NCBI GenBank assembly: GCA_011982905.1
Contig: GCA_011982905.1_4767.1
Length of the DNA stretch: 59,846 bases
Origin: a phage
Reading direction: 5' to 3' (one strand)
In this document: piece after piece, positions 1 to 59,846 of the stretch
Layout of the letters: each line of letters starts with the position of its first letter
How positions within the stretch are numbered: the stretch's first letter is position 1
Program-made: the position numbers and the translations under genes
The notes under the pieces: generated by a model
What the model was told of the DNA's origin: nothing
Seen by the model: the letters and a program-made list of their open reading frames with translations, nothing else
Database searches by the model: none

Positions 1-321
1 AAAAAAATCGGTGACGCTTCCAGCTTAACCGATGAAGAACTGAAAGCGAAGAGCGAAAAGCTTAGCGATGTGGTTAAAGAGATTGCCCACACTAAGCACG
101 CGCTGGAGCTTGCTATTGCAGACGTTCAAGCGGATCTGGATAAGATTATCGTTGAGCAAGAAAGTCGTCGTCCTAAGTCCGGTCTTACTGCAACTCAGAT
201 GTATCTTGAAGCGCAGAAAAAACGTAAACCTGAAGACATGCTTTCTGACCATCTCTTCCAGAACCCTATTGACGATCCGGTCGCCCGTATGGTTGCGCGT
301 AATATGATGCGTCGAGGTTAA
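1..321 (+). CDS. hypothetical protein, 3' portion (ORF open to the window start)
   Basis: Frame 1 is open from base 1 to TAA at 319-321; it is in phase with the ORF that runs off the window end (59514..59846), so the two may be one gene if the genome is circularly permuted. Confidence 0.5.
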   Translation, partial: KKIGDASSLTDEELKAKSEKLSDVVKEIAHTKHALELAIADVQADLDKIIVEQESRRPKSGLTATQMYLEAQKKRKPEDMLSDHLFQNPIDDPVARMVARNMMRRG

Positions 322-374
322 CCATGGAAATGAGCCATAGACAATATGTGTTGTGGCTCCTCCGACGTAATAGA

Positions 375-404
375 AAACGGCGTCAAGAAGACGCCGTTTC
401 TGTT
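375..404 (+). terminator. intrinsic terminator-like hairpin
   Basis: Perfect 10-bp stem AAACGGCGTC / GACGCCGTTT with 5-nt loop, followed by a TTTCTGTT tract; lies between two plus-strand genes. Confidence 0.5.
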
Positions 405-459
405 CCTGAAGAAGAGCTCCCGCCGCTTATCCCTACAACCATCGCAATGAGGAAGAAAG

Positions 460-966
460 ATGGAGATTCCACTGATAGTTGAAGATGGTACTGGTGTATC
501 GGACGCCAACAGTTATGTGACCATTGAACAAGTCCGCATGTATGCTGCAATGCGAGGTATTGTACTTCCAAGTGAAGATGAAGATCTAAAGACAAAGATC
601 TTCGACGCTATGGATTTTGTGGAAGGATACGGTCAACGGTTTAAGGGTTACAAAATGGACCCACAGCAACCGCTAAATTGGCCACGCTACGGTGTGTTTG
701 TGGATGGGTTCGAGCTACCCCAAAGCCCCTTACCAAAGGCGCTTATAAACGCTGTTTGCCAGCTTACAGCGGACTCAGCTACTGGCGGTCCTCTTAATGG
801 GAAAACTACTGCATATGCAGTCAAAAGAACTAAAGTAGAAGGTCTTGAGATTGAATACGCAACTGGTAGCACAGCACAGTCAGGTCCAGCAAAAACATAT
901 GATAAAGCTATGACGTTTTTATCACCTTTGCTGGGTTATCAAATGGGTAATAGATTGATACGGTGA
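460..966 (+). CDS. head-tail connector/adaptor-like protein
   Basis: 168-aa ORF with GAGGAAG RBS; first of four small genes between the head genes and the tail tube gene; call is by position and size only. Confidence 0.4.
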   Translation: MEIPLIVEDGTGVSDANSYVTIEQVRMYAAMRGIVLPSEDEDLKTKIFDAMDFVEGYGQRFKGYKMDPQQPLNWPRYGVFVDGFELPQSPLPKALINAVCQLTADSATGGPLNGKTTAYAVKRTKVEGLEIEYATGSTAQSGPAKTYDKAMTFLSPLLGYQMGNRLIR

Positions 967-969
967 TTT

Positions 970-1350
970 ATGAGCTTTCCTTACGAGCAGCTAGTTGAAG
1001 CTGCAAAGCAAATGATCAACGATGCTGGTGTTAACTGTACCCTTGTTGTTATGGAGCAAGGGGAAGGTCAAGATGAATGGGACGATCCGAGAGTTGAAAA
1101 ACGATACCCATTCATTGGAGCTTTCCTTTCACCGAGGGAAAAGATGATCGGTGGAAGCCTTGTTGCGGCTGGTGAACTGAAAGTCTTAACATATCCAATG
1201 ACGCCACCATTGACACGCGATAAAGCAATGACTGCACGCATTGAGCGTATGTCTCCTGATGGTGAGTTGGAAGTATGGACCATCAACGAGTTCGTTGATA
1301 CAAGACCTGCTAATGTTTCTGTTCTTTATACTTTCAAGGTGACGCGATAA
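970..1350 (+). CDS. head-tail joining protein, hypothetical
   Basis: 126-aa ORF packed tightly in the head-tail joining module. Confidence 0.35.
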   Translation: MSFPYEQLVEAAKQMINDAGVNCTLVVMEQGEGQDEWDDPRVEKRYPFIGAFLSPREKMIGGSLVAAGELKVLTYPMTPPLTRDKAMTARIERMSPDGELEVWTINEFVDTRPANVSVLYTFKVTR

Positions 1351-1757
1351 TGGGATTTGGGGCGGATATACGGCGTGCAAGTCAAAAGGTGCTTGTCCAG
1401 ACTGGGGAGCAAGCCAAAAAGGTTGTTGTCAAGTTCACGGAGAATGTAATTCAGGATACTCCTGTTAAGACCGGACGTACAAAAGGCGGTTGGCGTTCAT
1501 CCATTGGTGCACCATATGCGACGGAAACTATCCGCCTCGATCCTACTGGGGAATTAGCTAAAGCGGAAGCTAGGGTTATTGTAAGACAGTTGCCAGATGA
1601 TAAAGACTGGACTTTCTACTTTAGCAACTTAACCCCGTATGCTCCGAAACTTGAATATCTTGGTTGGTCGCAGCAAGCGCCAAATGGCATGGTGCGTATT
1701 AACGTAGCGAAGCTTCCAATGTTGATACGCCAAGCTATTGTAGAAGGAAAACTATAA
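1350..1757 (+). CDS. neck/tail completion protein, HK97 gp10-like
   Basis: 135 aa; TGRTKGGWRSSIG ... YAPKLEYLGW pattern recalled from the HK97 gp10 family; TAATG overlap with upstream gene. Confidence 0.5.
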   Translation: MGFGADIRRASQKVLVQTGEQAKKVVVKFTENVIQDTPVKTGRTKGGWRSSIGAPYATETIRLDPTGELAKAEARVIVRQLPDDKDWTFYFSNLTPYAPKLEYLGWSQQAPNGMVRINVAKLPMLIRQAIVEGKL

Positions 1758-2206
1758 TGCTGGGATACGATTTTATCAATGACGCATTTAATAAGATGCT
1801 ACGCGAAGCCGTTGGACCGGATATCGGTATAGCTTGGAAGAACAAGAAGTTCACACCTAAAGCCAACCAGATGTGGTTAAGGGCAATTAATGCTCCCGCT
1901 TCCACTTACTCTGCAACGCTAGGTGATAACGGTCTGAATGAAATTCCTGGTTTCTACCAAATTACAGTATATAGCCCTTTAAACACTGGAACGTCTAAGC
2001 AGAATCAAATCTTGGATTCTATTCGGAAAAAGTTTAAACTGGGCTTGCGTATCCCGTGCCCGGATGACCACACGTTACGGATTGTCAGTTTAGACTTTTC
2101 GCAAGGTGGACAAACTTCGCTGAACGATTTTACCAAAGGCGGGGTTGAAGATAACTGGGACGTTAACTTTATCACAATCTATTGGTCGGCTCGTGAGCCG
2201 AGGTAA
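1757..2206 (+). CDS. tail terminator-like protein
   Basis: 149-aa ORF directly upstream of the tail tube gene; TAATG coupling; call by position. Confidence 0.35.
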   Translation: MLGYDFINDAFNKMLREAVGPDIGIAWKNKKFTPKANQMWLRAINAPASTYSATLGDNGLNEIPGFYQITVYSPLNTGTSKQNQILDSIRKKFKLGLRIPCPDDHTLRIVSLDFSQGGQTSLNDFTKGGVEDNWDVNFITIYWSAREPR

Positions 2207-2220
2207 GAGAGGATCTAAAT

Positions 2221-3144
2221 ATGGCTACAGGTTCACGTTATTCGTGTTACTACGTCAAAGAAGATGTAAGCAACACTACGCCAGCGAGCGCGAAGTTTAC
2301 CCCGTTCCGTGTGACCAGCTCCGGTCTGGACATTAATATTGCAACGCTGGAATCTGAAGAACTGCGCGATGATGCCGAAACTGCGGATTTCCGCCTCGGT
2401 GCCCGCAGTGTTGAAGGCACAGTAACGGGCGAAATGTCCTTCGGCACCTTCGATGATCTTATTGCTGCTGCACTTCGTGGGGAGTGGCAAGACAACGTCC
2501 TTAAAGGCGGTATTGTCCGTCAGTCGTTTACTTTCGTAGACTATAACGCAGATCTGCCGTCAGGTAAATATACAATTTATCGCGGTTGCGAAGTTAATAG
2601 CATGACTTTCTCATTGTCTGCGGAAAACATGACCACAGTGGAATTTGGCATTGTTGGCCGCTCGATGGAGATTGCGGAATCGCTCCCATCTGGTGCAACT
2701 ATCAAAGACCGTACGACTACTTCACCGATGGATGGTTTCTCCGGTCGCTTGCTGGAAAACGACGAAGAAATCAGCGTTATTACGGAAATCGGTCTTACCG
2801 TGGAAAACGATATTGCGCCACGCTTTGTTGTTGGTTCTAAGTTCTCCATTGAACCGTCCGCTGGTCGTCGTGCGGTAACTGGTACAGCTAATGTGTACTT
2901 CCTGGATAACAAGCTGCGTATGAAGTATCTGGATGAAGTGGAAACTTCAATCAAGTTTGATCTGATTGACCCAAGCAATCCGGAACAAAAATACACTGTG
3001 GAAATCCCTCGCGTGAAATTCACTGAAGCTCCGCGTCCTATTGACGGTGAAGGGGATATCATGCTTAATATGGGCTACCGCGGATTGCTGGACCCAACAA
3101 CCGCAAGTTCCATCAAAATTACCCGCGTTGTAGCGGGAGCCTAA
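2221..3144 (+). CDS. major tail (tube) protein
   Basis: 307-aa ORF with strong RBS immediately upstream of the chaperone and tape measure genes; Ser/Thr/Gly-rich beta-type composition. Confidence 0.6.
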   Translation: MATGSRYSCYYVKEDVSNTTPASAKFTPFRVTSSGLDINIATLESEELRDDAETADFRLGARSVEGTVTGEMSFGTFDDLIAAALRGEWQDNVLKGGIVRQSFTFVDYNADLPSGKYTIYRGCEVNSMTFSLSAENMTTVEFGIVGRSMEIAESLPSGATIKDRTTTSPMDGFSGRLLENDEEISVITEIGLTVENDIAPRFVVGSKFSIEPSAGRRAVTGTANVYFLDNKLRMKYLDEVETSIKFDLIDPSNPEQKYTVEIPRVKFTEAPRPIDGEGDIMLNMGYRGLLDPTTASSIKITRVVAGA

Positions 3145-3153
3145 GGATAAGAA

Positions 3154-3561
3154 ATGACCGACACCAAAAAAGCCAAAGTTGCAGTAGCTAAAAGCTTCCG
3201 TGATTTTAAAACTGTGAGCCGGGCTAACGACCCGGCAAACACTAAGCCAATGAATGTGGTTATTCCTGGTGTAGGCGACACCGGCGAAAAACTCTACATT
3301 CGTAGCCGCTACTGCACAGAGTACCGTGATGCCGAACTGAAAGCACAGCGTCAACTGTTGGCGCTTATGCAGGGTAAAGATGGTGAAGTAACGGATGCTA
3401 TGAAGGAAGATATCCTTACCCGTTCACTGTGTAACCTTGTAGCAGGTTGGACTTTTGACGAGCCACCAACTGTTGACAACGTGTTTGAGTTCTTGACGGA
3501 GAACCCAACTGTCCGAGAAGACCTTAACGTATTTGCCGCTAAAGATAGTAATTTTTTCTAA
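3154..3561 (+). CDS. tail assembly chaperone (lambda G-like)
   Basis: 135-aa acidic ORF between tail tube and tape measure genes; ends ...DSNFF* within a T6 run. Confidence 0.65.
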   Translation: MTDTKKAKVAVAKSFRDFKTVSRANDPANTKPMNVVIPGVGDTGEKLYIRSRYCTEYRDAELKAQRQLLALMQGKDGEVTDAMKEDILTRSLCNLVAGWTFDEPPTVDNVFEFLTENPTVREDLNVFAAKDSNFF

Positions 3562-3959
3562 AAGCGCGCAGACAGTTAATTGATAAGAAGATCCTCCAAT
3601 GGGAACTAAATAGTAAAGTCCCCGGCGGGGGATCTTCTTTATTATCGCAACTGCAAAAGGTTGAGGAACAGTCTGGTAAGACGCCACCTAAGCTTAAAGA
3701 ATATCGGGAAAAGGAAATACCGCTTTGCTTCGAATATCTATCTACTTTATTTGATGATATCTACACTGGAGGAGATTTTAGTTATACAGAATTGCACAGC
3801 TATCAAGTGACAATGGGCTTACATCTTCAACCGTACGAATGCGAAATACTGCGGCAGCTATGGCTTGAAAAGCGCGTGTCTGAAGCTGAACAAAATGCTA
3901 AACTCATGGAAAGTCAAATGCAAAATCAGAATAAAGGTAGAAGGAAAAGGAGAAGGTAA
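3154..3959 (+). CDS. tail assembly chaperone -1 frameshift fusion product (G-T-like)
   Basis: Slippery heptamer T_TTT_TTC at 3552-3558; the -1 frame is open for 133 codons from 3558 and ends in TAA at 3957-3959, overlapping the tape measure ATG (TAATG); no in-frame start codon near its 5' end. Confidence 0.55.
3552..3558 (+). promoter_or_regulatory. candidate -1 ribosomal slippery site (T_TTT_TTC)
   Basis: XXXYYYZ heptamer at the 3' end of the chaperone ORF, in the position conserved for G/GT frameshifting in tailed phages. Confidence 0.5.
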
Positions 3960-6900
3960 TGGCCGAAACTGCTTCGCTAGTAATCAGGGTTGACGCGAAA
4001 GGGATTAGCACAGCGGACTCCATGCTGCGTAACCTTGCGCGTACAGGTGACACAGCGGAGCGTTCCGCTCAACGTGTCACATCCAGCTATAAAACATTGT
4101 CTAACACATCTAACGAACTTGCAACTGTCACAAGTCGTTTAGATGCTGCAATTGTAGGAATGATCAGCGTTGACACCATTAACCGTGTTATTTCGCTATC
4201 GGACTCCTGGACTATCCTCACCAACAAACTTGAACTGGCTCGTACTGGTAATGAAACCGTTGCGGATGCACAGCAACGCGTGTTTGATATTGCCCAGCGG
4301 TCACGTACAAGCTTGGAAGCAACTGCAACTCTATATTCCCGTCTCCAGCGTGCAATGAAGAATACTGGTATGACTGGTATGGAGCTTGGACGTATCACTG
4401 AAACAATTAACAAAGCGATGATTGTTTCCGGTGCAACGTCACATGAAGCAAGCGCTGCTCTTATTCAGTTTTCGCAAGCAATGGCATCCGGTGTTTTGCG
4501 CGGGGATGAATTCCGTTCTGTTGCAGAACAAGCCCCGCGCTTAACTCAAATCATGTCCGATGCGTTAGGTGTTACCATTGGACAATTGCGTGAAATGGCT
4601 TACAGCGGCAAGTTGAGCGCCGATGTGGTTATCAAATCGTTGTCTGGTGCTGCGGATACAATTGATAAAGAATTTAACCGCACTATGCCAACGTTCAACC
4701 AACAATGGACGATTGCAACAAACAACCTGACTAAATTTATGGGTGAGTCCCAAAAGACTCAAGGTGCGGTCGCTGCATTGGGACAGACGTTTGTTGCATT
4801 ATCCGAAAACTTAGGAACGGTTGTAACGGTTGGTTCAGCTTTAGCCACAGTGATTACCGCCCGTATCATTACGGCAATGCTTGCTAAGACTAAAGCGTCT
4901 ATAGCTGCTGCAAAAGCATCACAGATGGAAGCTGCACAAACGGCGGCAACTACTGCGGTGATGCAAAGCTCTATTGGCGTTACTGCACAGAAAGCGGCTG
5001 CGGATCGTGCTGCTTCTCTTGCAGCGTTACAGGTTGCTCGCGGGTCATTAGCGGTTGCTAAAGGTACGGCAGCGGAAGCAGGCGCACGTCTTGCGCTTAT
5101 TAATGCTACCCGTGCGCATTCTGCTGCAATTATGGCGGACGTACAAGCGCGGCAAGCGCTCAATGCTGCGCTTAATGCAACTGTACCAGCCGCAAGTCGA
5201 GCCGCTACAGCAATGAGCGTGCTGCGCGGTGCTATGGGGTTAATTGGCGGTCCTGTTGGTGTAGCAATGCTGGCAGCGGGTGCAATTTACTCCTATAAAG
5301 CGTCGCTGGAAGCTGGTCGTGCGGAAAACAATCAGTTTGCGGATAGTGTTGATGCTGTACGCGAAAAACTGATGCAGATGACAGAAGCTCAGTTGGCAGC
5401 CAACGCAGTTAAAGCTAGAGCAATTCTCCCCGAACTTGAAGAGCAAATGAAGCGAGAGCAAACTGCTCTTAAATCTGCAACGGAAACGCAGAAGTTCTAT
5501 GAAGCACAGTTAAAACGTCGTGCTGCGTCCGGTCGTGATACAGCCAGTGCTGAAAAGAACTTACAAGTTGCAACGGATAACGTCAAGCTTGCTGCCGAGC
5601 GTGCTGAAGAAGCTCAACGTCGTTACAACAATGTCTTAGAAATGACAAGCCCTGCTATCGAGAAAATAATTCCGTTAGCTCGTCAGCTTGCTGCTGATAT
5701 GAAGGCTGTTCTTAGCATCAAATCCGGTCCGCTTATTGACGAGAAAGTGCTTGATCGTTTTAAAGGTCAGTTAGGTGACGTTAACCGTGAGATCGACGTT
5801 AACACGGTTAAAGGAGCTGGTAACGCTCGCCAGGCTGCAATCCTTAGTGGGCTGTATCAAACTCTGGGCAAAGATGCAGACACCTACGGAAGTCTAATTC
5901 GCAAAGTAGCTATGGGGCAGGATGTTAGCTCTGAAGCGACAAGCGAGTCCTCAAAAGAACTTGTTAAATATGCACAAGAGTTAGCAGAAGCCTACGGCAA
6001 GAATTATGATCTCGAGGAAGCGGAGAGGAACCGAACTAAAGCGACAAAAGATGCTATTAAGGCAGATCAGCAAAATGCTAAGGTTATTGACGATTTACGC
6101 AACAAGCTTAACGAAGTAACCACAGGGGTTAAGGAAAACGCTAAAGCTAAAGCGCAAGCTGTAGCACTCAATAAGTTAAATGCGTCCGCAACAGCTGCGG
6201 AAAAAGCAGAAGTTGTTAGTCTTGCTGCTGCAATTTACGATGCAGAAGAAGCTCAAAAGAAACTGGACGAGCGTAAGAAGAATCGTAAGTTTGCTCAGGG
6301 TCTGTTAGATGAAGGTATGACAGACTATGAAAAAATCGCGTACGAGCAAAATACAAAGATTGCAGAGCTTAACGCAAAACAGCGAGCCGATGATTTAGCT
6401 TACTATCAGCTTTACGAAGATGCTAAAACCCAAGTGCTGAAAAAAGCAAGCATGGAAAGGGAAAACCTGGATAAAGTTCTTATGAACCGAATGATATCCT
6501 TTTCTCAGGAATCGTTGGGTATTATACTGTCAGGGCTGGAAGAAGGTGTTAGTAAGCAGAACTTTATTTATAAGGCAATGTTTGCCGCACAGAAAGCAAT
6601 GCAAATCCCATCAATCCTTGCTAACACGGAAACCGCGGCATCTGCGGCGCTTGCGTGGGGTACACAGCAAGGCGGTGCTACAATGGGCGCAGCTATGGCT
6701 GGAATTGTTAAAGCTATGGGTTATGCGTCCGCTGCTACTGTGGGTGGCTTAGCAATCGCTGGCATGGCACACGATGGTATTGATAATGTTCCACGCGAAG
6801 GTACATGGTTATTGGATAAAGGTGAACGCGTACTTAATGCTCCGTCTAATGACAAGTTAAACCGCTTCCTGGATAGCCAAGCTTCACAACAAGGTGGCGT

Positions 6901-7075
6901 GAATATGTCTGGTGGTGTTAGCATTGTCCAGTATATCACGGTGCAAGGGAATGGCGATGCTGCACTCACGCAAGCCATGCAGCAAGCGGCTCGTGATGGT
7001 GCGGAGCAGGGATATAATAAAGTTCTTACAGACTTTGCATCCCGAGGAACAATTCGTAGAACTGCAATGGGGTAA
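3959..7075 (+). CDS. tail tape measure protein
   Basis: 1038-aa ORF with Ala/Gln/Lys-rich coiled-coil-like composition, placed between the frameshifted chaperone and the distal tail genes. Confidence 0.85.
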   Translation: MAETASLVIRVDAKGISTADSMLRNLARTGDTAERSAQRVTSSYKTLSNTSNELATVTSRLDAAIVGMISVDTINRVISLSDSWTILTNKLELARTGNETVADAQQRVFDIAQRSRTSLEATATLYSRLQRAMKNTGMTGMELGRITETINKAMIVSGATSHEASAALIQFSQAMASGVLRGDEFRSVAEQAPRLTQIMSDALGVTIGQLREMAYSGKLSADVVIKSLSGAADTIDKEFNRTMPTFNQQWTIATNNLTKFMGESQKTQGAVAALGQTFVALSENLGTVVTVGSALATVITARIITAMLAKTKASIAAAKASQMEAAQTAATTAVMQSSIGVTAQKAAADRAASLAALQVARGSLAVAKGTAAEAGARLALINATRAHSAAIMADVQARQALNAALNATVPAASRAATAMSVLRGAMGLIGGPVGVAMLAAGAIYSYKASLEAGRAENNQFADSVDAVREKLMQMTEAQLAANAVKARAILPELEEQMKREQTALKSATETQKFYEAQLKRRAASGRDTASAEKNLQVATDNVKLAAERAEEAQRRYNNVLEMTSPAIEKIIPLARQLAADMKAVLSIKSGPLIDEKVLDRFKGQLGDVNREIDVNTVKGAGNARQAAILSGLYQTLGKDADTYGSLIRKVAMGQDVSSEATSESSKELVKYAQELAEAYGKNYDLEEAERNRTKATKDAIKADQQNAKVIDDLRNKLNEVTTGVKENAKAKAQAVALNKLNASATAAEKAEVVSLAAAIYDAEEAQKKLDERKKNRKFAQGLLDEGMTDYEKIAYEQNTKIAELNAKQRADDLAYYQLYEDAKTQVLKKASMERENLDKVLMNRMISFSQESLGIILSGLEEGVSKQNFIYKAMFAAQKAMQIPSILANTETAASAALAWGTQQGGATMGAAMAGIVKAMGYASAATVGGLAIAGMAHDGIDNVPREGTWLLDKGERVLNAPSNDKLNRFLDSQASQQGGVNMSGGVSIVQYITVQGNGDAALTQAMQQAARDGAEQGYNKVLTDFASRGTIRRTAMG

Positions 7076-7078
7076 TAT

Positions 7079-7663
7079 ATGCTCACTTGGCCTGAAGAGC
7101 TTAGACCATCGGAAATGGAATGGTATCTAGTTTCAAACGCTGTAGAATTTACAAGCCCCTTCAATGGGGCTTCCCAAACTGTGTCATATCCCGGATCTCG
7201 TTGGGAAGCGACACTGACATTTAGCAACTTAAATGACTGGCAATCCAGAAAGCTTGAATCAACGTTAGCTAAACTTGATGGCAAAGCTGGTCGCATTATG
7301 CTTCAGGATTTTGGTCGCTGGGGTAGGGCTCCAATGGGATTACCTGTGGTTAATGGCGCAAATAACACTGGGACAACTTTATCAACTAAGGGGTGGACTC
7401 CTGACCGTAAGGTACTATGGGAAGGGGACTATATCGCAGTAAACAATGAATTAAAATTGATAACAGAAGATGCTTGGAGTGATTCTTCTGGTAACGTGAT
7501 TTTAAACATTGCCCCAATGTTAAGAAGCATCCCTCCAAACGGTGCGAAGATTGAAACTCAGAAACCACAAGGATCTTTCCGTTTAGCTGAAAACACAAAT
7601 GGAGTTAAACGTCAACCTGCATTTAATAACTCCTTTACTCTAAAATTCTCGGAGGCATTCTAA
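7079..7663 (+). CDS. distal/minor tail protein (lambda M-like)
   Basis: 194-aa ORF directly after the tape measure gene; weak recalled resemblance to lambda gpM. Confidence 0.5.
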   Translation: MLTWPEELRPSEMEWYLVSNAVEFTSPFNGASQTVSYPGSRWEATLTFSNLNDWQSRKLESTLAKLDGKAGRIMLQDFGRWGRAPMGLPVVNGANNTGTTLSTKGWTPDRKVLWEGDYIAVNNELKLITEDAWSDSSGNVILNIAPMLRSIPPNGAKIETQKPQGSFRLAENTNGVKRQPAFNNSFTLKFSEAF

Positions 7664-8247
7664 TGTTATTCAGTCCGTTTAGCGATAGCCTTCTTAGCGC
7701 AATGGAGCAACCAAACGTCGCGCTAGTGTTGGCAGCGGAAATAGACTTCCCTTCCGGTATCACCCGCGTGCATACCGGAACAGGAACTGTTATTATCAAT
7801 GGTCAGACTTTTCTTGGTGTAGGTACTCTAGGGGATGTTGGATCGGTTACAGAAGAAAACAGCACAAGCTCAAGCACTATGTCCATGGCACTTAGCGGTC
7901 TGGATATGAGTCTTGTAGGGGAGACGTTAAACGAAGAAGTTATTGGCCGCAATGTTATTTGCTATCTTGCGGTTATGAACGATCAAGGCGTTGTCACTGG
8001 TGCAAACGTATTATTTGAAGGGTTTATTACAGATACAGCTTTACAAGCAGGACAACAAAATGCTTTGAGCTATGTTATTGCCAATGTCTTTGAGCGTTGG
8101 TCACAAGGTTTACCGGATCGATATACGGATGAAAGTCAACAGCGTTTACATCCAGGCGATCGGTTCTTTAGATATGTCGCACAAATGGCTGAACGTTCGA
8201 TCTTTTGGGGGAGTAAAAAAGATGCGCCAGGATTCACGTATGAGTAA
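7663..8247 (+). CDS. minor tail protein (lambda L-like)
   Basis: 194 aa; GGAGG RBS and TAATG overlap; position between M-like and K-like genes. Confidence 0.5.
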   Translation: MLFSPFSDSLLSAMEQPNVALVLAAEIDFPSGITRVHTGTGTVIINGQTFLGVGTLGDVGSVTEENSTSSSTMSMALSGLDMSLVGETLNEEVIGRNVICYLAVMNDQGVVTGANVLFEGFITDTALQAGQQNALSYVIANVFERWSQGLPDRYTDESQQRLHPGDRFFRYVAQMAERSIFWGSKKDAPGFTYE

Positions 8248-8656
8248 AATGCCAGGATGGCAGACACGTTTATTAACCACAGTAAAGGAGTTGGCATCGA
8301 CTCCTTTTTCTTGGGGCGAAAACGATTGCTGTACGTTTGCCGCTAAATGTGTTGATGCACAATACAACACAAATATTTATAATCAGATAGCAGGTAAATA
8401 TAGCACAGAGCTTGGAAGCAAGAGATTCTCAATTGAAAAAGTCGGGACAGCTTATCTTCCAACCTTGCTTGACGCTTACCTGAGTGAGCGTGTTGATAAG
8501 AACTTTGCACAAAGAGGAGATGTGGTTACATTTGAGGGAGCATTGGGCTTAACTGCTGGCATATTATGGACGGGATATGTATGGGCTATGGGTCCGAACG
8601 GTGTGGAAACATTCCCGCTTAATAAGATCAAAATTACGGATATTTGGAGGGTCTAA
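8222..8656 (+). CDS. tail tip assembly protein (lambda K-like, papain/NlpC-like motif)
   Basis: ATG at 8222 preceded by GGGGGAG; the tracked ORF from 8072 is probably an upstream extension; ENDCCTF motif suggests an NlpC/P60-type fold. Confidence 0.45.
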   Translation: MRQDSRMSKMPGWQTRLLTTVKELASTPFSWGENDCCTFAAKCVDAQYNTNIYNQIAGKYSTELGSKRFSIEKVGTAYLPTLLDAYLSERVDKNFAQRGDVVTFEGALGLTAGILWTGYVWAMGPNGVETFPLNKIKITDIWRV

Positions 8657-11295
8657 TGCCACCAGCAATAATTGGAGCAGCAATAGCTTTAGGTGCTTCC
8701 GCTGCCGCTGCGGCGGGGTGGATTGCTACGGGCGTAGCTTTAGCTATTGGTATGGCTGCAACTGCGGCGGGTGCTCTTTTAACTAAGACACCTAATATGA
8801 ACTTTAATGCTTATAAAGGTCAACAAGATCGTAAACAGGTTTTACGAGCAGCCGCAGCGTCTCGAACAGTAGTGTATGGCACAACGGTCGCTTCCGGAGT
8901 TATGACGTTTGCCGAGGAGCAGCCTGGAGATCAGGACGAAGACGAACTCCTGCATATGGCTCTTGTTGTAGCTTCACATCCATTGGAGGGAATTGGTGAT
9001 ATTTGGCTTGGGGATGACCTTGTACAGACTTTCGAACAGTATGTCACTTGGGAATTCCATAACGACCGTCAGACTGTAGATCCATTCATGTTAAGCAATT
9101 GCCCTTCCTGGAAAGAGGATATGATCGGGAAAGGGATTGCATGGCTTCGTATTAGCTTTAAATTTAATGCGGAAAAATTCCCGTCTGGTTTGCCAAACAT
9201 TAAGCTTCTTAAAAGAGGTCGCCGTGTATATGATCCTCGTTCTGGTTATACCATATTTAGCGATAATGCAGCGTTAGTAATACTTGATTACTTCCGCACG
9301 TATTTAAAGCGCAAAGATGAAGATATTAACTGGGACCAATTCAAAGAAGCCGCTAACATCTGTGATGAATACGTCAATAACGCTGATGGTTCTACAGAGC
9401 GCCGTTATAAAATCAACGGTGAATTTGAAGTAGATGAAGCCCCATCCAAAATTCTGGATGCTATGTTGCAAGCTTGTGGCGGCGAGCTAACGTATGTAGC
9501 GGGTAAACACGGTCTTCTGGTTGGCGCATATTACGGTCCAGCAACAATGACGCTGGACGAAAGTTGTATTGCTGGGGATATTAAAATTGTTCCAGAAACT
9601 TCTTATAAGGAGCGCACCAACACCATCACAGGGACATTTATTGATCCAAAGCAAAACTATGTTGAAGCGGACTTTCCTCCAGTTGTGGTTAAGGAATGGG
9701 TGGAAAAGGACGGCGGTGAAATAACGCAAGACATGGATTTCCGATTTGTAACAAGCGAATATCAAGCCCAACGTTTGTCTAATATTATTCTACGTCGTAA
9801 ACGTGTTGGCCGCACAATTGAAATTCCTTGTAACATGAAGGGTTATAAATTTCGTCCAGGAATGTATGTAAAAGTTACCATCACGCAGATTGGCATGAAG
9901 AATGTTGAAATGCGCGTTACCAAATGGTCTTTTAACCCTAAAGGTGGGGTTAACCTTACCTTACGTCAAGATTTCCTGGAAATGTGGGACGATGCAATTG
10001 GTAAACCTATGGACCGACCGGATCTTGTAGACTTGCCAAGTGGTGGTGTTGCTCAACCTCAAAATCTCCAATACCAGATATTGCAGATTAGCGATGTGGT
10101 ACAGGGGGTATTATCCTGGACCAACATGGGGCAAGTTGCATACAACCGCGTAGCTGTGCGACAGGGAGGCGTTACTATTTGGACCGCACAAGTCCCTGGC
10201 CAAAGCGTTCGTGTCACTGGGTTGCTGCGTGGGGCGTATACTGCGCACGTTCAAGCTGTATCGCACAGTGGAGCAATATCACCGGAAGCTTATTTGGAGT
10301 TTAATATTCAAGCACCACCGCCACCTTCATCTGTTGAGATACAGAACGGTTATTTTTCTTTAACTCTTATACCAAAGATTGCAGAGCTCACTAGTGTTAG
10401 CACACAATTTGATTTCTGGACGTCTGGTGAAACAAAACTGCCGTCTGCTAATACAGATGTTGTTGAGCGCGATGCAACCCGTGAAGGTATGGGAACTATA
10501 TGGCAGAAAAATAACTTACTCAATGACCACACTTATTACTGGTATGTAAGAACTATCAATGCTTTTGGGTCGTCCGCGTTTGTGGAAGTTGAAGCTCGTG
10601 TATGGGCAGAAACTGCACAGATCATAGAAATTATGGATAAAGAGTTTCAAGAAACTGAAACTTTCAAAAACCTCATGGAGACTGTGCAAAAGGTTGATGA
10701 CGGTGTAACGGAATTGTCCAAAGTAGTTGAAGGACAAGCTACAAAAATTGAATCGGTTCAGAGTAGTGTGGGTGATGTTGTTGTTACCGTGCAAGAGCAA
10801 TCGCAAGCACTAGCAGATCTTAATGGCAAACTTTCTGCTCAATGGGGACAAAAGGTTCAAATAGACAATAATGGCAACAAATACGTTGCAGGTATGCAGT
10901 TAGGTATTGAAGGTAGCGGAGGACAATTCCAGTCTTACTTTATGGTGAGCGCTGATAACTTTGCTATTTATAATCCTGTAGCGGGAGCAGCACAGCTTGC
11001 TTTTGCTATTAAAAACGGTCAAAGTTTCTTACAAGAAGCTTTTATTGAAAACGGATCGATTACCAACGCTAAGATTGGTAATGTTATCCAGTCCAATAAC
11101 TGGAATGGTAACGATCAAGGTTGGGCAATTACAAAAGACGGTTATTGCGTATTTAATAACGTAACCGTCAGAGGGACAGTTGTTGCTAACGCTGGTCAAT
11201 TTGGTTTCAATGGAAATGGAGGTATTACAATTGATAGTAATGGTATTCGCGTTCCGTTATCCGGTGGGGGTGTTGTCATAGTAGGACGCTGGTGA
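8644..11295 (+). CDS. tail tip / host specificity protein (lambda J-like, with gpI-like N-terminal segment)
   Basis: 883 aa; Gly/Ala-rich hydrophobic N-terminus like the lambda I C-terminus; C-terminal half carries J-like motifs (YYWYVRTINAFGSSAFVE, KYVAGMQLG, FLQEAFIENGSITNAKI). Confidence 0.8.
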   Translation: MEGLMPPAIIGAAIALGASAAAAAGWIATGVALAIGMAATAAGALLTKTPNMNFNAYKGQQDRKQVLRAAAASRTVVYGTTVASGVMTFAEEQPGDQDEDELLHMALVVASHPLEGIGDIWLGDDLVQTFEQYVTWEFHNDRQTVDPFMLSNCPSWKEDMIGKGIAWLRISFKFNAEKFPSGLPNIKLLKRGRRVYDPRSGYTIFSDNAALVILDYFRTYLKRKDEDINWDQFKEAANICDEYVNNADGSTERRYKINGEFEVDEAPSKILDAMLQACGGELTYVAGKHGLLVGAYYGPATMTLDESCIAGDIKIVPETSYKERTNTITGTFIDPKQNYVEADFPPVVVKEWVEKDGGEITQDMDFRFVTSEYQAQRLSNIILRRKRVGRTIEIPCNMKGYKFRPGMYVKVTITQIGMKNVEMRVTKWSFNPKGGVNLTLRQDFLEMWDDAIGKPMDRPDLVDLPSGGVAQPQNLQYQILQISDVVQGVLSWTNMGQVAYNRVAVRQGGVTIWTAQVPGQSVRVTGLLRGAYTAHVQAVSHSGAISPEAYLEFNIQAPPPPSSVEIQNGYFSLTLIPKIAELTSVSTQFDFWTSGETKLPSANTDVVERDATREGMGTIWQKNNLLNDHTYYWYVRTINAFGSSAFVEVEARVWAETAQIIEIMDKEFQETETFKNLMETVQKVDDGVTELSKVVEGQATKIESVQSSVGDVVVTVQEQSQALADLNGKLSAQWGQKVQIDNNGNKYVAGMQLGIEGSGGQFQSYFMVSADNFAIYNPVAGAAQLAFAIKNGQSFLQEAFIENGSITNAKIGNVIQSNNWNGNDQGWAITKDGYCVFNNVTVRGTVVANAGQFGFNGNGGITIDSNGIRVPLSGGGVVIVGRW

Positions 11296-11304
11296 TCAAA
11301 TAAT

Positions 11305-11326
11305 AAACGGGGCGCATGCCCCGTTT
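11305..11326. terminator. bidirectional intrinsic terminator
   Basis: 9-bp stem AAACGGGGC / GCCCCGTTT with GCAT loop, AT/T-rich on both sides; sits between convergent genes ending at 11295 (+) and 11328 (-). Confidence 0.65.
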
Positions 11327-11327
11327 A

Positions 11328-12293
11328 TTAATACATATTTGGTATAGCTATGAGCGGTGTTGAGATCACCACGTTACGACCGGGCATTTGGAATTGTTGT
11401 CGCGAGTAGTTGCCTACCACGCGGTTTCTTGCAGCACCTACCACGTTATCTGCCATGCGAATCCCGTTCATGCGAATATGATTATAACCTCCGTTGTTCT
11501 CAATAAGCGTACCTGTGTATGCAAGTTGTATTAAGCTGTTACCAATATTTTGCCAGCCTGCGCTAAGATCTACTGTTCCGTTGAATACAAAAGGCTTCTT
11601 AACCGTGGAGAACGTAACCTGTCCCGCGCTGTTTGTCATGGTAATACCATCACCAGGCTGTGGGGGAGTGTTATTAAATATTACTAATTCCATTCCAACA
11701 GAAGCCGCTACGTCATCAATTCCACCATATGCTGCGTTGCGAACAATAATATTCGAACCATCAAAACCTACTGATACGTTAGGGTCGTTCCAGCGAGCAA
11801 ACGGAACACCACCGACAGGTAATGGCATACTGCCGTTAACCCATACGTACTGGGAATACTGACAAGTCATGAGAAAGGCTGCGTTGGATATTGCTGTGAA
11901 GTCCGTGGAGTTAGCCACAAATAGACCCTCGTTTCGCGTTCCTACCGGTAGCAGTTCCATAATCACCCCTGCCCATTGCGGCAGTCCGCTATAGGCACCC
12001 AGTCCGTCCGCACCTCGCAACGTCACCCCACCGTTACCGTTTCGAGTTACAGACGTTACATACATTGGATCAGGGATAACTAGCGTCTGATCAAATACTT
12101 CCAGTACTTCAACTGGGTTAGTCATAATAACGACATGCTGCGATCCTGGCGTCAGAGGTGTATTGATGGTTAGTGTTTTGTCAGATTGACATCGCTGATT
12201 GAAGTTAGCGCAAAAAGACGGGGCTCTCAATCCTGCTGTTATTTGCATTGCAGGTCTACCGTCATTGTAGTTTATATAAATACCCTCTGGCAT
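11328..12293 (-). CDS. hypothetical beta-rich protein encoded antisense within the tail module
   Basis: ATG at 12293 preceded by GGAG; 321 aa, Gly/Asn/Thr/Val-rich; own divergent promoter region and convergent terminator. Confidence 0.5.
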   Translation of the reverse strand: MPEGIYINYNDGRPAMQITAGLRAPSFCANFNQRCQSDKTLTINTPLTPGSQHVVIMTNPVEVLEVFDQTLVIPDPMYVTSVTRNGNGGVTLRGADGLGAYSGLPQWAGVIMELLPVGTRNEGLFVANSTDFTAISNAAFLMTCQYSQYVWVNGSMPLPVGGVPFARWNDPNVSVGFDGSNIIVRNAAYGGIDDVAASVGMELVIFNNTPPQPGDGITMTNSAGQVTFSTVKKPFVFNGTVDLSAGWQNIGNSLIQLAYTGTLIENNGGYNHIRMNGIRMADNVVGAARNRVVGNYSRQQFQMPGRNVVISTPLIAIPNMY

Positions 12294-12417
12294 AATTACT
12301 CCAACAATGTGGTTAAAGATGATAGACAATATTGTTTTATATTCTAATTTAATTTACCATATTTATATGCCATAGTGCATCCATTAATTGATCAACTCTG
12401 CGAAACAAGAGGTAAAA

Positions 12418-14526
12418 ATGGCAACTCGTTTATATGGTATTCTGAAGGATGGTTTAAATAAACCGATTGTTAACGCTACCGTCGCCCTTTTAGCAAAAGG
12501 GAACACAATTACCGTTCTTAATGGTAGTGAGGCTGTATTTCGTACAGACGGAGAAGGTTCCTATAATGTAACTGTGCAAGCAGGGCATTACAAAGTGATC
12601 ATTGGACCACAGGGTCTTGAGCCTTATAAAGCTGGTGAGATAGTTATTTATTCCGACAGCCCTGAAGGTTCGCTAAACGGATATTTAATCAACTGGGCTC
12701 CGGAAGAATTAACTCCGGACGTTATCAAACAAGTCCAGCAACTTGTGGCTAACTCTGAAGAATATGCTCTGCAAGCTGGTCGCTCTGCTGCCGCAGCAAA
12801 CGCAGATGCTACGGACGCTCGCAATAGTAAGGCTTCCGCTGCTCAATCTGCTTCGGATGCACTTGTCTATAAAAATGATGCCAAAGCTAGCGAAGACGCT
12901 GCTAAACAAGCACAAGCTGGAGCTGCTGGTTCTGCTAACACTGCGACCCAAGCTGTAACCACAATTCAAGGTCTTAAATCTGACGTTGAGCAGTTAAAAA
13001 CAGATACACAGGGTATTAAGAATAGCGCAGTAACGGAAACTACCGCGCTAAAAGACGCTGCTGCTGCTTCAGCTACGCAAGCAAGTAATAGTGCTACCGA
13101 AGCAGGACAACAAGCTGGTAACGCGGCTGGTAGCGCAAATAGCGCTAAGGGCGACGCGGACCGTGCAAAGGCAGAAGCAGACCGTGCGGAAGTTGCAGCT
13201 AACAGGGCCCCGGATCTTCAACCTTTCCCTGACGTATGGATTCCATTTAATGACTCGCTTGATATGCTTGCAGGTTACTCGCCAGGGTATAAGAAAATAA
13301 CAGTTGGTGAAGATGTTATTACAATGCCTTCTGATAAGGTTGTTAGTTTCTCGCGTGCGTCAAATGCAACATACATAAATAAGCATGGTGAATTTTGCAT
13401 TGCTAATATCGATGAACCTAGATTTGAAAAGCAAGGACTCTTGATTGAAGGCCAGAGGACAAACCACATAACTTACAGCAATGACCCAGCGTCATTGAAT
13501 AGTGATAAGCATCGTAGCGACGTTACCTACGGTATCGATAAATATGGATTTACCTATAGTACCGCAACCGCAAATGAAAACGGTCAAGGTGATACACCTT
13601 CACTATTTTATTGCGAATACAATAACAACATATATTGTGAACAGAACGAATACGCAACCTTATCTATTAGAGTAAAAGCGAGTAATATTTCCATAATTCC
13701 TCAATTCTATGCGTTAGGAGAAGATAATGCCCTTATTCTTGTTGTAAGATCTATAGTGTCGTGCGACACAGGGGAGGTGACATCTACACTCGAAGCTAGA
13801 GGAACCGTAACACACAGAATTATCAAAGAAGATAACGGATGGCTGAAGGTTGAAATAATATGTAAATTTTCCGATATTGCAGGTGCTATGATTGGGAGTA
13901 TTAACTATGCCCGCGGCTCTAACGGGGATAACGTGCAAGTTGGGGATACAATATCATTTTGTACTCCGCAATTTGAAAAGGGTTTTTGTGCATCCTCCTT
14001 CATTATTACGGGAAGCACGCCTGCAACAAGGGCTCTGGATTATGTTACTATACCTGCAAGAAATAATTTCTCAGGAACGAATATTTCATTCCTTGCTGAG
14101 GTAAGTATTAACTGGGATAGCTTTGAATTAGTTAATACATACCCGATGATAATGGATAACAGTAAATATAATATAGCAGGGGAATCTTTTGTATCGGAGA
14201 TGTTTATGGCTACAAGAGTGCCTAGCGTTTACTTTTTAAATAAGGAAACTGGACGTTCTACAGGCTCAAACGGAGCTTCATTTAGTGGTGTTGGCATCCC
14301 CTCCGTATGGGGTTTTATACATACAAAAAACGGGGATGTAACATCGTTTTTGAATGGTTTTAAGAATATAACATCCTCCGGTTCAACGTGGGAAGGACTA
14401 TCTCCGGATTCCTTGCTGGAGATAGGCGGTAGACCTTCCGATTCAACTAAATTATATGGACACATACGAAACCTTAGAATATGGAATCGAGTATTAACGG
14501 ATAGTCAAATGAGGGAGAAAGTTTAA
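12418..14526 (+). CDS. side tail fibre (lambda Stf-like N-terminus, LamG-like C-terminal domain)
   Basis: ATG at 12418 with AAGAGG RBS; N-terminal ~90 aa resemble the lambda Stf N-terminus (GILKDG..KP..N.T); Ala/Ser-rich collar; C-terminus ends LRIWNRVLTDSQM, typical of a concanavalin/LamG-like jelly roll. Confidence 0.8.
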   Translation: MATRLYGILKDGLNKPIVNATVALLAKGNTITVLNGSEAVFRTDGEGSYNVTVQAGHYKVIIGPQGLEPYKAGEIVIYSDSPEGSLNGYLINWAPEELTPDVIKQVQQLVANSEEYALQAGRSAAAANADATDARNSKASAAQSASDALVYKNDAKASEDAAKQAQAGAAGSANTATQAVTTIQGLKSDVEQLKTDTQGIKNSAVTETTALKDAAAASATQASNSATEAGQQAGNAAGSANSAKGDADRAKAEADRAEVAANRAPDLQPFPDVWIPFNDSLDMLAGYSPGYKKITVGEDVITMPSDKVVSFSRASNATYINKHGEFCIANIDEPRFEKQGLLIEGQRTNHITYSNDPASLNSDKHRSDVTYGIDKYGFTYSTATANENGQGDTPSLFYCEYNNNIYCEQNEYATLSIRVKASNISIIPQFYALGEDNALILVVRSIVSCDTGEVTSTLEARGTVTHRIIKEDNGWLKVEIICKFSDIAGAMIGSINYARGSNGDNVQVGDTISFCTPQFEKGFCASSFIITGSTPATRALDYVTIPARNNFSGTNISFLAEVSINWDSFELVNTYPMIMDNSKYNIAGESFVSEMFMATRVPSVYFLNKETGRSTGSNGASFSGVGIPSVWGFIHTKNGDVTSFLNGFKNITSSGSTWEGLSPDSLLEIGGRPSDSTKLYGHIRNLRIWNRVLTDSQMREKV

Positions 14527-14527
14527 A

Positions 14528-14794
14528 ATGAAAGATATTAATTTGCAATTTAAAGACGAAAAACATTATCGGGATGTTGTCATTAATAGTAACTGGCTTA
14601 AGACAAACTACGGTAAAGTGTTTGTAGATGAAATTGGTTTTGTCCTCATAGTAGATGACCCGAAAAGCAAGACGCCAGTTGTTATTGGTAAAGAAGGTTA
14701 TTATATAGATATAAGAATAATAGGAGACAATGTAGACTTGTCGGAACTTGAACAATTTATTATTAAGAATCCCTGTGTACGTAAATGGGCATAA
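14528..14794 (+). CDS. hypothetical protein (possible fibre accessory protein)
   Basis: 88-aa ORF with GAGGGAG RBS between two fibre genes. Confidence 0.4.
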   Translation: MKDINLQFKDEKHYRDVVINSNWLKTNYGKVFVDEIGFVLIVDDPKSKTPVVIGKEGYYIDIRIIGDNVDLSELEQFIIKNPCVRKWA

Positions 14795-14804
14795 GAGGTG
14801 ATCA

Positions 14805-16565
14805 ATGACTACTTATACTAATATTCCTCAGGACATTACAAAGCTTAAATTCGAAAAGATGGATAAAAGTAATAACTTATCTGATCTTGCGGACCGTGCC
14901 GCTGCGTGGTTAAACGTTCGACCAATTGGGTCTACACCCTTAGCTGGGGACCCCGTTAGCGATTATGATGCAACAACTAAACGTTGGGTAGAGAACCTGA
15001 TTAACACAGGTACAGTTGGTCCAACAATGAACGGGGTGATGAATTACGGGGTAGGGGATTTCCATCTTCGGGATAGTCGTGCATATATACAACCGTATGA
15101 AGTGGTCGCTGACGGTCAATTGCTTAATCGCGCTGACTGGCCTGAATTATGGAATTACGCTCAAATGGTGGGCGCTATAGATGATTCTGAATGGCTAGCT
15201 GATAAATTCCAGCGCGGCAAATATTCTAAGGGTGACGGAGCAACAACTTTTCGTGTCCCCGATAAAAACGGTGTTCAAGAAGGATCAGTCAGAGCGCTTT
15301 ATGGTCGTGGTGATGGCGGCGCTAGTAGTGCAAACGGACAAATATTCGAATCCGCTGCGCCTAATATTACAGGTTTTTTCACCACATATTCAGCTCAAAC
15401 CTATGGCCAGGTATTAGGTCAAACTGGTGGTTGTTTTAACGCAAACAATAATGCTTTCCCTGAAGGAAAAGGCGATGGAATCCCTCCAGGGACTACAGCT
15501 CTTGCTGGACGTTACAACACCTGTGACTTCAATGCTTCAATTTCAAGTCCAATTTACGGCGCATCCACTGATGAAATCCTTACGCGCAACTTTGTCGGTG
15601 TGTGGGTAATCCGTGCGTCAGGTGGGTTTGTTGCGGCAAATACATCATGGAGTGTAATAAACGCTGATGCTGTCAAACCTTCTTCTGGAACAATTGTAAG
15701 AGGGGGTAGTGTAAAATCAGAATACAAGATAGGTACGACTACCACACATCAAGCGTATTTGCAATCTTACGGAAAGATTGATGGATTGAGCAGCGAATCA
15801 GGGGCGGTGTTATCAAATGGTGTTCAGGAATGGGCGTTCAGTCAAGATGGTACATTACGCCTTCCAAACGCAGAATTTCAGATCGGGACATTGAGAACTG
15901 ATGGAGCGCTACAGGTTGACGCATACATACGAGCAAAAGACTTCGTTGCACAGCCGTTAAACTCTGTCGGCGTTTCTGCTATAGAAAGAAACGCCATGAG
16001 GATGATAAACTATGCAAATGTTGGTGAAGGGTATTTTATAAACTCTATAAGTGGCGATTGGTACGATGGAAGCTGGATTCTTGGTGGGATTCGCTCTGGT
16101 AGCACGTTGTTAGATAGGGCACAGCTTAATGTCTACGGAGGAAATGGATCAGCTGGGTCTTATCTTTTTGGGTCGGACGGTATAGCAAAATGTCAAGAAT
16201 GGAGAAGCTTATCTGATAAACGAATTAAAAGCAATATTGAGCGTATAGATAACCCACTATCTAAGATGAGAAACATCAAAGGCGTTAAATGGACATTGGA
16301 AACAAATGGGTCAGTTGGGTATGGATTTATTGCTCAGGATGTAGAGAAGGATTTCCCTGAAGCAGTATCCGAAACAAAGTCCTCTCCTGTTACCTTACGC
16401 AATGGTTCATCCGTGACTGATGTAAAGTCTGTAAACACTTCCGGTATAGCCGCAGCGCTACATCATGAAGCAATTCTTGCTTTGATGCAAAAAGTGGAGA
16501 ACCTAGAAGCGGAATTAGCTGCACTAAAAGAAGCGAATGGTTCACAGCAAACTAACCTTCCATAA
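14805..16565 (+). CDS. tail fibre with C-terminal intramolecular chaperone (peptidase S74-like) domain
   Basis: 586 aa; C-terminal SDKRIKSNIERIDNPL...VKWTL...GFIAQDVE motif typical of the autoproteolytic chaperone domain of phage fibres, followed by a coiled coil. Confidence 0.75.
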   Translation: MTTYTNIPQDITKLKFEKMDKSNNLSDLADRAAAWLNVRPIGSTPLAGDPVSDYDATTKRWVENLINTGTVGPTMNGVMNYGVGDFHLRDSRAYIQPYEVVADGQLLNRADWPELWNYAQMVGAIDDSEWLADKFQRGKYSKGDGATTFRVPDKNGVQEGSVRALYGRGDGGASSANGQIFESAAPNITGFFTTYSAQTYGQVLGQTGGCFNANNNAFPEGKGDGIPPGTTALAGRYNTCDFNASISSPIYGASTDEILTRNFVGVWVIRASGGFVAANTSWSVINADAVKPSSGTIVRGGSVKSEYKIGTTTTHQAYLQSYGKIDGLSSESGAVLSNGVQEWAFSQDGTLRLPNAEFQIGTLRTDGALQVDAYIRAKDFVAQPLNSVGVSAIERNAMRMINYANVGEGYFINSISGDWYDGSWILGGIRSGSTLLDRAQLNVYGGNGSAGSYLFGSDGIAKCQEWRSLSDKRIKSNIERIDNPLSKMRNIKGVKWTLETNGSVGYGFIAQDVEKDFPEAVSETKSSPVTLRNGSSVTDVKSVNTSGIAAALHHEAILALMQKVENLEAELAALKEANGSQQTNLP

Positions 16566-16581
16566 CCACATCTAACTTCTC

Positions 16582-16606
16582 AGCGCGTCTTCGGGCGCGC
16601 TTTTTA
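16582..16606 (+). terminator. intrinsic terminator
   Basis: GC-rich stem AGCGCGTC / GGCGCGCT closed by a TTCG tetraloop, followed by T5. Confidence 0.7.
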
Positions 16607-16684
16607 TTGACTGTCAATCCCAATTTACAAAATCTTTACATTTGGATCATTGTAAAAAGCATGTTAAGGGGTATGCTTTACTTC

Positions 16685-16700
16685 GTAACCAGTTGGTTAC
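16685..16700 (+). promoter_or_regulatory. operator-like palindrome GTAACCA-GT-TGGTTAC
   Basis: Perfect 7-bp inverted repeat with 2-bp spacer, 35 bp upstream of the ATG at 16735, in an AT-rich promoter-like gap. Confidence 0.35.
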
Positions 16701-16734
16701 ATCCGCTTAACAATCCATATATGGAGATCTTCCT

Positions 16735-16998
16735 ATGTCTGACATGACTCTTTTACCTACTAATCTCGGTGGCGACGGTTTCGGCGGTGAAGCTGGTGCG
16801 GCTGGTATCGGTGGCGCGATCGGTGGCTTAATTGGTTCCTGGATCGGTAATGGTTGGGGTGGCAATGGTGGTTGGGGTGGTCGCGGTAACTTCGCCGGTC
16901 CGGTGGAAGTGCAAGCTTCTATTGACACCAACGCAATTCTGCAAGCTATCAACAACGGTACTCTTCAGACCATTCAGGGCAGAACGGTACTAACCTGA
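16735..16998 (+). CDS. glycine-rich small protein with possible double-glycine leader (MSDMTLLPTNLGG)
   Basis: 87-aa ORF with GGAGA RBS; residues 12-52 are Gly/Ala/Trp-rich (GGDGFGGEAGAAGIGGAIGGLIGSWIGNGWGGNGGWGG); flanked by promoter-like region and terminator-like hairpin. Confidence 0.45.
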   Translation: MSDMTLLPTNLGGDGFGGEAGAAGIGGAIGGLIGSWIGNGWGGNGGWGGRGNFAGPVEVQASIDTNAILQAINNGTLQTIQGRTVLT

Positions 16999-17120
16999 CT
17001 GTTGAGCGCTCCGCTGCTTCTACCTATAACGGTATTACTCAGCAGAACACTCAAAACCTACTGGCTTCCGTTCAGGGCTTTGCTGGTCTGAACACGCAGA
17101 TCCAGGGTGGCACCAGCCAA

Positions 17121-17441
17121 GTGCTCGCGGCTCTGTGTAACAACGAAGCAGCTAACATTACCCGTTCCTTCCAGGCGCAGCTAGAAGCTCAGAAGTGTTG
17201 CTGCGAAACCAACCTGAACATCGAGCGTCAAGCAGAAGCTACTCGTGCGCTCCTGCGCGATCAGCACGCACAGGCGCAAGCAGTTCTGATCTGTGACCTG
17301 AAATCTCAGTTGCAGGAAGCTCGCTTTGCAAACTCTCAGTTGGCACAAACGGCTGGTCTTACTTGTAAGATCAATCAGGTTGAGCAGTTAGTTAACTTTA
17401 AACTGCCAACTCCTCCGACTCCTCCGACTGGCTGCTGCTAA
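17121..17441 (+). CDS. Cys-containing Gln-rich ORF (GTG start; possibly continuous with upstream ORF)
   Basis: This frame is open from 16926, overlapping the 3' end of the 16735 ORF in the -1 frame, with no ATG before the GTG at 17121; contains CCC and C-terminal PTPPTPPTGCC. Confidence 0.35.
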   Translation: MLAALCNNEAANITRSFQAQLEAQKCCCETNLNIERQAEATRALLRDQHAQAQAVLICDLKSQLQEARFANSQLAQTAGLTCKINQVEQLVNFKLPTPPTPPTGCC

Positions 17442-17463
17442 TCGTTGAAGTGTGGTTAAACTA

Positions 17464-17498
17464 AAGCGCCTTTCGCTCCTCCGCTTGGGGCGCTTTTA
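17464..17498 (+). terminator. terminator-like hairpin
   Basis: AAAGCGCC ... GGCGCTTTT with an 18-nt loop, followed by T-tract, then the RBS of the next gene. Confidence 0.4.
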
Positions 17499-17512
17499 AC
17501 AGAGGTACTATC

Positions 17513-17881
17513 ATGAGCCACATTAAAATTGCAACGATGGGAATGCCACGGGTCAAATTGCCTAAGGTTGCTTTACCTTGCATTAGCGTAGGTGAGCACC
17601 ACCATGAACATAAGAAAGAGGAATATAAACATGCTCACTCTTATGCTCGAGATCATGAACATATGGCAGCTATGTCAAATGTTCTTGACCGGATGGAAGA
17701 ACCTCCGCATACGTGGGCGGCGTACCACGACAAGCCCGGTGGTATGATGTCCATTGTTGAAATGGAATACCGCGAATTAATGGAGTGTAAGAAAGAAGGC
17801 GACCGCGCAGGGATCATGAAAGAGTTGACTGATCTTGCCGCAGCTTGTACTTGTGCTCTTCAAAAAATGAAAGATATGTAA
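17513..17881 (+). CDS. hypothetical protein, His-rich N-terminus, MazG-like NTP pyrophosphohydrolase motifs
   Basis: 122 aa; EMEYRE ... KELTDL spacing resembles the EExxE...ExxD pattern of all-alpha NTP pyrophosphatases; N-terminal HHHEH..H cluster. Confidence 0.3.
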   Translation: MSHIKIATMGMPRVKLPKVALPCISVGEHHHEHKKEEYKHAHSYARDHEHMAAMSNVLDRMEEPPHTWAAYHDKPGGMMSIVEMEYRELMECKKEGDRAGIMKELTDLAAACTCALQKMKDM

Positions 17882-17896
17882 GAATAGGAAGCCGAC

Positions 17897-18427
17897 ATGC
17901 AAAACGTAAACGCAGGAATGGGCGTAACCCAGTTCAACGGGATGAAACCGAAAAACTCCATCAACATGGGCGGTGTTGATTGGACGTTACGTCGGGACGC
18001 TACCGATTCAACTACCATGTTCCCACACCAGAAGGTAAGCTGGCTTAATGCTGGCTGTGAACCTATGGGTGATGGAAGGGTTCATTACTGTTGGATTATG
18101 GGAGTGATACCGCCTACGCCGGGCACTATCGAACGACCCGTGAATGTGATGTATGTCGGCTTCCACCAGTTCAAGATCACAATTGCTCCAAACTCCATTA
18201 GTCAGTCAGATCTTGATCGTATGCATGTTTACGTCAGCGATGGTACAGACTTCGCAGGGGATTTTATTAGTAAGTTTCTTGGTATGCAACCAGAGCAGCC
18301 TGTAGAAGCACGCGAGCATATTAGCCCGTGGCCACCCATGATTGATCAGGAAGTGCTGCAACCAAAGACCGCTCAAACGGTCCCTCAGAAACCGGAGCAG
18401 AAGGTGAAACCAAATGACGAAGAATGA
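17897..18427 (+). CDS. hypothetical protein
   Basis: 176-aa ORF with AGGAAG RBS. Confidence 0.45.
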   Translation: MQNVNAGMGVTQFNGMKPKNSINMGGVDWTLRRDATDSTTMFPHQKVSWLNAGCEPMGDGRVHYCWIMGVIPPTPGTIERPVNVMYVGFHQFKITIAPNSISQSDLDRMHVYVSDGTDFAGDFISKFLGMQPEQPVEAREHISPWPPMIDQEVLQPKTAQTVPQKPEQKVKPNDEE

Positions 18428-18698
18428 AGGTATTGATAAAGTCGTTGAAGGGCTTTCTATTCGTGCCCATGTTATAGCAGACGAAGGTCATGATCAACTT
18501 ACAATTATGAAATCTGCATTCAGCGATTTTAAGTCTCTTGGAAACTTAAGCGGGTTAATGACTGTGGTGTCGACCGGAAAATTAACCCAGCAGCAAATCA
18601 GTCTAGCTCAGCGTATTGCTGTTAAAGTTATTGCGGTACTTGGGATGATTGAAGCTGAAAAGCCCAGTTCCAAGCAGGATAACGAAAGCGACCTTTAA
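18414..18698 (+). CDS. hypothetical protein
   Basis: 94-aa ORF overlapping the upstream stop. Confidence 0.4.
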   Translation: MTKNEGIDKVVEGLSIRAHVIADEGHDQLTIMKSAFSDFKSLGNLSGLMTVVSTGKLTQQQISLAQRIAVKVIAVLGMIEAEKPSSKQDNESDL

Positions 18699-18709
18699 GG
18701 AGGTCTACT

Positions 18710-18913
18710 ATGTGTGGTAATACTAACCGTTGCTGTCTAGGCAGTCCTGCAACACAAGTAGGTATACTTCAGGGGCAATTGGCTCAAGCAGCGTGTAATT
18801 GCAAAACTTTTCAACCAGTAGCGCCAACTCCTGTGTTTGTGAATGCTTTTGCACCGCCTGTTTTCAATACTTTTGGCGTATACCCATACGGTGCTTTCTT
18901 TCGTATATTCTAA
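18710..18913 (+). CDS. small Cys-rich protein with aromatic C-terminus
   Basis: 67 aa; strong TAAGGAGGT RBS; shares a QLAQ.A..CK...PTP segment with the 17121 ORF. Confidence 0.45.
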   Translation: MCGNTNRCCLGSPATQVGILQGQLAQAACNCKTFQPVAPTPVFVNAFAPPVFNTFGVYPYGAFFRIF

Positions 18914-18920
18914 GAAGAGA

Positions 18921-18942
18921 AAAAGGGGCGTTTGCCCCTTTC
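18921..18942. terminator. bidirectional intrinsic terminator at strand switch
   Basis: Stem AAGGGGC / GCCCCTT with GTTT loop, A/T tracts on both sides; between convergent blocks. Confidence 0.65.
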
Positions 18943-18943
18943 T

Positions 18944-19225
18944 TTAACGCTTATGAAAAGCTGACAGGATTGCAAGTGTTACAGCACCCAATCCAACGAC
19001 GGTAGCATAAGTGAGTTGGTGTTGAACTTTAACAAAGCCATAATAGGTGCTAGGGATGTCTACAATCCCAAACGCCATAGCAAAGCTGGTCCCAAGTAGT
19101 GCTACAGCAAGGGCGCGTAATAACGCCCTGCTCATTGCTGTAAAGCCCTTCTCATTACTATCTCCGGTCATTATAACAACAATGATTAGAAATAGCGAAA
19201 CGACAACTAATAGATATTCCATCAT
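18944..19225 (-). CDS. small membrane protein (about 3 TM segments)
   Basis: 93 aa; AGGAG RBS; hydrophobic stretches LLVVVSLFLIIVVIM, ALAVALLGTSFAMAFGIV, VVGLGAVTLAIL. Confidence 0.5.
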   Translation of the reverse strand: MMEYLLVVVSLFLIIVVIMTGDSNEKGFTAMSRALLRALAVALLGTSFAMAFGIVDIPSTYYGFVKVQHQLTYATVVGLGAVTLAILSAFHKR

Positions 19226-19428
19226 TTGCGTCTCCTGTACATGTATTGATCATACGCGGTCGCAATAATAGTGACTGGCCAGCAAGCGAGTATACATAGA
19301 AGACTTACAATCTTCTCCCAACGTTTCTTATGGGCTAGCGCATAATCATAGTTATTCCAACAAAAGAAATAAGTCATTGCTGCAATAACTGCACCAATTA
19401 CAAAATACATAACCACATATTCATGCAT
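19222..19428 (-). CDS. small membrane protein (2 TM segments)
   Basis: 68 aa; GGGAG RBS; two hydrophobic helices; basic C-terminus. Confidence 0.5.
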   Translation of the reverse strand: MHEYVVMYFVIGAVIAAMTYFFCWNNYDYALAHKKRWEKIVSLLCILACWPVTIIATAYDQYMYRRRK

Positions 19429-19609
19429 CGGTAAACTCCCAAATCAGATTATAATTATTTCCCGCTGGTACATATCGCCCTGGACGTGGATCGAAGCTTT
19501 TCACTGAAAACTCCAGCGTTCCGGCGCTATATAGTTGCACCTTTTGTCCGTCCCACGGTCCACCTATCAATTTAAAAGTCTGTCGATAACCTTTTGCAGC
19601 TTTAGCCAT
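19421..19609 (-). CDS. hypothetical small protein
   Basis: 62 aa; AAGGAG RBS. Confidence 0.45.
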   Translation of the reverse strand: MAKAAKGYRQTFKLIGGPWDGQKVQLYSAGTLEFSVKSFDPRPGRYVPAGNNYNLIWEFTDA

Positions 19610-19651
19610 GCTCGCTCCTTAAATACCCGCGCGAACGCGGGTATTATTTTA

Positions 19652-19858
19652 TTACGCTTCCGGTGTTTCCGGTGATGGTTCATCAGGAACAACAATAACA
19701 TCGGCTAAAACTTTCAACGCTTCTTGTTGCTCCGCTGTCATATTATTCCAGTAATAGACGTGAATGTAAACTACTGGTTTGTCACCATGTTGCCACGGTT
19801 CGCGACTTACTACATCCGCAGCTAAATCGCTTGCTACGCTCTTTTCTTTACCAGCCAT
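19652..19858 (-). CDS. hypothetical small acidic protein
   Basis: 68 aa; AAGGGG RBS. Confidence 0.45.
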   Translation of the reverse strand: MAGKEKSVASDLAADVVSREPWQHGDKPVVYIHVYYWNNMTAEQQEALKVLADVIVVPDEPSPETPEA

Positions 19859-20036
19859 GCTAATGTACCCCTTTAAGGTTTTACACGCGGCTAACCCCCA
19901 AAAGTACCCATATGATCAAGGGTTCTAATGCGCTGCTCCAGCCAACGTGCGTTCTTTTCAAAATGTTTATTGGTACGCGCTGCTTTGCACGCATCAATAA
20001 TACCTAACTCACATCCAAGCTGCGTTTGTCCCATCA

Positions 20037-20183
20037 CTAAGAATGGGTTAACATGCTGGATACAAGCTCTTCACATTGTAACTTAATAGGATGGTCTTGG
20101 CATAGTTTCTTTGCTGCATCTTTTAAATCCACAGCTTGGACACCAGGCGCTATCAGCAAAGTTACGAGTAATAAACGTTTCAT
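20037..20183 (-). CDS. small secreted protein (signal peptide, two Cys)
   Basis: 48-codon ORF not in the supplied track (below its size cut-off); MKRLLLVTLLIAPGVQA signal-like N-terminus; AAGGGA RBS; TAATG overlap with the upstream gene. Confidence 0.35.
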   Translation of the reverse strand: MKRLLLVTLLIAPGVQAVDLKDAAKKLCQDHPIKLQCEELVSSMLTHS

Positions 20184-20467
20184 TATGCTTTCCCTTTACG
20201 ACATAAGGCTTGAAGTTCCAGAAGCGCATCAATGTCTTCCTGTGGAGTTACACCAACGTGAATTGGATATTTAGCGCGGCATTCGTTGCCAACTTCAACA
20301 GTGTGGTTAATGTAGCCGTAAACACATCCACCAATAACAGTGAAGATAAGCGCAACAATCATTGTAAGGTACTTACCTTGTTTGCGTTCTTCATTTTGTT
20401 TATTAAGCTGACGGTTAAGTTCCACCGCGTCAATTTTACCTTTATTGTAATCGTCTACTAAGCTCAT
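20183..20467 (-). CDS. membrane-anchored protein (single TM)
   Basis: ATG at 20467 preceded by GAGGAG; 94 aa; central TM segment YLTMIVALIFTVIGGCVYGYI. Confidence 0.45.
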   Translation of the reverse strand: MSLVDDYNKGKIDAVELNRQLNKQNEERKQGKYLTMIVALIFTVIGGCVYGYINHTVEVGNECRAKYPIHVGVTPQEDIDALLELQALCRKGKA

Positions 20468-20531
20468 TTTGTATCTCCTCTTGTTGTATGTATATATTAA
20501 AACAGACCCGCGAAGGGTCTGCAAGTAGAAT

Positions 20532-22517
20532 TTAGGCGTATCCCATGTCTTCGAGATACTTCTCTGCTTTAGCTATATAAGCATCATAATCTATGTCGTC
20601 CGGTACTTTATCCGGTAGCGTCATGATCGGGACACCTCCCGCGCTACCAGCTACACGGTTGCCCGAGTTAGCATAGATTATTTCAGGTGTTTCTTCATTA
20701 GTGCTTAAGTACCAGCGTACAACCTTACCCAAAAATTCGCCATTCCATACCGCGCCGCCTTTTACCGCACGTAGGATAATGAATTTTCTAATATCGTTGC
20801 AATTGCGTATAGTACGAGAAACAGGCGTACCGTGGGCCAAACATTCACATACAGCTTCCATAATAATCTCACCAGTACAGTTCTTTTGAAGACCTGTCTT
20901 TGCGAACCACCCTTTACGCTTAATTTCAACATTTCCTTCCTCGTCAGGTTCTTTTACTGCAACATAGTTATTGACGTTAGCACTGTACAGCTTGTCATAG
21001 TAGTTGGATTCCATTTCAAAACCTGTTACGGATTCCCACCACTTGATCATATTATCAACGAAGTCCTGCATATGGTCCGGATACTTAACCACAATACCAT
21101 CCGTGTTAGCTGAAATTACTTTAACTCCGTTCAGCTCAAACGCTTCAATAAGCATTAACAGCGATAACTGTCCAGTTAATGTAACTTGTATCAATAATTG
21201 CGGAGCGTACAGTACGGACCACATAGACCCCAGCTTACCGAACGATCCGTTGATTACGATCTTCAGAGTATTGGCTGTGTTCTTGTCCCCTGAGTGTTTA
21301 GCTGCAATACGGCGGTCTACAATGCTTTTATAAACACGAAGAAACGCTGGTCCCAACTGCTCAGGGTATAAACCCTGATTAAGAATAATTGAAGGGTAAT
21401 AAGACGTTACGTCAATGTCCCGCTTCTTAATACCCGGCTCTTTACCGTGCCCAGCACACTCTTCTGAGCTATGCAAACCACCAATACCCATACGGTAGAC
21501 ACCGTCCGCAATCTTGATTTCAAGACCTGTTAACGCTGGGGGTAAGCTAACGCCACCGTTATCGCTAACAACAAAACGGCAGTCCCGAACAATATCCAAA
21601 ACACTATTCATCAGAGGTGTTTGAAAACGAATAAAGTCCGGTATGTTATATGCATACTTTGTTCCAGGATAAACTTGTGGGCGCTGCGGACGCACACCAG
21701 TTAACGCTTGAATTTCGTGTTTAATTACGTCTTCTGCAATCTGCGCATCAGAACGTGAACGCAGATCCACACCGTATTCTTGCGACATAATTTCACGAAG
21801 GTGCAAAGGTTCTTGTAATGCAATAAAACATTCTTCTGTCTGTACAAGGTCGTTAATACAGTACCAGCGTACAATTAACATCTGGTCCTGCGTCAACATG
21901 GTATTTGGTTTGAACGGTAAATCCTGCATACGACGAGTATGTACTCGTCCGCCGTATTGTTTCAAACCGCCGGACCCAGGCAGCACTTCCATAATATCGA
22001 TGTGGTTAACGTTCTGCATACGCTTGAGACGGTAACTCTTCAATACATCCGAAGGACGCCAGTCTTCAACGATTATTTTATCGGTCGCGTCTTTAAGCTG
22101 TGCATTAGAACAGCCGTTAAGCGCTAGCGTAGCAATGGGCATATCGTACCCGTTACCGTTAAAGCTCACGATAAGGAAGTTTGTCATTACCCAGTTAAGT
22201 AGCAAACAATTCAAACTACAACCATGATACATTTCGAAGTAGACAACTTTCTTAGTCCTTACTCCGCGGAATGCGATCAAGAAGTAGTTTGGATAACATT
22301 CGATATCGTATACAAGCGGTTCGCGGTTAATCCATGCTTGAATAAGTTCGTCCTGTGTGTACAGGTTGTATTGGAAGTTCCGCGCTTCCTCAAGGTTAGG
22401 CAAATAATCCGGGCGCTCCCAAGTGCGCTCCGGCGGTAAACGTTTAACCTTTTCTTTCTTTGCTTTTGGCTCAGGCGGTAAGTCCTGCCAAAAGAAACCA
22501 ATAGCATCTGTCCGCAT
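20532..22517 (-). CDS. DNA polymerase, family B
   Basis: ATG at 22517 overlaps the upstream stop (TAATG); exonuclease motif YDIECY; polymerase motifs DVTSYYPSII (motif A), KIVINGSFGKLG (motif B) and NTDG (motif C). Confidence 0.85.
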   Translation of the reverse strand: MRTDAIGFFWQDLPPEPKAKKEKVKRLPPERTWERPDYLPNLEEARNFQYNLYTQDELIQAWINREPLVYDIECYPNYFLIAFRGVRTKKVVYFEMYHGCSLNCLLLNWVMTNFLIVSFNGNGYDMPIATLALNGCSNAQLKDATDKIIVEDWRPSDVLKSYRLKRMQNVNHIDIMEVLPGSGGLKQYGGRVHTRRMQDLPFKPNTMLTQDQMLIVRWYCINDLVQTEECFIALQEPLHLREIMSQEYGVDLRSRSDAQIAEDVIKHEIQALTGVRPQRPQVYPGTKYAYNIPDFIRFQTPLMNSVLDIVRDCRFVVSDNGGVSLPPALTGLEIKIADGVYRMGIGGLHSSEECAGHGKEPGIKKRDIDVTSYYPSIILNQGLYPEQLGPAFLRVYKSIVDRRIAAKHSGDKNTANTLKIVINGSFGKLGSMWSVLYAPQLLIQVTLTGQLSLLMLIEAFELNGVKVISANTDGIVVKYPDHMQDFVDNMIKWWESVTGFEMESNYYDKLYSANVNNYVAVKEPDEEGNVEIKRKGWFAKTGLQKNCTGEIIMEAVCECLAHGTPVSRTIRNCNDIRKFIILRAVKGGAVWNGEFLGKVVRWYLSTNEETPEIIYANSGNRVAGSAGGVPIMTLPDKVPDDIDYDAYIAKAEKYLEDMGYA

Positions 22518-23470
22518 TAGACACGTTCTCCAATTAATACACCGCGAAGATTTTCCCCAAAGAATGCGCAAGGTTGCGGATATAAACTAAAGTCCGCAGT
22601 CTTAACCACATTCTCGAGTAATAACAGGATGTCGATATTGTAAACTCCCGTTATTGATCTGTCCTGCAATACGAAGCTTGCACCTTCTGCATCATCGTAA
22701 TGAGTACGCGCTAGACCGTTTTCAATATATACGCGAGGACGATCTTCCGCAAAAGGTTTGATTTTATGCAAGCCCTCAAAAAGACCTGGATCAACAGGAT
22801 GTGCATTGCATTGAACATTTAAAATACGACGTATATCGGGCCACTCCGCATCAATAAGCTGTGTCCGCAACCAGCGACCTTCCGGATAATGAAACGTTAC
22901 ATTATTCTTACTAACCTGAATATGTGTCGGGTTAGCCTTAATGCGCAATATTTCTTTAATTGCAACGGAAGGTATTATGCAGTCTATAGGGAACTGATTG
23001 CCGAACCAGTATTCCGCAATGGTGACGTTATTTGTAGCAAACAGGCTACCGTTATTAATTAGGATGCCACAAGCCCACGCACGAGATGCATCCGAGCCTA
23101 CAAACGGAGCAACGGACTTCACACCATGAACGAAGCGAGCACCGTCTATTTCGTACAAATCGCCTTCAGGGAATACATGCGGAGTTTCTTTATCGATGCA
23201 GCGTATAGCAACACGAAACGGGCCTGACTTAATATTCAGCTTACCGTTAGCCATCATTGTTAGCTGCACTGTTTCATCGCAGTTTGAAATAGCCTTGATC
23301 ATTGGACCCGCTTCGGGCTTACAATCAATATCCAGCTCAATAGGGCTACCCAGTGCAATAACACCGTTAAAGCCTTGTACCTGCCCGTCACGAATAAGAA
23401 AACTGGTAAGCCCTTCTACCAGTTCTTTCTTTGCTACTGAGCCTTGAACAAATTTAAGAGCGTCTAACAT
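22517..23470 (-). CDS. DnaN-like sliding clamp homologue (putative processivity factor)
   Basis: 317 aa; LIDAEWPDIRRIL matches the conserved VDGRFPDYRRVLP segment of bacterial beta clamps as recalled; lies immediately upstream of the polymerase. Confidence 0.5.
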   Translation of the reverse strand: MLDALKFVQGSVAKKELVEGLTSFLIRDGQVQGFNGVIALGSPIELDIDCKPEAGPMIKAISNCDETVQLTMMANGKLNIKSGPFRVAIRCIDKETPHVFPEGDLYEIDGARFVHGVKSVAPFVGSDASRAWACGILINNGSLFATNNVTIAEYWFGNQFPIDCIIPSVAIKEILRIKANPTHIQVSKNNVTFHYPEGRWLRTQLIDAEWPDIRRILNVQCNAHPVDPGLFEGLHKIKPFAEDRPRVYIENGLARTHYDDAEGASFVLQDRSITGVYNIDILLLLENVVKTADFSLYPQPCAFFGENLRGVLIGERV

Positions 23471-23697
23471 TAGCGATCCTCGATTGCTCTAATTGTGGTT
23501 AAGTCTAATTCACAGGTTGGAGGTGATCCATAAAGCCCTATTTGTCTTCCTTGCGCATTAAACCATGTACCGGACTGATCTTTCCATTGCTTAGGGGTCT
23601 TGTGGAGGAATACAACTCTGTTTTCACCGTAGTAATTAATTCTCACTCCTTTGTGAGTGTATTTACGTTTACCTTTTGGTCTTCTTAAGTTAGCCAT
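23470..23697 (-). CDS. hypothetical small basic protein
   Basis: 75 aa, between clamp-like gene and dpdA. Confidence 0.4.
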   Translation of the reverse strand: MANLRRPKGKRKYTHKGVRINYYGENRVVFLHKTPKQWKDQSGTWFNAQGRQIGLYGSPPTCELDLTTIRAIEDR

Positions 23698-24617
23698 CAG
23701 AACAACTCCATTACACGATCACGGAACGTGCCGTCATGGGTAGCATTAATATTTGCAGCAATTACACCATACGCCCATAAATTGAAGGCAGCACGTGATT
23801 CATAGATTGTTGATAACCGTTCGTAAGTAAAACCGTTTTGCTCAAGGTATTTAAGGACAGCATCCTGTTCAATTTCAGTTAGCGTTGAAACATGCTTACC
23901 AAAATGATGGCGGTCTGGTGACTTATCGGACACGCGCATTGGGCCCCACGGAGGAGTAACCACACTTCCAAACGCTGCCGCTTGAATCCAGGAGGATGAG
24001 TCACAGCTATACCACGGATAACGCTCCATGATGGTAGTGGACGTAATACCAAATGCATGAAGCTTAATCTTAGGACGACCGCTACCGTCGCAAATGTATT
24101 TGTCCCACATGCGGTCCAGCCAAGTTTTAAGCGTGCCCGTTGAACGCCCTACCATGCCCCCGATCGTGATATATTCGTAGTTCTTCATGTAATATTCAAG
24201 ATAGCGGAAGTCCTCACCAAAGTGAAAGCACGGTAACGGTTTAGCACCGCGTGCTTCCATTTCAAGCTGATTACGGTATGTTTGCAGCGGATCACCAATA
24301 CCGTCGAGCACCGACGCCATTACAGCACCATCTTCTACCCGCAAAATGTCTTTATTACGCTTGATGTACTCGCAGTATTCAACAATATCAATGTGAGCAC
24401 CCAAAGAGTGCGCAGAGAATGCACCGGAGTCGAGAAACACTTTAGCGCCATCTGCACGCATTTGATCAACATACTTCTGACGCCCAACGTAGTGGTATGA
24501 TTCCAAAATATTTGGAAGGCTATTAACAATGTCTTTTTCCCGATCGTTTAACTTTTCATATCGTTGTTGACCAGCTTTATAGCCGTTGGTATATACTGCC
24601 GCTACATATAACTTCAT
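23697..24617 (-). CDS. dpdA: DpdA, tRNA-guanine transglycosylase-like DNA 7-deazaguanine transglycosylase
   Basis: 306 aa; TGT-like fold motifs (FLDSGAF, ITIGGMVG); clustered with folE-queD-queC-queE. Confidence 0.7.
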   Translation of the reverse strand: MKLYVAAVYTNGYKAGQQRYEKLNDREKDIVNSLPNILESYHYVGRQKYVDQMRADGAKVFLDSGAFSAHSLGAHIDIVEYCEYIKRNKDILRVEDGAVMASVLDGIGDPLQTYRNQLEMEARGAKPLPCFHFGEDFRYLEYYMKNYEYITIGGMVGRSTGTLKTWLDRMWDKYICDGSGRPKIKLHAFGITSTTIMERYPWYSCDSSSWIQAAAFGSVVTPPWGPMRVSDKSPDRHHFGKHVSTLTEIEQDAVLKYLEQNGFTYERLSTIYESRAAFNLWAYGVIAANINATHDGTFRDRVMELF

Positions 24618-24696
24618 ATCTTAAATAAACCTCCAATGACTAAAAAGCCCATACCAGTATTATGACCGATATGGGCTTGATCTGTAAAGCTATCTA

Positions 24697-25335
24697 TTAT
24701 TTACAAGCTTCAAGGAACTCACGGCGCCATTCTTTACCAATATCGCTACCATGCTCCAGTTCTGTAGCGCCCCGGAATGCTTTGGTAATAGTACTCGAGC
24801 CACAAACCTGCTTGATTCCTCTTGACTCCATGCACATATGTTTGGCGTCAATATAAACACATACAGCTTTCGGATTTAAATGCTCTTCAATAGCGTCAGC
24901 AATCTGGTTAGTTAGACGCTCTTGCACTTGCAAGCGACGGCTAAAAGCATCCACAACGCGAGACAGCTTACTGAGCCCCACGATGCGACCGTTAGGAACA
25001 TACCCCACGACAGCGCGACCGATAATAGGGGCCATATGGTGTTCACAATGACTGTAAACAGGAATATCACGGACAATGACCATTTCATTGGTGTTTTCCG
25101 CCCCGTCTTCAAAGGTCTTAAATAACCCAGCAATATCTACATTGTAACCGCCGAACCATGTAGCATAGGCTTTAGCGACACGGTCTGGAGTCTCTGCTAA
25201 TCCTGGACGTAATTTAGTGCAATCTTCAATCTGAGTTAGTAAACTATGCACCGCGCGAGCAATACGAAATTGAGTACCTTCGTTATCAATAGTAAATTTT
25301 GACATGGTTTGCAGTTTCCTTGTTAATGTGGTCAT
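24697..25335 (-). CDS. folE: GTP cyclohydrolase I
   Basis: 212 aa; SHCEHHMAPI and surrounding segment match the FolE active-site region. Confidence 0.85.
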   Translation of the reverse strand: MTTLTRKLQTMSKFTIDNEGTQFRIARAVHSLLTQIEDCTKLRPGLAETPDRVAKAYATWFGGYNVDIAGLFKTFEDGAENTNEMVIVRDIPVYSHCEHHMAPIIGRAVVGYVPNGRIVGLSKLSRVVDAFSRRLQVQERLTNQIADAIEEHLNPKAVCVYIDAKHMCMESRGIKQVCGSSTITKAFRGATELEHGSDIGKEWRREFLEACK

Positions 25336-25336
25336 A

Positions 25337-25840
25337 TTACAGGCTATAGTTTACGTGACATTTCGAAGTTTCTTCGATGGTGCATTCTACAAGTTGAACA
25401 CCATGTTCGTCAAGCAGTTGCGGACCAATTACGTTTACCATGTATGCAGCCAGGTTTTCCGCGGTTGGGTTGAATGGTAAAGATACCATAGAATCCAGAA
25501 AATTTATTTGTTCTTTAGCTGAAATAAACTCCCCACAATCGTCCGCAAAACCAACAACGGACTTTAAACCTTCTATTAAAACATCCTTTTCCCAGTGCAA
25601 AAACTTATGATCCCAATTATTTTCCAACCACTGACAGAGCGTAGTTTTAACCACACTGAAGTCGATAACCCGTCCAACGTCGTCCAGCAAAATACTATTC
25701 ATTTCTTGCGACCCTTTTTTCGGTGCAACCTTAAAGTGAAACTTATAGTTGTGACCATGAAGGTGACGACACTTGCTTTCATGCCCTACAACACGATGTC
25801 CAGCGCAAATTTCATGTGAACGAATTACTGTATAGCTCAT
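25337..25840 (-). CDS. queD: 6-carboxy-5,6,7,8-tetrahydropterin synthase
   Basis: 167 aa; CxxHGHxY motif (CRHLHGHNYKF) typical of QueD/PTPS. Confidence 0.8.
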   Translation of the reverse strand: MSYTVIRSHEICAGHRVVGHESKCRHLHGHNYKFHFKVAPKKGSQEMNSILLDDVGRVIDFSVVKTTLCQWLENNWDHKFLHWEKDVLIEGLKSVVGFADDCGEFISAKEQINFLDSMVSLPFNPTAENLAAYMVNVIGPQLLDEHGVQLVECTIEETSKCHVNYSL

Positions 25841-26382
25841 TTTAATACCTCTTTAGACTGTTCGATTTCTAACGCACGCTGTGCGGATGCAATAATATCT
25901 TTCAAGTCTTCTACCAGACTTTTATGACCGCGTTCGCCAGGCTGCAACGCCTTTTTAATCAAATGTTGTAAAGCTGGGTTAGTTGTCTTCCAAGCTTCCA
26001 AGACATCATACACGTCCACGATGCATTTTACAACATTGCCTTTTTGATCTTTACCATAAATAACTTTCTGATATTTATTCATGGGAATTTTAGATGGTTC
26101 GCATTTCATAAAAATTGCGGTTTTGTCGGTTCGCCAATTGGGCAAACTCCCTTCAATAGCTTGGTTGACGTAATCTTCCGCAACAATATAACGCCAGGCT
26201 ATGATATCCCGAGAACGCACTTCTTCAGGATGTCCTGGGTTTATATCCCAATCCCATCCGTTAAATTGATTCTTAACGTGTGTGCCGTCGCGCAAACGAA
26301 CTTCAAACTTTTCATTGCGAAGAAAGATAGGCATTCCTTTCCCATCGTGCAGGTGCCAGATTTTATTAAGATTATCTTTCAT
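25837..26382 (-). CDS. hypothetical protein inside the 7-deazaguanine cluster
   Basis: ATG at 26382 immediately after the upstream stop; the tracked start at 26427 is TTG; no family recognised. Confidence 0.45.
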   Translation of the reverse strand: MKDNLNKIWHLHDGKGMPIFLRNEKFEVRLRDGTHVKNQFNGWDWDINPGHPEEVRSRDIIAWRYIVAEDYVNQAIEGSLPNWRTDKTAIFMKCEPSKIPMNKYQKVIYGKDQKGNVVKCIVDVYDVLEAWKTTNPALQHLIKKALQPGERGHKSLVEDLKDIIASAQRALEIEQSKEVLK

Positions 26383-26384
26383 TT

Positions 26385-26864
26385 TTACGCTCTCGCTGTA
26401 CGTGAATGAACTTCGTAAACAATCCAAAGGATAGCGGACGCTGTGAACTTACTTAAGCTCATTGCTACCATAGATCCCGGATTAACAATACCTATAATAC
26501 TTAAGAACACAATGGAGTCAATCGGTACAGCTACCAAAGAGCTAATAAATACACGTTGATGAAACGGCTTCTTAGTAATCGTGTATACTACATAGTCCGC
26601 AAACTCACTAAGCGCAAAAGACGCAACGGATGCAACTACAACCGCAGGATTACCGAACACCCAGCTAAGGATGCAACCAACAATCATTGCAGGGATGACG
26701 CCTTTGCCAGCGTTACGCTGTGCGTAATCACGCAGAACAAAGATAAGGCCTACAAAGAAAGCCATCATGGGGACTACGCCAAGTGGCGTATTAAGCATCG
26801 GAAGGTAGGAAAAGCCCAGGTTTACGAATGTAATTGCAGCCAGATAAGCAACGATAAATTTCAT
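26385..26864 (-). CDS. polytopic membrane protein (possible 7-deazapurine precursor transporter)
   Basis: 159 aa with 4-5 hydrophobic segments; sits between queD and queC; transporter role inferred from context only. Confidence 0.45.
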   Translation of the reverse strand: MKFIVAYLAAITFVNLGFSYLPMLNTPLGVVPMMAFFVGLIFVLRDYAQRNAGKGVIPAMIVGCILSWVFGNPAVVVASVASFALSEFADYVVYTITKKPFHQRVFISSLVAVPIDSIVFLSIIGIVNPGSMVAMSLSKFTASAILWIVYEVHSRTARA

Positions 26865-26984
26865 ACTTTTGTTCTCCAGTTTTAACAGCGTTATTCGCTG
26901 GTTGTTGGGTTTAAAAGCTTTAGTAGTATAGTTGGGTTACCGCACCCTAAACAATGCGCTAGCGGTGCGGTTTTCGCGGTAAGA

Positions 26985-27692
26985 TCAAGCTTTGCTAATA
27001 AATTCGCTGTACCCTTTAGCACGAAGTTTACACGCTGGACATTCCCCGCAACCGTATCCCCAGTCATGCAGAGTACGACGGACGCCATTATAGCACGTAT
27101 GGGACTGCTCAATTACTGTGGTTAAGAAACCAACCTTATCCGCCAGCTCAAACGTTTCCGCTTTGTTTAAACGCATAAGCGGAGTAACAAAATGGATATC
27201 TGTTTCATATCCAACGTTTAACGTAGCTTCAAGCAAATCTACAAACTGCTGGCGGCAATCCGGATAACCGCTATAGTCCGTTTCACAGACGCCCGTAACC
27301 ACATATCGCGCGCCAACCTTCTGCGCGTAGGCGTGCGCGGTAGTCAGGAAAAGAGCATTACGGTTGGGCACAAAGCTTGCCGGAAGGTTGTTGTGCTGTT
27401 CGTGATGTTCGTTAACATCACCTTCGTTCCCGATTAAAGCGCTATTGCCAATTTGTTTCAAAGCAGGTAATTCAAAGACAACAAACGGGACATCGTGCTC
27501 TTTACAAATTTGATTAGCACAAGCCAGCTCAATGTTATGACGTTGACCGTATGCAAAACCAATAGCGTAGACCTTATCATAGTTATTAAGTGCAAGACCT
27601 AGGCATGTTACGCTGTCCTGGCCGCCAGACAGGACCACAACGGCGGAGTTGTGATTTTTTACAGGGAATACCAGTTTATCTAGTTTGTTCAT
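26985..27692 (-). CDS. queC: 7-cyano-7-deazaguanine synthase
   Basis: 235 aa; PP-loop VVLSGGQDS; C-terminal Cys cluster CYNG...CGECPAC. Confidence 0.85.
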   Translation of the reverse strand: MNKLDKLVFPVKNHNSAVVVLSGGQDSVTCLGLALNNYDKVYAIGFAYGQRHNIELACANQICKEHDVPFVVFELPALKQIGNSALIGNEGDVNEHHEQHNNLPASFVPNRNALFLTTAHAYAQKVGARYVVTGVCETDYSGYPDCRQQFVDLLEATLNVGYETDIHFVTPLMRLNKAETFELADKVGFLTTVIEQSHTCYNGVRRTLHDWGYGCGECPACKLRAKGYSEFISKA

Positions 27693-27693
27693 T

Positions 27694-27882
27694 TTAGAAA
27701 CCTTTAAGACTAATATTGAGGTTAATGACTACTTGTTCAACTACATCTTCAGAGGTCATCTGACGCTTATGAATTTCAAGCTCCGAGTGTATTTTCTTAG
27801 ATGCAGCACGGCAAATAGCGTCATTCAACTCGTCCTGTAAACGTTGAATCTTCTGCATAAGGATTACAGTCTCTTCATTCAT
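27694..27882 (-). CDS. hypothetical small protein
   Basis: 62 aa between queC and queE; helical charged composition. Confidence 0.4.
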   Translation of the reverse strand: MNEETVILMQKIQRLQDELNDAICRAASKKIHSELEIHKRQMTSEDVVEQVVINLNISLKGF

Positions 27883-28087
27883 CTTCTACACCTTTAATAT
27901 AGCAAGGGTTGATTGTTACGTTTGACATCACAATTGGATGATTGCGCGCCCCGATTGTACTAACATGATTAATATCTAATTCAACATGCACGCCCTGCAT
28001 AGTAGCGTGAGCAATTGCAGAATTAAGTTTTTCTACCAGCTCAGTGATCATTTCCTGATGCTGTTTCGCTTCTTCCAAAGTGATCAT
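27875..28087 (-). CDS. hypothetical small protein
   Basis: 70 aa between queC and queE. Confidence 0.4.
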   Translation of the reverse strand: MITLEEAKQHQEMITELVEKLNSAIAHATMQGVHVELDINHVSTIGARNHPIVMSNVTINPCYIKGVEDE

Positions 28088-28794
28088 TATTCCACCCCAA
28101 TATATTTGTGAACCTGAAGCTGTAACGTGTACCCATGTTTCATACAGCTTTGGACAACTGCTTGGATGTTACTGTGGTTAAGGTCTTTATCCTGCTCGTC
28201 CATTGGCTGTAAATATATCTTACCCTTGAACCCCTTCGGAGGTCTAGCAATAAATGGGGTAGCCTGATGATCTAATGCCTGAAGCGGTAAACCGTCTTCC
28301 ACGTTTACACAGCACGCTTTAAGCACATATTTAAATGCGTTTGCGCGGTACAGCACAGTAGGATGAATTTTTGTAGTCTTAGGACTGCATACAATGACAG
28401 GTAGCTGGGAAAAGTTTTTAGGTAAAGGCATAGACCCATTCGTTTCAATTTGTACAACATACCCGCGCGATAACAGTTGTTCGACAAATGGGTTAATTTG
28501 CTGGCGGAATGGTTCACCCCCAGTAATAACCACAAGTGAGGTGCTATTGCCAGACTCTAGTTTACGGCTTTCAATCAAGCGCATGATATCAACAATGTGA
28601 TAAAGAGAACGACCAACAGTATAATCCGTATCACATCCTGGGCATTGCAGGTTACACCCAGCAAGACGCACAAATACAGCAGGCTGGCCGCAGAATGGAC
28701 CTTCACCCTGAATGGTAGAGAATACCGAATGCACGTCTAAATACATATCATTTTCTTTAGAACGAGACTCGGGAGCTTGTTGATTAATATTCAT
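28087..28794 (-). CDS. queE: 7-carboxy-7-deazaguanine synthase (radical SAM)
   Basis: 235 aa; QGEGPFCGQPAVFVRLAGCNLQCPGCDT contains the CxxxCxxC radical-SAM motif; AGAGGA RBS. Confidence 0.85.
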   Translation of the reverse strand: MNINQQAPESRSKENDMYLDVHSVFSTIQGEGPFCGQPAVFVRLAGCNLQCPGCDTDYTVGRSLYHIVDIMRLIESRKLESGNSTSLVVITGGEPFRQQINPFVEQLLSRGYVVQIETNGSMPLPKNFSQLPVIVCSPKTTKIHPTVLYRANAFKYVLKACCVNVEDGLPLQALDHQATPFIARPPKGFKGKIYLQPMDEQDKDLNHSNIQAVVQSCMKHGYTLQLQVHKYIGVE

Positions 28795-28816
28795 CTTAAA
28801 TCCTCTAGTGAAAAAG

Positions 28817-28838
28817 AAAGCGCCTCATTGGGCGCTTT
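28817..28838 (-). terminator. intrinsic terminator (minus strand)
   Basis: Stem AAAGCGCC / GGCGCTTT with 6-nt loop, followed on the minus strand by CTTTTT; located just upstream of the queE RBS. Confidence 0.55.
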
Positions 28839-28863
28839 CATTATAACGTGGTATGTTTTGATA

Positions 28864-29664
28864 TTACAAGCCGTTCAGGGCTTCCGGTACTGGTACAGGT
28901 ACGCGACCAGTCACACCATTAAATTTCTTCCAGCGTGCATACTGGGTTTTAACGGTATCTTCGTTCAGCTCGTGACGAGCAGCGAGGTTCAGAACATAAG
29001 AGATCGGAGCAGGCTGACCCAGCGTAGCACTAATCTGATCCATCAGAGCCCATGCGTGACCGCAGGAAGTTTCCGGCTGAGGACGACGAACACCATTCTG
29101 TTCCGGCATACGGTTAGCTTCTTTTTCCTTCTCGCGAAGCTCTTTAGCGCGGGCTTTTTCTGCTTCTTTTTCTGCCTGTTTTGCAGCGCGGATCTTATCT
29201 TTGAAGCCTTTAATAGTAGCTTCCAGACCATCGATCAGGGCTTGAGCAGAAGTTACAGCACCGGACAGGTCTTCACCTTTAGACTTCTTAACGACAGCTT
29301 TCAGCTCTTTTAGAGCTTCTTTAATGGTCTTCAGGTTTGCAGATCCCTGAGTTTCCGCTGCGGTAAGCTGTTCAACAGTGCTTTCGTCGGTAATGGTAGC
29401 CAAAGCGTTTTTCAGACCTTCAGCAGCATTAGCAATCGCATTAAATTTGTTTTCCGCTTCTGTGCGAATCTCAGCTTGTTTCTTTTCAGCGGCAGCTTTT
29501 TTCTCTGCTTCTTTTTTCTCTTTTGCTACGCGTGCAGCTTCAGCAGCAGCGGCTTTCTTAGCTTCTGCATCATTCACAGTAGCTTCTTTCTTTGCAGGTT
29601 TAGCGGATTTTGCAGCGGCAGCGGCGGCTGCGGCAGCGGCTTTTTTATCTTCAATGTTGCTCAT
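28864..29664 (-). CDS. Lys/Ala-rich low-complexity protein (histone H1-like N-terminus)
   Basis: ATG at 29664 with GGAG RBS (the tracked start at 29673 is GTG); N-terminal KAAAAAAAAAAKSAKPAKKE repeats; globular C-terminal ~80 aa. Confidence 0.5.
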   Translation of the reverse strand: MSNIEDKKAAAAAAAAAAKSAKPAKKEATVNDAEAKKAAAAEAARVAKEKKEAEKKAAAEKKQAEIRTEAENKFNAIANAAEGLKNALATITDESTVEQLTAAETQGSANLKTIKEALKELKAVVKKSKGEDLSGAVTSAQALIDGLEATIKGFKDKIRAAKQAEKEAEKARAKELREKEKEANRMPEQNGVRRPQPETSCGHAWALMDQISATLGQPAPISYVLNLAARHELNEDTVKTQYARWKKFNGVTGRVPVPVPEALNGL

Positions 29665-29792
29665 TCTCTTCACTCCGAATTGTTATGGGGTTCGTTTGTT
29701 ACCAACGGGGTTAAATGTACCAAAGGATTTTGTGACACGCAACCCCTTATCTGAATATTTTTAAAAATATTTTTGATCAAGCTTAGAACTTA

Positions 29793-30287
29793 CTAGCTCT
29801 TTGCCCCTCTGCCCGGCGCCCATGCGGCTTGCAATGCGGGTTGCTCACAAACGACCCTGGCACCGGAAATAATACCACCCTCCCGTTCAGCATCGTATTT
29901 AACACGGGCAGGTTTCCAAAGTCCTTCATCCATTGACGGAACGTATTGCCCAAGTTGAGGTGAGCAATAGCCTTGGATATCGTATTCCACACAGAATTCG
30001 GCTTGTGCGCTGATTTGGGCGTGATCCAGGATTGTTTCTGGAAGTTGCGTAAAGTAATCAAACAAAATGCGCTCAACGATTTCCCGTTCATAAGGTGCAG
30101 CTCCTAAATTTTCTGTCAAGTTAATATAAAGCATTTGAAGATCAACATCTTCAAGATCGTGTAAATCGTCTACTGGTGTTACCAGTGTTGACTCAGGGCA
30201 ACAAATAATTCCAAGTTGGTGTAGTGTCAGCCAATTGGGATGCTTTGCCAAGAGTTCAAATTTATCTGTATCAATTAGGACGTACAT
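29793..30287 (-). CDS. hypothetical protein
   Basis: 164-aa acidic ORF. Confidence 0.45.
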   Translation of the reverse strand: MYVLIDTDKFELLAKHPNWLTLHQLGIICCPESTLVTPVDDLHDLEDVDLQMLYINLTENLGAAPYEREIVERILFDYFTQLPETILDHAQISAQAEFCVEYDIQGYCSPQLGQYVPSMDEGLWKPARVKYDAEREGGIISGARVVCEQPALQAAWAPGRGAKS

Positions 30288-30346
30288 TGCAATCCCCTAT
30301 AAATAAGTAATGCCCCAATAGTAGGGGCATTAGATGTTGAAGTCAA

Positions 30347-32329
30347 TTAGAACGGAACGTAATCCGGATCATCTACTTGCACAGGATTAACCACATTGTT
30401 CACCGTTATACCTTGCGTATTCTGCGAAACAATATCGTCCCAGCTCACATCATCGTTATAGCTCGGACCTTCGGTTGTTCCATCCTGCCCGTATACTTTA
30501 ACCTGAACAGCTTCATCCTCCTGTGGTGCTTCAAACTTACCGAAACACGTACCATCATAATCATAGTTCAATATCTCAGGCCATTTCTTATTGGTATGAA
30601 CTTTGATGTACTTTGGTGTTTTGAGCATTGAAGCAACTTCAAGAGCTTCTTCAATAGTTTGTGGTAAAGGAAGATGCGTCCTTTTCTTCCACCATGCAAC
30701 CGCTTTACGACCTGCCCAGTCGCCATGAAGCAGAGCTACCCATTCGCTGAATATTTTACTACCGCAATAATAAGTCACCTTCATTGTTGGAGGTTTGGAG
30801 CTGTCATTGCGTTTAGTGTGCTTCGCATAAGTAACATGCGTAACTTTAAAGTCTTCAACTACCGGAATGTCCTGCTTGATCAATGCTTCGGTACTTGCTG
30901 CCTTTTTAAGTTTGGTCTGGAACTTAAACTCATGACCGCAAAATCCTTCTTTAACATAATCCCTTCCACGTAGTCTGAAGCCCTTCAAATATAATTGTTG
31001 AACTTGTTCCTGTGTAACGCTGTCCATTGGGATTGGTGCAAAGCCGCCGCAATAGCGAGCAGATGCATGATTATACGACCCGCACACATCGCATTCTTTA
31101 ACCGGAGCAGTGCCAGCACCTTTTTCACCCGGGCGCTTGGGTTTAACAGGGTCGTTAATAGGGCCCAAACGGCGCGTATTACCGCTGAAATCCAGTACAA
31201 GGCAGTTTTGCTTGGGGCTTGCTGCAATAGCTTGCAAACGGCCTTCCTGCGTAGAAAGATCAAAGCCCTCCGCGTACACCGGACGCGTACCGCGACCCAG
31301 CATCTGAACCCATAGCATCGCCGACGCAGTGGGGCGAAGCATAATAATCAGATCGAGCATTGGATGGTCGAAACCTGTGGTTAAGACGTTGTTGTTCGTC
31401 AGCGCTCGAAACTCTCCACGCTTGAACTTTTCAATAATTTCATCACGCTCTTTTGCATCGAGCTTTGAGTGAATACATCCACAACTAATACCCATATCGT
31501 TCAGCATATCACACGCATCTTTAGCGTGTTCAATACCAGAACAAAATATAAGCCAGCTTTGACGGTCTTCACCACATTCAATGGCTTCCTCAAGTGCGCG
31601 GAGTGTTGCGTCGTCGCGGTTCACCGCACTTTGCAGCTCGCTCTGGATAAACTCACCGCCACGTTTTCCTACCCCATTGAGGTCCAGTTCCATCTTTGTA
31701 CGTTTTGGCACAACCGGAAGCAGATACCCTTGCTCCAGGAACCAGTTAAAAGCTTCAGGAGTGGTTGCATCAAACGTTACTTTATCAAATAAAGCGTCAT
31801 CGTCTTCGTTTTCCTTGACAATTGAACCATAGCCCAGTCGATAAGGTGTAGCGGTAAGACCGATGATTTTTAAATACGGGTTAACTTCACGCAATGCTGC
31901 AAAGAACTTCTTATACATTGTTGCATCACGTGGACTAATAAGGTGCGCTTCATCCACAAAGATTAGATCAACCTTACCGAACTTTTTGGGATGTTTGGCA
32001 ACGGAAGCAATCCCTGCGAAGGTGATAAGATTGTAAACTTCTTTACGCTTCAAACCTGCGCTGTAAATACCCGCTGGCGCTTCAGGCCAGACTTTCATTA
32101 ATTTATCATAGTTTTGCGCGATCAACTCTTTGACGTGAGTTAACATCATTACGCGCTGGTTTGGATACCATTTATAGAGCAGATCGAGGAACCCCGCGAT
32201 AACGAGCGATTTTCCTGTCCCTGTTGGTAACAGGATCAAAGGGTTCCCCGCGTTACCCTTTTCAGCATCAAAATAGCGAAATACGCTATAAACTGCTTCC
32301 TGTTGATAATCGCGGAGATGCATAATCAA
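30347..32329 (-). CDS. superfamily-2 DNA helicase (DEAH-type)
   Basis: 660 aa; Walker A LPTGTGKS; DEAH box FVDEAH; motif III TATP; C-terminal Cys pair CDVCG. Confidence 0.75.
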   Translation of the reverse strand: MIMHLRDYQQEAVYSVFRYFDAEKGNAGNPLILLPTGTGKSLVIAGFLDLLYKWYPNQRVMMLTHVKELIAQNYDKLMKVWPEAPAGIYSAGLKRKEVYNLITFAGIASVAKHPKKFGKVDLIFVDEAHLISPRDATMYKKFFAALREVNPYLKIIGLTATPYRLGYGSIVKENEDDDALFDKVTFDATTPEAFNWFLEQGYLLPVVPKRTKMELDLNGVGKRGGEFIQSELQSAVNRDDATLRALEEAIECGEDRQSWLIFCSGIEHAKDACDMLNDMGISCGCIHSKLDAKERDEIIEKFKRGEFRALTNNNVLTTGFDHPMLDLIIMLRPTASAMLWVQMLGRGTRPVYAEGFDLSTQEGRLQAIAASPKQNCLVLDFSGNTRRLGPINDPVKPKRPGEKGAGTAPVKECDVCGSYNHASARYCGGFAPIPMDSVTQEQVQQLYLKGFRLRGRDYVKEGFCGHEFKFQTKLKKAASTEALIKQDIPVVEDFKVTHVTYAKHTKRNDSSKPPTMKVTYYCGSKIFSEWVALLHGDWAGRKAVAWWKKRTHLPLPQTIEEALEVASMLKTPKYIKVHTNKKWPEILNYDYDGTCFGKFEAPQEDEAVQVKVYGQDGTTEGPSYNDDVSWDDIVSQNTQGITVNNVVNPVQVDDPDYVPF

Positions 32330-33234
32330 TCTTTCCCGTAATAGTTAGCTACTTGATAGTTTTGACAACCAACTTTTTGACCCTGCGTATCTACTGCAAC
32401 GGAATGAAAATTGCAATACCATGTTCCATCATCTTTTGGCTCAAGAAATTGACATGTGCGACAGTTTACTTCCGGCATAGTTTTACGCCAGCACAATGAG
32501 GAGTGATCGCACCATTTGCATTCGAAGAATGTAGAGTCTTTAAAAGCACGGTCAGGAATATCCGTAGCAATAGCAATCTGCACACCACGATCAATATACA
32601 TGTCCGCAGTGACAGGATCAAATGGAATAATTTCTGCGTAAACTTCATCATCGTTCTTGTTTACAGCAAGATATAACGCTGCACCAAGTCCAAGCTTTCG
32701 CATGTACACGTTCATCTGCACATAGTGCTCAGGTTTAGCTTCTTTGACACCTTTAGCTTTCAGCTTCTTGAAAGACTTATCGTTGTGTGTCTTCATTTCA
32801 GTAAGCACAGGCATTCCAGGCTGAACGTCCGGACAACCTATAACCACACCATCGCAGGAACCGCCAAAGTGTCCGCCAGCTTCGCTGATACGGAACTGGT
32901 GTCCGTTTTCATCCTGCTGGTAGACCTGCATACCTGCCGCAAGAAGCATAGCAATGAAACGCGCTTCTTCCAGATGTCCGCGATTAAATAAGCGGAGCTG
33001 GCGTCCATCGAACTCTTTGTGCGTAGCCCAGCGATACCCGTAGAACAGCTTGCGAGCACATTGCTGTCCAATAAGGGAAGCGCCTAAGTGACTGCGGTTT
33101 CCGCTTTCAGGGCGGTACGCGTCTTCAATTGTGGGAATAACTACGCCAAGATATTTACGGTAAGTCCCACCCTGATCTTTTTGCACACCGTCATTGATCG
33201 CTTGAAGTGTTTTTTCTGCAATATAAATAGCCAT
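32326..33234 (-). CDS. PD-(D/E)xK nuclease (Cas4/RecB-like exonuclease with C-terminal Cys cluster)
   Basis: 302 aa; CDGVV...LTEMKTH fits the D...E.K core; C-terminal CKWC..C...C..C. Confidence 0.55.
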   Translation of the reverse strand: MAIYIAEKTLQAINDGVQKDQGGTYRKYLGVVIPTIEDAYRPESGNRSHLGASLIGQQCARKLFYGYRWATHKEFDGRQLRLFNRGHLEEARFIAMLLAAGMQVYQQDENGHQFRISEAGGHFGGSCDGVVIGCPDVQPGMPVLTEMKTHNDKSFKKLKAKGVKEAKPEHYVQMNVYMRKLGLGAALYLAVNKNDDEVYAEIIPFDPVTADMYIDRGVQIAIATDIPDRAFKDSTFFECKWCDHSSLCWRKTMPEVNCRTCQFLEPKDDGTWYCNFHSVAVDTQGQKVGCQNYQVANYYGKD

Positions 33235-33299
33235 TGGAATACCTTAGAAAAATAAGCCGTCTTTCGACGGCTTAGGGACACTACGGAGGGATGGTTAAC

Positions 33300-34181
33300 T
33301 TACTGCTGCCACGGCGGGACTGCTGCTTGTGCCGGATGCGGTTCAGCTTGCTGCTGTGGCTGCGCTTGCTGCTGCGGTGCTGCTGCCTGGCCCGGCTGTG
33401 CTACCTGCTGCGCCCACGGCTGCTGAGCTGCTTCCTGTGCTACTGGCTGTTGTACCGGAGCTTGCTGAACTGGCTGCTGCGGCGCTGCGTTTTGAGCAGG
33501 ATTATCCCACGGCTGCGGTGCGGCGTTCTGCCACGGTTGAGCTGCTGCGCCCTGCTGTGGTGCTGGTTGCTGTACAGGCTGCTGAACTGGCTGCTGTTGC
33601 TGTACCGGAGCTTGCTGCTGTACAGGTGCTTGCTGTTGCTGAGCAAACGGGTTAGCTGCTGGTTGCTGTGGTGCTGCACCCGGGAAAGTCGGCTGCTGTG
33701 CTGGAGCACCTGCACCGAACGGGTTAGCTACTGCTGGAGCACCCATTGATGGAGCCTCTGCTGCTTTTTCTGCATACTTAACCGGATCGTTGATGTTAGC
33801 GTAACCGTTAGGCTCGTTGCTGTCTTCATAACCTTCCTGAGAACGAACTTTCAGACGCAGGTTTAGCGGAATGTTATGCAGTTGAGCAGGAGTATCCCAG
33901 CGAATTACCCCTACTGCGTGGGAAAGCGCGCCCAGTTGCTCGTAAGCGATACGCACAGTATCTTCATTGTCGTTGATGACATTGTAACGAGCAAAGATTT
34001 TGCGACCTTTAGCAAAACCGTCAATAATGCTAAACGTTACCTGGATCGCCATACCGCCATTTTTGGTCGGTTTAAATTCAGATACTTCAATTACCGCTTT
34101 ATACCAACCTTTCGGCAATGCGCCGTAAGAAGGTGCTTGATAGCTGCTCGCGTCAAAGTGGAAATTAGTTGGCATAGTCAT
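33300..34181 (-). CDS. SSB-like protein (DUF669-type N-terminal domain) with Gln/Pro/Ala-rich C-terminal tail
   Basis: 293 aa; N-terminal ~130 aa globular; C-terminal ~150 aa low complexity (QQPVQQQAPVQQ...); adjacent to Sak4-like ATPase. Confidence 0.5.
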   Translation of the reverse strand: MTMPTNFHFDASSYQAPSYGALPKGWYKAVIEVSEFKPTKNGGMAIQVTFSIIDGFAKGRKIFARYNVINDNEDTVRIAYEQLGALSHAVGVIRWDTPAQLHNIPLNLRLKVRSQEGYEDSNEPNGYANINDPVKYAEKAAEAPSMGAPAVANPFGAGAPAQQPTFPGAAPQQPAANPFAQQQQAPVQQQAPVQQQQPVQQPVQQPAPQQGAAAQPWQNAAPQPWDNPAQNAAPQQPVQQAPVQQPVAQEAAQQPWAQQVAQPGQAAAPQQQAQPQQQAEPHPAQAAVPPWQQ

Positions 34182-34909
34182 TAGTTGATACCTTTCATTT
34201 TGTTGATAACAGAACCTAAGTGTGGGACTTCAACCGCATCTAAACGTCCCGAACGATCCTTAGCGATTGTATTAAAGTCCGGTTGAGTTTGCAAGTAACG
34301 ATATGAGTTACCTTGTTGATCCTTATTTACATTCAAACGAAATACTTCGTCGAAGAAATAGGGGAGCATTTGCCCCAATTTGGACCCAGGCATAGATGGA
34401 GCATACGCGGTAACACCGGAGACTTCATCTTTGTCTTTACCCATTTTAGCAGACATATAAACATGTTTGCCAGGAATATCGCGAAATTTACGGATCAGAT
34501 CTTGCATCTTTTCAAGCAAAGTACTATAAGCTTGACGAGGATCTTTCGTTCCCTTTTTCGCGTTGTTTAAACATTGTTCAGCAATTTCGCTCAAGCTGTC
34601 AAGCGCAATAGAATCGAAATACTGCTGGTTAGCTGGAGTTACGCACCACTGATAAGCCGCTTCAACGTCTTCCAGACATTTCACTTCAATTACCGGAATA
34701 TCGTAAACGATGGGCAAACCCATGTTACCATAAACACGGTTAAGGTTTTCCGCTGCAATAGACAACAGACCGGATTCTGCGCTGATTAAAATTGGTTTAG
34801 GTAGTGTGGCTACAAGGCTGGTTTTACCCATACCTGCTTCACCGTAAACCAGAATTTTAACACCTGTGTCCTGCACAACTTGTGAAGACATTTTAATTTC
34901 AATGGCCAT
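34181..34909 (-). CDS. RecA-like ATPase (Sak4/AAA_24-type recombination protein)
   Basis: 242 aa; Walker A GEAGMGKTS near the N-terminus; size and context typical of phage Sak4-like proteins. Confidence 0.65.
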   Translation of the reverse strand: MAIEIKMSSQVVQDTGVKILVYGEAGMGKTSLVATLPKPILISAESGLLSIAAENLNRVYGNMGLPIVYDIPVIEVKCLEDVEAAYQWCVTPANQQYFDSIALDSLSEIAEQCLNNAKKGTKDPRQAYSTLLEKMQDLIRKFRDIPGKHVYMSAKMGKDKDEVSGVTAYAPSMPGSKLGQMLPYFFDEVFRLNVNKDQQGNSYRYLQTQPDFNTIAKDRSGRLDAVEVPHLGSVINKMKGIN

Positions 34910-34974
34910 TTAACGCCTCTCTTTTAAGTTCGCGCTCATTGTAACGTAATATACTTTGAACCCTCAATTACTTT

Positions 34975-35889
34975 TTAATCTAAAGCCTGATCACTTTCAT
35001 CGCGGAAATGCATAAAGTTTGCAAAACGCGGTTTATCTTTCACGCCATGAGGGAAGTGTTTATATGAAATAGTCCGACCTTTAATTTTGTCAGGGTTATT
35101 CCAATAATAAATCTTATCCTCTTGCGTTAGTTTACCAGGACTAACGTTGATTGTATTGCCCGTCTTAACGTCTTTACAAACCAACGTCCCGATCATACCG
35201 TTAGGAACTTTATTTTCCTGATGCGAAGATCGTGTAGTCCTGCCCAGCTCGTTAACAGTAGCTTCATTAAGGTTAGTTTCGCCCTCAATAATATCAAGGA
35301 CAATAGCGTCTTCCTGAATAAAGCGTTTAATACGAAGATATCCACCTTCACGAACTGTGCCGCGCCCATGTTTATAAGGCTTGTCAGGATCACGGATAAT
35401 AATACCTTCATAACCCATATCAAGCCAGATATTTTCCCAGTAGAGCAGCTCTTGTAAAGACTTAACCACATACATTGGCACAACTTGCAGGTCGAGCAAT
35501 TCACCTTTCGCGTGCTGTGTGGTTATAAAATCTTTCATCATGTTGTAGCGGGCTTCATAGCCCAGCTCTGCAACACTCTCAGCGCACAGATCAAAGATGT
35601 GCCATTTCAGGAACGGTTCACCTTCAATTGTGTTTACCGCACTGGTTGTTTTACGACACAGGTCTGGATCTGTTTCCACCCCTGCCGCAAGCTCACCGTC
35701 ATAGCCCATGTATTGAGAACCGCTGAAAATTGCGCTGGTATGGCGGTTTTTAAACAGCTTTAAGCTTCGCCCTACTATCTGCCCGTCCGGATTTAAACCG
35801 CGTACACCGTCGATTTTAGGCAGTATACAGCACGGAAACTTAATCTTTTCTTCAACCGCGTCAGTCGCTAAATGTGGTTTAAATGCCAT
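34975..35889 (-). CDS. ATP-dependent DNA ligase
   Basis: ATG at 35889 with GAGG RBS; adenylation motif PKIDGVRG (KxDG). Confidence 0.7.
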   Translation of the reverse strand: MAFKPHLATDAVEEKIKFPCCILPKIDGVRGLNPDGQIVGRSLKLFKNRHTSAIFSGSQYMGYDGELAAGVETDPDLCRKTTSAVNTIEGEPFLKWHIFDLCAESVAELGYEARYNMMKDFITTQHAKGELLDLQVVPMYVVKSLQELLYWENIWLDMGYEGIIIRDPDKPYKHGRGTVREGGYLRIKRFIQEDAIVLDIIEGETNLNEATVNELGRTTRSSHQENKVPNGMIGTLVCKDVKTGNTINVSPGKLTQEDKIYYWNNPDKIKGRTISYKHFPHGVKDKPRFANFMHFRDESDQALD

Positions 35890-35897
35890 TGTTAACC

Positions 35898-36521
35898 TCA
35901 TTCATAATAATCATGTTGATGAGAACTGCCACGTATACCGCAACGTTCTAAAAGTATTGCAGCTTTTTGAGCTTTCTCTTTCATACGGGTATTACGGCGT
36001 AAATGTCCGCTACCCTTTTTAGGTCTATTTTCCTTTTTCTTTGCTTCGGAAATAAGCTCTTTGCATTCCTGCAAACGGATTTTGCTTCTTTCCAATCGCA
36101 TAGCAGAACGCGCACGTTCATCGCAAAATCTTTGTGCTTTACTACGCTTGTCTTGCGTACTTGTATGACCTTTAACGTGGCGGAACTCAATAGTTAGATT
36201 ATATTTACGCAATTGATCGTTCAACCATTTGAAAGCTACACCTTCCTGTTCGCTTTTCCAGCTTGCTTCTTTATACACTTTAATAGCAGTTGAACAATCT
36301 GTTTGCACAATTAAATGATCGCCTGGATGGATTAATTTAGCCTTCATTCCCTCCCAAATAACATTACAGATTGCCATTGTTTCAGCTGCATTATTATCAG
36401 GAGCTCCACGTAACGGTCCACCGTTAGCGTTATTTCCACGGTTACACACTACCCATCCACCGTATCCCGCGGCTTTTGTATTTGGACAAAAACTTGCATC
36501 GGATATAATTGTTACTCGCAT
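35898..36521 (-). CDS. ribonuclease H
   Basis: ATG at 36521 with AGGAG RBS (the tracked ORF extends upstream); motifs ISDASF, NNAAETMAI, VQTDCSTAI, HVKGHTS typical of RNase HI. Confidence 0.7.
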   Translation of the reverse strand: MRVTIISDASFCPNTKAAGYGGWVVCNRGNNANGGPLRGAPDNNAAETMAICNVIWEGMKAKLIHPGDHLIVQTDCSTAIKVYKEASWKSEQEGVAFKWLNDQLRKYNLTIEFRHVKGHTSTQDKRSKAQRFCDERARSAMRLERSKIRLQECKELISEAKKKENRPKKGSGHLRRNTRMKEKAQKAAILLERCGIRGSSHQHDYYE

Positions 36522-36535
36522 AATAACTCCTGTTA

Positions 36536-36559
36536 AAAAGGGGTCTACTAACCCCTTTA
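36536..36559 (-). terminator. intrinsic terminator-like hairpin (minus strand)
   Basis: Stem AAAGGGGT / ACCCCTTT with 6-nt loop, followed by T-run; between the 263-aa gene and the RNase H gene. Confidence 0.5.
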
Positions 36560-36564
36560 GTTTA

Positions 36565-37356
36565 TTACAGTTTGTCTTTGAACTCTTCGATATATTGCTC
36601 GATCGGATACTGCTTACGCTTGAAACGATCAAACAAGATTTTAGCTGCGGTTACGTCTTCTTTATTCTCCTTATTTGCGCCAGGAGCCATAAAATCACGC
36701 CACGTGAAACCGTTCAAAGTATTCATGTTTGCAATGTGTTTATTGTAACGACTTTCCCAGTCCACACGCGGACCTTCCATCTTGCGCAAACCGCGTCCAA
36801 GAACTTGTACATATAAATCTTTCTGATGTTGTACAGCTTCGCTATTATAAGGTCCGGTTTTAAACTCAACAACACTACCGTTAAGATCTACACCATCCGC
36901 AAAGTTGTGTAGCATAGTTTCAATAACGTCATTCAATGTTGGAACCATCACTTTGCCCTGGGCAATACCTGCCAAATAACAGACATTTTCTTCACCGTAC
37001 AACTCGATCAGTTCTTTCTTGGTTGTTTCTGCTTCTTTGTTTGCGGACAAAGCCAACATCTGTTGTTCGAACATGTGTTCCTGTTCCAGGAAGTGAGCAT
37101 AGCGCTCTTCGTCTACTTTGCACACAATCCATTTATATTCAACATCCTTGCTGAAGTCCGGATACTGATCTACTTCTACTACTTCCGTAGTAAAGAACTT
37201 GCCGTTATATTGAATAACAACTGTATCGCCCGGCTGCAATTCGTCACTTTCCAGAGCACGGTAGGTATAAAGACGGCCACCCGCTTCAAACTTAACTTTG
37301 ACAGTTACAACGCCTTTTAACAGAGCATGATAAGCTTTCTGAAATTCTTTACGCAT
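36565..37356 (-). CDS. hypothetical protein
   Basis: 263-aa ORF; no family recognised. Confidence 0.5.
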   Translation of the reverse strand: MRKEFQKAYHALLKGVVTVKVKFEAGGRLYTYRALESDELQPGDTVVIQYNGKFFTTEVVEVDQYPDFSKDVEYKWIVCKVDEERYAHFLEQEHMFEQQMLALSANKEAETTKKELIELYGEENVCYLAGIAQGKVMVPTLNDVIETMLHNFADGVDLNGSVVEFKTGPYNSEAVQHQKDLYVQVLGRGLRKMEGPRVDWESRYNKHIANMNTLNGFTWRDFMAPGANKENKEDVTAAKILFDRFKRKQYPIEQYIEEFKDKL

Positions 37357-37398
37357 TTTTAGTTTCCTCTTGGGCGGATTGACCGCCCGTTAATGTGG

Positions 37399-37809
37399 TT
37401 AGGCTTTATTCGGCACAATTTCCAGAGACGCGGAACCAACTTTCGATTCAACGCACTGGTTAAAGACTGCGGCTTGCTCCGCTGTAAGTTTACGCCAAGC
37501 CGCAACTTTCAACACAGGTTTATTTTCCACAAGCTGATCAACGTTAACACCAACTTTAATCAGATCGCCCAGGATTCCGTTAAGGCTTGGAAGATCAATC
37601 TTGCGATCAATCTTGTGGGTCATTTTCATAACTCCGCCAGTAATTTCAACTTTATTAGTCCCCTCAGATGGCGCTGGGAAATATGACTTAATAATCTTTT
37701 CGCGTAGTGCTCGCTCGCGAGCTTGAAGCTTTTGTAATTCTGCTTTGGTTTTATACCACTCAATAACATCTGCTTCGGTTGCTTGTACTGCTTTATCTGC
37801 GTCGAACAT
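37399..37809 (-). CDS. hypothetical protein
   Basis: ATG at 37809 with AGAGGA RBS; 136 aa. Confidence 0.45.
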   Translation of the reverse strand: MFDADKAVQATEADVIEWYKTKAELQKLQARERALREKIIKSYFPAPSEGTNKVEITGGVMKMTHKIDRKIDLPSLNGILGDLIKVGVNVDQLVENKPVLKVAAWRKLTAEQAAVFNQCVESKVGSASLEIVPNKA

Positions 37810-38051
37810 TTTTTCTATCCTCTGTTGTGTTTCGATGTATGTATAATAGCACATCCATGTGACAGGGCAAGACTCAATTCGTATCAATTAATCTTTTTAA
37901 ACGGATTAGTAATCTAGCAACCTTCCTCCATTCCGCATCCTCCATTAATGGTGAAGGCTTATACGCTTCAGGTATCGGACAAGGTATATATGGCTCCATG
38001 TCAGATATTACTTGCTTTGATAACTTTTTCTTCCGTTTACCCATAAATGGC

Positions 38052-38639
38052 CTATTTCAAATAGCGGGAAGTCATAATTGGATGCAAAGACACTTCTTCC
38101 TCAGATGTAACCACATTAGCAGACGTACCAGTGGACCCAAATCCATTGGCACCGCGCTCAGTGGTCTTAAGCTCGTCCACTTCTACCAGTTGCACGCAAG
38201 GCACCTTAATAAGCATAGCTTGCGCAATACGATCACCATGACTAACGGTGAAACTACCATCATGATCAATAGTAAGCTTAACTTTAACTTCGCCAGTGTA
38301 GTCGCTATCAATGACACCTACGCAGTTAGCCAAACGAACGTCATTTTTGAATCCATGTCCACTCCGGGAATAGACCATAAGCGCATATCCTTTAGGGATA
38401 TCAAATGCTAACCCTGTACGGAATACGTGTTCGTAGGAGAAAATGATTTGTTCACAACCGTCTTCACTTTTGAGATCCGCGTGCAGGTCAAAGCAAGCTG
38501 CCCCGGCAGTGGCGAACGCTGGTAGAATTGCGGTGTCGGTTAAGCGCTTCACACCGACCGGAATTGTGCTTAATGATGCAGCAAATTTTTCAACATCAAT
38601 TGCAAAAGAATTTTTTGTGATATTTAATACGTCAGTCAT
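38052..38639 (-). CDS. dut: dUTP pyrophosphatase
   Basis: 195 aa; all five dUTPase motifs visible (AGAACFDL, RSGHG, GVIDSDYTGE, GDRIAQ, RGANGFGSTG). Confidence 0.85.
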   Translation of the reverse strand: MTDVLNITKNSFAIDVEKFAASLSTIPVGVKRLTDTAILPAFATAGAACFDLHADLKSEDGCEQIIFSYEHVFRTGLAFDIPKGYALMVYSRSGHGFKNDVRLANCVGVIDSDYTGEVKVKLTIDHDGSFTVSHGDRIAQAMLIKVPCVQLVEVDELKTTERGANGFGSTGTSANVVTSEEEVSLHPIMTSRYLK

Positions 38640-38648
38640 AATTTCACC

Positions 38649-39116
38649 TTATTGGATTGAGCCGCGATCAATTAACCATTGTTTCGCGTGCGCTTTAAAA
38701 ATAATGCGGTAATCATCAAGACTAATTTCCGCGCGGATGGAATCTTTAACTTCATACCACTGCCATTCGCCATTACTGAAGACAACTGGATTGAGCGGTA
38801 GAACAACCTTCCATCCTTTACGTTCTATTTTATACATCAGAACTGGATATCTGCCAAGCTCTTTAGCAGATTGAACAGTCTGCTTCCACCATGTGTTCAC
38901 CTGTGGCGTAGCATGGTTTTTTACTTCAACCGCATGGTGGCATGTATTGCTAATGTCGCAACCACCGACCGCACTTTGATTCTGGTTGCGCTGAGCAATA
39001 GGTTTTTCCGGTAACTGCATCCCCAGCTCTGCGTAAATTTCCGCATAAATTGCATTAAAGAAATCACATACTTCCCGCTCACCGCGTTGACCTTTAGCGC
39101 GAATATTTACTGCCAT
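38649..39116 (-). CDS. Hjc-like PD-(D/E)xK nuclease (putative Holliday junction resolvase)
   Basis: ATG at 39116 with GGAGA RBS; AKGQRGEREV ... D ... EVK pattern recalled from archaeal-type Hjc resolvases. Confidence 0.45.
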   Translation of the reverse strand: MAVNIRAKGQRGEREVCDFFNAIYAEIYAELGMQLPEKPIAQRNQNQSAVGGCDISNTCHHAVEVKNHATPQVNTWWKQTVQSAKELGRYPVLMYKIERKGWKVVLPLNPVVFSNGEWQWYEVKDSIRAEISLDDYRIIFKAHAKQWLIDRGSIQ

Positions 39117-39190
39117 GTTTGTCTCCATAACTTTAATGTAAAACACTTCATAAAGAATTTTATATTGAAGTTATGTTGATCGCAAGGAAC

Positions 39191-39222
39191 AAAAAAAGCC
39201 CAGGTATAAGGATTCCTGGGCT
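39191..39222 (-). terminator. intrinsic terminator (minus strand)
   Basis: 8-bp stem AGCCCAGG / CCTGGGCT with 10-nt loop, followed on the minus strand by T6-7. Confidence 0.65.
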
Positions 39223-39333
39223 CTCTTGATTGTCGGATAGCTTACTTTGACTGCCGTCTTCGTCTATCCTGGCCTACTTGTACAGCCTCGCCAAAGGCTG
39301 GTGACGGTTTGGTACATCTGGCGCCGTCGCGTT

Positions 39334-39472
39334 AAACATCGTTCACATCGTTCAGTAAGTTGCGGGTTTACCCTGTCCGCTCCAGGAAGCCCAGCGAAAG
39401 TAGTTGCTGTAAGGAGGTACAGCTACCGCTTTCAAGGGCTTGAGTTAAGCATCGTTCACTAAGTTAATGTTG
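39334..39472. repeat. direct repeats ATCGTTCA(C/G)TAAGTT in a noncoding gap
   Basis: ATCGTTCA occurs at about 39339, 39346 and 39451, twice followed by (C/G)TAAGTT; lies in a ~385-bp gap with no convincing ORF. Confidence 0.4.
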
Positions 39473-39534
39473 TTAAATTGTTAAACCTCGTTAACTGTGA
39501 TTATCTTAAAGGATGCAGTCTTGAATGGCAAGCT

Positions 39535-39882
39535 TCAATTTTGCGCGGTTTCCTTTGCCGCTTTTGGTGCTAAAGTACCATCATTTAACATCAACTCAAA
39601 ACCTGTTACTTGATCGGTTGGAACAATAGGGTAATTCATAATAGCCATGTGGATACGATGTCCTCCGTCACATTCATCGATGTATTCATTACCCCAATAG
39701 TATAAATGTCCATCTCTTCGAATATTCATTGCTGTTGGGAAATCTACAAGAATTCTTTTAATTTCTTTTCGTCCTTCTTTATGAAGATTAGTTTCAATAC
39801 GGATAAGCTCCGCATAAATTGCTTCACAGATAGTGTTTACAATTCCCATCACCAGTCCGCCTTTTCTGTTTCGTTGATACAT
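39535..39882 (-). CDS. hypothetical protein
   Basis: 115-aa ORF. Confidence 0.45.
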   Translation of the reverse strand: MYQRNRKGGLVMGIVNTICEAIYAELIRIETNLHKEGRKEIKRILVDFPTAMNIRRDGHLYYWGNEYIDECDGGHRIHMAIMNYPIVPTDQVTGFELMLNDGTLAPKAAKETAQN

Positions 39883-39901
39883 TGTATAAGTTGATCAATA
39901 C

Positions 39902-40156
39902 TTACAGCTTAAACTTGACTACTCTTCTATATCTAAAAAGCTGTCCAATACATTTATCCAATTCACTTATACGACGTTTAATCCTGAGCCTTTTGCTCAA
40001 TTGTCCAATATTATTAATTTTCAGTTTTTCTAACTCTTTTGTTAAACGGTCACGAAGATTTAATTGGTAATCTAAGATAAACCCTATGATAAAATATGTG
40101 CTAGCAGTCTTAGGTGGCATCACTCTAGGCAACACAGGAAAATCTTTAATGTTCAT
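39902..40156 (-). CDS. hypothetical small basic protein
   Basis: Internal ATG (residue 59 of the tracked ORF) taken as start; the upstream part of the tracked ORF looks non-coding. Confidence 0.35.
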   Translation of the reverse strand: MNIKDFPVLPRVMPPKTASTYFIIGFILDYQLNLRDRLTKELEKLKINNIGQLSKRLRIKRRISELDKCIGQLFRYRRVVKFKL

Positions 40157-40397
40157 CTTACACCTCACAGAATATACATAAACCAGAAATAACCAGCTAC
40201 GAAAATAGCACCTGCAAATAATTTTAAAAGCTCGAACATTGTTCCCTCCGTTAACTTTATGCTGTAAGTATAGCAGGACTTGCGATGTACGCAACAACTT
40301 TAGACTTGAAATACATCTATAAAATAGCACGATTTGCCTTTACCTCTAATCCGTCTAGCTGTACTATTAACTCATAAACAGAGCGGAGGATTACAAA

Positions 40398-40622
40398 ATG
40401 GTCATGCTGAATAAAGTATATAGCACAATGGGCGCGGATTATAAAGTTGTACGTCACCCGCGTACTGGTAAATTTGAAGCATATATCCGTCCAATGGGTG
40501 AAGGTTGGATGTATTACGGTACTTATGATGACGCTGAGCAAGCTTATAAAGAAGCGGAAAGTGCGGCGGAAGCATCCGAAATTATGGCAACGTACGACGT
40601 CGATGATTACTACCTTAACTAA
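40398..40622 (+). CDS. hypothetical small protein encoded on the plus strand inside the minus-strand block
   Basis: 74 aa; strong GGAGGA RBS 8 nt before the ATG; followed by a convergent terminator. Confidence 0.5.
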   Translation: MVMLNKVYSTMGADYKVVRHPRTGKFEAYIRPMGEGWMYYGTYDDAEQAYKEAESAAEASEIMATYDVDDYYLN

Positions 40623-40626
40623 CAAT

Positions 40627-40646
40627 AAAGGGCCAAATGGCCCTTT
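40627..40646. terminator. bidirectional intrinsic terminator
   Basis: Stem AAAGGGCC / GGCCCTTT with AAAT loop, T/A-rich on both sides; sits between convergent genes. Confidence 0.65.
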
Positions 40647-40648
40647 AT

Positions 40649-42991
40649 TTATTCCTCTTCTCCTAAGTTTGCCATAATACCTTCAACATCTTGCGTAATG
40701 TGCCAAGCTGCGCCAGTGAATCCCAGTTTGATAGTCTCCTCCCGTGTTACCGGAACAAGAGCACCCATAGCAACCATCTCTTTGATCGTAGACTCAATTG
40801 CTGCGGACAATCCGTGGTGATAGTTTTTAAACGCGGACTTACTTGCAAGACGAGTAGTAATATCGCCCCGCGTGATAATACCTTCTTTACGCAGATCTAC
40901 ACGTTTAACTTTCACCCAATCTTTAGTTAGATAATTCACACAAACCTGGCACATAGTACGGATACGAGCTTCGTCATTAGTACCGATACCCCCACTATGC
41001 CATTCCTTCATAATGATATCCTGTCCATGACGCACAAAGTCTAAGGCCCATTGTACATGATAGGTCTGCACAACCGGATTGATCCAGTTTTCTCCCACAG
41101 CTAGCAGGGCGGATAGACGTAATACCTTCAGGTGCGCACGGTTCCAGGGCTGACGGATTGCTTCGTCTTTGGTTGCGTTAATATTACGGTCACATTCGTC
41201 GTTAAACTGATCACATAATGCTTCCGCTTCCGGACTAAACTGCACTTCAATACTTTGATGCTTTGCCATTGCGACTAAGGTGTGGTTAACAAGATGGCAC
41301 ACCATATCCCGCAAATGCTGATCCATTGTAGTCTGCTGGTTCTTGTTTAAAGGTGGTCGATCCCCTTCATAGCGGACAACATGGAAACGGGATAAGAAAC
41401 CATCCTCCATCATTTCACGGGTTAACGCTTCAAAGAAAGTGTCCGGTGTCGTTTCGCCCATGATGCTATAGGCCACACCTTGTTGAGCTTCCGTATTATT
41501 AGCCTTATCAGAATAAGACATACCACCAACAATAGACATCTGACCGGACTTTTGATAAACATCGGTAAGGTCATTCTTGAAGCTTTGCATTGGTGAACCT
41601 GCTGGCGCCGTTGCCATTGCTTTAATAATCTTACCAAACTCACCGTTCAAGTTGATAAAAGATTGTTTGTCCGCAAAAGATTTACGCAGTGCGGAGCCGG
41701 AAGCGCATCGGTCAAAAGATACAAAGCTATGAATCTGCGGAAACGGTTCCTGAAGCTGGCTAACTATATTAGATAGCCCACTGTTCAACGTTTCTTTACC
41801 AACACCAGAACGAGCAATAAGGACGAAATATCCATTAAGACCCGATTGCGGAATCTGCCAGACCTTCCCGCATACCCCAGCCATAAAGCCTAGCGCTGTC
41901 ACAATAGAAATTTCTTTCACTGGTCGGACGGATGCTTTATAGATGTATTTCGCAAGCTCCCCAGCAAGCCCCGGCGGCCAGTCAATAGCGGTTGCATCAA
42001 TAGATGTACTTTCTGCAACTACGGTCTGCCCCTGTGTTGTTTCAACAGTTACGGGCATTTCCGCTACCTGTTGCATTGCACTGTGTGCCGCTTGCATACG
42101 GGCAGCATAATCCCGCGCCAGCGCCGCTACGTTTTCCTGGGCGATGCGCTCACGCTCCATGCGACCGCGACACATACGCAAGCAACGGTCAATATGAACA
42201 TTGTTCTTATTAGCCTTCTCACGTTTGCCCAGCGCACTATAACGGAACAGACGGCGACATTGCTCATTACTTTCCGTGTAGAATGCATACATAGAAATAA
42301 GGGCAAGGTCTGCTTCAGACTGGGAAGGGAATCCCATTTCAACCCATTCACCGTTAAATAACCGTGCATACTTATCGCCGTTATCTGCTTCAAGCGCACG
42401 CTGATGAATAGTTGCATCATCTTCTACCGGATCTTTTTCTACCAGTTCAATTTCATATGTCTTGCGCTGAAGATCTATTTCATTCACAAGCATAGTAAGG
42501 TAATGATCACGTTCTGCAACTGGTTTGTTATATACAGGATTGCCCGTGCAGATAATAAAACGCTCCTGACTATAAACCTCGACACCATCACGTCGACGAC
42601 CTTTACCGATGTTACCTCTTAACCACAGGTGAACACCCAAGCCTGAGCGGCTCACTTCGGTGTAAGTATCGAACGCAGTCATGATCTGTTCGAAGCGGCG
42701 CAACTGCTCCGGCGTCGTGTGCTTCTTGGGATCTGTTTCATTGGTTGCATTCTTCACATCCAGGTCGATGCAGGTGAACGGGTCTTGTGCAGTAAGCACG
42801 AAGCCAATATAAGGTTTATTGAAATGAGCGGCGCAACCTTTGGCAGATTCAAACGTCATAAGCATATCCGGATCAGTAACGTCCGCCGCCATCAAACGTC
42901 CAATATCGTTATCCCATACGAGCGGCTTTTTATCCGCATCGGCGACCGCCCATTGTGGGAAAGCTTTAATTTCAGCGGGAAACAGTTCCAT
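40649..42991 (-). CDS. primase-helicase (AEP-type primase domain plus P-loop helicase domain)
   Basis: 780 aa; N-terminal CIDLD and SRSGLGVHLWL motifs typical of archaeo-eukaryotic primase-like domains; central Walker A ARSGVGKET. Confidence 0.7.
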   Translation of the reverse strand: MELFPAEIKAFPQWAVADADKKPLVWDNDIGRLMAADVTDPDMLMTFESAKGCAAHFNKPYIGFVLTAQDPFTCIDLDVKNATNETDPKKHTTPEQLRRFEQIMTAFDTYTEVSRSGLGVHLWLRGNIGKGRRRDGVEVYSQERFIICTGNPVYNKPVAERDHYLTMLVNEIDLQRKTYEIELVEKDPVEDDATIHQRALEADNGDKYARLFNGEWVEMGFPSQSEADLALISMYAFYTESNEQCRRLFRYSALGKREKANKNNVHIDRCLRMCRGRMERERIAQENVAALARDYAARMQAAHSAMQQVAEMPVTVETTQGQTVVAESTSIDATAIDWPPGLAGELAKYIYKASVRPVKEISIVTALGFMAGVCGKVWQIPQSGLNGYFVLIARSGVGKETLNSGLSNIVSQLQEPFPQIHSFVSFDRCASGSALRKSFADKQSFINLNGEFGKIIKAMATAPAGSPMQSFKNDLTDVYQKSGQMSIVGGMSYSDKANNTEAQQGVAYSIMGETTPDTFFEALTREMMEDGFLSRFHVVRYEGDRPPLNKNQQTTMDQHLRDMVCHLVNHTLVAMAKHQSIEVQFSPEAEALCDQFNDECDRNINATKDEAIRQPWNRAHLKVLRLSALLAVGENWINPVVQTYHVQWALDFVRHGQDIIMKEWHSGGIGTNDEARIRTMCQVCVNYLTKDWVKVKRVDLRKEGIITRGDITTRLASKSAFKNYHHGLSAAIESTIKEMVAMGALVPVTREETIKLGFTGAAWHITQDVEGIMANLGEEE

Positions 42992-42997
42992 ATTAAA

Positions 42998-43201
42998 TTA
43001 AGACCTCCGACGCTTATCGCCTTGCATTGCTATAAGTGCTGGCTCAGCAATTTCGCGCACGTATACAAATACGTTAGCGATACGAACAGCTCCAGGAAGT
43101 ATATCTCGATTGCGGCACAACTTATAACGACTAACCCCGAACCGGGCTTCAATCTCTGATGTGGTTATATATTTAGCATCAAACTCGTCTTGTGCAGTCA
43201 T
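42998..43201 (-). CDS. small helix-turn-helix DNA-binding protein (AlpA/excisionase-like)
   Basis: 67 aa; ITTSEIEARFGVSRYKL resembles an HTH_17-type motif. Confidence 0.45.
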   Translation of the reverse strand: MTAQDEFDAKYITTSEIEARFGVSRYKLCRNRDILPGAVRIANVFVYVREIAEPALIAMQGDKRRRS

Positions 43202-43262
43202 AGCTCCTCCTTTGTCCGCACACTATACACAGATAAGAGGAGCGATTGCAACCAAATTTGCA

Positions 43263-44045
43263 TTATTGCGCAGCAAAGTTCGCATATCCCATAACGCATT
43301 CATATACCTCTTCAGGAGTGCGACCTTCCCGTAGATTTATCATCCATTCGTCCAATTGTCCAAGGCGTTGCTGAGCTTTCGTGATGTCATGAAACGCTTG
43401 CCATGGAAAAAAGTTTCCACCAGCTAGTGCAACCTCTATGCCCGTAGCGGCGTTGCCATATGCCTTGAGCTTGCAAACAGGCCAACGTCCACGATTATCC
43501 CAAATTGCGGGTTCCACGTTTTTATCCGGTCGCGAATACCATCTATTTTTAAGCGATGTGATTTCTTTTTCTGTTAACTGCTCACCCTTCGCACGCTCAT
43601 TCTTGGCAAGCCAAACTTTAAACGCGGACTCATTATTTTTATCCTTTGTTTGGCAAACCTTAAAAGCATTCTCATATGGTGCTTGCGGCCCAAACCGTTT
43701 GTAGTAGTCAAACTTGCCGCGGAACTTTGCAACTTCTTTAGTTGTAAGTTCACGATTTTCTTTTTCCTTTATTTGTTCGCGCACCCATGCCATAAACTTA
43801 TCACGCTCAGGGTTTTCTTTTTTTGCAGCAGCTTTTCCATGTTTAACTTTAGGCGTCACATCTTGTTCGCTATCAAAATAATCCTCAACCATCTTAAGAG
43901 CCTGCTCTTTAGTTACCTTTCCGCGGATACGGGAGCACGCTTGCACGACCCAGGCCGCGAAGCACAAATCCTTAACCACATTGGGGTGAGTGCTGGTCGG
44001 CTGTTCTTCCGCCACCGCGTTATTGTTAGTCAGCTCTGTATTCAT
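43263..44045 (-). CDS. hypothetical protein adjacent to the iteron array
   Basis: ATG at 44045 with GGAGG RBS (the tracked ORF extends into the repeat region); 260 aa; no family recognised. Confidence 0.45.
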   Translation of the reverse strand: MNTELTNNNAVAEEQPTSTHPNVVKDLCFAAWVVQACSRIRGKVTKEQALKMVEDYFDSEQDVTPKVKHGKAAAKKENPERDKFMAWVREQIKEKENRELTTKEVAKFRGKFDYYKRFGPQAPYENAFKVCQTKDKNNESAFKVWLAKNERAKGEQLTEKEITSLKNRWYSRPDKNVEPAIWDNRGRWPVCKLKAYGNAATGIEVALAGGNFFPWQAFHDITKAQQRLGQLDEWMINLREGRTPEEVYECVMGYANFAAQ

Positions 44046-44049
44046 ATAG

Positions 44050-44340
44050 CCTCCGATAGGGTATTGTCTTAACCCTATGGTAAGACCCTCCCTATTAAAT
44101 TGCAAGAGTTATTGTAAAACAATAGGTATAGGGTGCAATACAGGGTTCATATAGGGTAACCCTATAAACACCCTATAAAATACCCTCCCTATGCAGCTTT
44201 CTAAATTTATAGTTTTAGTTTACCCCTTGCGCTCCCGCAGAAAAACTAAAGATAGGGGTACTAGGGTATAACAATGGCAAATACCCTATACCCTACTCCC
44301 TATACTATGATTCTAAAAAATTTGGTGTATACCCCTATAA
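44050..44340. repeat. iteron-like array of CCCTATA / TATAGGG motifs, including a 17-bp perfect palindrome
   Basis: About 14 copies of the CCTAT core in both orientations within ~300 bp; perfect palindrome TATAGGGTAACCCTATA at 44150-44166. Confidence 0.6.
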
Positions 44341-44480
44341 ACTTATAAACTTTCAGTCAACTAACTAAAATAAAACTAATTAAACTAATATTAATAATAA
44401 CTATAAATATATATAAAATAAGGATTTATTATTATTGTATATAGTACCTATTGGTATTATGTGATGAGTTTATAGTCACT
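44341..44480. other. AT-rich tract adjacent to the iterons (candidate DNA unwinding element)
   Basis: Roughly 140 bp of very AT-rich sequence (TAAAATAAAACTAATTAAACTAATATTAATAATAACTATAAATATATATAAAATAAGG...). Confidence 0.45.
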
Positions 44481-44682
44481 AAATAAACTCTATAAATTTT
44501 AATAAACCTGAACGGATGCAGATCAAAAACGAGAAGTCAAGTGCTTTTGAGGGAAATTTATTGAACTATTGTGATCGGATGGTATATCAAGCTATAATGC
44601 GCTTAATCGCGGGATATTGGAGGAGGACTTTATTACGCGGTTAACCGGACCAGTAGGAGGGCTGGCCCGGAGAAGTTAGAAT

Positions 44683-44868
44683 TTATTTGCGGACGAATAC
44701 AGAGCCGACAAATAATGTTGATTGAGTAGCAGCTTGCTCGATTAATTCGCCAACAAGCTGGGACTGCGTTAGAGGTTTAAGGCCTTCTTTGGCCCGTGCT
44801 TCATTTACACGGCGCTGAAGGTCTTTTAGGTATTGAGTTGAGAAGCTATCTAATTGCATTTTCGTCAC
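44683..44868 (-). CDS. hypothetical small protein (possible DNA-binding regulator)
   Basis: 61 aa; AGGAG RBS; helical charged composition. Confidence 0.45.
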   Translation of the reverse strand: MTKMQLDSFSTQYLKDLQRRVNEARAKEGLKPLTQSQLVGELIEQAATQSTLFVGSVFVRK

Positions 44869-45030
44869 TCCTAGGGCTCCCGCAGAAGCCCGTTGGTTGA
44901 TGTGGTTATAGATTATACCAGTGAGTACCTTGCTTTTAATTTTTGGTTTGCTGCGATAATTTTACATACAGGTATAACAACCAAAAGATCATTATAGTCC
45001 AGCCAGAATTGAATAAGCGCCTGCATTTAA

Positions 45031-45645
45031 TTAACCCTCCAGTCCGTTGTATTTGCGCCAGGCGTAGAACTGAATAGCAACCGTCGTCCCGTTGTAAGAA
45101 GGCATTGCAGCTTTCATTTCTTTCAGCTCCGGCGTGCGACCCAGTTTGGATAAAAGTTTGTCGCCCATTGTCCACACTTCGGCAGTTTTTCCTTTCAGAG
45201 GCTTGCGAGCGCCATTTTTGAAATCACAGCGAGCGGCTTTTGCATTCTGTTTTGGCGCGGCAGCTTTTGGCTCTTCAATTTTGATTTCAGAAACCTGCGT
45301 GGCAGCTTTTGCATGTTTCATATCTTTCTCTTCCTCCTGCTCCAGAGCTTCAAGGCAGCTTTTGACGATTTCCGGATTTACCATCGGGCGCAGTACCAAG
45401 ACGCTGGCAGCTGGCGCGGCGGTCGGTGCCGGGACTTTCTGCTCCGGTTGTTGCGCTTTTTTATGGTCGCGCAGTAACTGAAGCACTTCCTTTTCGACGA
45501 TGTAAAAACCAATCTCGTCCTGATGGATAAGCTGTTCGTGTGCATCGCGTGCAACCTGGCCCCAGCGGGTCTTCAGGGCGCGGCGTGCATTCGTTTTCAT
45601 GGTGTAACGCATTTTGTCCTGTTCGCGGTGAGTTACTTTAGTCAT
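45031..45645 (-). CDS. hypothetical protein
   Basis: ATG at 45645 with AGGAG RBS; 204 aa, Lys/Ala/Glu-rich. Confidence 0.5.
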   Translation of the reverse strand: MTKVTHREQDKMRYTMKTNARRALKTRWGQVARDAHEQLIHQDEIGFYIVEKEVLQLLRDHKKAQQPEQKVPAPTAAPAASVLVLRPMVNPEIVKSCLEALEQEEEKDMKHAKAATQVSEIKIEEPKAAAPKQNAKAARCDFKNGARKPLKGKTAEVWTMGDKLLSKLGRTPELKEMKAAMPSYNGTTVAIQFYAWRKYNGLEG

Positions 45646-45718
45646 GGTATAGCTCCTTTCGTTAATATTAGTTTGCTTATTACTGCCCACCGTAATGATG
45701 AGCAGTGTATAAGAAAAC

Positions 45719-45967
45719 TTATTGCACGATTGCTACGAAATCGGCGGTTGCGATATCCATGCTTGCGAAAGCAACAATGCTATAGTCGGTGTCGTTGTCC
45801 GCGTTAAAAGCTTTGAGGAACTGCTGCACCGCTGCTTTATGGTTAAGAGTTACGTCGATAGCATAGTCCCAGCTATAGACTTTGCGCTTGCCAAAACCTT
45901 TAACTGCAATGCGAGTGCTTTTAGTGTTGGTTGGTGCCAAAAATTTGGTGACGATAGAAGTAGCCAT
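45719..45967 (-). CDS. hypothetical small protein
   Basis: 82-aa ORF. Confidence 0.45.
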   Translation of the reverse strand: MATSIVTKFLAPTNTKSTRIAVKGFGKRKVYSWDYAIDVTLNHKAAVQQFLKAFNADNDTDYSIVAFASMDIATADFVAIVQ

Positions 45968-46035
45968 AATGTAATCCTCGTTTTGTTTAAGTTGACTTAT
46001 TATTGCCCAGTCGGATCAACTAGGCAAGATATAAA

Positions 46036-46188
46036 TCACTTGATTTGTACTAAATCGTATTCCTTGTAAATGTCGCTAATGTACATATCGAACTGTCCCA
46101 TTAAGAAGATTTCAGCCTCCTCCCAGCTTGGGGCAGATACATAACCAGCTATTTTACCGGACGCGAGTTCCACTAATTTGAATTCCAT
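46036..46188 (-). CDS. hypothetical small protein
   Basis: ATG at 46188 (weak AAGGG RBS); first gene of the minus-strand block next to the divergent promoter region. Confidence 0.35.
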   Translation of the reverse strand: MEFKLVELASGKIAGYVSAPSWEEAEIFLMGQFDMYISDIYKEYDLVQIK

Positions 46189-46433
46189 GATGCAACCCTT
46201 AATGTGGTTAAGCAGTATTGCTTTGTTGAAGTAATAATAGCGATGCATCGTGATATTGAATAGGCCAAAAGTGCTCTTTTAGAATTGTTTTGCATCTAGT
46301 GAAAATTATGCTTGCCTTGCATGTTTAGCACAAATGGCCTAACTAACATCACATGAATTGCACTATACGCGCGGGCACGCACACATACATATAAAGCTGC
46401 CAAAATATTTTTATAAAAAGATGCAAAAAGGTG

Positions 46434-46462
46434 TAGACATATGATCAGTCTAGCGCTACTAT
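46434..46462 (+). promoter_or_regulatory. sigma70-like promoter candidate (TAGACA-17-TACTAT)
   Basis: Near-consensus -35 and -10 hexamers with 17-bp spacer in the AT-rich divergent intergenic region, ~50 bp upstream of the 46512 gene. Confidence 0.4.
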
Positions 46463-46511
46463 ATACACATACCGCAAGGGTACTACAAATTAACTTAAAG
46501 GGGTTTACATC

Positions 46512-46913
46512 ATGTCCAGCACATTACTTACTTGCATTCTGGTAGCACGCGAAGGTCACGGTTTCGTACAGGGTAACGAATACACCTTGGACCATAAATC
46601 ATTCACAATTACCAACGAAAAAGGTCGTCGTTGGCTCGCAACGGTCCATCCTACTGGTCTGGTATATGTGTACGATGGGTCGAGGACGATTGCATCGCCA
46701 TTTTCGAAGGTAAATAAGCTAACTTATACAATGGGCATTAATACAGTGCCCATTAATAAGCTAACTAATTATATTGAGGTATTAACATGTCACGCAAATA
46801 CACGCTTACACGCGCACAGCACGCGCTATTATTGCAGGTTATGCGCATGGAATGGGAAGAAACCAACTGGTCCCAAGCCATGCAAACTGGGCGCGAGTTC
46901 TACGCGCAACTAA
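46512..46913 (+). CDS. hypothetical protein (3' end uncertain)
   Basis: AAGGGG RBS; the N-terminal ~75 aa look protein-like; a second small ORF with its own GAGGT RBS (about 46788-46931) overlaps the 3' part in another frame. Confidence 0.4.
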   Translation: MSSTLLTCILVAREGHGFVQGNEYTLDHKSFTITNEKGRRWLATVHPTGLVYVYDGSRTIASPFSKVNKLTYTMGINTVPINKLTNYIEVLTCHANTRLHAHSTRYYCRLCAWNGKKPTGPKPCKLGASSTRN

Positions 46914-46992
46914 TAGCACAAAATGCCTAGACAACATGATCGGTCTGGTGGATACTACACACATCAACCAAACAACAACGGAGTAAAACAAA

Positions 46993-47207
46993 TGAAACTA
47001 ACTAAACAAGAGATTGTCAAACGCATCCAGGAATCTACTGGCAGATATGTTGGCAATGGTTTAATTGTTAAAGTTGTGGATTACTCCAATAACCCTTTGG
47101 CTCCGGAGCCAATAGCCTATAAACTGTCTTGGATATGCATGTTTTCAGGTAAACGCGAACGCTGTATGTACTATCCAAACACCGTTGGACTTCAGTCCTG
47201 CAAATAA
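46993..47207 (+). CDS. hypothetical small protein
   Basis: Internal ATG of the tracked ORF preceded by GGAGT. Confidence 0.4.
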
Positions 47208-47287
47208 CTACAATATAACGCACACAGCGCCACGCTAGCGAGCTAATGCACAAAGGTAATGGTAATGCATTAGATCGGGCGAAACAG

Positions 47288-47334
47288 GCGCACAGCGTCG
47301 CGCACAGCTCGCACAGCTCGCACAGCGCACACAG
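47288..47334. repeat. GC-rich short tandem repeat (GCACAGC x4 plus one degenerate copy)
   Basis: Copies at about 47290, 47302, 47311, 47320 and a GCACACAG variant; local GC content far above the window average. Confidence 0.6.
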
Positions 47335-47683
47335 ACCCACGCAGGCCCAGCCGCGCGACCCAACCCATCCTTTTCCAGGTACTTGGATCGCCGGGGCGTG
47401 CCCTGTCCATCCTGATAGTATCCTTGTTTGAAAATCTAACTCGTCAACTATGTTGTTGCCGACATACACACCCATCACTTTACTATCCACCACATCCATG
47501 ACCCCACCTACCTTCTTTTTGAATATATTGCGCTCATCCTTTCTAAATATATGGATTTTGGTAGTAAATTCTGAGTCGTCAACGTATAATTCGTCTTGTA
47601 GCTGCTCCATAGCTATCATCTTTAAGCGGATGCAACCAATTTCTATGAATTCACACCCGTTTTAGAGCATCAAGGAGGTATTT

Positions 47684-47935
47684 ATGTGCGACACCAGTGC
47701 AAGCGCTACACCCAGCACCTCCAGCAATGTGGTTACAGAGGTAAATGCAATGCGATTAGGTCCATATCGCGGCTATTACGGTCGTGCTGCATGGAATGAC
47801 GCTACTCAACGTTTTGAAGGCTGGATTATCTGCCCGGAACGTGTTAAATTTCACTCCGTAAAAGAGAAAAATATCGTTCTTAATTTTCAAAAATGTGTCA
47901 CTAAATATGTAGAGGAGCAAGAAGAATGCGTGTAA
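47684..47935 (+). CDS. hypothetical small protein
   Basis: 83 aa; strong AAGGAGG RBS. Confidence 0.5.
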   Translation: MCDTSASATPSTSSNVVTEVNAMRLGPYRGYYGRAAWNDATQRFEGWIICPERVKFHSVKEKNIVLNFQKCVTKYVEEQEECV

Positions 47936-48147
47936 AAGACGAGCAAAAGACAGTCGAATACTTCGGAATGCAAATTGTTGTTCCGGAATGGGTTAAATGG
48001 CTTGCTGTCGATGGTGACGGCAGATGGCCACATGCAGTTATTGTTACCTTCGGTAAAGATGGATATGTGGATCTTGACGGCGAAGATGACGCTTACGAAG
48101 TTGCTTATACAGGTCTTGTAAGCCCAATTTTCCTGGAAGAAGTATAA
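47926..48147 (+). CDS. hypothetical small acidic protein (paralogue of 48199..48501)
   Basis: 73 aa; VPEWVKWLAVDGDGRW segment parallels VPVEPWANFIAVDADGKV in the next gene. Confidence 0.45.
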   Translation: MRVKDEQKTVEYFGMQIVVPEWVKWLAVDGDGRWPHAVIVTFGKDGYVDLDGEDDAYEVAYTGLVSPIFLEEV

Positions 48148-48198
48148 TTATCAATCTATAATGGGCTCTACGGAGCCCTTAATTATCTGGAGGTTGTT

Positions 48199-48501
48199 AT
48201 GCTGTATTTAGGAATGGACGAAACTGGACACGCAATTCCTTCTGTTAACAAAGAGACGCAAGTATTTACAGACTATTACGGGTCTGATGTTCCTGTTGAG
48301 CCCTGGGCAAACTTTATCGCTGTAGACGCAGACGGTAAAGTTCATTGCTATGACGCCAAACCTTCTTGCTATGAATCTGGTAAGCAATGGATGATTGGCG
48401 TATACGGATTACATGTGCGCTACTGCGGTGAAGTTGACATTGAAGGTGCGGACTGGCGCGATACGCTAATGGAGATTAAAGAATATCGGCTTAACCCATG
48501 A
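48199..48501 (+). CDS. hypothetical small acidic protein (paralogue of 47926..48147)
   Basis: 100 aa; shared P.W...AVD.DG motif with the preceding gene. Confidence 0.45.
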   Translation: MLYLGMDETGHAIPSVNKETQVFTDYYGSDVPVEPWANFIAVDADGKVHCYDAKPSCYESGKQWMIGVYGLHVRYCGEVDIEGADWRDTLMEIKEYRLNP

Positions 48502-48722
48502 AAATATTCATGATACTAGGCGTTATACTTGCCGCTTTCGTTGTATTTGCAATTGTAGACTCCAAAGAAATGGAGCGGCAAAACTGCCAACGTACTGGTA
48601 ACAGCCGGGATGATATCATTTGGCAATATATCTACGATGCAAAAGGTAACGTTATGTCAATGTATCCTCAGGTTATTACTGAGTATGAATATAAATGTGA
48701 TGACCGTAACAGGTGGAGATAA
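48498..48722 (+). CDS. small membrane-anchored protein
   Basis: 74 aa; N-terminal hydrophobic helix IFMILGVILAAFVVFAIV. Confidence 0.45.
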   Translation: MKIFMILGVILAAFVVFAIVDSKEMERQNCQRTGNSRDDIIWQYIYDAKGNVMSMYPQVITEYEYKCDDRNRWR

Positions 48723-48997
48723 TAATGGAAGTTACTGAAGCTGCTAAACGCATGGTGAAATTCTATGTTAGTTCTGATTCACCTTTAATTCGCGCTTTTG
48801 GTCAGGAGCTTTATGTTTTCCAGGGTGATCGAGAGGAGGCTGAAGAGGTTGCTCAGAAGATTCTTGATTTACAAGAAAAAGCTAAACGGGCGGATGCCCT
48901 GGAAGCTGTAGCAAAGGACTTCCTGCGTCGTAACGCTAACGGTCCTTTGTTCTATCGTGATTTGTATAACCGTTTTAAGGAGGTTATTGGTGATTGA
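48713..48997 (+). CDS. hypothetical protein
   Basis: 94-aa ORF. Confidence 0.45.
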   Translation: MEIIMEVTEAAKRMVKFYVSSDSPLIRAFGQELYVFQGDREEAEEVAQKILDLQEKAKRADALEAVAKDFLRRNANGPLFYRDLYNRFKEVIGD

Positions 48998-49060
48998 AGA
49001 AAACATCAAGTATTGGAAAGAATTCATTGACGAAATGTTGAAACCATTGGAGAAGAAATA

Positions 49061-49453
49061 ATGCTATTAGTCGTCACCGGAGGTCGAGATTTTAAGCATG
49101 TGGGGTATATTTACTCTCAACTGGATAAGCTACATATGCAAAGAAGGATAACCACACTTCGCCACGGTGACGCTGACGGTGTTGACCGGATTTGCGCACA
49201 TTGGGCGGAGCGCAACGGTATTAAGACAGAAGCTTTCCCTGCCCCGTGGGGCAATCTTTCCTTACCGAATACCAAGATACGGTATAACGCCAAAGGTGCT
49301 TATAATGCACAAGCTGGCGCTTACCGCAACCAATTAATGCTGGATACTGATCCTAAACCAGATCACGCTATCGTGTTTCCTGGCGGAGCTGGTACTATGG
49401 ATATGTACAGACGGATTAAAGCATCCGGTATCCCTTACACATTAGCGGAGTAA
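49061..49453 (+). CDS. DprA/SLOG-like Rossmann-fold protein (DUF2493-type)
   Basis: 130 aa; LLVVTGGRDF ... RHGDADGVDR ... YRNQ ... FPGGAGT pattern recalled from the DUF2493/SLOG family. Confidence 0.4.
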   Translation: MLLVVTGGRDFKHVGYIYSQLDKLHMQRRITTLRHGDADGVDRICAHWAERNGIKTEAFPAPWGNLSLPNTKIRYNAKGAYNAQAGAYRNQLMLDTDPKPDHAIVFPGGAGTMDMYRRIKASGIPYTLAE

Positions 49454-49456
49454 ATA

Positions 49457-49927
49457 ATGACTGACGTTAAAACTATTGTTGATGCAATGGACGAATCCAA
49501 AGACTGCCAACTGAAGAAGTCGTTTGAAGTAAAACAGGTTACAGAGACTCAGTTGGTCTGTAATTTTGCGCGTTATTGTGGACTGGGGCGCGGGAAAGAC
49601 TGGAACGGGCTTATTATTATGCCCACATCACAGATTCTTGTCTATGTCCGTAATGTTGTAGAAGATCTTTTGCGTCTTCAAATTGATATTGGCGACGTAG
49701 AAATTAACATGACCGCGAGCTCTACCATTGTGGTTAAATGGCAGTCGGGCGAGACACTGCGTTTGGAGGCGTGCCATTGTGCTAAGAGCTTGCACCACCT
49801 GCGCGGCTGTCATTATCAGTTCGTTGGGTTTGTACATCCGCAAGGGTTAAGCGAGCGTACGGCGCTGGTAGCGCGTTTGCTGCTGCGTCCTTATAATAAC
49901 GAGCCGGAAGTCATATACGAGGCATAA
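49457..49927 (+). CDS. hypothetical protein with Cys/His cluster
   Basis: 156 aa; CHCAKSLHHLRGCH near the C-terminus. Confidence 0.45.
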   Translation: MTDVKTIVDAMDESKDCQLKKSFEVKQVTETQLVCNFARYCGLGRGKDWNGLIIMPTSQILVYVRNVVEDLLRLQIDIGDVEINMTASSTIVVKWQSGETLRLEACHCAKSLHHLRGCHYQFVGFVHPQGLSERTALVARLLLRPYNNEPEVIYEA

Positions 49928-49928
49928 A

Positions 49929-50354
49929 ATGTCAGTAAATTTTGTCAAACAGCCAACTTTAAATACATGCGTTTCTGCGTGTTTGGCAATGATCCTTAAT
50001 AAACCTGTTGAGAAGGTCATTGAGGAATTTCATAGTCGTTATTATAACAACTGGGAAATCACTATCAGCGAATATTTGACTAAGAACGGCGTCCAGCATC
50101 ATTGTTCAGAAGGTGGGGGGCGTGAAACTTTGCATATGGGAGGTTTGTTCCTGTGCACGGTGCCAAGTCTTAATATTCCGGGCGCATTGCACCAGATTGT
50201 GATTGATATGACAGATCACAAGTTTATTGTGCATGATCCAATTAAAGGATGGGAAGGTAAGAAGTTCTATGTTGGTCCGGATCAAGATCCTGAAGAGCCT
50301 GGAGCTTTTATCATTCACACTTGGGTCAAAGACGTTGAAATCCTGCCTTATTAA
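49929..50354 (+). CDS. papain-like cysteine peptidase, C39-like
   Basis: 141 aa; N-terminal QPTLNTCVSACLAMIL matches the Q-x5-C-x2-A-x-L-A-M-I-L signature of bacteriocin-processing C39 peptidases; downstream His (IVHDP) and Asp (GPDQD) at the expected spacing. Confidence 0.55.
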   Translation: MSVNFVKQPTLNTCVSACLAMILNKPVEKVIEEFHSRYYNNWEITISEYLTKNGVQHHCSEGGGRETLHMGGLFLCTVPSLNIPGALHQIVIDMTDHKFIVHDPIKGWEGKKFYVGPDQDPEEPGAFIIHTWVKDVEILPY

Positions 50355-50416
50355 TTTTCTTGCTATCACATAACCCTTCATTGTATTGTGTACCCATCGA
50401 ATAAGAGGGGTACACA

Positions 50417-50602
50417 ATGACCAAACTATACGCCGGATTGTTTTTATTTGCGACGTTAATGTTCGCTGGGCTTTATACCTATACAGTAGTCGAACAACCT
50501 TCCACGGTTATCCGAATCTTTGCAAGTACAGGGCTTTGCATCTGTCTTATTCTATTTGTTTTATGTATTGTTATTATCCAAGACCAAAGGAAAGTTAAAT
50601 GA
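50417..50602 (+). CDS. small membrane protein (2 TM)
   Basis: 61 aa, two hydrophobic helices. Confidence 0.4.
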   Translation: MTKLYAGLFLFATLMFAGLYTYTVVEQPSTVIRIFASTGLCICLILFVLCIVIIQDQRKVK

Positions 50603-51069
50603 CTGAAGAATGGAAAACAATACCTTTATTTCCAAAGTATGAGGTTTCCACTTTAGGTAGAGTTAGGAGGGCTAACAACCACAAAATATTGACCGGATGC
50701 ATATTAGATGGTCGTAGACGTTATACTTTGCGTCACAATGGTAAGAAATACGGTGTTGATGCTGCAAGATTGATGTGTTACGCATTTCGTGGTCTTGTCG
50801 ACGGTTATGAGAAACTAGATGCACGACATCTTGATGGCAATCCTTTGAATAATGTATTATCTAACGTAGATTGGGGTACACGTAAGGATAACATGGTGGA
50901 CATGGTCCATCATGGTAACGCTTGTCATTCGTTTACAAAGGAAGAAGTTCTAAGTATCCAGCAAAGAGCAGATGCTGGGGAAAGTCAACACGCTATAGCA
51001 AGAAGTATTGGCAGAAGCGTATCCGTTGTTAACTGTATTGTATTAAGAAAGACTTATAACGAATATTAA
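50599..51069 (+). CDS. HNH homing endonuclease
   Basis: 156 aa; N-terminal EWKTIPLFPKYEVSTLGRVRR (NUMOD4-like) and HNH core ARHLDGNPLNNVLSNVDWGTRKDN. Confidence 0.7.
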   Translation: MTEEWKTIPLFPKYEVSTLGRVRRANNHKILTGCILDGRRRYTLRHNGKKYGVDAARLMCYAFRGLVDGYEKLDARHLDGNPLNNVLSNVDWGTRKDNMVDMVHHGNACHSFTKEEVLSIQQRADAGESQHAIARSIGRSVSVVNCIVLRKTYNEY

Positions 51070-51085
51070 TGGGGGGTGGGTTATC

Positions 51086-51547
51086 ACTACTATTGCGTTT
51101 GATGGAAAAGTATTAGCTGCGGACCGTGGCGTTATGCGCGGGGAAGCTGTGACTGCTTATAAGAAAGTTCATAGCGTGAATGGACATCGTGGACGGTTTT
51201 TACTGGGCTTGTGCGGCCTTACAGCATTTACCGATCAGGTGTTGCGTTACTTTAATAGCGCGGAACCTGTTAAGTTCCCAGATATTAAACTTTACAGCAA
51301 AGATGATAATTACGGGCAAACTTGCGGTCTTGCGGTTACTCCGGAAGGTACTTGCCATTTTATTTATAATGATGGTACTTTGAGCGAGCCCATGCTGGAT
51401 GGATGGGGGTCTGAGGGTAGCGGTTGTGTGTTTGCTGCTGGCGCGTTAGCTGCTGGTGCAAGTGCGAGCGAAGCTATTGAGTTGGCAATTAAACACACCA
51501 CATGCGCATTCCTGGGAGTTGATACAATATCATTTGAGGGTTTTTAA
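51086..51547 (+). CDS. HslV/proteasome-like Ntn-hydrolase homologue (translation start unresolved)
   Basis: The frame open from 51047 encodes TTIAFDGKVLAADRG...KKV...GSEGSGCVFAAGALAA, paralleling the HslV N-terminus (TTIV...GDGQ...KKV...GSGG); the first in-frame ATG is at 51134, after the catalytic-type Thr; an ATG at 51069 is out of frame by one base across a G6 run. Confidence 0.45.
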   Translation, partial: TTIAFDGKVLAADRGVMRGEAVTAYKKVHSVNGHRGRFLLGLCGLTAFTDQVLRYFNSAEPVKFPDIKLYSKDDNYGQTCGLAVTPEGTCHFIYNDGTLSEPMLDGWGSEGSGCVFAAGALAAGASASEAIELAIKHTTCAFLGVDTISFEGF

Positions 51548-51808
51548 ATGACTACATTCAGTCACCTGATCCCACCTGCTTATCATAGTAAGGTAGTTGA
51601 CCACGGGACGCATGTTGTAATTGGTGGCGAAATCTTTATCACAGATAACGAGGAAATCGCCATTGCAATTATTGACAGCACTCAGCATGACTTTATGGTT
51701 ATCCTGCAACACGAACCAGATAACTTCACTTTTTACTCCAGCTACGGGGTCGATAAAGGTGGAAAAAGTCTTGTTGCTTTCTACATTAACGACTGGTTTG
51801 ACGGGTAA
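51548..51808 (+). CDS. hypothetical protein
   Basis: 86 aa; GAGGG RBS; immediately after the HslV-like ORF stop. Confidence 0.45.
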   Translation: MTTFSHLIPPAYHSKVVDHGTHVVIGGEIFITDNEEIAIAIIDSTQHDFMVILQHEPDNFTFYSSYGVDKGGKSLVAFYINDWFDG

Positions 51809-51890
51809 TCTCCTTAGATCAATTCTCCTTGTGCCGTATCAAGTTTCTCTGTTACCCTTGAGTGGTTCATGTCAAGCGGAGGAACTCGAT

Positions 51891-52328
51891 ATGGCACTTC
51901 AACCTCGTGGTATTCGTAATAACAATCCAGGCAATATTCGCTGGGGTGACAATTGGCAGGGCTTAGTTCCTGCTGATAAGCGAACCGATAAATCTTTTGC
52001 GCAATTCACGCAACCGATTTACGGCATTCGTGCACTAGCGAAAATCCTCACAAACTACACCAAACGTGAAGGCTTACCCAATGTGGGTAAGAAAAACATC
52101 GACACTGTACGTGAAATTATCGCTCGCTGGGCACCGCCTAACGAAAACGATACGGAAGCGTATATTCGCTCTGTTGCCAAAGCAATTGGTGTTCAACCTA
52201 ACGATCCAATTAATGTCTTCGACAAGGCAATTATGTCAGGATTGGTGAAAGCAATCATTCGTCATGAAAATGGCATGATGCCCTATACCGACGACGTAAT
52301 TAACCGCGCTATTGCAATGGTACTTTGA
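51891..52328 (+). CDS. putative endolysin (catalytic family not assigned)
   Basis: ATG at 51891 with GGAGG RBS (the tracked ORF extends upstream); 145 aa with RGIRNNNPGNIRW motif; sits directly upstream of holin and spanin genes. Confidence 0.45.
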   Translation: MALQPRGIRNNNPGNIRWGDNWQGLVPADKRTDKSFAQFTQPIYGIRALAKILTNYTKREGLPNVGKKNIDTVREIIARWAPPNENDTEAYIRSVAKAIGVQPNDPINVFDKAIMSGLVKAIIRHENGMMPYTDDVINRAIAMVL

Positions 52329-52364
52329 CTGACGGGGCGTTAGCCCCTTTTATTTGGAGGGAAC

Positions 52365-52709
52365 ATGTTCAATTCACCCAACGAACATTGGGCAGTTCTA
52401 GCGGGGTTTGCGTTTATCTCCCTCATTGGGGGAGCTCTCGGTTATGTCATGCGTACAATAGACGCTGGTAAGAAAGTACGGGCAAGCATTGCATTTCTTG
52501 AAGGCTTATCCGCCGCTTTCTTTGGCGTTATAATGTATGCAATCTACAGGGAGTTTAACATCAGCCTTTGGTTCGCTTTTGGCCTTGCTGGCCTATTTGC
52601 TTGGGCAGGTTCACGTGCTACGCTAAAAGCCCTAACGTCGCTTATAGCTTCACGGACAGGGATCAAACTCGATTCAGGGGACTGCAAACATGAAAACGAT
52701 TCTAAATAA
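52365..52709 (+). CDS. holin-like membrane protein (3 TM)
   Basis: 114 aa; three hydrophobic segments and a charged C-terminus; located between the putative endolysin and the spanins. Confidence 0.55.
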   Translation: MFNSPNEHWAVLAGFAFISLIGGALGYVMRTIDAGKKVRASIAFLEGLSAAFFGVIMYAIYREFNISLWFAFGLAGLFAWAGSRATLKALTSLIASRTGIKLDSGDCKHENDSK

Positions 52710-53166
52710 CTTCTTCGGTTTTATAAAAACTAAACCGCGTCTGTTTATCGAGTATTTGATGATCGGCGCGGTTGTGTTTTTATGCGGGGTGGCTGCATAC
52801 TTGTGGTCACAGAACGAGCTCAGCAAAACTAATTTAAATCATGCTGAGCAAAGACTAACCGTTGTAGAACGGGACAATGCAAAGCTGGGCGAAGCTGTTG
52901 TATTTCTTGCATCCCAACGGGAGAAGGATACTGAATCCTATCGAAAATTGGCTTCAGCAATTGAAAGTGAGCAACATAACCACAGGTTGCTTCAGGACAA
53001 ATTAAAAGCACTGGAGAAAAGCAATGCCGACGTCAAAGCTTATCTTAATGAGCGTGTTCCTGATGATTTGCGCAGGCTGCTCGACGGAGATACAACCTCC
53101 ACCACCGCCGCAGATAGTGAAGATAAAACTTCCGGCCCATCTGTTGGTAGAATGTCGGGAAGTTGA
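52690..53166 (+). CDS. i-spanin (Rz-like)
   Basis: 158 aa; N-terminal TM helix then a coiled-coil-like periplasmic region; contains the o-spanin start in another frame. Confidence 0.6.
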   Translation: MKTILNNFFGFIKTKPRLFIEYLMIGAVVFLCGVAAYLWSQNELSKTNLNHAEQRLTVVERDNAKLGEAVVFLASQREKDTESYRKLASAIESEQHNHRLLQDKLKALEKSNADVKAYLNERVPDDLRRLLDGDTTSTTAADSEDKTSGPSVGRMSGS

Positions 53167-53329
53167 TAAATATCCTTTGGTTTATACAAGGGACATTATC
53201 CAACGTTTGCAGGATACAGAAACAGCTCTGACTGAATGTAAACTGAGGGTTAAGGAAATCATACGCTATGAAGCTGAAAATGTTTCGCTTGATTTTGTAG
53301 GATCAAGCAATTATATTCAGCCTAAATAG
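53024..53329 (+). CDS. o-spanin (Rz1-like lipoprotein), overlapped with the i-spanin
   Basis: 101 aa; signal sequence ending LMICAGCS (lipobox-like) followed by a PPPPP tract; starts inside the i-spanin in a different frame and extends beyond it. Confidence 0.6.
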   Translation: MPTSKLILMSVFLMICAGCSTEIQPPPPPQIVKIKLPAHLLVECREVDKYPLVYTRDIIQRLQDTETALTECKLRVKEIIRYEAENVSLDFVGSSNYIQPK

Positions 53330-53349
53330 CAATAAGAAAGGGGGCTTCC

Positions 53350-53907
53350 ATGAACGGGGCAAGTCAAGAGCAATATGATCGTGACTGGACGAATTACATC
53401 CAGTATGCAAATAGCTTGTCCGCTGAAGAGATGGCAATACGTGACAAAGTTGTTGCTGAGTACATGTTCGACTACAATTGGACTAACGCTTGCATGAGAT
53501 GCGGGTTCAATGCTATGTTTGCACAGGAGCTTGGCCAACGCTTTGCCACGGACTGTTATGTTCGATGGAAGCTCAAGGAGATTGAAAGATCCCGTGTTCA
53601 ACGTACTTCTGAGCAAGCTAACATTGAAGCAGACCTTGAGCGTCAGCATATCATTGAAGCATTAAAACGTGAAGCTCATTATACAGGACCGGGATCTTCT
53701 CAAGCTGCTAGAGTCGCCGCATTGGGCAAGCTTGCACAAATTTATGATTTGGATGCTCCCAAGAAGGCTAAGATTGATGTTACTAACAGAGGCGGCGTAA
53801 TGATAGTCCCTGCTGTAGCAAATATTGACGAATGGGAAAAAACTGCATCCGAGTCTCAACAACGACTAGTTAAAGAGACTGAAGATGGAGCTAAACCAAC
53901 AACCTGA
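53350..53907 (+). CDS. terminase small subunit (putative)
   Basis: 185-aa ORF with AAGGGGG RBS immediately upstream of the large terminase gene; call by position. Confidence 0.5.
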   Translation: MNGASQEQYDRDWTNYIQYANSLSAEEMAIRDKVVAEYMFDYNWTNACMRCGFNAMFAQELGQRFATDCYVRWKLKEIERSRVQRTSEQANIEADLERQHIIEALKREAHYTGPGSSQAARVAALGKLAQIYDLDAPKKAKIDVTNRGGVMIVPAVANIDEWEKTASESQQRLVKETEDGAKPTT

Positions 53908-55444
53908 TAACATGCCGCGAGTCGTCTGGAAACCACATCCAGGTTCACAGACACTCGCTCTATCCTGCCCCGCTGATATCATCCTATACCACGGAACTCG
54001 CGGTCCTGGAAAAACGGACTGCCAGCTTATGCGTTTCCGTAAGAATGTTGGTGTAGGGTACGGTAAATTTTGGAAGGGTATTATATTCGACCGTGAATAT
54101 AAAAACCTTGATGACCTTGTAACTAAATCCCAGCGTTGGTTTCCTGAATTTAAAGACGGGGCTAAATTCCTTAGCTCTAAGTCTGATTATAAATGGGTTT
54201 GGCCTACTGGTGAAGAGCTACTGTTCCGTGTTGCTTGTAAAGAAAAGGATTACTGGTCTTATCACGGTCACGAATACCCATTTATCGGATGGAACGAATT
54301 AACAAAATATCCGGACGGGCGTTTGTTTGAAGCTATGATGTCCTGTAACCGTTCATCTTTCTTACCAGAAGATAACCCAATTATTAATCCAGATGGTACG
54401 GTCACATATTTACCGGATATCCCTCTTGAAGTGTTTGCTACCAGTAACCCGTTTGGTGCGGGGCATAACTGGGTTAAGAAACGCTTCATTGATGCTGCAC
54501 CGATGGGTAAAATACTCAGGAAGACTACGCGAGTGTTTAACCCGCGGACGCAGAAAGAGGAAGATGTGGTTACGACGCAATGTCATATCTTCGGATCTTA
54601 CCGCGAGAACAAAAACCTGAGCCCGAAATATATTGCAGAGCTTATGTCCATCACAGACCCGAACAAACGAGCTGCATGGTTAGGCGGTAGCTGGGATATC
54701 ACCTCCGGCGGTATGTTCGATGATCTGTGGCGTAGCACTGTTCATAAAATACGCCCATTCCCAATCCCATCAAGCTGGAAAATTACACGTTCTTTCGACT
54801 GGGGTTCTTCAAAACCTTTCTCTGTCGGTTGGTGGGCTATTAGTGATGGTTCGGATGTTGTGCGTGAAGACGGAACTACATTCTCTACTGTACGCGGCGA
54901 CTTGTTCCGTATTAACGAATGGTACGGCACTAACGGTAAAACAAACGAAGGTTTACATTTGCTGGACTCAGAGATTGCAAGCGGTATACTGGAGCGGGAA
55001 TTGGCCTGGGGTATACACGACCGTGTAGTTCCTGGACCTGCGGATAACTCTATTTGGGATCTGGAGAACAATAACTCTACCGCTGCAACAATGGCGAAGA
55101 AAATCCGTCTTAACGGCAAGCTGTATAACGGTATCCATTGGAAGAGAAGTGATAAATCTGCTGGGTCGCGTAAACGCGGATGGCAGAAAATGCGTGAGTT
55201 TCTTAAAGCTGCATTGCGGGAAGATGCAAACGGTAAACCTTTGCCGGGACCACGTGAAAATCCAGCAATGTATGTTTTCGATAACTGCAATTATTTCTTT
55301 GAACTGGTTCCAAGTCTCCCGCGCGATGAAGTAGATCAGGACGACGTTGATACGGAATGTGAAGACCATATGGGCGATGAAGTACGTTATATGGTTCTGG
55401 ATCAAGCTGTTTATACAGGTGTTGGTAAAACTATCGGTATTTAA
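53885..55444 (+). CDS. terL: terminase large subunit
   Basis: 519 aa; Walker A-like HGTRGPGKT near the N-terminus; acidic nuclease-type C-terminal half; directly upstream of the portal gene. The start could instead be the ATG at 53912. Confidence 0.8.
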   Translation: MELNQQPDNMPRVVWKPHPGSQTLALSCPADIILYHGTRGPGKTDCQLMRFRKNVGVGYGKFWKGIIFDREYKNLDDLVTKSQRWFPEFKDGAKFLSSKSDYKWVWPTGEELLFRVACKEKDYWSYHGHEYPFIGWNELTKYPDGRLFEAMMSCNRSSFLPEDNPIINPDGTVTYLPDIPLEVFATSNPFGAGHNWVKKRFIDAAPMGKILRKTTRVFNPRTQKEEDVVTTQCHIFGSYRENKNLSPKYIAELMSITDPNKRAAWLGGSWDITSGGMFDDLWRSTVHKIRPFPIPSSWKITRSFDWGSSKPFSVGWWAISDGSDVVREDGTTFSTVRGDLFRINEWYGTNGKTNEGLHLLDSEIASGILERELAWGIHDRVVPGPADNSIWDLENNNSTAATMAKKIRLNGKLYNGIHWKRSDKSAGSRKRGWQKMREFLKAALREDANGKPLPGPRENPAMYVFDNCNYFFELVPSLPRDEVDQDDVDTECEDHMGDEVRYMVLDQAVYTGVGKTIGI

Positions 55445-55455
55445 CTGGAGGGTAT

Positions 55456-56952
55456 ATGGGTATTGATGCAACTCACCCGCTATATGACAAGTGGAAGGAT
55501 GCATGGGTTAAGTGCAACGACTGCTATGAGGGTGAAGATAAAATTAAGGAAGAAGGTGTTAAATATCTACCACCTTTAGCTTCCATGATTATTGATGGGA
55601 TGAATAACCCTAATGATTTGGGCTTTCAACGTTGGCTCGCTTATCGTTTGCGTGCTAACTTCCCTGACGATTATTCAAGTGCTGTCACAAACAATTTAGG
55701 TCTGTTGCACCAGAAGCCACCTACAATCCAGCTTCCTCCTGAAATGGAGTACATGAGGGAGCTGTGTACTGCGGATGGTGAAGACATTATTGCTCTGCTA
55801 CGTCGCATCAACGAAATGCAGTTAAAAAATGGACGTTTGGGTCTGCTGCTAGACTTGCCGAAAGGTGAGGATGTAAATAACAGACCTTATATTAGCGTTT
55901 ATGATGCTTTATCCATCATCAACTGGGATGATGGTAAAGATGAACTGGGTAATATCAACTTGAACATGGTTGTACTGGATGAAAGCGGTCCTGTACGTGT
56001 CAATCAGTTTGACTGGAAAGAAGAGAAGCGTTATCGCGTTCTGCAATTAGGTCCGATGGACACAGATGAAGTTGCAGGTGGGGCGGTCTACTCCCAGCAT
56101 TTATTCATCAACAATACCAATTATGATGAAGGGCAAATGATTGCTCCTTATTATAAAGGTAACAAACTGGACGAAATACCTTTCCAGTTTGTTAATACAA
56201 CAGATATCACCCCAGCACCGGAAGCGCCTCCATTGTTGGGGTTAGCTAACATCTGTTTAAGCATGTACCGAAGTGACGCTGATTACCGTCAAAGTCTGCA
56301 TATGCAGGGTCAGGACACGTTAGTTGTTGTTGGTGGTTCGGGTGAGAATGGAGATAAAGCCCCTCAACGTATTGGTCCTGGAGCGGTCATTAACGTTGCT
56401 CTTGGGGGTGACGCTAAATATGTAGGCGTTAGCGGTGATGGTTTGTCCGAACAACGCCTTGCATTGGCAGCGGATAAGCAGGAAGCTCAGATTAAAGCTG
56501 GGCAGATGGTAAACAACACCAAGAGCACGCAGGAATCAGGCGAAGCTATGAAAACGCGTATTGCTGCGCGTACCGCTAGCCTGATTCGAATTGCGTATAC
56601 TGGTGCGGCAGGTTTGGAAAACTTGCTGAAGGTCTGCGCTAAATGGATGGGTGCTGATCCAGAGAAAGTTGTGGTTAAGCCTAATCTTGAATTTACCAAG
56701 AGCATGTTTAACGGTCAGGACTTTGTTCAAATTATTACTGCACGCAACCTTAAAGCTCCGATCAGCTTGCAGTCTATTCATGGCTGGCTCGTTGATCAAG
56801 GCTTAACCACACTAAGCTTTGAAGAAGAAATGGCAATTCTTGAAGAAGAGCTTAAGAAGTGGCCTCTGCCCGATGATGCTAAAGCTGATTTAAACGCAGA
56901 GCAGCAAGTAAACAAAGATCCTAAGGAAGACGACGCTTCCAATAAAGAATAG
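55456..56952 (+). CDS. portal protein
   Basis: 498-aa ORF with GGAGGG RBS between terminase and scaffold/capsid genes. Confidence 0.7.
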   Translation: MGIDATHPLYDKWKDAWVKCNDCYEGEDKIKEEGVKYLPPLASMIIDGMNNPNDLGFQRWLAYRLRANFPDDYSSAVTNNLGLLHQKPPTIQLPPEMEYMRELCTADGEDIIALLRRINEMQLKNGRLGLLLDLPKGEDVNNRPYISVYDALSIINWDDGKDELGNINLNMVVLDESGPVRVNQFDWKEEKRYRVLQLGPMDTDEVAGGAVYSQHLFINNTNYDEGQMIAPYYKGNKLDEIPFQFVNTTDITPAPEAPPLLGLANICLSMYRSDADYRQSLHMQGQDTLVVVGGSGENGDKAPQRIGPGAVINVALGGDAKYVGVSGDGLSEQRLALAADKQEAQIKAGQMVNNTKSTQESGEAMKTRIAARTASLIRIAYTGAAGLENLLKVCAKWMGADPEKVVVKPNLEFTKSMFNGQDFVQIITARNLKAPISLQSIHGWLVDQGLTTLSFEEEMAILEEELKKWPLPDDAKADLNAEQQVNKDPKEDDASNKE

Positions 56953-56955
56953 TTG

Positions 56956-56969
56956 CAACTTGCAAGTTG
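56956..56969. promoter_or_regulatory. perfect 14-bp palindrome CAACTTGCAAGTTG
   Basis: Located in the short gap between portal and scaffold genes. Confidence 0.35.
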
Positions 56970-57047
56970 ATCGGTTTATATTAACGAACACGGGGCTGGG
57001 ACGGCTCAGCTCCAAAAACGTCACACGGGTGACAACGGAGATAAGAA

Positions 57048-57920
57048 ATGAAAAAGAGTTCTGTAGCTATTAATGTTGGTATGGCTTTAATTAATCCACG
57101 CGCTCGCGGTGAAGGTGATGTGGAACTGGAATATGAATATGCATCTGCGGAAGAAATCCCGGCAGAGTTTGCTGCTCTTTACGCAGAGCAGGGCGGTAAA
57201 TACGTTCTTGCAAAAGTTAAAGGTGTAGCCCCTGCTGATAGTGTTCGTCGTCTGGAAAGTGCGTTAGCTAAAGAACGTAACGACCATCGTCAGGTGAAGC
57301 AACAGATTAGCGCACTTGGGCGTCCGGTTGAAGAAGTCCTTGCGGACCTTGATCGTATCCCTCAACTGGAAGCTGCCGCTAACGGTAAAGGTACTCCGGA
57401 AGACATCGAAAAGATGGTTAAAGCCCGTCTTGCTCCGCTCGAGCGTCAATTGCAAACTGTAGCAGCTGAACGCGATTCCGTTAAACAGGAAATTGAAGGC
57501 TACCGCACTCGCGAAACTAAAGCGAAGATTAAAGATGCAGTTATTGCCGCTGCTTCTGGTGCTAAATTGCGTCCATCTGCTATCGAAGACGCTGTAACTT
57601 ATGCACAGTTGCAGATGACCGTCGACGAGAACGGCAATGTGGTTACGAAAGATGGTGCTGGTGTTACCCCGTATCTAACTCCGGCGGATTGGCTTAACGA
57701 AATCCTTCCGAAGCGTCCGCACTGGGTTGAAGGATCTGCTGGTGGCGGTGCATCTGGTCCTGGCGCTGGCGGCCATCACGGTGAAGACCCATACAGTCAC
57801 GACGGCTGGAACATTTCTAAGCAGATGAATCTCTGGAAAACTAATCAATCTTTAGCTAAACGCTTAGCTGAAAAGAATGGCGTAGACCCGCTGAAGCCTG
57901 TACGTCCTGCTAAGAAATAA
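57048..57920 (+). CDS. scaffolding protein (putative)
   Basis: 290 aa; Ala/Glu/Lys-rich coiled-coil-like composition; between portal and major capsid genes. Confidence 0.55.
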   Translation: MKKSSVAINVGMALINPRARGEGDVELEYEYASAEEIPAEFAALYAEQGGKYVLAKVKGVAPADSVRRLESALAKERNDHRQVKQQISALGRPVEEVLADLDRIPQLEAAANGKGTPEDIEKMVKARLAPLERQLQTVAAERDSVKQEIEGYRTRETKAKIKDAVIAAASGAKLRPSAIEDAVTYAQLQMTVDENGNVVTKDGAGVTPYLTPADWLNEILPKRPHWVEGSAGGGASGPGAGGHHGEDPYSHDGWNISKQMNLWKTNQSLAKRLAEKNGVDPLKPVRPAKK

Positions 57921-57921
57921 G

Positions 57922-57967
57922 TTGACATCCCGACGTCCCTGATGTTAAGTTTCAACACATCAGGGAC
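57922..57967 (+). promoter_or_regulatory. promoter-like TTGACA-17-TTAAGT overlapped by a 10-bp inverted repeat
   Basis: Consensus -35 hexamer at 57922-57927; inverted repeat GTCCCTGATG / CATCAGGGAC at 57935-57967, upstream of the major capsid gene. Confidence 0.35.
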
Positions 57968-58042
57968 ACGGGTTCCTAAACAGCCTTCCACGGGGAAAGG
58001 CTACCAACAGTAAACAAATCAATCCTTTTCCTGGAGACAAGT

Positions 58043-59104
58043 ATGTCTAAATCTAAAATTATTCTACCCTTTGGTCGTGGTGAAACTGACCTGACTCGTT
58101 TGAAGGATGTCATTGTCCCTGAGATCTTCACTGGTTATGTGCAGACGCAGACCGCCGAACTTTCTGCTCTGATCCAATCCGGTGCGGTTGTAATGGACGA
58201 GCGTTTATCTGCTAACCTTGCTGGTGCAGGTCTGACTTTTAACGAGCCGTTCTATAACGACCTGAAAGATGAAGACGAAGATATCGCTGTTGATAAAGGC
58301 GATCCGTCCAAACCTTCTAACATCACTACCGGATCTGAAGTTCAGGTTCGTATGAGTCGTTCAAAATCCTGGGGTTCTGCGGATCTGGTATCTGCTTTGA
58401 TTGGTAACGACCCAATGACCGCTATCGGTAATCGCGTGTCTGCGTGGTGGGTTCGCCGTCTGCAAGCTGCATACATTGCAACCTGGAAAGGTGTATTTGC
58501 TAATGCGAAGAAATCCCATAACGACGATTTGACTTTCGATATTTCTGGCGAGTCCTTTACGAATAACCAGACCAACTTTACCGCGTCTAACTTCATCAAC
58601 GCAACGGCAACGATGGGTGATGCTGCTCGCGGTCTGACCATGATTATGGTACACTCTACCGTTCGTAACCGTATGCGTCAGTTGAACCTGATCGACTTCA
58701 TTCCAGATGCTCGCGGTGAAACTCAGTTTGAGTATTATCAGGGTCTGCGTATTATTGAAGACGACTCCATGCCGCACGATCCGCGTACTGGTATCTTTGA
58801 AAGCTGGCTGTTCGGCCCGGGCGCGACTGCAATGGGTGCTGGTTCACCGAAAGTGCCGACTGCGGTTGTTCGTGACGAAGCTGCTAACCAAGGCGCTGGT
58901 GAAGAAGTTCTTCACAACCGTGTTGAATGGATTCTTCATCCTGTTGGCCATGCTTGGGCTGCTGCTCAAACTGCTAAAGGTGGTCCGTCTAACGCTGCAA
59001 CTACTAACAACCTGGCCCATGCAGATTCCTGGCGTCGTGCGTTCCCTGAGCGCAAGCAGCTTAAAGTTGCTCGCCTGATCACTCGTGAGTATCAGGGTTC
59101 CTAA
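58043..59104 (+). CDS. major capsid protein
   Basis: 353-aa ORF with GGAG RBS after the scaffold gene, followed by a strong terminator. Confidence 0.75.
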   Translation: MSKSKIILPFGRGETDLTRLKDVIVPEIFTGYVQTQTAELSALIQSGAVVMDERLSANLAGAGLTFNEPFYNDLKDEDEDIAVDKGDPSKPSNITTGSEVQVRMSRSKSWGSADLVSALIGNDPMTAIGNRVSAWWVRRLQAAYIATWKGVFANAKKSHNDDLTFDISGESFTNNQTNFTASNFINATATMGDAARGLTMIMVHSTVRNRMRQLNLIDFIPDARGETQFEYYQGLRIIEDDSMPHDPRTGIFESWLFGPGATAMGAGSPKVPTAVVRDEAANQGAGEEVLHNRVEWILHPVGHAWAAAQTAKGGPSNAATTNNLAHADSWRRAFPERKQLKVARLITREYQGS

Positions 59105-59135
59105 GGCTTTACTCAACGCCGCGCTGTAGTATTTT

Positions 59136-59161
59136 GGGGACATTTATGTCCCCTCTTTTTT
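59136..59161 (+). terminator. intrinsic terminator
   Basis: Stem GGGGACA / TGTCCCC with TTTA loop, followed by TCTTTTTT. Confidence 0.7.
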
Positions 59162-59173
59162 AGGAGAACAACC

Positions 59174-59497
59174 ATGCGTTATCAACGTTATGAACGACAT
59201 AACTTGATGGAAAAATCGTTGCAGGTGGAGCCAATTTCGATTACTCTCGATCCTGCTAAGATTGACACCACAACTTCAGAAGTAAAAACGGTTACTGTTA
59301 AAATAAACTTTGTCCCAGGCGGAACTACAAACAAAGCGTATAGTGCGTCAGTTGACGGTTCCTCTGCTACAATTAAAGACAACGGGGACGGTACAATTAC
59401 CGTGACCACAACCGCAAGCAGTGGTACTTCAAACTTGACAGTAACGTCCAAGGCAAAGGATAGTGTTACTGGTACATGTGTTATTAATGTGACCTAA
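59174..59497 (+). CDS. head-associated protein with Ig-like (Big_2-type) domain, possible decoration protein
   Basis: 107 aa; AGGAG RBS; Thr/Ser/Val-rich beta-strand pattern (TVTVKINFVPGG...TITVTTTASSGTSNLTVTSKA). Confidence 0.45.
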   Translation: MRYQRYERHNLMEKSLQVEPISITLDPAKIDTTTSEVKTVTVKINFVPGGTTNKAYSASVDGSSATIKDNGDGTITVTTTASSGTSNLTVTSKAKDSVTGTCVINVT

Positions 59498-59513
59498 AAA
59501 TAAGGATTAAACA

Positions 59514-59846
59514 ATGAAGACATTAATTGAAGCATTGTTAGAACTTGATCCGGATAACCCGAATCATTGGACTAGCGACGGTCTACCTAAAGTGGATGCT
59601 TTGCGTTTCGCTACCGCTAACCCATCTTTAACCCGCGACGATATTACAACTGCTGCTCCACTGTTTACCCGCGATAACCGCGTGCTGGAAGAGCCAGAGC
59701 CAGTGGAACCTGTTAAATCTGCTGATCCAGTTTTACATGAAGCTGTTAAACAGGAGAAAGCTCATGAAGAACAAAAGAAAGTCGCGGTTGCAACGATGCA
59801 AATTGAAGTTAAGATTAGCGAAGCACTGCGTGCTCTTCTGGAGCCG
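59514..59846 (+). CDS. hypothetical protein, 5' portion (ORF runs off the window end)
   Basis: ATG at 59514 with AAGGAT RBS; open through the last complete codon at 59844-59846; in phase with the ORF open at base 1. Confidence 0.5.
   Translation, partial: MKTLIEALLELDPDNPNHWTSDGLPKVDALRFATANPSLTRDDITTAAPLFTRDNRVLEEPEPVEPVKSADPVLHEAVKQEKAHEEQKKVAVATMQIEVKISEALRALLEP

Follow-up and report, generated by a model that had tools for sequence, protein, structure and literature searches.

A probable structured RNA gene in a noncoding gap of Seuratvirus phages

The gap, its flanking genes and its transcription signals

We analyzed a 59,846-bp stretch of phage DNA (the window) that belongs to the genus Seuratvirus; its identity to the Escherichia phages KurtStettler/Bas22, Seurat and CAjan is 98-99%. 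Phages of this genus, among them CAjan, Seurat and Bas21-25 from the BASEL collection, serve widely as models in work on 7-deazaguanine modification of DNA and in screens for anti-phage defence. The region of interest is a gap between two minus-strand genes, with limits at 39117/39147-39534; the left limit given in the initial annotation corresponds to GTG at 39146, an alternative start of the endonuclease gene. The features of the gap and its surroundings are collected in Table 1.

Table 1. Genes, signals and RNA elements in and around the gap, in window coordinates
Feature	Position	Strand	Basis or remark
PDDEXK-type endonuclease, annotated 'RusA-like'	38649-39116	-	ATG used in relatives
Intrinsic terminator: AGCCCAGG, 10-nt loop, CCUGGGCU, U7	39191-39222	-	direct reading, inverted repeat I2, fold
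Predicted primary transcript, ~305 nt structured non-coding RNA	39191-39496	-	fold, covariation, GC, no conserved ORF
H5: GGAUAG, 23-nt loop, CUAUCC	39235-39269	-	covariation; loop motif GAAG..AGUCAA.GUA
H4: CAGCCUU-UGGC-GAGGCUG, seven pairs	39283-39300	-	pair comparison
H3: GACGG, 16-nt loop CGCCAGAUGUACCAAA, CCGUC	39303-39328	-	consensus fold
Linker repeat 2: AACUUAC-UGAACGAUG-UGAACGAUG-UUUAAC, two tandem 9-mers	39331-39361	-	repeat scan, 9-mer count
H-type pseudoknot: CCUG-GA-GCGG-A-CAGG-GUAAAC-CCGC	39362-39386	-	covariation
P1: long interrupted hairpin, 20 pairs	39387-39441	-	covariation
P1 apical loop ACCUCCUU(A)	39410-39418	-	identical to 16S rRNA 3' end (anti-Shine-Dalgarno)
Linker repeat 1: AACUUAGUGAACGAUGCUUAAC	39444-39465	-	repeat scan, 9-mer count
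A/U-rich 5' segment, four UUAAC repeats (GUUAACGAGGUUUAACAAUUUAACAACAUUAAC)	39466-39496	-	sequence
Sigma-70-type promoter (predicted): -35 TTGCCA 39531-39526, 17-nt spacer, -10 TAAGAT 39508-39503	39503-39531	-	scan
104/115-aa protein	39535-39849/39882	-	flanks gap

The only sizeable open reading frame in the gap, on the plus strand at 39247-39462 (71 aa, TTG start), is frameshifted in Salmonella phage STP-SP5 and cut to 32 aa in the metagenome contig L176. A 21-codon minus-strand frame changes frame and back again in STP-SP5 despite conservation of the nucleotides, and comparison with these two relatives reveals no conserved frame in the gap. This bears out the initial view that the gap has no convincing ORF; a conserved small protein gene, which had been named as a finding that would contradict a non-coding transcript, was looked for among relatives and is absent. 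A protein is nevertheless annotated here in the GenBank records of KurtStettler (bas22_0061) and KS_A8, while other records leave the gap blank. We consider it extremely unlikely that the gap encodes a small protein, be it the 53-71-aa plus-strand 'hypothetical protein' or a product of the 21-codon frame read from the ATG in the repeat: reading frames and two annotations do exist, but neither frame is preceded by a Shine-Dalgarno sequence and neither survives intact in the relatives. Reading the gap as an RNA gene would correct these spurious annotations.

The -35 hexamer of the predicted promoter lies 3 nt past the stop codon of the upstream gene. In alignments, STP-SP5 keeps both hexamers in a form nearer consensus (TTGACA-17-TAATAT versus TTGCCA-17-TAAGAT), and the promoter spacing would place the transcription start near A39496. 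The strong minus-strand terminator reported in the initial annotation was found again, with an 8-bp, GC-rich stem followed by U7; a consensus scan missed it because the loop limit of that scan is 8 nt. STP-SP5 keeps the terminator with a 9-bp stem, and the VogelGryff group has an unrelated hairpin (GCGCAGCG-UGAAAA-CGUUGCGC and U6). The terminator is thus kept or functionally replaced in every lineage, and in three diverged lineages the region is flanked by a promoter and a terminator. The distance from predicted start to terminator is ~305 nt, rather than the ~250 nt proposed earlier. In KurtStettler/Bas22 (MZ501091), the corresponding RNA is predicted at ~44055-44360. At the level of sequence, then, the locus has both a promoter and an intrinsic terminator of its own, as expected of a small RNA gene.

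Past the terminator lies a second promoter-like site: TTGCGA-17-TAAAAT in the window (39185-39157) and TTGAGA-17-TAAAAT in the VogelGryff group, with the -35 hexamer TTGAGA also aligned in STP-SP5. Since this second promoter follows the terminator in all lineages, the downstream replication genes would be independent of read-through. The upstream gene lacks its own terminator, which makes the region the 3' end of the primase operon as well; the RNA might thus be a 3' UTR or leader.

The repeats that first drew attention to the gap are all present: the plus strand carries ATCGTTCA at 39338, 39347 and 39451, and two of the three copies are extended, to CATCGTTCAGTAAGTT (39346-39361) and CATCGTTCACTAAGTT (39450-39465). 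Read on the minus strand as the 9-mer TGAACGATG, these are the only exact copies in the window, where ~0.46 would be expected (9-mer frequency, both strands). They had been assigned to a promoter, but they fall inside the predicted transcript, at ~+32 to +53 and ~+136 to +166, where they form transcribed linkers. Their core UGAACGAUG is kept in STP-SP5, linker 2 of Dru_SM1 has three tandem 9-mer copies, and L176 carries an extra ~100-nt module inserted at linker 2; in close relatives the 9-mer copies are degenerate (TAAACGATG, TTAACGATG, GAACAATG). The 5' segment contains UUUAACAAUUUA, which corresponds to the 3' half of rrn boxA and the bases that follow; it matches the E. coli rrnG leader at 14/15 positions and has 12 nt in common with rrn boxA and its flank. 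A boxA site as such was rejected: the full boxA GCUCUUUAACAA is matched at 9/12 positions only, and the window holds 90 such matches where 74 are expected.

Folding and covariation of the minus-strand RNA

The gap is very probably a structured RNA gene on the minus strand. The fold z-score is -4.0 for this strand versus -2.15 for the plus strand, and GC content is 51-55% inside the RNA versus 29-43% in the flanks. From 5' to 3', the RNA would consist of the A/U-rich segment, a linker, a module made of the long hairpin and an H-type pseudoknot, a second linker, three hairpins and the terminator. We compared this structure (54 pairs) in 14 distinct sequences: pairing is kept in 98.9% of the pair cells, and compensatory double changes occur in 10/54 pairs, a number reached by 0/500 shuffles and to be compared with 1-2 in slid controls. 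The alifold consensus gives 12/72 compensatory pairs. When the module is compared with that of STP-SP5, 20/56 paired positions differ versus 4/31 unpaired ones; helices covary and loops stay fixed. The strand is fixed as well, because the G-U pairs, whether invariant or acquired, would turn into A.C on the plus strand.

P1 shows double changes in six pairs, with 99.3% of its cells paired; one C-G to U-A replacement arose twice, with a C.A intermediate in contig L007. The pseudoknot (S1, CCUG:CAGG; S2, GCGG:CCGC; an A-rich loop 3 and a single A as loop 2) is 100% paired at 8/8 pairs and has double changes in 4/8, S2 reading GUGG:CCAC in STP-SP5. In the second module of L176 both stems covary, to CCAG:CUGG and CUGU:ACAG. 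In the VogelGryff/Dru_SM1/L172 lineage (AAAUAAGG...CCUUAUUU), three G-C pairs of H5 have become A-U, and the loop motif is retained. In H4, one pair changes from G-C to G-U in STP-SP5, and a U-G pair is invariant. H3 is invariant in all sequences, so that covariation speaks neither for nor against it.

The structure and conservation comparison proposed in the initial annotation yields helices with compensatory changes among the 14 sequences. Together with the conserved hexamers, the terminators and the absence of a conserved ORF, it lends comparative support to the proposed discrete non-coding transcript running from promoter to terminator. The label of candidate small RNA holds in one respect, as a non-coding RNA is supported, but at ~305 nt and with this much structure the predicted molecule is not a simple small RNA.

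Distribution and comparison with known RNAs

We found matches to the locus in 35 phage records, all of them Seuratvirus, and further copies in 3 IMG/VR contigs and 9 metagenome contigs; STP-SP5 is 78% identical. Beyond the genus, nhmmer across 178 loci found no homolog, nor did covariance models of the hairpin-plus-pseudoknot module (R1) and of the 3' domain (R2) among other Queuovirinae loci, nor exact-pattern scans of IMG/VR and metagenomes. None of the 76 non-Seuratvirus matches to the 16-nt H3 loop passed the stem test, and both pseudoknot stems pair in 0/29 unrelated IMG/VR matches to the pseudoknot loop pattern and in all Seuratvirus copies. A syntenic 490-nt gap in Vibrio phage 83AMN, with short islands of similarity seen by eye, was set aside, as neither covariance model confirmed them; a host origin or host antisense target was likewise rejected, since BLAST against 5,426 genomes of E. 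coli gave no match.

Among known families, the 4227 covariance models of Rfam 15 gave no match in the whole window at gathering thresholds and three chance-level matches only at E up to 10 in 39050-39650; on related loci they found nothing but a tRNA of phage Vid5. ARAGORN found no tRNA or tmRNA gene in the window, and the papers searched describe no non-coding RNA or transcriptome of a Seuratvirus. As far as these searches indicate, the RNA is a new family confined to the genus Seuratvirus.

It is instructive to compare the predicted RNA with systems that resemble it in part. In S. aureus RNAIII and in RsaE/RoxS, C-rich hairpin loops pair with Shine-Dalgarno sequences. The Seuratvirus RNA likewise has a stable hairpin with a CCUCC-type loop complementary to ribosome-binding sites and a free-standing gene with (here predicted) promoter and intrinsic terminator. 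Unlike them, it is encoded by a lytic phage, has no sequence or Rfam relationship to them, is ~305 nt long, includes a pseudoknot and three further conserved hairpins, and has a loop that copies 9 nt of the 16S tail in full instead of UCCC. The order of promoter, structured untranslated RNA and strong terminator before a co-directional block recalls lambda PR'-tR' 6S, HK022 put and lambda nut, and UUUAACAAUUUA in the 5' segment recalls the E. coli rrn leader. The RNA is, however, several times larger than the phage leader RNAs, and is followed by a further promoter past its terminator; neither a put-like two-hairpin layout nor a Q or N gene was identified, and the NusB-contacting half of boxA is absent, the 9/12 match being at noise level.

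The H-type pseudoknot is 25 nt long and has two stems of 4 bp and an A-rich loop 3 (G/AUAAAC). In this it resembles the preQ1-I riboswitch and related small aptamers, and the phage makes preQ0 for DNA modification. In contrast to preQ1-I, it gives no covariance-model match at E up to 10 and does not lie directly before the que genes, which sit ~10 kb downstream; moreover, its loop 2 is one nucleotide and thus offers no equivalent of the cytosine that reads the ligand in preQ1-I. A substrate mimic of tRNA-guanine transglycosylase, considered for its UGU motifs, was rejected, as these motifs are not conserved in STP-SP5. Finally, type III antitoxin units each contain a pseudoknot, and ToxI, AntiQ and the pseudo-ToxI mimics of phages share with the present RNA repeat-delimited pseudoknot units whose copy number differs among close relatives. 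The units here differ from those of ToxI and AntiQ in being ~100 nt long, dissimilar and usually single. Neighbouring proteins have no match among PADLOC families, and there is no adjacent ToxN-like endoribonuclease gene.

The anti-Shine-Dalgarno loop and competing readings

The P1 loop ACCUCCUUA reproduces the anti-Shine-Dalgarno sequence at the 3' end of 16S rRNA, with a match at 10/10 positions (11/12 in STP-SP5), and is invariant in the 14 distinct sequences. It is the sole occurrence of this sequence in the window on a strand read as transcribed; TAAGGAGGT occurs at two other sites, where it is the Shine-Dalgarno sequence of a plus-strand gene. The 9-nt match of the loop to 16S rRNA was noticed after the fact. 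The best local score of the RNA against rrn is equalled by 4.7% of shuffles. The loop of the second module in L176 reads GUUCGUU; the anti-Shine-Dalgarno loop is therefore not intrinsic to the module. A scan of the phage genome for antisense targets found no complementarity longer than 12 nt, with 11-12-mers at chance level, and no target complementary to the H3 loop.

We give even chances to the reading that the locus is a free-standing gene for a ~305-nt structured non-coding RNA of a new Seuratvirus family, and we lean somewhat toward an independent, trans-acting RNA over a leader. Such an RNA would be released as a discrete molecule and act in trans. Its working part would most likely be the invariant loop on the long hairpin, which could pair with mRNAs of phage or host at strong Shine-Dalgarno sequences (UAAGGAGGU) and thereby block or tune translation initiation, with the pseudoknot and 3' hairpins serving for stability or protein binding. 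In the window, UAAGGAGGU belongs to the genes starting at 18710 and 48990. We propose this pairing mechanism tentatively, and think it possible but unlikely to be the actual one. Five conserved helices and a pseudoknot exceed what is typical of base-pairing small RNAs, and the RNA looks more like a protein- or ligand-binding RNA. Such a family, with a duplicable pseudoknot module and a loop copying the anti-Shine-Dalgarno sequence, would lie in a tractable E. coli phage, and, to our knowledge, strictly lytic phages have few non-coding RNAs of known role.

A bolder and rather improbable proposal is that the RNA, with its rrn-leader-like UUUAACAAUUUA and 16S tail, is an rRNA mimic for host takeover, or that its pseudoknot is an aptamer sensing a 7-deazaguanine precursor. 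A mimic would display the exact 16S tail on a rigid hairpin-pseudoknot scaffold and, by occupying strong Shine-Dalgarno sequences or titrating factors that bind the 16S tail or rrn leader, could reprogram translation or transcription during infection. We know of no description of this principle for lytic phages; if the proposal is true, rRNA mimicry would be a new regulatory principle for them.

The most serious competitor of the trans-acting RNA, although we judge it unlikely, is a cis-acting leader or attenuator, whose fold, with aptamer or protein-binding pseudoknot modules, would set stop versus read-through at 39222-39191. It could be a switch that works like a riboswitch or depends on an antiterminator protein, or else a processive antitermination RNA resembling HK022 put or lambda nut, and it would control a downstream block of replication and nucleotide-metabolism genes: PDDEXK endonuclease, dUTPase, RNase H, ligase, helicase, QueE/C/D, FolE, DpdA and DNA polymerase. 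The unit does lie within a long co-directional gene block, with promoter, untranslated structured RNA and strong terminator directly ahead of the next gene; its compact pseudoknot with A-rich loop 3 is comparable to several riboswitch aptamers, the module duplication in L176 to tandem aptamers, and the 5' segment has its boxA-related bases. Moreover, the 5' terminator arm in the window carries CCAGGAA, the complement of UUCCUGG at the pseudoknot start (inverted repeats I5 and I8; fold), and UCCUGG:CCAGGA are complementary in STP-SP5. This antiterminator complementarity is lost, however, in the VogelGryff group with its different terminator hairpin, where the remaining complementarity, read from the sequence, is between the junction before H5 and the pseudoknot start. 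Pseudoknot and terminator are also ~165 nt and three hairpins apart, and the separate promoter-like site past the terminator in all three lineages, the lack of a riboswitch family match, the one-nucleotide loop 2 unlike that of preQ1-I and the noise-level boxA match all speak against a leader.

The variable linkers invite a different interpretation, which we hold to be improbable: the transcript would be a precursor of several small RNAs (~100-nt units), or a decoy soaking up an RNA-binding protein or nuclease of host or phage much as sponge RNAs or mimics of type III antitoxins do, and the linkers (AACUUA-UGAACGAUG-YUUAAC) would be processing or protein-binding sites flanking exchangeable modules. 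Linkers do bracket the module, their core persists in STP-SP5, and copy number varies among close relatives, by one 9-mer in Dru_SM1 and by one whole module, inserted exactly at the linker, in L176; each module has a pseudoknot, as type III antitoxin units do. Those antitoxins, however, are tandem, near-identical 34-45-nt repeats, whereas the modules here are dissimilar and single in most genomes, and no ToxN/AbiQ-like or other defence-related protein is encoded nearby. The same repeats might instead act as DNA, TGAACGATG and TTAAC serving as iterons or operators (an origin by the primase gene, or sites for a phage regulator), with a transcript that is incidental or merely origin-activating. 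Three exact 9-mers unique to the locus, their variable tandem number and a position between the primase-polymerase gene and other replication genes would fit, as would a promoter reading across the locus, a feature of some phage origins. We regard this as very unlikely, since the compensatory changes and the strand-specific G-U pairs suggest that selection acts on a folded RNA of the minus strand; in addition, the core is GC-rich rather than AT-rich, a much more AT-rich repeat region lies at ~44400-44560, and the 9-mers degenerate in close relatives, unlike co-evolving iterons. The repeats could also bind protein as DNA, which is compatible with an RNA gene at this locus.

Signals and coding potential of the gap

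The gap very probably encodes a structured RNA gene, and the ~305-nt RNA is new and restricted to the genus Seuratvirus. On the evidence of promoter, terminator and covariation, the noncoding transcript proposed by the initial annotation is right in substance. The gap is, as had been claimed, poor in ORFs: the sole sizeable one has 71 codons, a TTG start and plus-strand orientation. As a gene we rejected it, since it is frameshifted in Salmonella phage STP-SP5, the sole relative at ~78% identity, and truncated in the metagenome contig L176 (ERZ1026901 NODE-154); a 21-codon minus-strand ORF was likewise rejected, shifting frame and back in STP-SP5 despite conserved nucleotides. With the ORFs of both strands breaking in relatives, no conserved small protein gene emerged. 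GenBank 'hypothetical proteins' in the gap (KurtStettler bas22_0061; KS_A8 CDS0065/0066) correspond to ORFs that are not conserved, and these annotated plus-strand ORFs are probably spurious.

STP-SP5 keeps both hexamers of the predicted promoter, nearer consensus (TTGACA-17-TAATAT), as well as the terminator; in the window, the terminator lies where the initial annotation had put it. In a third lineage (VogelGryff, Dru_SM1, SA80RD, OddieOddie, SA126VB and contig L172), the final third of the element has strongly diverged, and an unrelated terminator hairpin with U6 occupies the same position. The equivalent of the second promoter-like site in this group reads TTGAGA-17-TAAAAT in the alignment. 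A conserved promoter, a terminator replaced rather than lost, and a separate promoter for the downstream genes all fit a free-standing RNA gene. The inverted repeat that overlaps the second promoter-like site runs as far as the PDDEXK gene's ribosome-binding site and may act as an operator or form a hairpin in the mRNA. Five phages carry an HNH homing-endonuclease gene directly after the RNA terminator (VogelGryff, L005:1361-1873; Dru_SM1, L006:1361-1873; window equivalent just left of 39191); there the adjoining third of the RNA gene (3' hairpin H5 plus terminator) has diverged strongly up to an abrupt limit near window 39278, suggestive of a nuclease-resistant allele or a co-conversion tract.

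Features of the gap and its surroundings in the window
Feature	Coordinates	Strand	Details
Promoter	39531-39503	minus	TTGCCA-17-TAAGAT; sequence scan
Predicted RNA	39496-39191	minus	~305 nt
First linker	39444-39465		
P1, long hairpin	39441-39387	minus	
Pseudoknot	39386-39362	minus	CCUG-GA-GCGG-A-CAGG-GUAAAC-CCGC; directly after P1
Second linker	39331-39361		
Terminator	39222-39191	minus	AGCCCAGG, 10-nt loop, CCUGGGCU, U7
Second promoter-like site	within 39126-39185	minus	TTGCGA-17-TAAAAT; just past terminator
Inverted repeat	39126-39148 / 39153-39175		23 nt, 83% complementary
GenBank 'hypothetical proteins'	39247-39462	plus	
PDDEXK gene	38649-39116	minus	Pfam PDDEXK_15, E = 1.5e-13
Hairpin in final codons of 104-aa gene	39545-39561	plus	GCGGTTTCCTTTGCCGC, then TTTTGG
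74-aa gene	40398-40622	plus	
AT-rich repeat region	~44400-44560		non-coding
Intergenic hairpin	44645-44670	minus	9-bp stem, loop CCCUCCUA
Ribosome-binding sites	18693-18712; 48973-48992	plus	11 nt, TTTAAGGAGGT; exact complement of P1 loop

Covariation and modular structure

Relative to shuffles, the minus strand folds with z = -4.0 and the plus strand with z = -2.15, and GC content is 51-55% in the core against 29-43% in the neighbourhood. We assembled 14 distinct sequences (GenBank phages, IMG/VR, metagenomes) and counted pairs on a named structure: for its 54 pairs, 98.9% of cells hold standard pairs. Compensatory double changes occur in 10 of the 54; shuffling the columns 500 times never gave as many, and sliding the structure by 1-3 columns left 1-2 such pairs. 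Six covarying pairs belong to P1. One replacement of C-G by U-A occurred there in two lineages, and locus L007 shows a C.A intermediate. In H5, three G-C pairs become A-U in the VogelGryff lineage while the loop motif is kept; no covariation signal can be read from H3 or most of H4, which do not vary. Several G-U pairs, invariant or newly acquired, would be A.C mismatches on the plus strand, so it is the minus-strand RNA that folds.

Ordinary folding programs detect only one of the two pseudoknot helices. In an alignment of six versions, all eight pairs are kept in every sequence and four covary; stem 2 in STP-SP5 is GUGG:CCAC. When, as a control, IMG/VR was scanned by loop pattern alone, both stems paired in every Seuratvirus copy and in the paralogous copy, compared with 0 of 29 unrelated matches. 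That paralogue is a ~100-nt insertion in L176 (L176:1137-1245), exactly at the second linker (aligned to window 39346-39361). It forms a second module, in which a different long hairpin (loop GUUCGUU) precedes CCAG-GA-CUGU-A-CUGG-AUAAAC-ACAG, with pseudoknot stems fully covarying. Between the window and STP-SP5, the module (P1 plus pseudoknot) differs at 20 of 56 paired and 4 of 31 unpaired positions; variable stems with fixed loops are the pattern expected of a functional RNA.

As first listed, copies of ATCGTTCA are present, two of them in extended form; they had been assigned to the promoter but actually lie inside the predicted transcript. The minus-strand form TGAACGATG has three exact copies and no others in the window (~0.46 expected from 9-mer frequency), and the linker AACUUA-N-UGAACGAUG-YUUAAC stands on both sides of the module. 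The 9-mer occurs in a third tandem copy in Dru_SM1 and in degenerate form in other relatives.

Distribution and genomic setting

The region matches 35 phage records, all Queuovirinae of the genus Seuratvirus (five span just its 5' two-thirds). Matched stretches are 95.5-99.2% identical except in STP-SP5 (78.5%); the best is Escherichia phage KurtStettler/Bas22, and Seurat and CAjan are also among them. Searches by nhmmer, by pattern and with two covariance models located the element in Seuratvirus-type genomes only, and 5,426 E. coli genomes contained nothing equivalent. Rfam gave no match at curated or permissive thresholds, nor did ARAGORN, and a literature search turned up no expression data.

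The gap sits within a long leftward gene block: primase-polymerase, small genes, gap, PDDEXK endonuclease, dUTPase, RNase H, ligase, helicase, QueE/C/D, FolE, DpdA, DNA polymerase. Several records call the PDDEXK gene, a phage putative endonuclease by its Pfam match and not RusA, a 'RusA-like Holliday junction resolvase'. The syntenic slot is a 187-nt gap in Nonagvirus and a 100-nt gap in Klebsiella phage K9PH25C2. The place immediately upstream of the PDDEXK gene is taken by a tRNA-Ser gene in Pantoea phage Vid5 (L013:2197-2284) and by a stretch of 490 nt free of ORFs in Vibrio phage 83AMN (L012:2012-2500); this slot may host RNA genes recurrently. The 83AMN stretch combines a promoter-like site with a terminator and a hairpin whose loop carries UUACCUCCCUGA (fold z = -2.9).

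Directly upstream of the RNA, a gene for a 104-aa protein is present in exactly the same 35 genomes. The protein evolves fast and is mosaic; searches against protein families, PDB sequences and defence systems gave no match. It could be the RNA's partner, or merely a genus-specific neighbour. The hairpin within its final codons resembles a plus-strand terminator and is kept in STP-SP5, though the protein is only 44% identical there. Further along, the 74-aa gene lies amid minus-strand genes and weakly resembles AP2-domain and HNH families (Pfam E = 0.0034; phrog_99 E = 0.0022). The intergenic hairpin at 44645-44670 follows a small ORF and lacks a U-tract; it is an annotated terminator in SA126VB and SA80RD, and STP-SP5 and Dru_SM1 do not conserve it.

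Alternative readings and a possible role

The main rival to a free-standing RNA gene is a leader or attenuator of the downstream genes. It is favoured by the position of the RNA unit within a co-directional operon, by the lack of a dedicated terminator for the upstream gene, by the aptamer-like look of the pseudoknot module, and by a possible pairing of UUCCUGG with the terminator's 5' arm in two lineages. However, the lineage with the replacement terminator does not keep that pairing, and UUCCUGG and the terminator are separated by conserved hairpins spanning 165 nt. A role of the repeats at the DNA level, as iterons or an operator, is conceivable but leaves the RNA-type covariation unexplained; moreover, as an unwinding region or origin, the repeat stretch upstream of the primase block, which is far richer in A and T, fits better than the gap. 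With its modules and pseudoknots, the RNA brings to mind a type III antitoxin-like decoy, yet its units are too long for that and resemble one another too little, and no neighbouring gene looks like a toxin.

For the free-standing RNA, action in trans through an anti-Shine-Dalgarno loop is a tentative and rather unlikely hypothesis. All 14 sequences share the same apical P1 loop, ACCUCCUU(A), which is identical to the 3' end of 16S rRNA. Local alignment to the E. coli rrnG leader plus 16S gave two top matches: UUUAACAAUUUAaCA in the 5' segment of the RNA matches the 3' half of boxA and the next bases at 14 of 15 positions, and ACCUCCUUAC matches the extreme 16S end at 10 of 10 (11 of 12 in STP-SP5). 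Both resemblances were noticed post hoc and are treated cautiously; the top rrn alignment score was equalled or exceeded by 4.7% of shuffles. A full boxA consensus was rejected, its 9/12 match being at noise level. No antisense target longer than the P1-loop complement was found in the phage genome. Two small plus-strand genes, starting at 18710 and 48990, have a ribosome-binding site, UUUAAGGAGGU, that is the perfect complement of the loop; the former encodes a 67-aa cysteine-rich protein.

Follow-up and report, generated by a model that had tools for sequence, protein, structure and literature searches.

The results of our analysis indicate that the region at 44046-44505 is probably a replication origin acting with a cognate initiator, the 260-aa product of the adjacent gene, which would represent a new protein family and also repress its own gene. 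Positions are coordinates of the window, namely the entire 59,846-nt stretch of DNA analyzed here. The window belongs to an E. coli Seuratvirus (Queuovirinae); the 7 kb around the repeat array shows 95-97% identity to Escherichia phages slur01, CAjan and Seurat, and the 481-bp array region itself shows 97.5-99.4% identity to slur01, CAjan, Seurat and SLUR26/SLUR76. The array is located within a minus-strand block (20.5-46.2 kb) containing queuosine-type modification genes together with replication genes, in an intergenic stretch (44046-44682) with a minus-strand gene on either side. Downstream of the array, at the head of the replication block, lie in order the genes for the 260-aa orphan protein (43263..44045, minus strand; phrog_27223), which we propose to be the repeat binder and initiator, for a 67-aa protein (42998..43201, minus strand; phrog_11967), possibly of the HTH type and perhaps an accessory or loader, and for a 780-aa primase-polymerase/helicase (40649..42991, minus strand) matching PF22763 (NrS-1 pol HBD), phrog_3022 (DNA primase) and DUF3987. 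This gene context agrees with an earlier note on this DNA, which had placed the array directly upstream of the 260-aa gene and near the other two. A literature search found no origin or initiator described for Seuratvirus or Queuovirinae, and an Rfam search of 43900-45000 gave no match. (A 42-aa ORF at 44516..44644 was discarded as a gene since it is not conserved.)

Direct counting finds 14 CCCTA/TAGGG cores in 44046-44345, which form part of a repeat with the approximate consensus wAmCCCTATa (~9 bp, with an invariant core of 5 bp) present in both orientations at a spacing of 7-23 bp. The core extends to CCCTAT in 12 of the 14 copies and to exact CCCTATA in seven; the figure of about 14 copies given in the earlier note thus stands for the 5-bp core and not for the exact 7-mer. 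With respect to the rest of the window, the array is enriched 82-fold for the 5-mer, 199-fold for the 6-mer and 463-fold for the 7-mer. CCCTAT occurs 12 more times outside the array, at scattered positions, against ~20 occurrences expected across the whole window, and no second repeat cluster was found anywhere else in the 59.8 kb. The lack of a second cluster, and of any excess of sites elsewhere, argues against a global regulator. Intergenic DNA is generally AT-rich and repetitive, and this is all that can be said for considering the repeats as chance or neutral low-complexity DNA, a possibility that we regard as negligible. It is effectively refuted by the density of the cores, 14 in the array compared with a maximum of six per 300 bp in 300 composition-preserving block shuffles, and it would not account for the retention of the layout in a divergent metagenomic phage (P0003) or for the concerted replacement of all cores in the second repeat class described below.

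The cores are arranged in three clusters, A, B and C. Read along the plus strand, each cluster has TAGGG copies on its left side and CCCTA copies on its right and is hence an imperfect palindrome. Cluster A (44057..44094) contains cores at 44057-, 44073+ and 44090+ (the sign indicating orientation), plus a degenerate CCCTC at 44086. Cluster B (44129..44191), with cores at 44129-, 44152-, 44160+, 44171+ and 44187+ and degenerate copies at 44141- and 44183+, forms an imperfect palindrome of ~60 bp centered on 44158, the arms of its inverted repeat (I1) being 28 nt long and 71% complementary. At its center lies the perfect palindrome TATAGGGT-A-ACCCTATA (44150-44166), which is present exactly as the earlier note had claimed. 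The potential of cluster B to form a cruciform or hairpin, evaluated as single-stranded DNA, is not significant (z = -1.9). Cluster C (44253..44302) has minus copies followed by plus copies (44253-, 44262-, 44284+, 44291+ and 44298+) and includes an inverted repeat (I6) with 14-nt arms that are 86% complementary. A solitary CCCTATA core (44333..44339, plus strand) lies at the edge of a conserved AT-rich block, just outside the right border (~44322/44323) of the exchanged cassette presented below. Short cores in three palindromic clusters are not the regularly spaced direct repeats of 17-22 bp to which the term iteron classically applies, and the designation used previously for this array is corrected accordingly.

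To compare the array among phages, we considered 22 related loci. (Phage 9g was rejected as a comparator, for it has neither the 260-aa protein nor the array nor the AT-rich block.) Two mutually exclusive types of array are found in these loci, TAGGG/CCCTA or TAGTG/CACTA, and never a mixture of the two. Loci of the TAGGG class contain 9-14 TAGGG and at most one TAGTG, while those of the TAGTG class contain 10-14 TAGTG and at most two TAGGG in the upstream stretch scanned, the strays lying outside the array. No further specificity class emerged from scans of IMG/VR and JGI metagenome contigs, which yielded only nine additional loci, all falling into the two known classes. The layout is common to both classes and consists of a left cluster, a central spacer with G/C runs and a right cluster; cores at equivalent positions differ throughout by the same single base, as seen in the TAGTG counterpart of cluster C, TAGTAGTAGTAGTG ... 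CCACTATCACTACTAT, which occupies the same position. Moreover, core number and cluster layout are retained in P0003 despite 56% protein divergence. Such a concerted change of cores is the expectation for sites read by one trans-acting protein with altered specificity. Because E. coli K-12 is a host for phages of either class (CAjan grows on MG1655 and KurtStettler on K-12), a host factor cannot explain the switch.

The type of array matches the type of the 260-aa protein in 22/22 loci. In loci with TAGGG arrays this protein is 56-98% identical to that of the window and carries the helix FMxWVRE...REL; in loci with TAGTG arrays it is 40-45% identical and shows FLxWVS..LGxEL together with a four-residue deletion. 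Comparison of the window with KurtStettler, a phage of the TAGTG class, shows how sharply the variable segment is bounded: sliding-window identity is 30-78% over 42992-44322, after an insertion beside the primase start that is present only in KurtStettler, versus 92-100% in the flanks, where identity falls to 84% at the final sliding step ahead of the primase. Divergence bounded in the same way, covering the array plus the 260-aa gene, is seen between the metagenomic phages P0003 (TAGGG) and P0004 (TAGTG), in which the 67-aa gene is only partly divergent. The alignments thus indicate that a single cassette, consisting of the array and the adjacent 260-aa gene, is exchanged, the sequences on either side of it being almost the same.

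The repeats switch their core together with the neighboring gene cassette and so behave like sites that a phage-encoded protein binds specifically; we examined co-variation at the locus level by comparing the 260-aa, 67-aa and primase-helicase genes with the type of array. Identity of the primase-helicase reaches 99.6% when the window (TAGGG) is compared with KurtStettler (TAGTG), and 99.4% for P0003 against P0004. These two pairs of phages represent distinct backgrounds, since their primases are only 73% identical from one pair to the other. Given its near identity across repeat classes, the primase-helicase is not the determinant of specificity. In one pair of phages the 67-aa gene forms part of the exchanged cassette, and the earlier note had suggested its product, seen as a small HTH protein, among the possible readers of the repeats. 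Its type, however, is uncoupled from the array class: the 67-aa protein of P0003 resembles those of Kurt and Greed (GISKFKMSRLRD) yet its array is TAGGG, and that of P0002 is the window's version, unchanged. The 67-aa protein is not, on this evidence, the likely reader. It has no match in Pfam or NCBIfam, and its best PDB profile match, the HTH of sigma-factor region 4, is non-significant (E = 0.6). We infer that the 260-aa protein is the repeat binder. Physical linkage could contribute in part to the association of its N-terminal half with the array, because this half is encoded next to it, and the G/T switch may have been a single evolutionary event; both points weaken the inference.

Homologs of the 260-aa protein are restricted to Seuratvirus-like phages (24 phage records) and fall into four 90% clusters in a collection of 5.8 billion proteins; HMMER, run exhaustively over 1.84 billion representatives, retrieved just two 50% clusters of the family. 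(A eukaryotic BTB protein, P0006, also appeared as a homolog but was dismissed as a spurious HMMER match inflated by repeats.) Searches against Pfam (strict and at E <= 10), NCBIfam and PDB profiles returned nothing informative; in particular, no Rep_3, winged-helix or phage O-family signature was found in the Pfam and PDB profile searches. The PHROGs family into which the protein falls is an orphan and uninformative on function. Its proposed role is hence derived from context and co-variation instead of homology. The AF2 model of the protein is of modest quality (pLDDT 65.5). It presents, on the N-terminal side, a conserved helix pair followed by a basic disordered linker, then two helical units resembling a tandem repeat (F..W...LT.KE...) and, on the C-terminal side, a confident alpha/beta domain; the protein also contains an invariant WDNRGRWP motif. 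The internal repeat is weakly supported by BLASTP (E = 0.026, in register). The first helical repeat, at about residues 78-130, follows the array class in every locus, whereas the C-terminal third is mosaic, for the C-termini of Dru_SM1 and SA126VB are similar to that of the window though their arrays are TAGTG.

Next to the array lies an AT-rich tract (44356..44505) that constitutes a candidate DNA-unwinding element. The GC content of 44300-44499 is 19% and drops to 10% in the core of the tract (44360-44439), while nearest-neighbor free energies give 44356-44505 the lowest duplex stability in the window (z = +5.2 to +5.4, versus 3.0-3.5 for the second-ranked segment). The presence of a very AT-rich tract beside the array, as originally reported, is confirmed by both the GC content of the core and its duplex stability. 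A nearly invariant 20-mer, TAAATATATATAAAATAAGG, lies inside the tract and is present in 14/17 loci, and the tract as a whole is 96-100% identical between phages of opposite repeat class. The tract is conserved independently of the repeats and of the cassette. A search of 43900-44750 for DnaA and IHF motifs (the DnaA box TTWTNCACA, TTNTNCACA and WATCAANNNNTTR) gave no match, which counts against an origin, and no 13-mer motifs of the oriC type were found near the array.

The candidate sigma-70 promoter of the 260-aa gene (44077..44105, minus strand) consists of TTGCAA (44105..44100), a 17-nt spacer and TACCAT (44082..44077), and is followed by a GGAGG ribosome-binding site (44054..44050) and the ATG at 44045. 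The repeats of cluster A lie over its spacer, its -10/+1 region and the 5' UTR of the gene. In the window the promoter has 8/12 matches, below the threshold of the scan; the equivalent promoter of KurtStettler (TTGCAA-N17-TATAGT) is detected and has a TAGTG repeat in its -10, and that of SA126VB (TTGCCA-N17-TATAAT), annotated by the depositors, is overlapped by repeats. Promoter-like matches in these regions are no commoner than in shuffled sequences, so that only their positional conservation carries weight. One such site (TTAATA-N17-TAAAAT) is present inside the AT-rich tract. Another, TTGTGA-N18-TATAAT (44569-44598), is part of a 40-nt block (44560..44601, plus strand) that hardly varies among any of the variants, and is directed rightward, away from the tract; this block might activate unwinding by driving supercoiling, work as the promoter of a cargo gene, or form part of a leftward terminator. 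Further right, a GC-rich hairpin (44649..44672), CCGGACCAG-taggaggg-CTGGCCCGG, coincides with what the annotation of SA126VB describes as a rho-independent terminator of leftward transcription; it does not have a T-run and was not called by our in-house terminator scan.

These signals bear upon a different interpretation, in which the array is purely a transcriptional operator: the 260-aa protein, or another product of the cassette, would regulate its own replication or 'middle' operon as a repressor or activator, the AT-rich tract would be a promoter, an UP-element or a spacer, and replication would start elsewhere. We consider this rather unlikely, although it is the main rival. Repeats overlap a promoter-like site of the 260-aa gene in each class, additional promoter-like sites lie in the AT-rich tract and at 44569-44598, the hairpin could divide an upstream early unit from the 260-aa unit, and the 260-aa protein has no similarity to known initiators. 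Nevertheless, 14 sites distributed over 290 bp go far beyond known autoregulatory operators, and the majority belong to two other palindromic clusters, at a distance of 50-260 bp upstream from the promoter; an operator thus explains cluster A but not readily the 11 other sites. It is equally at odds with the absence of repeat sites at other promoters, with the position of the 260-aa gene at the head of the primase-helicase operon, and with the fact that the minimum of duplex stability in the window lies directly beside the array and remains conserved in phages whose repeats have been swapped. Operators for an adjacent regulator had previously been offered as the alternative to an origin, and both proposals are probably right in part, given that the three gene-proximal repeats overlap the candidate promoter of the 260-aa gene.

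The origin that we favor would function in the following way. The 260-aa protein would bind the 14 repeats in the three palindromic clusters, probably as a symmetric oligomer, and once loaded would distort or melt the adjoining AT-rich tract, where the primase-polymerase/helicase, presumably the replicative helicase of the phage, would then enter, possibly aided by the 67-aa protein. At the same time, the 260-aa protein would repress its own synthesis through cluster A, the proposed autoregulatory operator; self-repression is suggested because the three gene-proximal repeats overlap both its promoter and its 5' UTR. Initiation of replication as the outcome of binding, as well as autoregulation of the 260-aa gene, are candidate roles. 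The earlier description of this region as having the classic architecture of an origin is supported in part, namely for the origin-like layout beside the primase-helicase, the unstable tract and repeats that behave as specific binding sites, but not for classical iterons.

The base composition of the window offers a weak hint in the same direction. Cumulative GC skew ceases to fall at ~44500, 1.7 kb before transcription turns divergent. For the minus-strand genes lying right of the array the skew amounts to +0.025; segments of equal length from the minus-strand block give -0.086 +/- 0.045, and only 2.3% of them reach +0.025 (p about 0.02). The global minimum of cumulative skew is at 47722, not at the array, and as a sign of an origin at ~44500 the skew is confounded, being largely explained by the direction of transcription.

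Two other functions could be envisaged for clustered repeats in this position. Clustered short repeats and bent AT-rich DNA can occur in packaging sites, and the GenBank records of SLUR26 and SLUR76 begin ~0.9 kb from the array. A pac-like site or the boundary of a terminal repeat is nonetheless highly improbable here: the gene for the large terminase (53885..55444; Terminase_6N) and that for the portal are 9.4 kb away, and the array changes together with the 260-aa gene beside it. The physical genome end mapped in the related phage 9g, moreover, is situated in the region of divergent promoters between the early and late blocks and not beside the primase (PMC4276943). A centromere-like or plasmid-maintenance site, served by an adaptor encoded in the cassette, could in principle sustain a carrier or pseudolysogenic state. 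In centromeres of the omega/ParR type, a small operon is preceded by short repeats that run in either direction, a layout that the array resembles. Stable 'pseudolysogenic associations' have indeed been described for 9g (PMC4276943), but this phage itself has neither the 260-aa protein nor the array. As the neighbors of the array are replication genes, and no partition ATPase similar to ParA or ParM is present among those scanned or annotated, a maintenance function appears very unlikely.

Comparison with known replication systems helps to define the type of origin that this region may represent. The iteron theta replicons (pSC101 RepA, pPS10 RepA, F RepE, R6K pi and P1 RepA) have direct iterons of 17-22 bp, an initiator encoded beside the sites, and inverted repeats over the rep promoter through which the gene is autorepressed. 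The phage region follows a similar order of AT-rich tract, repeats, repeats over a candidate promoter and putative initiator gene, but its repeats have short cores, are bidirectional and form three palindromic clusters rather than regular direct iterons. Furthermore, it contains neither DnaA boxes nor IHF sites (43900-44750), the 260-aa protein has no Rep_3 or winged-helix signature, and the helicase is the phage primase-polymerase/helicase instead of the host DnaB. The second comparison is with ori-lambda, which lies inside the O gene and contains four 19-bp repeats. Similarities to the lambdoid system are that repeats and putative initiator co-vary as a module, that an AT-rich region adjoins, and that the variable part of the protein could read DNA while the conserved part would contact a conserved replication partner; the differences are that the array is intergenic (44046-44345), without any CCCTATA inside 43263-44045, and that the protein has no O-family match.

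In P4 alpha and the Rep proteins of SaPI/PICI elements, the specificity domain resides within the primase/helicase protein and the repeats are short (6-8 bp) and occur in both orientations. The origins of these elements (P4 ori/crr and SaPI/PICI ori) share with the phage region short bidirectional repeats, an AT-rich tract, a primase/helicase neighbor and variable specificity. However, the phage primase-helicase is 99.4-99.6% identical across classes, and with the enzyme constant specificity must lie in a separate protein, unlike in P4 and SaPI. The Bacillus phage SPP1 carries two origins, oriL (inside gene 38) and oriR. Its G38P-G39P-G40P/oriL system is similar in having a three-gene module (origin binder, small helper and helicase) and repeats by an AT-rich segment, but the phage studied here has no second cluster and no sequence relationship to SPP1 was detected. 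On the defining features tested, the region falls outside the iteron-plasmid, lambdoid O and P4/SaPI families.

If the proposed function is correct, the orphan family phrog_27223 would gain a role, and the two natural classes with near-identical flanks would provide a system for following how a protein and its ~14 sites change specificity together. The cassette of origin and initiator would also be useful for phage engineering and for considering compatibility in superinfection or recombination. The Queuovirinae, which are represented in the BASEL collection, are models for the modification of DNA with 7-deazaguanines, and the region would offer a route to ask whether hypermodification of DNA affects origin recognition. 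At our most speculative, we would put forward, as a doubtful proposition, that the 260-aa protein is a new family of initiator which recognizes the 5-bp core by means of tandem helical repeats and whose natural one-base switch (TAGGG to TAGTG) resides on a cassette shuffled by neighborhoods rich in homing endonucleases, and that dPreQ0 in the major groove could gate its binding so as to discriminate between DNA that is incoming or mature and DNA that has just been synthesized. Dam methylation and SeqA, which act at oriC, are the analog for such gating. The target motifs of the DpdA of CAjan are reported to be GA, GGC and GGT (PMC10484667), and the repeat cores of both classes end in a motif of this type, namely TAGGGT/TAGGGA in the TAGGG class and TAGTGGC/TAGTGA in the TAGTG class. 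Since the cores carry DpdA target motifs, the initiator may need to read sites modified with 7-deazaguanine, or may be regulated by them.

Among the relatives, genes for HNH homing endonucleases are inserted at several different sites around the cassette formed by the array and the adjacent 260-aa gene, namely at 2534-3058 of the Dru_SM1 locus (L010), at both 1724-2188 and 4064-4597 of locus L012 and at 20971-21453 of the CAjan locus (L009), the last being CAjan gp67. These insertions may account for the clean exchange of the array and its gene as a module between phages. An additional 71-aa gene, missing from the window, separates the 67-aa gene from the primase gene in KurtStettler, KS_A8 and SeppeHuegi (L002 3485-3700; also in L003 and L004). 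The 67-aa protein itself ends in a C-terminal tail, QGDKRRRS, that is invariant across all its variants, while the remainder diverges to 52%. The codons of this tail (window 42998-43024) contain the ribosome-binding site of the primase gene, GGAGG, which may explain their conservation.

To the right of the AT-rich tract, a 40-nt block within window 44560-44672, TTGAACTATTGTGATCGGAWGGTATATCAAGCTATAATG, is nearly invariant across 12 variants and reads, by its sequence, as a candidate rightward sigma-70 promoter; in some relatives it stands ahead of an HNH gene or of a 109-aa ORF. Directly 3' of the block lies a short hairpin in which pairing is kept but the sequence differs in three lineages (GCG..CGC, CTGC..GCAG and GTGC..GCAC). 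In the metagenomic phage carrying P0003, this hairpin together with a T-run scores as a leftward terminator. A plus-strand 42-aa ORF (window 44516-44644), given as a CDS in the annotation of phage KS_A8, lacks its start region in the lineages of P0003 and P0004. It also overlaps the conserved promoter-like block and is unlikely to be a real gene.

All 14 cores of the array (window 44057-44339) end in TAGGGT, TAGGGA or TAGGGG-TA, and thus every one of them contains GGT or GA, which are among the reported targets of CAjan DpdA for dPreQ0 insertion (PMC10484667). The cores of the TAGTG class (TAGTGGC and TAGTGA) have GGC or GA inside.

The Nonagvirus 9g (L017) possesses neither the 260-aa protein nor the array nor the conserved AT-rich block. 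Beside its gp33 there is a 1-kb unannotated gap (L017 9868-10904) with its own repeats, TGCAAA..TTTTTGC and two copies of AATTTATAAAGATC, together with AT-rich stretches, and the gap may be an analogous, non-homologous origin.

Elsewhere in the window, the minus-strand DUF669 gene (33300..34181) contains 12 CAGCAG/GCAGCA hexamers in 300 bp (about 33303-33600), a clustering equal in strength to that of the array, which presumably encodes a low-complexity segment. A minus-strand ORF of 183 aa (47068-47619), without a Pfam match, lies inside the plus-strand block, where it overlaps several ORFs of that strand; the global minimum of cumulative GC skew (47722) coincides with it.

Follow-up and report, generated by a model that had tools for sequence, protein, structure and literature searches.

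A conserved non-coding spacer of Seuratvirus that most likely ends one rightward transcript and starts the next

Stem-loops at the 5′ end, as in leaders of the ompA type, stabilise bacterial and phage mRNAs, and RNase E shows 5′-end dependence. The locus discussed here resembles such leaders in having a 6-bp hairpin that lies 1-2 nt past the predicted start and is kept by compensatory changes; it differs in that the start site is a predicted one and the hairpin is weak (-8.6 kcal/mol, including the next hairpin). The resemblance to Rho-dependent terminators (e.g., lambda tR1) consists of an untranslated C-rich tract of ~80-110 nt after a gene cluster, with small hairpins within 150 nt and with composition rather than sequence conserved. 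In this phage, however, no nut-like boxA/boxB pair was recognised by eye, and the tract starts 230 nt past the stop codon, behind an atypical GC-rich segment. Two kinds of replication origin also share features with the locus. As in R-loop origins and primers (ColE1 RNA II; T4 oriF and oriG), a promoter-like site faces a C-rich template and the transcript would be G-rich and, as in origins that combine iterons with a DUE (lambda ori, plasmid iterons), short repeats occur with an AT-rich stretch nearby and a GC-skew minimum. Moreover, the locus recalls the insertion sites of free-standing homing endonucleases: relatives carry an HNH/homing-endonuclease gene at exactly the same place, where it stands in mosaic surroundings instead of the right module and of codons 1-22 of the downstream gene. 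It differs from such sites in that this phage has no endonuclease gene at the locus.

The genome is that of a Seuratvirus (Queuovirinae), and the window is the whole stretch of 59,846 nucleotides that was analysed. The spacer lies between two plus-strand genes, which an earlier note on this DNA had called well supported and which both have PHROG matches: 46992-47207 matches phrog_16587 (E = 4e-31), and 47684-47935 matches phrog_24875 (E = 5e-61). The product of the latter is conserved in 40 phage records, and its gene diverges by 6.2% at third codon positions versus 1.7% at first and second positions; its RBS (AAGGAGG) and ATG occupy 47672-47686 on the plus strand, as judged from the sequence, the ORF list and the PHROG match. 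The bounds given earlier, 47208-47683, hold for the stretch between the genes, while the conserved element itself runs from 47215, 8 nt past the upstream stop, to the RBS at 47672-47678. Homology with all relatives begins at 47215 despite differing upstream genes. The left edge is formed by conserved block 1 (ATAACGCACACAGCGCC, 47215-47231, plus strand), and this block is also kept in STP-SP5, a Salmonella phage, and in yong3, a Hafnia phage. The interval 47215-47683 is kept in more than 30 relatives, and the diversity sampled comprises E. coli phages together with STP-SP5 and yong3. Two pattern scans of viral contigs recovered three close relatives, and a protein-anchored scan via the downstream gene recovered the same three; a metagenome scan with TRTCYATYCTGATAGTA gave one true homologue among 120 loci, the pattern being too degenerate. 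Searching 5,426 complete E. coli genomes with the region gave no match, and a literature search for transcriptomes and for promoter or origin maps of Seuratvirus or Queuovirinae found none. An apparent homology to a 640-bp gap that is unannotated in Providencia phages PSTCR7 and PSTCR4, and looks similar by eye, was withdrawn because the region profile finds nothing there at E <= 10 with filters off; these gaps share the general layout only, that is, a non-coding gap with heptamer copies.

We consider 47215-47683 to be, with a probability of roughly 0.55, a non-coding spacer between two rightward transcription units that would hold a transcript end, a promoter and a leader. Transcribed from a cluster of small genes with its end at 47207, the upstream mRNA would run into a stable stem-loop at 47239-47277. 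Further on, the untranslated RNA would turn C-rich and G-poor at 47435-47546, the type of tract on which host Rho loads, so that read-through would end within the next ~150 nt. A TATAAT promoter (47585-47590) would then restart transcription at ~47597, and the 5′-terminal stem-loop at 47598-47616 is expected to shield the new mRNA from 5′-end-dependent decay; a second small hairpin and the strong RBS for gene 47684 would follow. Of the options that the earlier note had listed, a regulatory element is thus the favoured one, with conserved blocks, two plus-strand hairpins showing compensatory or G-U changes, and a promoter-like site suitably spaced from the next gene in its favour.

Conflicting ORFs do exist on both strands, as had been noted: one on the minus strand (47068-47619) and two on the plus strand (47246-47431 and 47450-47665, the latter of 71 aa). 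The minus-strand ORF overlaps gene 46992-47207 on the plus strand, and its ATG is not preceded by a Shine-Dalgarno sequence (upstream CGCTTAAAG-ATG), and plus-strand ORF 47246-47431 (61 aa) is indeed of low complexity. The hidden small gene that had been suggested on these grounds is unsupported on either strand by ORF sets, substitutions or indels. The 99 distinct substitutions among 16 phages have a synonymous fraction of 23-33% per frame over the six frames, versus a random expectation of 19-28%; 11 of 13 indel events in the same phages are not divisible by three, and their consensus has 2-11 stop codons in every frame. The ORF set changes from phage to phage, and annotators of related genomes disagree, giving no CDS, plus-strand CDSs of 58-208 aa or minus-strand CDSs of 42 aa. 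One continuous conserved ORF, the finding that would have spoken for a gene, is absent: KS_W4, KurtStettler and Seurat have long CDSs annotated on the plus strand, with frame and length varying between phages. The ORFs of the region have no match in Pfam or PHROGs, and tblastn against 50,697 phage records returned only the same locus in Seuratvirus. These comparisons indicate that 47215-47683 encodes no protein.

The 183-aa minus-strand ORF (47068-47619), for which neither Pfam nor PHROGs gives a match, is spurious and open in this phage only, owing to a private 1-nt deletion: in relatives one more T, placed between 47491 and 47492, stops the frame after 45 codons. A hidden minus-strand gene was rejected given the private ORF, the lack of a family or homologue and the non-coding substitution pattern. 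The 61-aa plus-strand ORF (47246-47431), which starts inside a hairpin, is likewise regarded as spurious. It shows no excess of synonymous changes, each relative has a different length (58-133 aa) and C-terminus, STP-SP5 lacks the ORF, and another frame is read in yong3. That the locus nevertheless makes one or two small proteins, from the 45-aa minus-strand ORF (MxAMEQLQDELYVDDSEFTTKIHIFRKDERNIFKKKVGGVMDVGG) or from the plus-strand ORF beginning at 47246, is scarcely credible. In most relatives that infect E. coli both ORFs are open, and some records annotate them, but all hand-checked substitutions in the 45-aa ORF are non-synonymous (I/V, Q/K, E/G, S/L, R/C, D/Y), CAjan is frameshifted, and the end is altered in KS_A8. 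Moreover, neither ORF occurs in STP-SP5 or yong3 despite the conserved DNA, both are without a Shine-Dalgarno sequence, and no family match or homologue beyond the genus was found.

The DNA is conserved all the same. STP-SP5 shares 69% identity over 324 nt, versus 39-58% at third codon positions of neighbouring homologous genes, and among close relatives 47280-47359 and 47556-47635 diverge by 1-3%, versus 6.2% at third positions of the downstream gene. Sequence comparison thus indicates that the region is under constraint. Its left half is unusually rich in G+C, as observed before: 47219-47418 has 62% G+C versus a genome mean of 44.5% (sd 4.9) and is the second highest 200-nt window of the genome (top 0.3%). 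The GCACAGC repeat described there is real, with exact copies at 47290, 47302, 47311 and 47320 (spacings 12, 9 and 9) and, after the fourth, a variant CACACAG at 47328. Two arrays are returned by Tandem Repeats Finder, one of period 9 at 47301-47334 (3.8 copies, 92% matches, consensus CGCACAGCT) and a looser one at 47288-47334, and we take 47288-47334 as the extent of the 9-bp repeat, to which no strand is assigned. The whole 59.8-kb genome has 19 copies of GCACAGC versus 9.0 +/- 2.8 expected. Comparing copy number among related phages had been proposed as a check; it gives no sign of hypervariability, the array length being identical in 20 of 20 relatives, while a 9-bp duplication gives this phage alone one unit more than each of them. 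The repeat is a slippage-type tandem repeat that is weakly variable, given the extra unit here and the constancy of the 20 relatives among themselves. It would represent a short tandem duplication within the GC-rich left half, to which this phage probably added one 9-bp unit by slippage.

Upstream of the array, a stem-loop (inverted repeat I1) with a 12-bp stem, one G-A mismatch in this phage and a 15-nt loop occupies 47239-47277 on the plus strand, 32 nt past the stop codon of 46992-47207. It folds with -13.7 kcal/mol in this phage, and relatives reach -19 to -24 kcal/mol (z ~ -4). In STP-SP5 the hairpin persists, with three inner pairs substituted in both arms (GAGCTAGCCC/GGGCTAGCTC). At one position a C/U polymorphism makes the pair C-G in five sequences and U-G in five others, and it fits the plus strand, since the U-G pair is possible in plus-strand RNA only. 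The stem is followed by GGGCGAAACAGG, with no U-tract, and a terminator scan has no plus-strand match in the region. Lacking a U-tract, the stem-loop is more likely a structure that protects the 3′ end than an intrinsic terminator.

This covarying hairpin on the 5′ side, together with the conserved blocks and a high GC content in an AT-richer genome, might suggest a structured non-coding RNA gene on the plus strand over 47215-47430. We regard such a gene as very improbable, and the separate RNA gene that the earlier note had allowed for gains nothing from the searches. Rfam has no match to the region even at E <= 10, a tRNA search of the region was empty, and the folding energy equals that of shuffled sequence (z = -0.18 and -0.11, the former for the proposed gene). 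For long-range structure the covariation term is positive on both strands; the only co-varying structures in the region are two local plus-strand hairpins. For the consensus fold of the proposed gene the covariation term is likewise positive, and STP-SP5 and yong3 do not preserve its pairs; in addition, the scan places neither a promoter before the gene nor a terminator after it, and the module is swapped out in several relatives.

Between the repeat and the C-rich tract lie two well-kept blocks, neither assigned to a strand. Block 4 (CGACCCAACCCATCCTTTTCCAGGTACTTGGATCGC, 47357-47392) is kept in STP-SP5 and yong3 and contains an imperfect palindrome, CCAGGTACTTGG (47375-47386), whose symmetry is kept in yong3 (CTAGGTACTTAG) and SA80RD (CCGAGTACTTGG) and lost in STP-SP5. 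Block 5 (TGCCCTGTCCATCCTGATAGTA, 47399-47420) emerged from the comparison of locus variants; its part ATCCTGATAGTA is present in most variants fetched (SA126VB left out), differs by one base in STP-SP5 and recurs in Skure and GottfriedDienst, where the rest of the middle module differs. In the genome ATCCTGATAGTA has a single exact occurrence. Looser matches to it number 12 versus 3.4 by chance and are scattered in coding DNA on both strands. The repeat and the blocks at 47357-47420 may bind a protein. The idea that the blocks are operators reused across the genome was rejected, each block being single-copy.

From here to the promoter the composition changes. The tract at 47435-47546 (plus strand) is C-rich, G-poor and untranslated, and by its composition it is a candidate Rho loading (rut) site. 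Within it, 47467-47546 (C 30, G 4) exceeds every other 80-nt window of the 59.8-kb genome in its surplus of C over G, and 47435-47512 (C 31, G 6; C/G = 5.2) has regularly spaced cytosines and falls in the top 0.07% of windows. A rut site is described as at least 78 nt of untranslated RNA with C > G and regularly spaced cytosines, followed within 150 nt by a pause hairpin (PMC6407284). The sequence of 47435-47512 agrees with this description, which is an unspecific one, as 46% of all 78-nt windows of the genome have C/G > 1. Hairpins 47598-47616 and 47617-47632 lie less than 150 nt past the tract; their stems are not GC-rich and fit a role in an mRNA leader as well. The C-rich composition recurs in yong3 (C 33, G 3), KS_A8 and GottfriedDienst, so that composition is conserved here and sequence is not: 47400-47479, which includes 47440-47479 of the tract, is the least conserved stretch, with 14-16% divergence among close relatives. 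In the terminator-promoter reading the tract would act through Rho; the unspecific description and the 7-deazaguanine DNA of this phage count against this part of it. Also in this interval are block 6 (CCCCACCTACC, 47502-47512, no strand), just past which the inserted gene cassettes of relatives start, and a 31-bp segment (47438-47468, no strand; alignment columns 259-289). The segment is present in this phage, slur01, SeppeHuegi, phiG7, SD04 and metagenome contig L130 and missing from most relatives, and its start repeats block 7 (AAAATCTAACTCGTCAAC vs AAATTCTGAGTCGTCAAC; repeat family D3).

The right half begins with block 7 (GGATTTTGGTAGTAAATTCTGAGTCGTCA, 47553-47581, no strand), which has a near-palindrome, TGAGTCGTCA, at 47572-47581 and the counterparts TGACTTGTCA in STP-SP5 and TGACTCGTCA in yong3; divergence among close relatives is 1.0% over 47556-47595. 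A candidate sigma-70 promoter on the plus strand (47562-47590) combines a -35 TAGTAA (3/6) and a 17-bp spacer with a -10 TATAAT (6/6). The site is below the scan threshold of 4/6 per hexamer, in a scan that gives 11 sites in 3.5 kb versus 8.7 expected. It is invariant in E. coli phages and aligns with TAGAAA-17-TATACT in STP-SP5. In yong3 block 7 is kept with no obvious -10 at the aligned place; hence, the rightward promoter explains the conservation of block 7 incompletely. At the predicted 5′ end of the mRNA follow two plus-strand stem-loops, GTAGCT-GCTCCAT-AGCTAT (47598-47616) and, directly after it, CATC-TTTAAGCG-GATG (47617-47632). The first helix is paired in 100% of cells; in STP-SP5 both partners have changed in five of its six pairs, and E. 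coli phages have two more changes to G-U. In this stretch, CATCTTTAAGCGGATG is identical in STP-SP5.

Block 7 also covers a candidate leftward promoter, found by the scan with 9/12 matches (minus strand, 47555-47582): a -35 TTGACG (47582-47577), a 16-bp spacer and a -10 CAAAAT (47560-47555). With the aligned sites CTGACA-16-CTAAAT in STP-SP5 and GTGACG-16-TAAAAT in yong3, it is conserved as well as the rightward one. It is possible, though unlikely, that this site drives a G-rich non-coding RNA leftward through 47548-47215, which would serve as a regulatory or antisense RNA, would counter read-through by transcriptional interference or would form a stable R-loop as at ColE1 and the T4 origins. 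Such a transcript accords with the place of its promoter in the best-conserved part of the right half, and with a minus strand that is G-rich over 47300-47599 (plus-strand GC skew -0.33 to -0.34, lowest 0.07% of 250-nt windows) and has G-runs, e.g., GGGTTGGGTCGCGCGGCTGGGCCTGCGTGGG. However, no conserved minus-strand terminator was found, the sole match being weak with its tail in non-conserved sequence, and the minus-strand fold is without covariation. All three single-sided hairpin changes counted (one in the left hairpin and two in the first leader stem-loop) leave a G-U pair in plus-strand RNA, whereas in minus-strand RNA they would produce A-C mismatches. In contrast to R-loop origins, then, the hairpin polymorphisms fit the opposite strand, and the promoter module is replaceable, as it is in phiG7, WildeMaa, SA80RD and Skure. 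The fuller proposal, an active leftward promoter whose G-rich RNA over the C-rich template and the blocks at 47357-47420 would either form a lasting R-loop, priming or regulating phage DNA replication, or act as a genus-specific regulatory RNA, is more doubtful still.

Replication could also start here in another way, if the GCACAGC copies bound a phage initiator and the AT-rich stretch at 47515-47575 melted. About 180 bp beyond the four to five heptamer copies comes an AT-rich stretch of 60 bp that includes a direct repeat of 14 nt, and the region sits at the cumulative GC-skew minimum of the genome (46-48 kb). We hold this iteron-type origin to be highly improbable. The skew minimum coincides with a switch in gene orientation, which accounts for it; unlike iterons, which are spaced at 17-22 bp, the units are contiguous 9-mers, and the array is dispensable, its middle module being replaced in five relatives and absent in Skure. 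A much better candidate lies at 44040-44510, where seven exact CCCTATA sites occur within 213 bp in both orientations, with more if near matches are counted. This array adjoins ~170 bp of very AT-rich DNA and lies in a gap among minus-strand replication genes. An iteron array beside an AT-rich tract at 44.0-44.5 kb fits an origin better, which makes one at 47215-47683 unlikely.

The earlier note had also proposed a recombination element. The locus is mosaic among relatives and carries homing-endonuclease cassettes in some of them; no sign that the repeat itself drives recombination was seen. The middle module is swapped for unrelated sequence in GottfriedDienst, SA126VB, SHIN8, SLUR25 and ECP2304. 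A full-length gene 47684 is always accompanied by the right module. The gene is truncated in five phages, and in four of them (phiG7, WildeMaa, SA80RD and Skure) a homing-endonuclease cassette replaces the right module; the fifth, Dru_SM1, was outside the cassette comparison. The cassettes of phiG7 and Skure, which are those read at sequence level, have a promoter-like site, TGCTAAAAT. The HNH gene of the present phage lies at 50599-51069, and 47215-47683 contains no endonuclease gene.

Two further observations stand against the terminator-promoter reading: 476 bp is long for such a spacer in a compact phage genome, and the best-conserved blocks (47357-47420) and the repeat fall outside the roles that it assigns. 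In our judgement the spacer most likely marks the end of one transcript and the start of the following one, which makes it fairly ordinary. For annotation, the finding bears on no fewer than 15 public Seuratvirus records in which one or more 'hypothetical protein' CDSs of 42-208 aa have been placed here on either strand; the comparative evidence indicates that none of these is a gene. As a lead to the replication origin of the genus, more can be expected of the iteron-like array at 44.0-44.5 kb, and, if the leftward RNA were true, the blocks shared by E. coli, Salmonella and Hafnia phages would be its functional core. The locus would be a non-coding control region shared by the whole genus and placed where the block of small rightward genes begins that precedes the packaging and structural genes, and as such it may be useful for engineering Seuratvirus phages or for reading their transcriptomes.

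The 47215-47683 interval is a genuine non-coding control region between genes, present throughout the genus and made of familiar parts; its terminator and promoter roles are putative. The earlier note had left a choice between a regulatory or recombination element and a hidden gene or RNA. Conserved blocks and plus-strand hairpins argue for a control region, while neither the gene nor the structured RNA is upheld. The window represents all or nearly all of the genome of a virulent siphophage of E. coli, a Seuratvirus (subfamily Queuovirinae), and 35 phage records match a 2-kb stretch around the region at 88-95% identity (top matches: SeppeHuegi, slur01, and Seurat). Minus-strand genes, which according to the slur01 annotation include primase, DNA polymerase, ligase, and RNase H, extend from approximately 19 kb to 45.7 kb. 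Plus-strand genes begin at 46.5 kb, small genes of unknown function being followed by terminase, portal, and head genes; the region therefore lies approximately 0.8 kb inside the rightward gene block. Its neighbors, both on the plus strand, are 46992-47207 (phrog_16587) and 47684-47935 (phrog_24875; "gene 47684"). The latter's protein has no Pfam match at E ≤ 1, and its only PHROG matches are its own unknown-function family and a weak HicB-like one (E = 0.005). In the CSP1C record (L001:1933-2426; L numbers denote loci of relatives), the gene 47684 homologue is named "RNA-binding protein Hfq" and the next gene "antitoxin HicB".

A search with 47150-47700 found the region in 36 phage records, in 22 of them over >80% of its length. 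Homology starts at 47215, a few bases past the stop codon of an upstream gene that varies among phages, and extends as far as the downstream gene's ribosome-binding site. Conflicting ORFs on both strands are present as previously described, but substitutions, indels, ORF sets, and family searches all speak against a hidden small gene. An alignment of 16 phages contains 99 different substitutions and 13 different indel events; in each of the six frames, the synonymous fraction (23-33%) matches the 19-28% expected for random change at those sites. Moreover, 11 of the 13 indels would shift a reading frame, and at least two stops interrupt each frame of the consensus; in a nine-phage alignment, indels of 1, 2, 9, and 31 nt are dispersed through the region. 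The 183-aa minus-strand ORF (47068-47619) is open in the window phage only, since an extra T between 47491 and 47492 in all relatives closes its frame after 45 codons. The plus-strand ORF from 47246 (58-133 aa) varies in length and C-terminus from phage to phage, is absent from Salmonella phage STP-SP5, and is replaced by a different frame in Hafnia phage yong3. Neither ORF has a Pfam or PHROG family, tblastn with the ORFs returned only the same locus within the genus, and E. coli genomes contain no similar sequence. Because the plus strand is C-rich and stop-poor here, chance should produce long ORFs on it, which would also explain why database annotators disagree: nothing is annotated in the slur01, SLUR76, and RCIP0359 records, plus-strand CDSs of 58 to 208 aa in SeppeHuegi, KS_A8, CAjan, Seurat, KurtStettler, and KS_W4, and minus-strand CDSs of 42 aa in CSP1C, OddieOddie, and Greed. 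Hence, the ORFs of the region are artefacts, the longest arising from a private frameshift. The plus-strand CDSs of KS_W4 (208 aa; L168:333-959) and KurtStettler (171 aa; L173:333-848) cross the entire region and extend into the downstream gene or across it; very likely, both are misannotations caused by the same stop-poor, C-rich strand.

Among close E. coli phages, the mean divergence of the region is 5.7%, about that of third codon positions (6.2%); gene 47684 shows a gene-like pattern, with 6.2% at third and 1.7% at first and second positions. The divergence is very uneven, being low (1-3%) at 47280-47359 and 47556-47635 and high (13-16%) at 47400-47479 and 47636-47673. Distant relatives are more telling on constraint. 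STP-SP5 shares 69% identity with the region over 324 nt; its flanking-gene homologues show 39-58% identity at third positions and 47-68% as protein. Blocks common to the E. coli phages, STP-SP5, and yong3 are 47215-47231 (block 1), 47357-47392 (block 4), 47399-47420 (block 5), 47431-47437, 47502-47512 (block 6), and 47553-47581 (block 7), with 47617-47632 common to the E. coli phages and STP-SP5 only. Across lineages, 47357-47420 is the best-conserved sequence of the region. The symmetry of CCAGGTACTTGG is kept in yong3 and SA80RD and lost in STP-SP5. Loose matches to ATCCTGATAGTA (≤2 mismatches) number 12 genome-wide compared with 3.4 ± 2.0 expected, a count reached in none of 100 shuffles; they are dispersed in coding DNA on both strands, and codon bias is a possible cause.

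The GCACAGC repeat was confirmed as a period-9 tandem array at 47288-47334 (consensus CGCACAGCT; exact copies at 47290, 47302, 47311, and 47320), as was the high local GC content: at 62% G+C, against a mean of 44.5%, 47219-47418 ranks second among the 200-nt windows of the genome. Variation in repeat copy number, which the earlier note proposed to compare, was not found among the relatives, as the array has the same length in all 20 that carry it. These have three GCACAGC units or point variants thereof, and the duplicated 9-bp unit is present only in the window phage; this extra unit is one slippage event, and the locus is not hypervariable. The surrounding 47280-47359 diverges 1.9-2.7% among close relatives, placing it among the better-kept parts, and two exact GCACAGC copies occur at the corresponding position in each of STP-SP5 and yong3. 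Thus, the repeat is a small, nearly invariant tandem duplication.

The left (block 1 and hairpin), middle (repeat and blocks 4-5), and right (blocks 6-8) modules are swapped independently. The middle module of GottfriedDienst, SA126VB, SHIN8, SLUR25, and ECP2304 is a different one, without the array, and Skure also lacks the repeat-bearing segment; ATCCTGATAGTA and its surroundings are retained in GottfriedDienst and Skure, the two sequences read. In phiG7 (L012:2505-2978), SA80RD (L013:2345-2827), WildeMaa (L014:2336-2809), and Skure (L017:1968-2441), an HNH/homing-endonuclease gene occupies the locus, and its cassette displaces the right module together with the first 22 codons of gene 47684. 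The homologue then starts at an internal codon (GTG according to the Skure record), and the cassette has a promoter-like site, TGCTAAAAT, in phiG7 and Skure (sequences read). The mosaicism around this locus may be the trace of homing events. No module is indispensable in cis; the right module precedes every full-length gene 47684 copy examined, which fits a promoter-plus-leader role. In SD04, blocks 6 and 7 are separated by 420 bp of inserted DNA that contains small ORFs. Both the phiG7 (L012:2389-2484) and the SD04 (L010:1162-1257) cassette specify a hydrophobic peptide of 31 aa, MSLIGLASAFVLGMVAGAMLMVLIVVLAMRN, which is probably one transmembrane helix; a promoter-like site lies ahead of it (TGCTAAAAT and TGTTAAAAT, respectively). 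The window has its own HNH homing-endonuclease gene (NUMOD4 + HNH_3 + HTH_38) at 50599-51069, 3 kb downstream of the region. Providencia phages PSTCR7 (L042:730-1372) and PSTCR4 (L043:738-1381) have an unannotated gap of approximately 640 bp near the strand switch, with a canonical terminator hairpin and T-run (L042:743-770) and many AATAACA and AACAGTC copies; homology to this gap, alike by eye, was rejected as a profile search gave no significant similarity.

Family searches, folding energy, and covariation gave no long structured RNA. Rfam and ARAGORN returned no match in the region, the minimum free energy equals that of shuffled sequence on either strand (z = -0.18 and -0.11), and consensus folds of both strands have positive covariation terms and are broken in distant relatives. 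Sequence comparison gives good support to two local hairpins, and both are consistent with plus-strand RNA. The first (47239-47277) lies 32 nt past the upstream stop codon; it folds at -19 to -24 kcal/mol in relatives (z about -4) and at -13.7 in the window, where a private mismatch weakens it. STP-SP5 retains it with three inner pairs altered on both sides, and yong3 and the Skure/GottfriedDienst type have other hairpins in its place. One stem position is polymorphic (C/U); it pairs as C-G or U-G in plus-strand RNA, whereas on the minus strand an A-C mismatch would result. Since no U-tract follows, this hairpin falls outside the definition of an intrinsic terminator. In STP-SP5 (L015:1421-1441) and yong3 (L016:1382-1402), block 1 forms the right arm of an extra hairpin directly after the upstream stop (GCGCTGT-7 nt-ACAGCGC; ACAGTGC in yong3, with a plus-strand G-U pair), the left arm of which was lost in the E. 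coli phages along with a different upstream gene. The second hairpin (47598-47616) starts 8 nt past a perfect TATAAT (47585-47590), 1-2 nt past the expected transcription start. All six pairs hold in five distinct sequences, with five pairs altered on both sides in STP-SP5 and G-U changes in two E. coli-phage variants; as all five double changes are in one lineage, the compensation counts as one independent event. Directly after it comes CATCTTTAAGCGGATG, identical in STP-SP5, and the AAGGAGG and ATG of gene 47684 follow 40-50 nt beyond.

Between the two hairpins, 47467-47546 (30 C, 4 G) shows a stronger excess of C over G than any other window genome-wide; genes on this strand are otherwise G-rich. 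Rho utilization (rut) criteria comprise 78 nt with C/G > 1, cytosines every 11-13 nt, and a hairpin ≤150 nt downstream (PMC6407284). The 47435-47512 stretch conforms to these (C/G = 5.2, top 0.07% of windows), but they are unspecific, as C/G > 1 in 46% of windows, and Rho loading is accordingly a tentative reading. The bias recurs in yong3 (33 C, 3 G), KS_A8, and GottfriedDienst, and part of the tract (47440-47479) falls inside the least conserved stretch of close relatives, 47400-47479. Composition kept without sequence is the pattern that a Rho loading site would show.

The region also lies at the cumulative GC skew minimum, as a replication origin might. However, this minimum coincides with the gene-orientation switch, the 9-bp units directly abut one another, relatives can do without the array, and 44040-44510 has a much better origin-like anatomy; for these reasons an origin at 47215-47683 has a low probability. 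The 44040-44510 stretch lies in an unannotated gap of approximately 530 bp between minus-strand genes, approximately 1.7 kb from the primase gene (slur01 coordinates and annotation). Of the genome's 10 exact CCCTATA sites, seven cluster there in 213 bp, facing either way and accompanied by near matches, and a very AT-rich segment of approximately 170 bp comes next; among 250-nt stretches of the window, 44157-44406 has the most negative GC skew. With this classic iteron-plus-unwinding-element anatomy, it is a good candidate for the phage replication origin.

Block 7 covers a leftward promoter-like site on the minus strand (TTGACG-16-CAAAAT, 47582-47555), conserved in STP-SP5 and yong3 to the same degree as the rightward TATAAT site, and a near-palindrome (TGAGTCGTCA; TGACTTGTCA; TGACTCGTCA), which may serve as an operator. 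An active leftward site would produce a G-rich transcript over the C-rich template.

What the first reader, a model, noticed from the sequence alone, without database searches (positions are those of the whole stretch)
49929..50354. Stand-alone papain/C39-like cysteine peptidase among early accessory genes
The 141-aa protein begins ...VKQPTLNTCVSACLAMIL, matching the Gln-x5-Cys oxyanion/catalytic spacing of papain-fold enzymes and the A.LAMIL signature of C39 bacteriocin-processing peptidases, with candidate His (IVHDP) and Asp (GPDQD) downstream. C39 domains normally sit on ABC exporters; a free one in a phage, flanked by a DprA/SLOG-like protein and a Cys/His-rich unknown, suggests a processing or anti-host role. 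It could be the partner of the double-glycine-like peptide at 16735.
Basis: partly seen in the sequence, partly recalled or inferred. Interest (0 to 1): 0.65.

Follow-up and report, generated by a model that had tools for sequence, protein, structure and literature searches.

The report
Free-standing phage C39-type cysteine peptidase

Summary

A free C39 domain in a phage is not rare. The family (phrog_4049) has 823 representatives at 50% identity, nearly all stand-alone and about 140 aa, in lytic and temperate phages. UniRef already calls the CAjan copy a "Peptidase C39 domain-containing protein". No neighbouring gene is conserved across 21 lineages: no transporter, immunity gene or substrate.

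The proposed partner at 16735 is the frameshifted N-terminus of a 235-aa tail-fibre-region protein. That protein is intact in CAjan and in KarlJaspers, a T1-like phage with no C39-like gene.

Most likely this is a cytoplasmic, site-specific endopeptidase acting alone on a host protein. The target is unknown, and no functional study was found.

The parts
49929..50354 (+). Gene for the 141-aa stand-alone C39-type cysteine peptidase (CAjan gp84 orthologue, phrog_4049)
49919..49922 (+). Shine-Dalgarno-like GAGG, 6 nt upstream of the ATG; the upstream gene's TAA stop (49925..49927) lies one base before the start, which suggests translational coupling
   Evidence: Read directly from the sequence. 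Overlapping or abutting junctions with flanking ORFs occur in many lineages.
49950..49952 (+). Codon for Gln8, the predicted oxyanion-hole residue, six residues before the nucleophile
   Evidence: Q in 106/107 relatives. Aligns with Q21 of LahT150 and with the Gln of the 9l5u C39-like fragment.
49968..49970 (+). Codon for Cys14, the predicted catalytic nucleophile, at the N-terminus of helix 14-23
   Evidence: C in 106/107 relatives, Ser in one. Helix 14-23 in the model. Aligns with C27 of LahT150.
50190..50192 (+). Codon for His88 (GALHQIV), the predicted catalytic histidine, at the start of strand 87-93
   Evidence: H in 107/107 relatives. Aligns with H101 of LahT150 and with the His of the 9l5u C39-like fragment.
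50235..50237 (+). Codon for Asp103 (HDP), the predicted third catalytic residue, followed by invariant Pro104
   Evidence: D in 107/107 and P104 in 107/107 relatives. Aligns with the DP motif of LahT150 (D117) and of the 9l5u fragment.

Best explanation
The gene encodes a minimal, single-domain papain-fold cysteine endopeptidase of the C39 type. Cys14 is the nucleophile, His88 and Asp103 complete the triad, and Gln8 forms the oxyanion hole (shown by sequence conservation and a confident structure model). It belongs to a large phage-restricted family and is made in the cytoplasm of the infected cell. It lies in a tightly packed block of small accessory genes, and in other phages the family usually sits within or beside the replication/recombination module (shown). 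It has no fused transporter or toxin-delivery domain, and no conserved neighbouring transporter, immunity or substrate gene within 5 kb, so it acts as a free enzyme (shown). By analogy with every characterised C39 enzyme, I infer that it makes a site-specific cut next to a Gly-Gly-type motif in one or a few proteins. The family is shared by very different phages of gammaproteobacteria without any conserved phage partner, so the target is more likely a conserved host protein (host takeover or counter-defence) than a phage protein (inferred). The target is not identified.
Against: No biochemical data exist for any family member, and close viral structure neighbours are all 'Uncharacterized protein'. 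The window protein itself is below Pfam's C39 threshold. TM-scores to solved C39 domains are only about 0.5. Gly-Gly specificity is inferred by analogy only. Expression timing in Seuratvirus is unknown: the same-strand block also ends in the lysis genes, and the promoter/terminator scan was uninformative. The host-versus-phage target argument is based on parsimony, not on data.
Confidence: 0.6

Rival explanations
1. One reading: the enzyme is a leader peptidase that matures a phage-encoded double-glycine peptide, specifically the product of the ORF at 16735.
For: The N-terminus MSDMTLLPTNLGG|DGFGG resembles a short GG leader. C39 enzymes cut after GG.
Against: The 16735 ORF matches positions 1-81 of a 234-position family (phrog_9288), and a second ORF at 17121 matches positions 129-233. 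CAjan and KarlJaspers encode it as one protein of 235 and 233 aa next to the tail-fibre genes. The window copy is split by a one-G deletion. KarlJaspers keeps the same N-terminus but has no C39-like gene in six frames. Matches to the C39-like protein include 53 Vibrio and 18 Pseudomonas phage records, whereas at most 3 of the 155 records matching the phrog_9288 protein could come from those genera. No small GG-leader gene is conserved beside the peptidase in 21 lineages.
Confidence: 0.04
2. Topoisomerase-targeting host shut-off: like the C39 toxins Cpe1 and StbD-CT, the enzyme cleaves host GyrB/ParE in the ATP-lid LHAGGKF motif.
Confidence: 0.08
3. Deconjugating counter-defence enzyme: it removes ubiquitin-like or CD-NTase conjugates made by bacterial Ubl-conjugation defences (Bil-type, CBASS Cap2-type) by cutting after their C-terminal Gly-Gly-like tails.
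Against: This is purely analogical, and no paper linking a phage C39-like protein to these systems was found. DUB-type neighbours score well below the C39 peptidases. There is no PADLOC hit. The family is far more widespread than expected for a counter to relatively rare defence systems.
Confidence: 0.07
4. Processing protease for the phage's own proteins (virion maturation or activation of a phage enzyme).
For: Many viral papain-like proteases process viral proteins (one search lists coronavirus PLpro and the FMDV leader protease as distant fold neighbours). The gene is translationally coupled to phage neighbours.
Against: There is no conserved phage neighbour or co-occurring phage gene within 5 kb in 21 lineages. 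The family occurs in Schizotequatrovirus and Kuttervirus phages, groups expected to carry dedicated prohead proteases (my own knowledge, not tested here). The gene lies in replication or accessory modules, not structural ones.
Confidence: 0.12
5. Accessory cell-wall endopeptidase released at lysis, like the papain-fold pseudomurein endoisopeptidases of methanogen viruses.
Against: In most lineages the neighbours are replication or recombination genes. There is no cell-wall-binding domain. A separate endolysin is present. In lambdoid phages, proximity to lysis genes follows from the usual order nin region, Q, then lysis genes.
Confidence: 0.05
6. Catalytically dead C39-like binding domain (as in HlyB-type transporters) used only to bind a partner.
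Against: Those domains lack the catalytic Cys (established knowledge for HlyB-type C39-like domains). Here Q8, C14, H88 and D103 are conserved in 106-107 of 107 relatives.
Confidence: 0.02

Closest known systems
C39 double-glycine leader peptidase domains of PCAT/AMS ABC transporters (PCAT1, ComA PEP, LahT150; Pfam PF03412, MEROPS C39)
   Different: This protein is not fused to, or encoded near, any ABC transporter, and has no adjacent GG-leader substrate gene. It is phage-encoded. The window protein scores below the Pfam threshold. It carries family-specific conserved motifs (EFH, VPSLN, GKxYY). Its substrate is unknown.
C39 peptidase toxins Cpe1 (T6SS) and StbD-CT (CDI), which cleave GyrB/ParE
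   Different: The toxins are fused to PAAR, Rhs or CdiA delivery and entry domains and are paired with an immunity gene. The phage protein is a bare domain with no conserved neighbour. There is no evidence that it cuts topoisomerases.
Stand-alone C39-like proteins (3erv, Bacillus anthracis) and Peptidase_C39_2 (PF13529)
   Different: Those proteins are larger, with extra decorations (200 aa for 3erv; described in PMC10318531). The window protein has no Pfam C39_2 hit. They are bacterial rather than phage proteins.
Pseudomurein endoisopeptidases PeiW, PeiP and PeiR of methanogen viruses (MEROPS C71)
   Different: The Pei enzymes are lysis enzymes with cell-wall-binding repeats that act on pseudomurein (PMC6189367, listed). 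The hosts here are Gram-negative bacteria, and the gene is usually in replication or accessory modules.

Membership tests
Peptidase C39 (MEROPS C39 / Pfam PF03412) | Papain-like alpha/beta fold closest to solved C39 peptidase domains | tested here: met
Peptidase C39 (MEROPS C39 / Pfam PF03412) | Catalytic Cys at the start of the first helix, with an oxyanion Gln six residues upstream | tested here: met
   Q8 and C14 occur in 106/107 relatives. Helix 14-23. They align with Q21 and C27 of LahT150.
Peptidase C39 (MEROPS C39 / Pfam PF03412) | Catalytic His and Asp at C39-type spacing (about 74-75 and 15-17 residues) | tested here: met
   H88 and D103 are invariant in 107/107. Spacing is 74/15, against 74/16 in LahT150 and 75/17 in StbD-CT.
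Peptidase C39 (MEROPS C39 / Pfam PF03412) | Score above the Pfam gathering threshold | tested here: not met
   14.3 bits against a cut-off of 22, E=0.037, residues 3-25 only. Ten of 107 relatives match at E<=0.01, best 2.4e-6. UniRef nevertheless names the CAjan copy 'Peptidase C39 domain-containing protein'.
Peptidase C39 (MEROPS C39 / Pfam PF03412) | N-terminal domain of, or encoded with, a bacteriocin/peptide ABC exporter | tested here: not met
   Stand-alone 141-aa ORF. No ABC transporter among 124 neighbours in 21 lineages. Profile hits are almost all about 140 aa.
Peptidase C39 (MEROPS C39 / Pfam PF03412) | Cleaves after a Gly-Gly (or Gly-Ala/Ser) motif | not testable with these tools
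   Needs an enzyme assay.
C39 interbacterial toxins (Cpe1 / StbD-CT type) | Fusion to a delivery domain (PAAR, VgrG, Rhs, CdiA) plus a cytoplasm-entry domain | tested here: not met
   The protein is a bare 141-aa domain. No such domains occur in the longer relatives scanned or among profile hits.
C39 interbacterial toxins (Cpe1 / StbD-CT type) | Cognate immunity gene immediately downstream | tested here: not met
   The downstream gene differs between lineages, and no cluster is shared by more than 5 of 21.
C39 interbacterial toxins (Cpe1 / StbD-CT type) | Cleaves GyrB/ParE at LHAGGKF | not testable with these tools
   Only circumstantial: the Kuttervirus gene position between topoisomerase II genes, and a phage topoisomerase that lacks the Gly-Gly.
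Non-catalytic C39-like domain (HlyB type) | Loss of the catalytic cysteine | tested here: not met
   C14 is present here and in 106/107 relatives.
phrog_4049 (phage protein family, function unknown) | Full-length match to the family profile | tested here: met
   E=9.4e-58, residues 2-140 on profile positions 2-140 of 145. The SeF6a homologue is annotated phrog_4049.

The most novel reading that the evidence does not exclude
This phage-wide family of bare C39 peptidases is a dedicated host-manipulation weapon. In this reading, a single specific cut after a Gly-Gly-type motif in a conserved host protein shuts down a host process or disarms an immune pathway, for example a type II topoisomerase as with Cpe1/StbD-CT, or a ubiquitin-like or CD-NTase conjugate of a defence system. 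That would make it a proteolytic counter-defence or takeover mechanism shared by lytic and temperate phages of gammaproteobacteria.
Probability: 0.25. Interest if true: 0.7.

Novelty: new variant of a known kind. Interest (0 to 1): 0.38.

Why it matters
C39 peptidases were long regarded as parts of peptide exporters. In 2025-2026 they were shown also to act as cytosolic toxins that cut one essential host protein. This gene shows a third deployment: a bare, catalytically intact C39 domain carried as an accessory gene by hundreds of phage lineages, including tractable E. coli, Salmonella, Vibrio and Pseudomonas phages. It has no transporter, delivery domain, immunity gene or linked substrate. 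Finding its target would assign a function to a sizeable piece of phage 'dark matter' and might reveal a proteolytic host-takeover or anti-defence mechanism. The fold itself is not a discovery, because public databases already flag it.

Tried and rejected
1. Direct sequence searches of the protein and of a 10-sequence profile against PDB chains gave only chance-level hits. The 107-sequence profile gave sub-significant hits, of which LahT150, PfhB2 and 9l5u aligned at the catalytic motifs.
2. NCBIfam and PADLOC gave nothing useful.
3. Word-indexed homologue searches stayed inside the family and produced no bridge to transporters or toxins.
4. Neighbourhood analysis of 90 loci found no conserved partner, either by BLAST clustering or by pooled PHROG and Pfam scans of 124 flanking ORFs.
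5. Longer family members gave no informative fusions: one YunG-like domain, one zinc ribbon, and the rest unannotated.
7. The AFDB50 fold library was unavailable.
8. The promoter/terminator scan was no better than shuffled sequence and did not fix expression timing.
9. Literature searches found no functional study of this family, in phage anti-defence papers, in the Seuratvirus comparative paper or in the Vid5 paper.
10. The 16735 partner hypothesis was rejected.
11. The dead-domain hypothesis was rejected on conservation.

Full report
**What is there.** The window is a Seuratvirus genome (Queuovirinae), 95-97% identical in this region to Escherichia phages CAjan, Seurat, SeppeHuegi and relatives. 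The ORF at 49929..50354 (+) exists as described. It encodes a 141-aa protein identical to CAjan gp84, which is annotated 'hypothetical protein'. A GAGG ribosome-binding site lies at 49919..49922, and the upstream gene's stop codon is one base before the ATG. PHROGs places the protein in phrog_4049, function unknown, with E=9.4e-58. Pfam gives only a sub-threshold match of residues 3-25 to Peptidase_C39 (E=0.037, 14.3 bits against 22).

**Family.** An exhaustive profile search found 823 cluster representatives at the 50% identity level. Of these, 503 have E<=1e-10, and nearly all are 135-160 aa with the match spanning the whole protein. tblastn finds matches in 197 deposited phage records: Seuratvirus, Nonagvirus, Kuttervirus, Vequintavirinae, Samunavirus, Enhodamvirus (VP2/VP5), a Schizotequatrovirus and an Erwinia jumbo phage. 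Hosts span Escherichia, Salmonella, Vibrio, Pseudomonas, Erwinia, Klebsiella and others. Twelve copies in Pseudomonas chromosomes share their neighbours with viral contigs (repressor-like, replication and NinG-like clusters), so they are lambdoid prophages. A scan of bacterial genomes with the close Seuratvirus profile found nothing.

**Fold and active site.** With a 107-sequence alignment, AlphaFold2 gives a confident model (mean pLDDT 95.8, pTM 0.90).
- Foldseek against the PDB ranks the peptidase domain of PCAT1 first (probability 0.99-1.00 for the top seven hits), with ComA PEP also listed.
- In the alignment (mean column identity 26%), H88, D103 and P104 are invariant, and Q8 and C14 are present in 106 of 107 sequences.
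- In the model, C14 opens helix 14-23, H88 begins strand 87-93, and D103 follows strand 100-102. This is the canonical papain arrangement.
- The spacing Gln-6-Cys-74-His-15-Asp compares with 6/74/16 in LahT150 (numbering read from the alignment) and with Cys183/His258/Asp275 in StbD-CT.
- Profile comparison with the 9l5u C39-like fragment (a DUF4150-domain protein) aligns all four positions (E=9e-5). Ten of 107 relatives reach Pfam C39 on their own (best E=2.4e-6).

The His is H88 in GALHQ, not H102 in IVHDP. The Asp is D103 of that HDP motif, not one in GPDQD.

**Is a free C39 domain in a phage unusual?** No. The family is large and phage-restricted. UniRef already names the CAjan protein 'Peptidase C39 domain-containing protein', a metagenome annotation matched it to ComA, and the SeF6a authors call it an 'ABC-type bacteriocin transporter peptidase domain'. 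What is missing is any functional knowledge. The closest viral structure-library neighbours (TM up to 0.89) are all 'Uncharacterized protein', and literature searches found no study of it.

**Context.** I called ORFs in 90 loci, of which 80 carried the family gene, falling into 21 lineages at 60% identity.
- By BLAST clustering, the best co-occurring gene cluster, a holin-like membrane protein about 2 kb downstream, is present in only 5 lineages.
- Pooling the three ORFs on each side from one locus per lineage (124 ORFs) and scanning PHROGs and Pfam, no family occurs in more than 3 lineages.
- The neighbours are mainly replication and recombination genes: helicases, lambda P, RusA, methyltransferases, ligase, Ead/Ea22 and topoisomerase II.
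- The gene often overlaps its flanking ORFs by 1-4 nt.
- No ABC transporter, immunity-like gene or small GG-leader gene travels with it. PADLOC has no match.
- In this window the flanks are a YAcAr/SLOG protein (49061..49453), a phrog_25149 unknown (49457..49927), a 61-aa hydrophobic (probably membrane) protein (50417..50602), an HNH homing endonuclease (50599..51069) and an HslV-family peptidase. An endolysin, holin and LysB-domain lysis protein follow further downstream.

**The proposed partner.** The ORF at 16735..16998 matches positions 1-81 of phrog_9288, a 234-position profile, and a second ORF at 17121..17441 in another frame matches positions 129-233. CAjan encodes the same gene as one 235-aa protein (gp21), directly after the tail-fibre gene. 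The T1-like phage KarlJaspers has a 233-aa homologue, annotated 'putative sugar-binding protein', after its lateral tail-fibre chaperone, with the same N-terminus MSDMTLLPTGGGFGG. The window differs from CAjan by one missing G in a GGGG run, and phage Skure has CAG>TAG at the adjacent codon. The 'peptide' is therefore a truncated fragment of a larger tail-region protein. KarlJaspers has no C39-like ORF in six frames even at E<=10, whereas the window has exactly one (E=8e-52). The distributions also differ. Matches to the C39-like protein include 53 Vibrio and 18 Pseudomonas phage records, but at most 3 of the 155 records matching the phrog_9288 protein could come from those genera. In the other direction, that protein matches more Escherichia and Salmonella records (65 and 60) than the peptidase does (46 and 34). 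I conclude the two genes are not a functional pair.

**How it most likely works.**
- Shown: a complete, strongly conserved catalytic apparatus in a confident C39-type fold, and a free single domain with no fixed genetic partner.
- Inferred: a cytoplasmic location, because the nucleophile is residue 14 of the primary product and leaves no room for a cleavable signal peptide.
- Inferred: specificity for a small-residue, Gly-Gly-type site, because all characterised C39 enzymes cut at such a motif. Transporter PEP domains cut after it, and the toxins Cpe1 and StbD-CT cut within it, in the LHAGGKF lid of GyrB/ParE.
- Inferred: a host rather than phage target, because very dissimilar phages share the enzyme but no partner.

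I put about 0.9 on the enzymology and about 0.6 on the whole statement. The identity of the target is open.

**A lead that stayed weak.** In five Kuttervirus-type loci the gene sits between the two phage topoisomerase II subunit genes. The phage large subunit reads LFAGSNF where GyrB/ParE have the LHAGGKF site that the toxins cut. This fits a scheme of cutting the host enzyme while sparing the phage's own. However, it holds in only 1 of 21 lineages, and lacking the Gly-Gly is, to my knowledge, a general trait of T4-type topoisomerases. Seuratviruses and lambdoid prophages show no topoisomerase of their own in the regions examined here, and lambda is known to need host gyrase. I give this rival about 0.08.

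**Verdict.** The protein is best filed as a phage-specific, free-standing variant within the C39 group of papain-fold peptidases. It meets the structural and catalytic criteria but not the Pfam threshold or the transporter association, and it lacks the architecture of the C39 toxins. Interest is moderate. The fold is already flagged in databases, but the family is large, apparently active, uncharacterised, and present in easily manipulated phages. The recent discovery of single-target cytosolic C39 toxins also makes a host-directed role directly testable.

Noticed in passing
window 16735..17441 (+); junction near 16975..16979: The tail-fibre-adjacent gene (CAjan gp21 homologue, phrog_9288, 235 aa, Gly-rich N-terminus and Cys-rich C-terminus) is split into two ORFs by a one-G deletion in a GGGG run relative to CAjan. 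Phage Skure carries a CAG>TAG nonsense change at the very next codon. These are two independent disruptions within 3 nt, which could reflect a sequencing error in a homopolymer, recurrent loss on laboratory hosts, or a recoding site.
   Followed up: partly
window 50599..51069 (+): An HNH/NUMOD4 homing endonuclease gene is inserted between the homologues of CAjan gp85 and gp86. It is absent from CAjan and most Seuratviruses, and the best match, SeppeHuegi, annotates a putative homing endonuclease in this region.
   Followed up: partly
window 51083..51547 (+): The HslV-family (Ntn-hydrolase-like) peptidase gene: CAjan gp86 starts MTTIAF..., with the Thr expected of a proteasome-type nucleophile. 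In the window the equivalent codon reads ATC (..GGWVITTIAF..) just downstream of the HNH insertion, and the first canonical in-frame start (ATG at 51134) would remove the N-terminal Thr. Either a non-canonical start is used or the gene is crippled here. This family co-occurs with the C39-like gene in 3 of 21 lineages.
   Followed up: partly
L002 3893..4423; L013-L016 (Kuttervirus-type loci): In these Ackermannviridae phages the C39-like gene lies between the topoisomerase II large-subunit and medium-subunit genes and overlaps both. The phage large subunit has LFAGSNF where bacterial GyrB/ParE have the LHAGGKF site cut by C39 toxins.
   Followed up: partly
window 49457..49927 (+): The Cys/His-rich 156-aa protein immediately upstream (phrog_25149) has a weak, sub-threshold similarity to DpdG (NCBIfam E=0.021). 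This is of possible interest in a phage genus known for 7-deazaguanine DNA modification, and the gene two upstream is a YAcAr/SLOG protein.
   Followed up: no
L006 3501..3902 (Klebsiella phage vB_Kpn_K23PH08C2): The tblastn match to the C39-like protein (30% identity, E=4e-15) lies on the strand opposite to two annotated structural genes ('unknown function' and 'minor head protein') in a record whose CDS features are all flagged partial or pseudo. This is either an annotation problem or an overlapping antisense ORF.
   Followed up: no
P0043, P0063, P0019, P0100, P0113, P0114 (family members of 230-300 aa): A few family members carry extra sequence: a C-terminal Phage_YunG-like domain (P0043), a zinc-ribbon-like tail (P0063), or unannotated N-terminal extensions of 95-155 aa. 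Whether these are real fusions or gene-calling artefacts was not checked.
   Followed up: no
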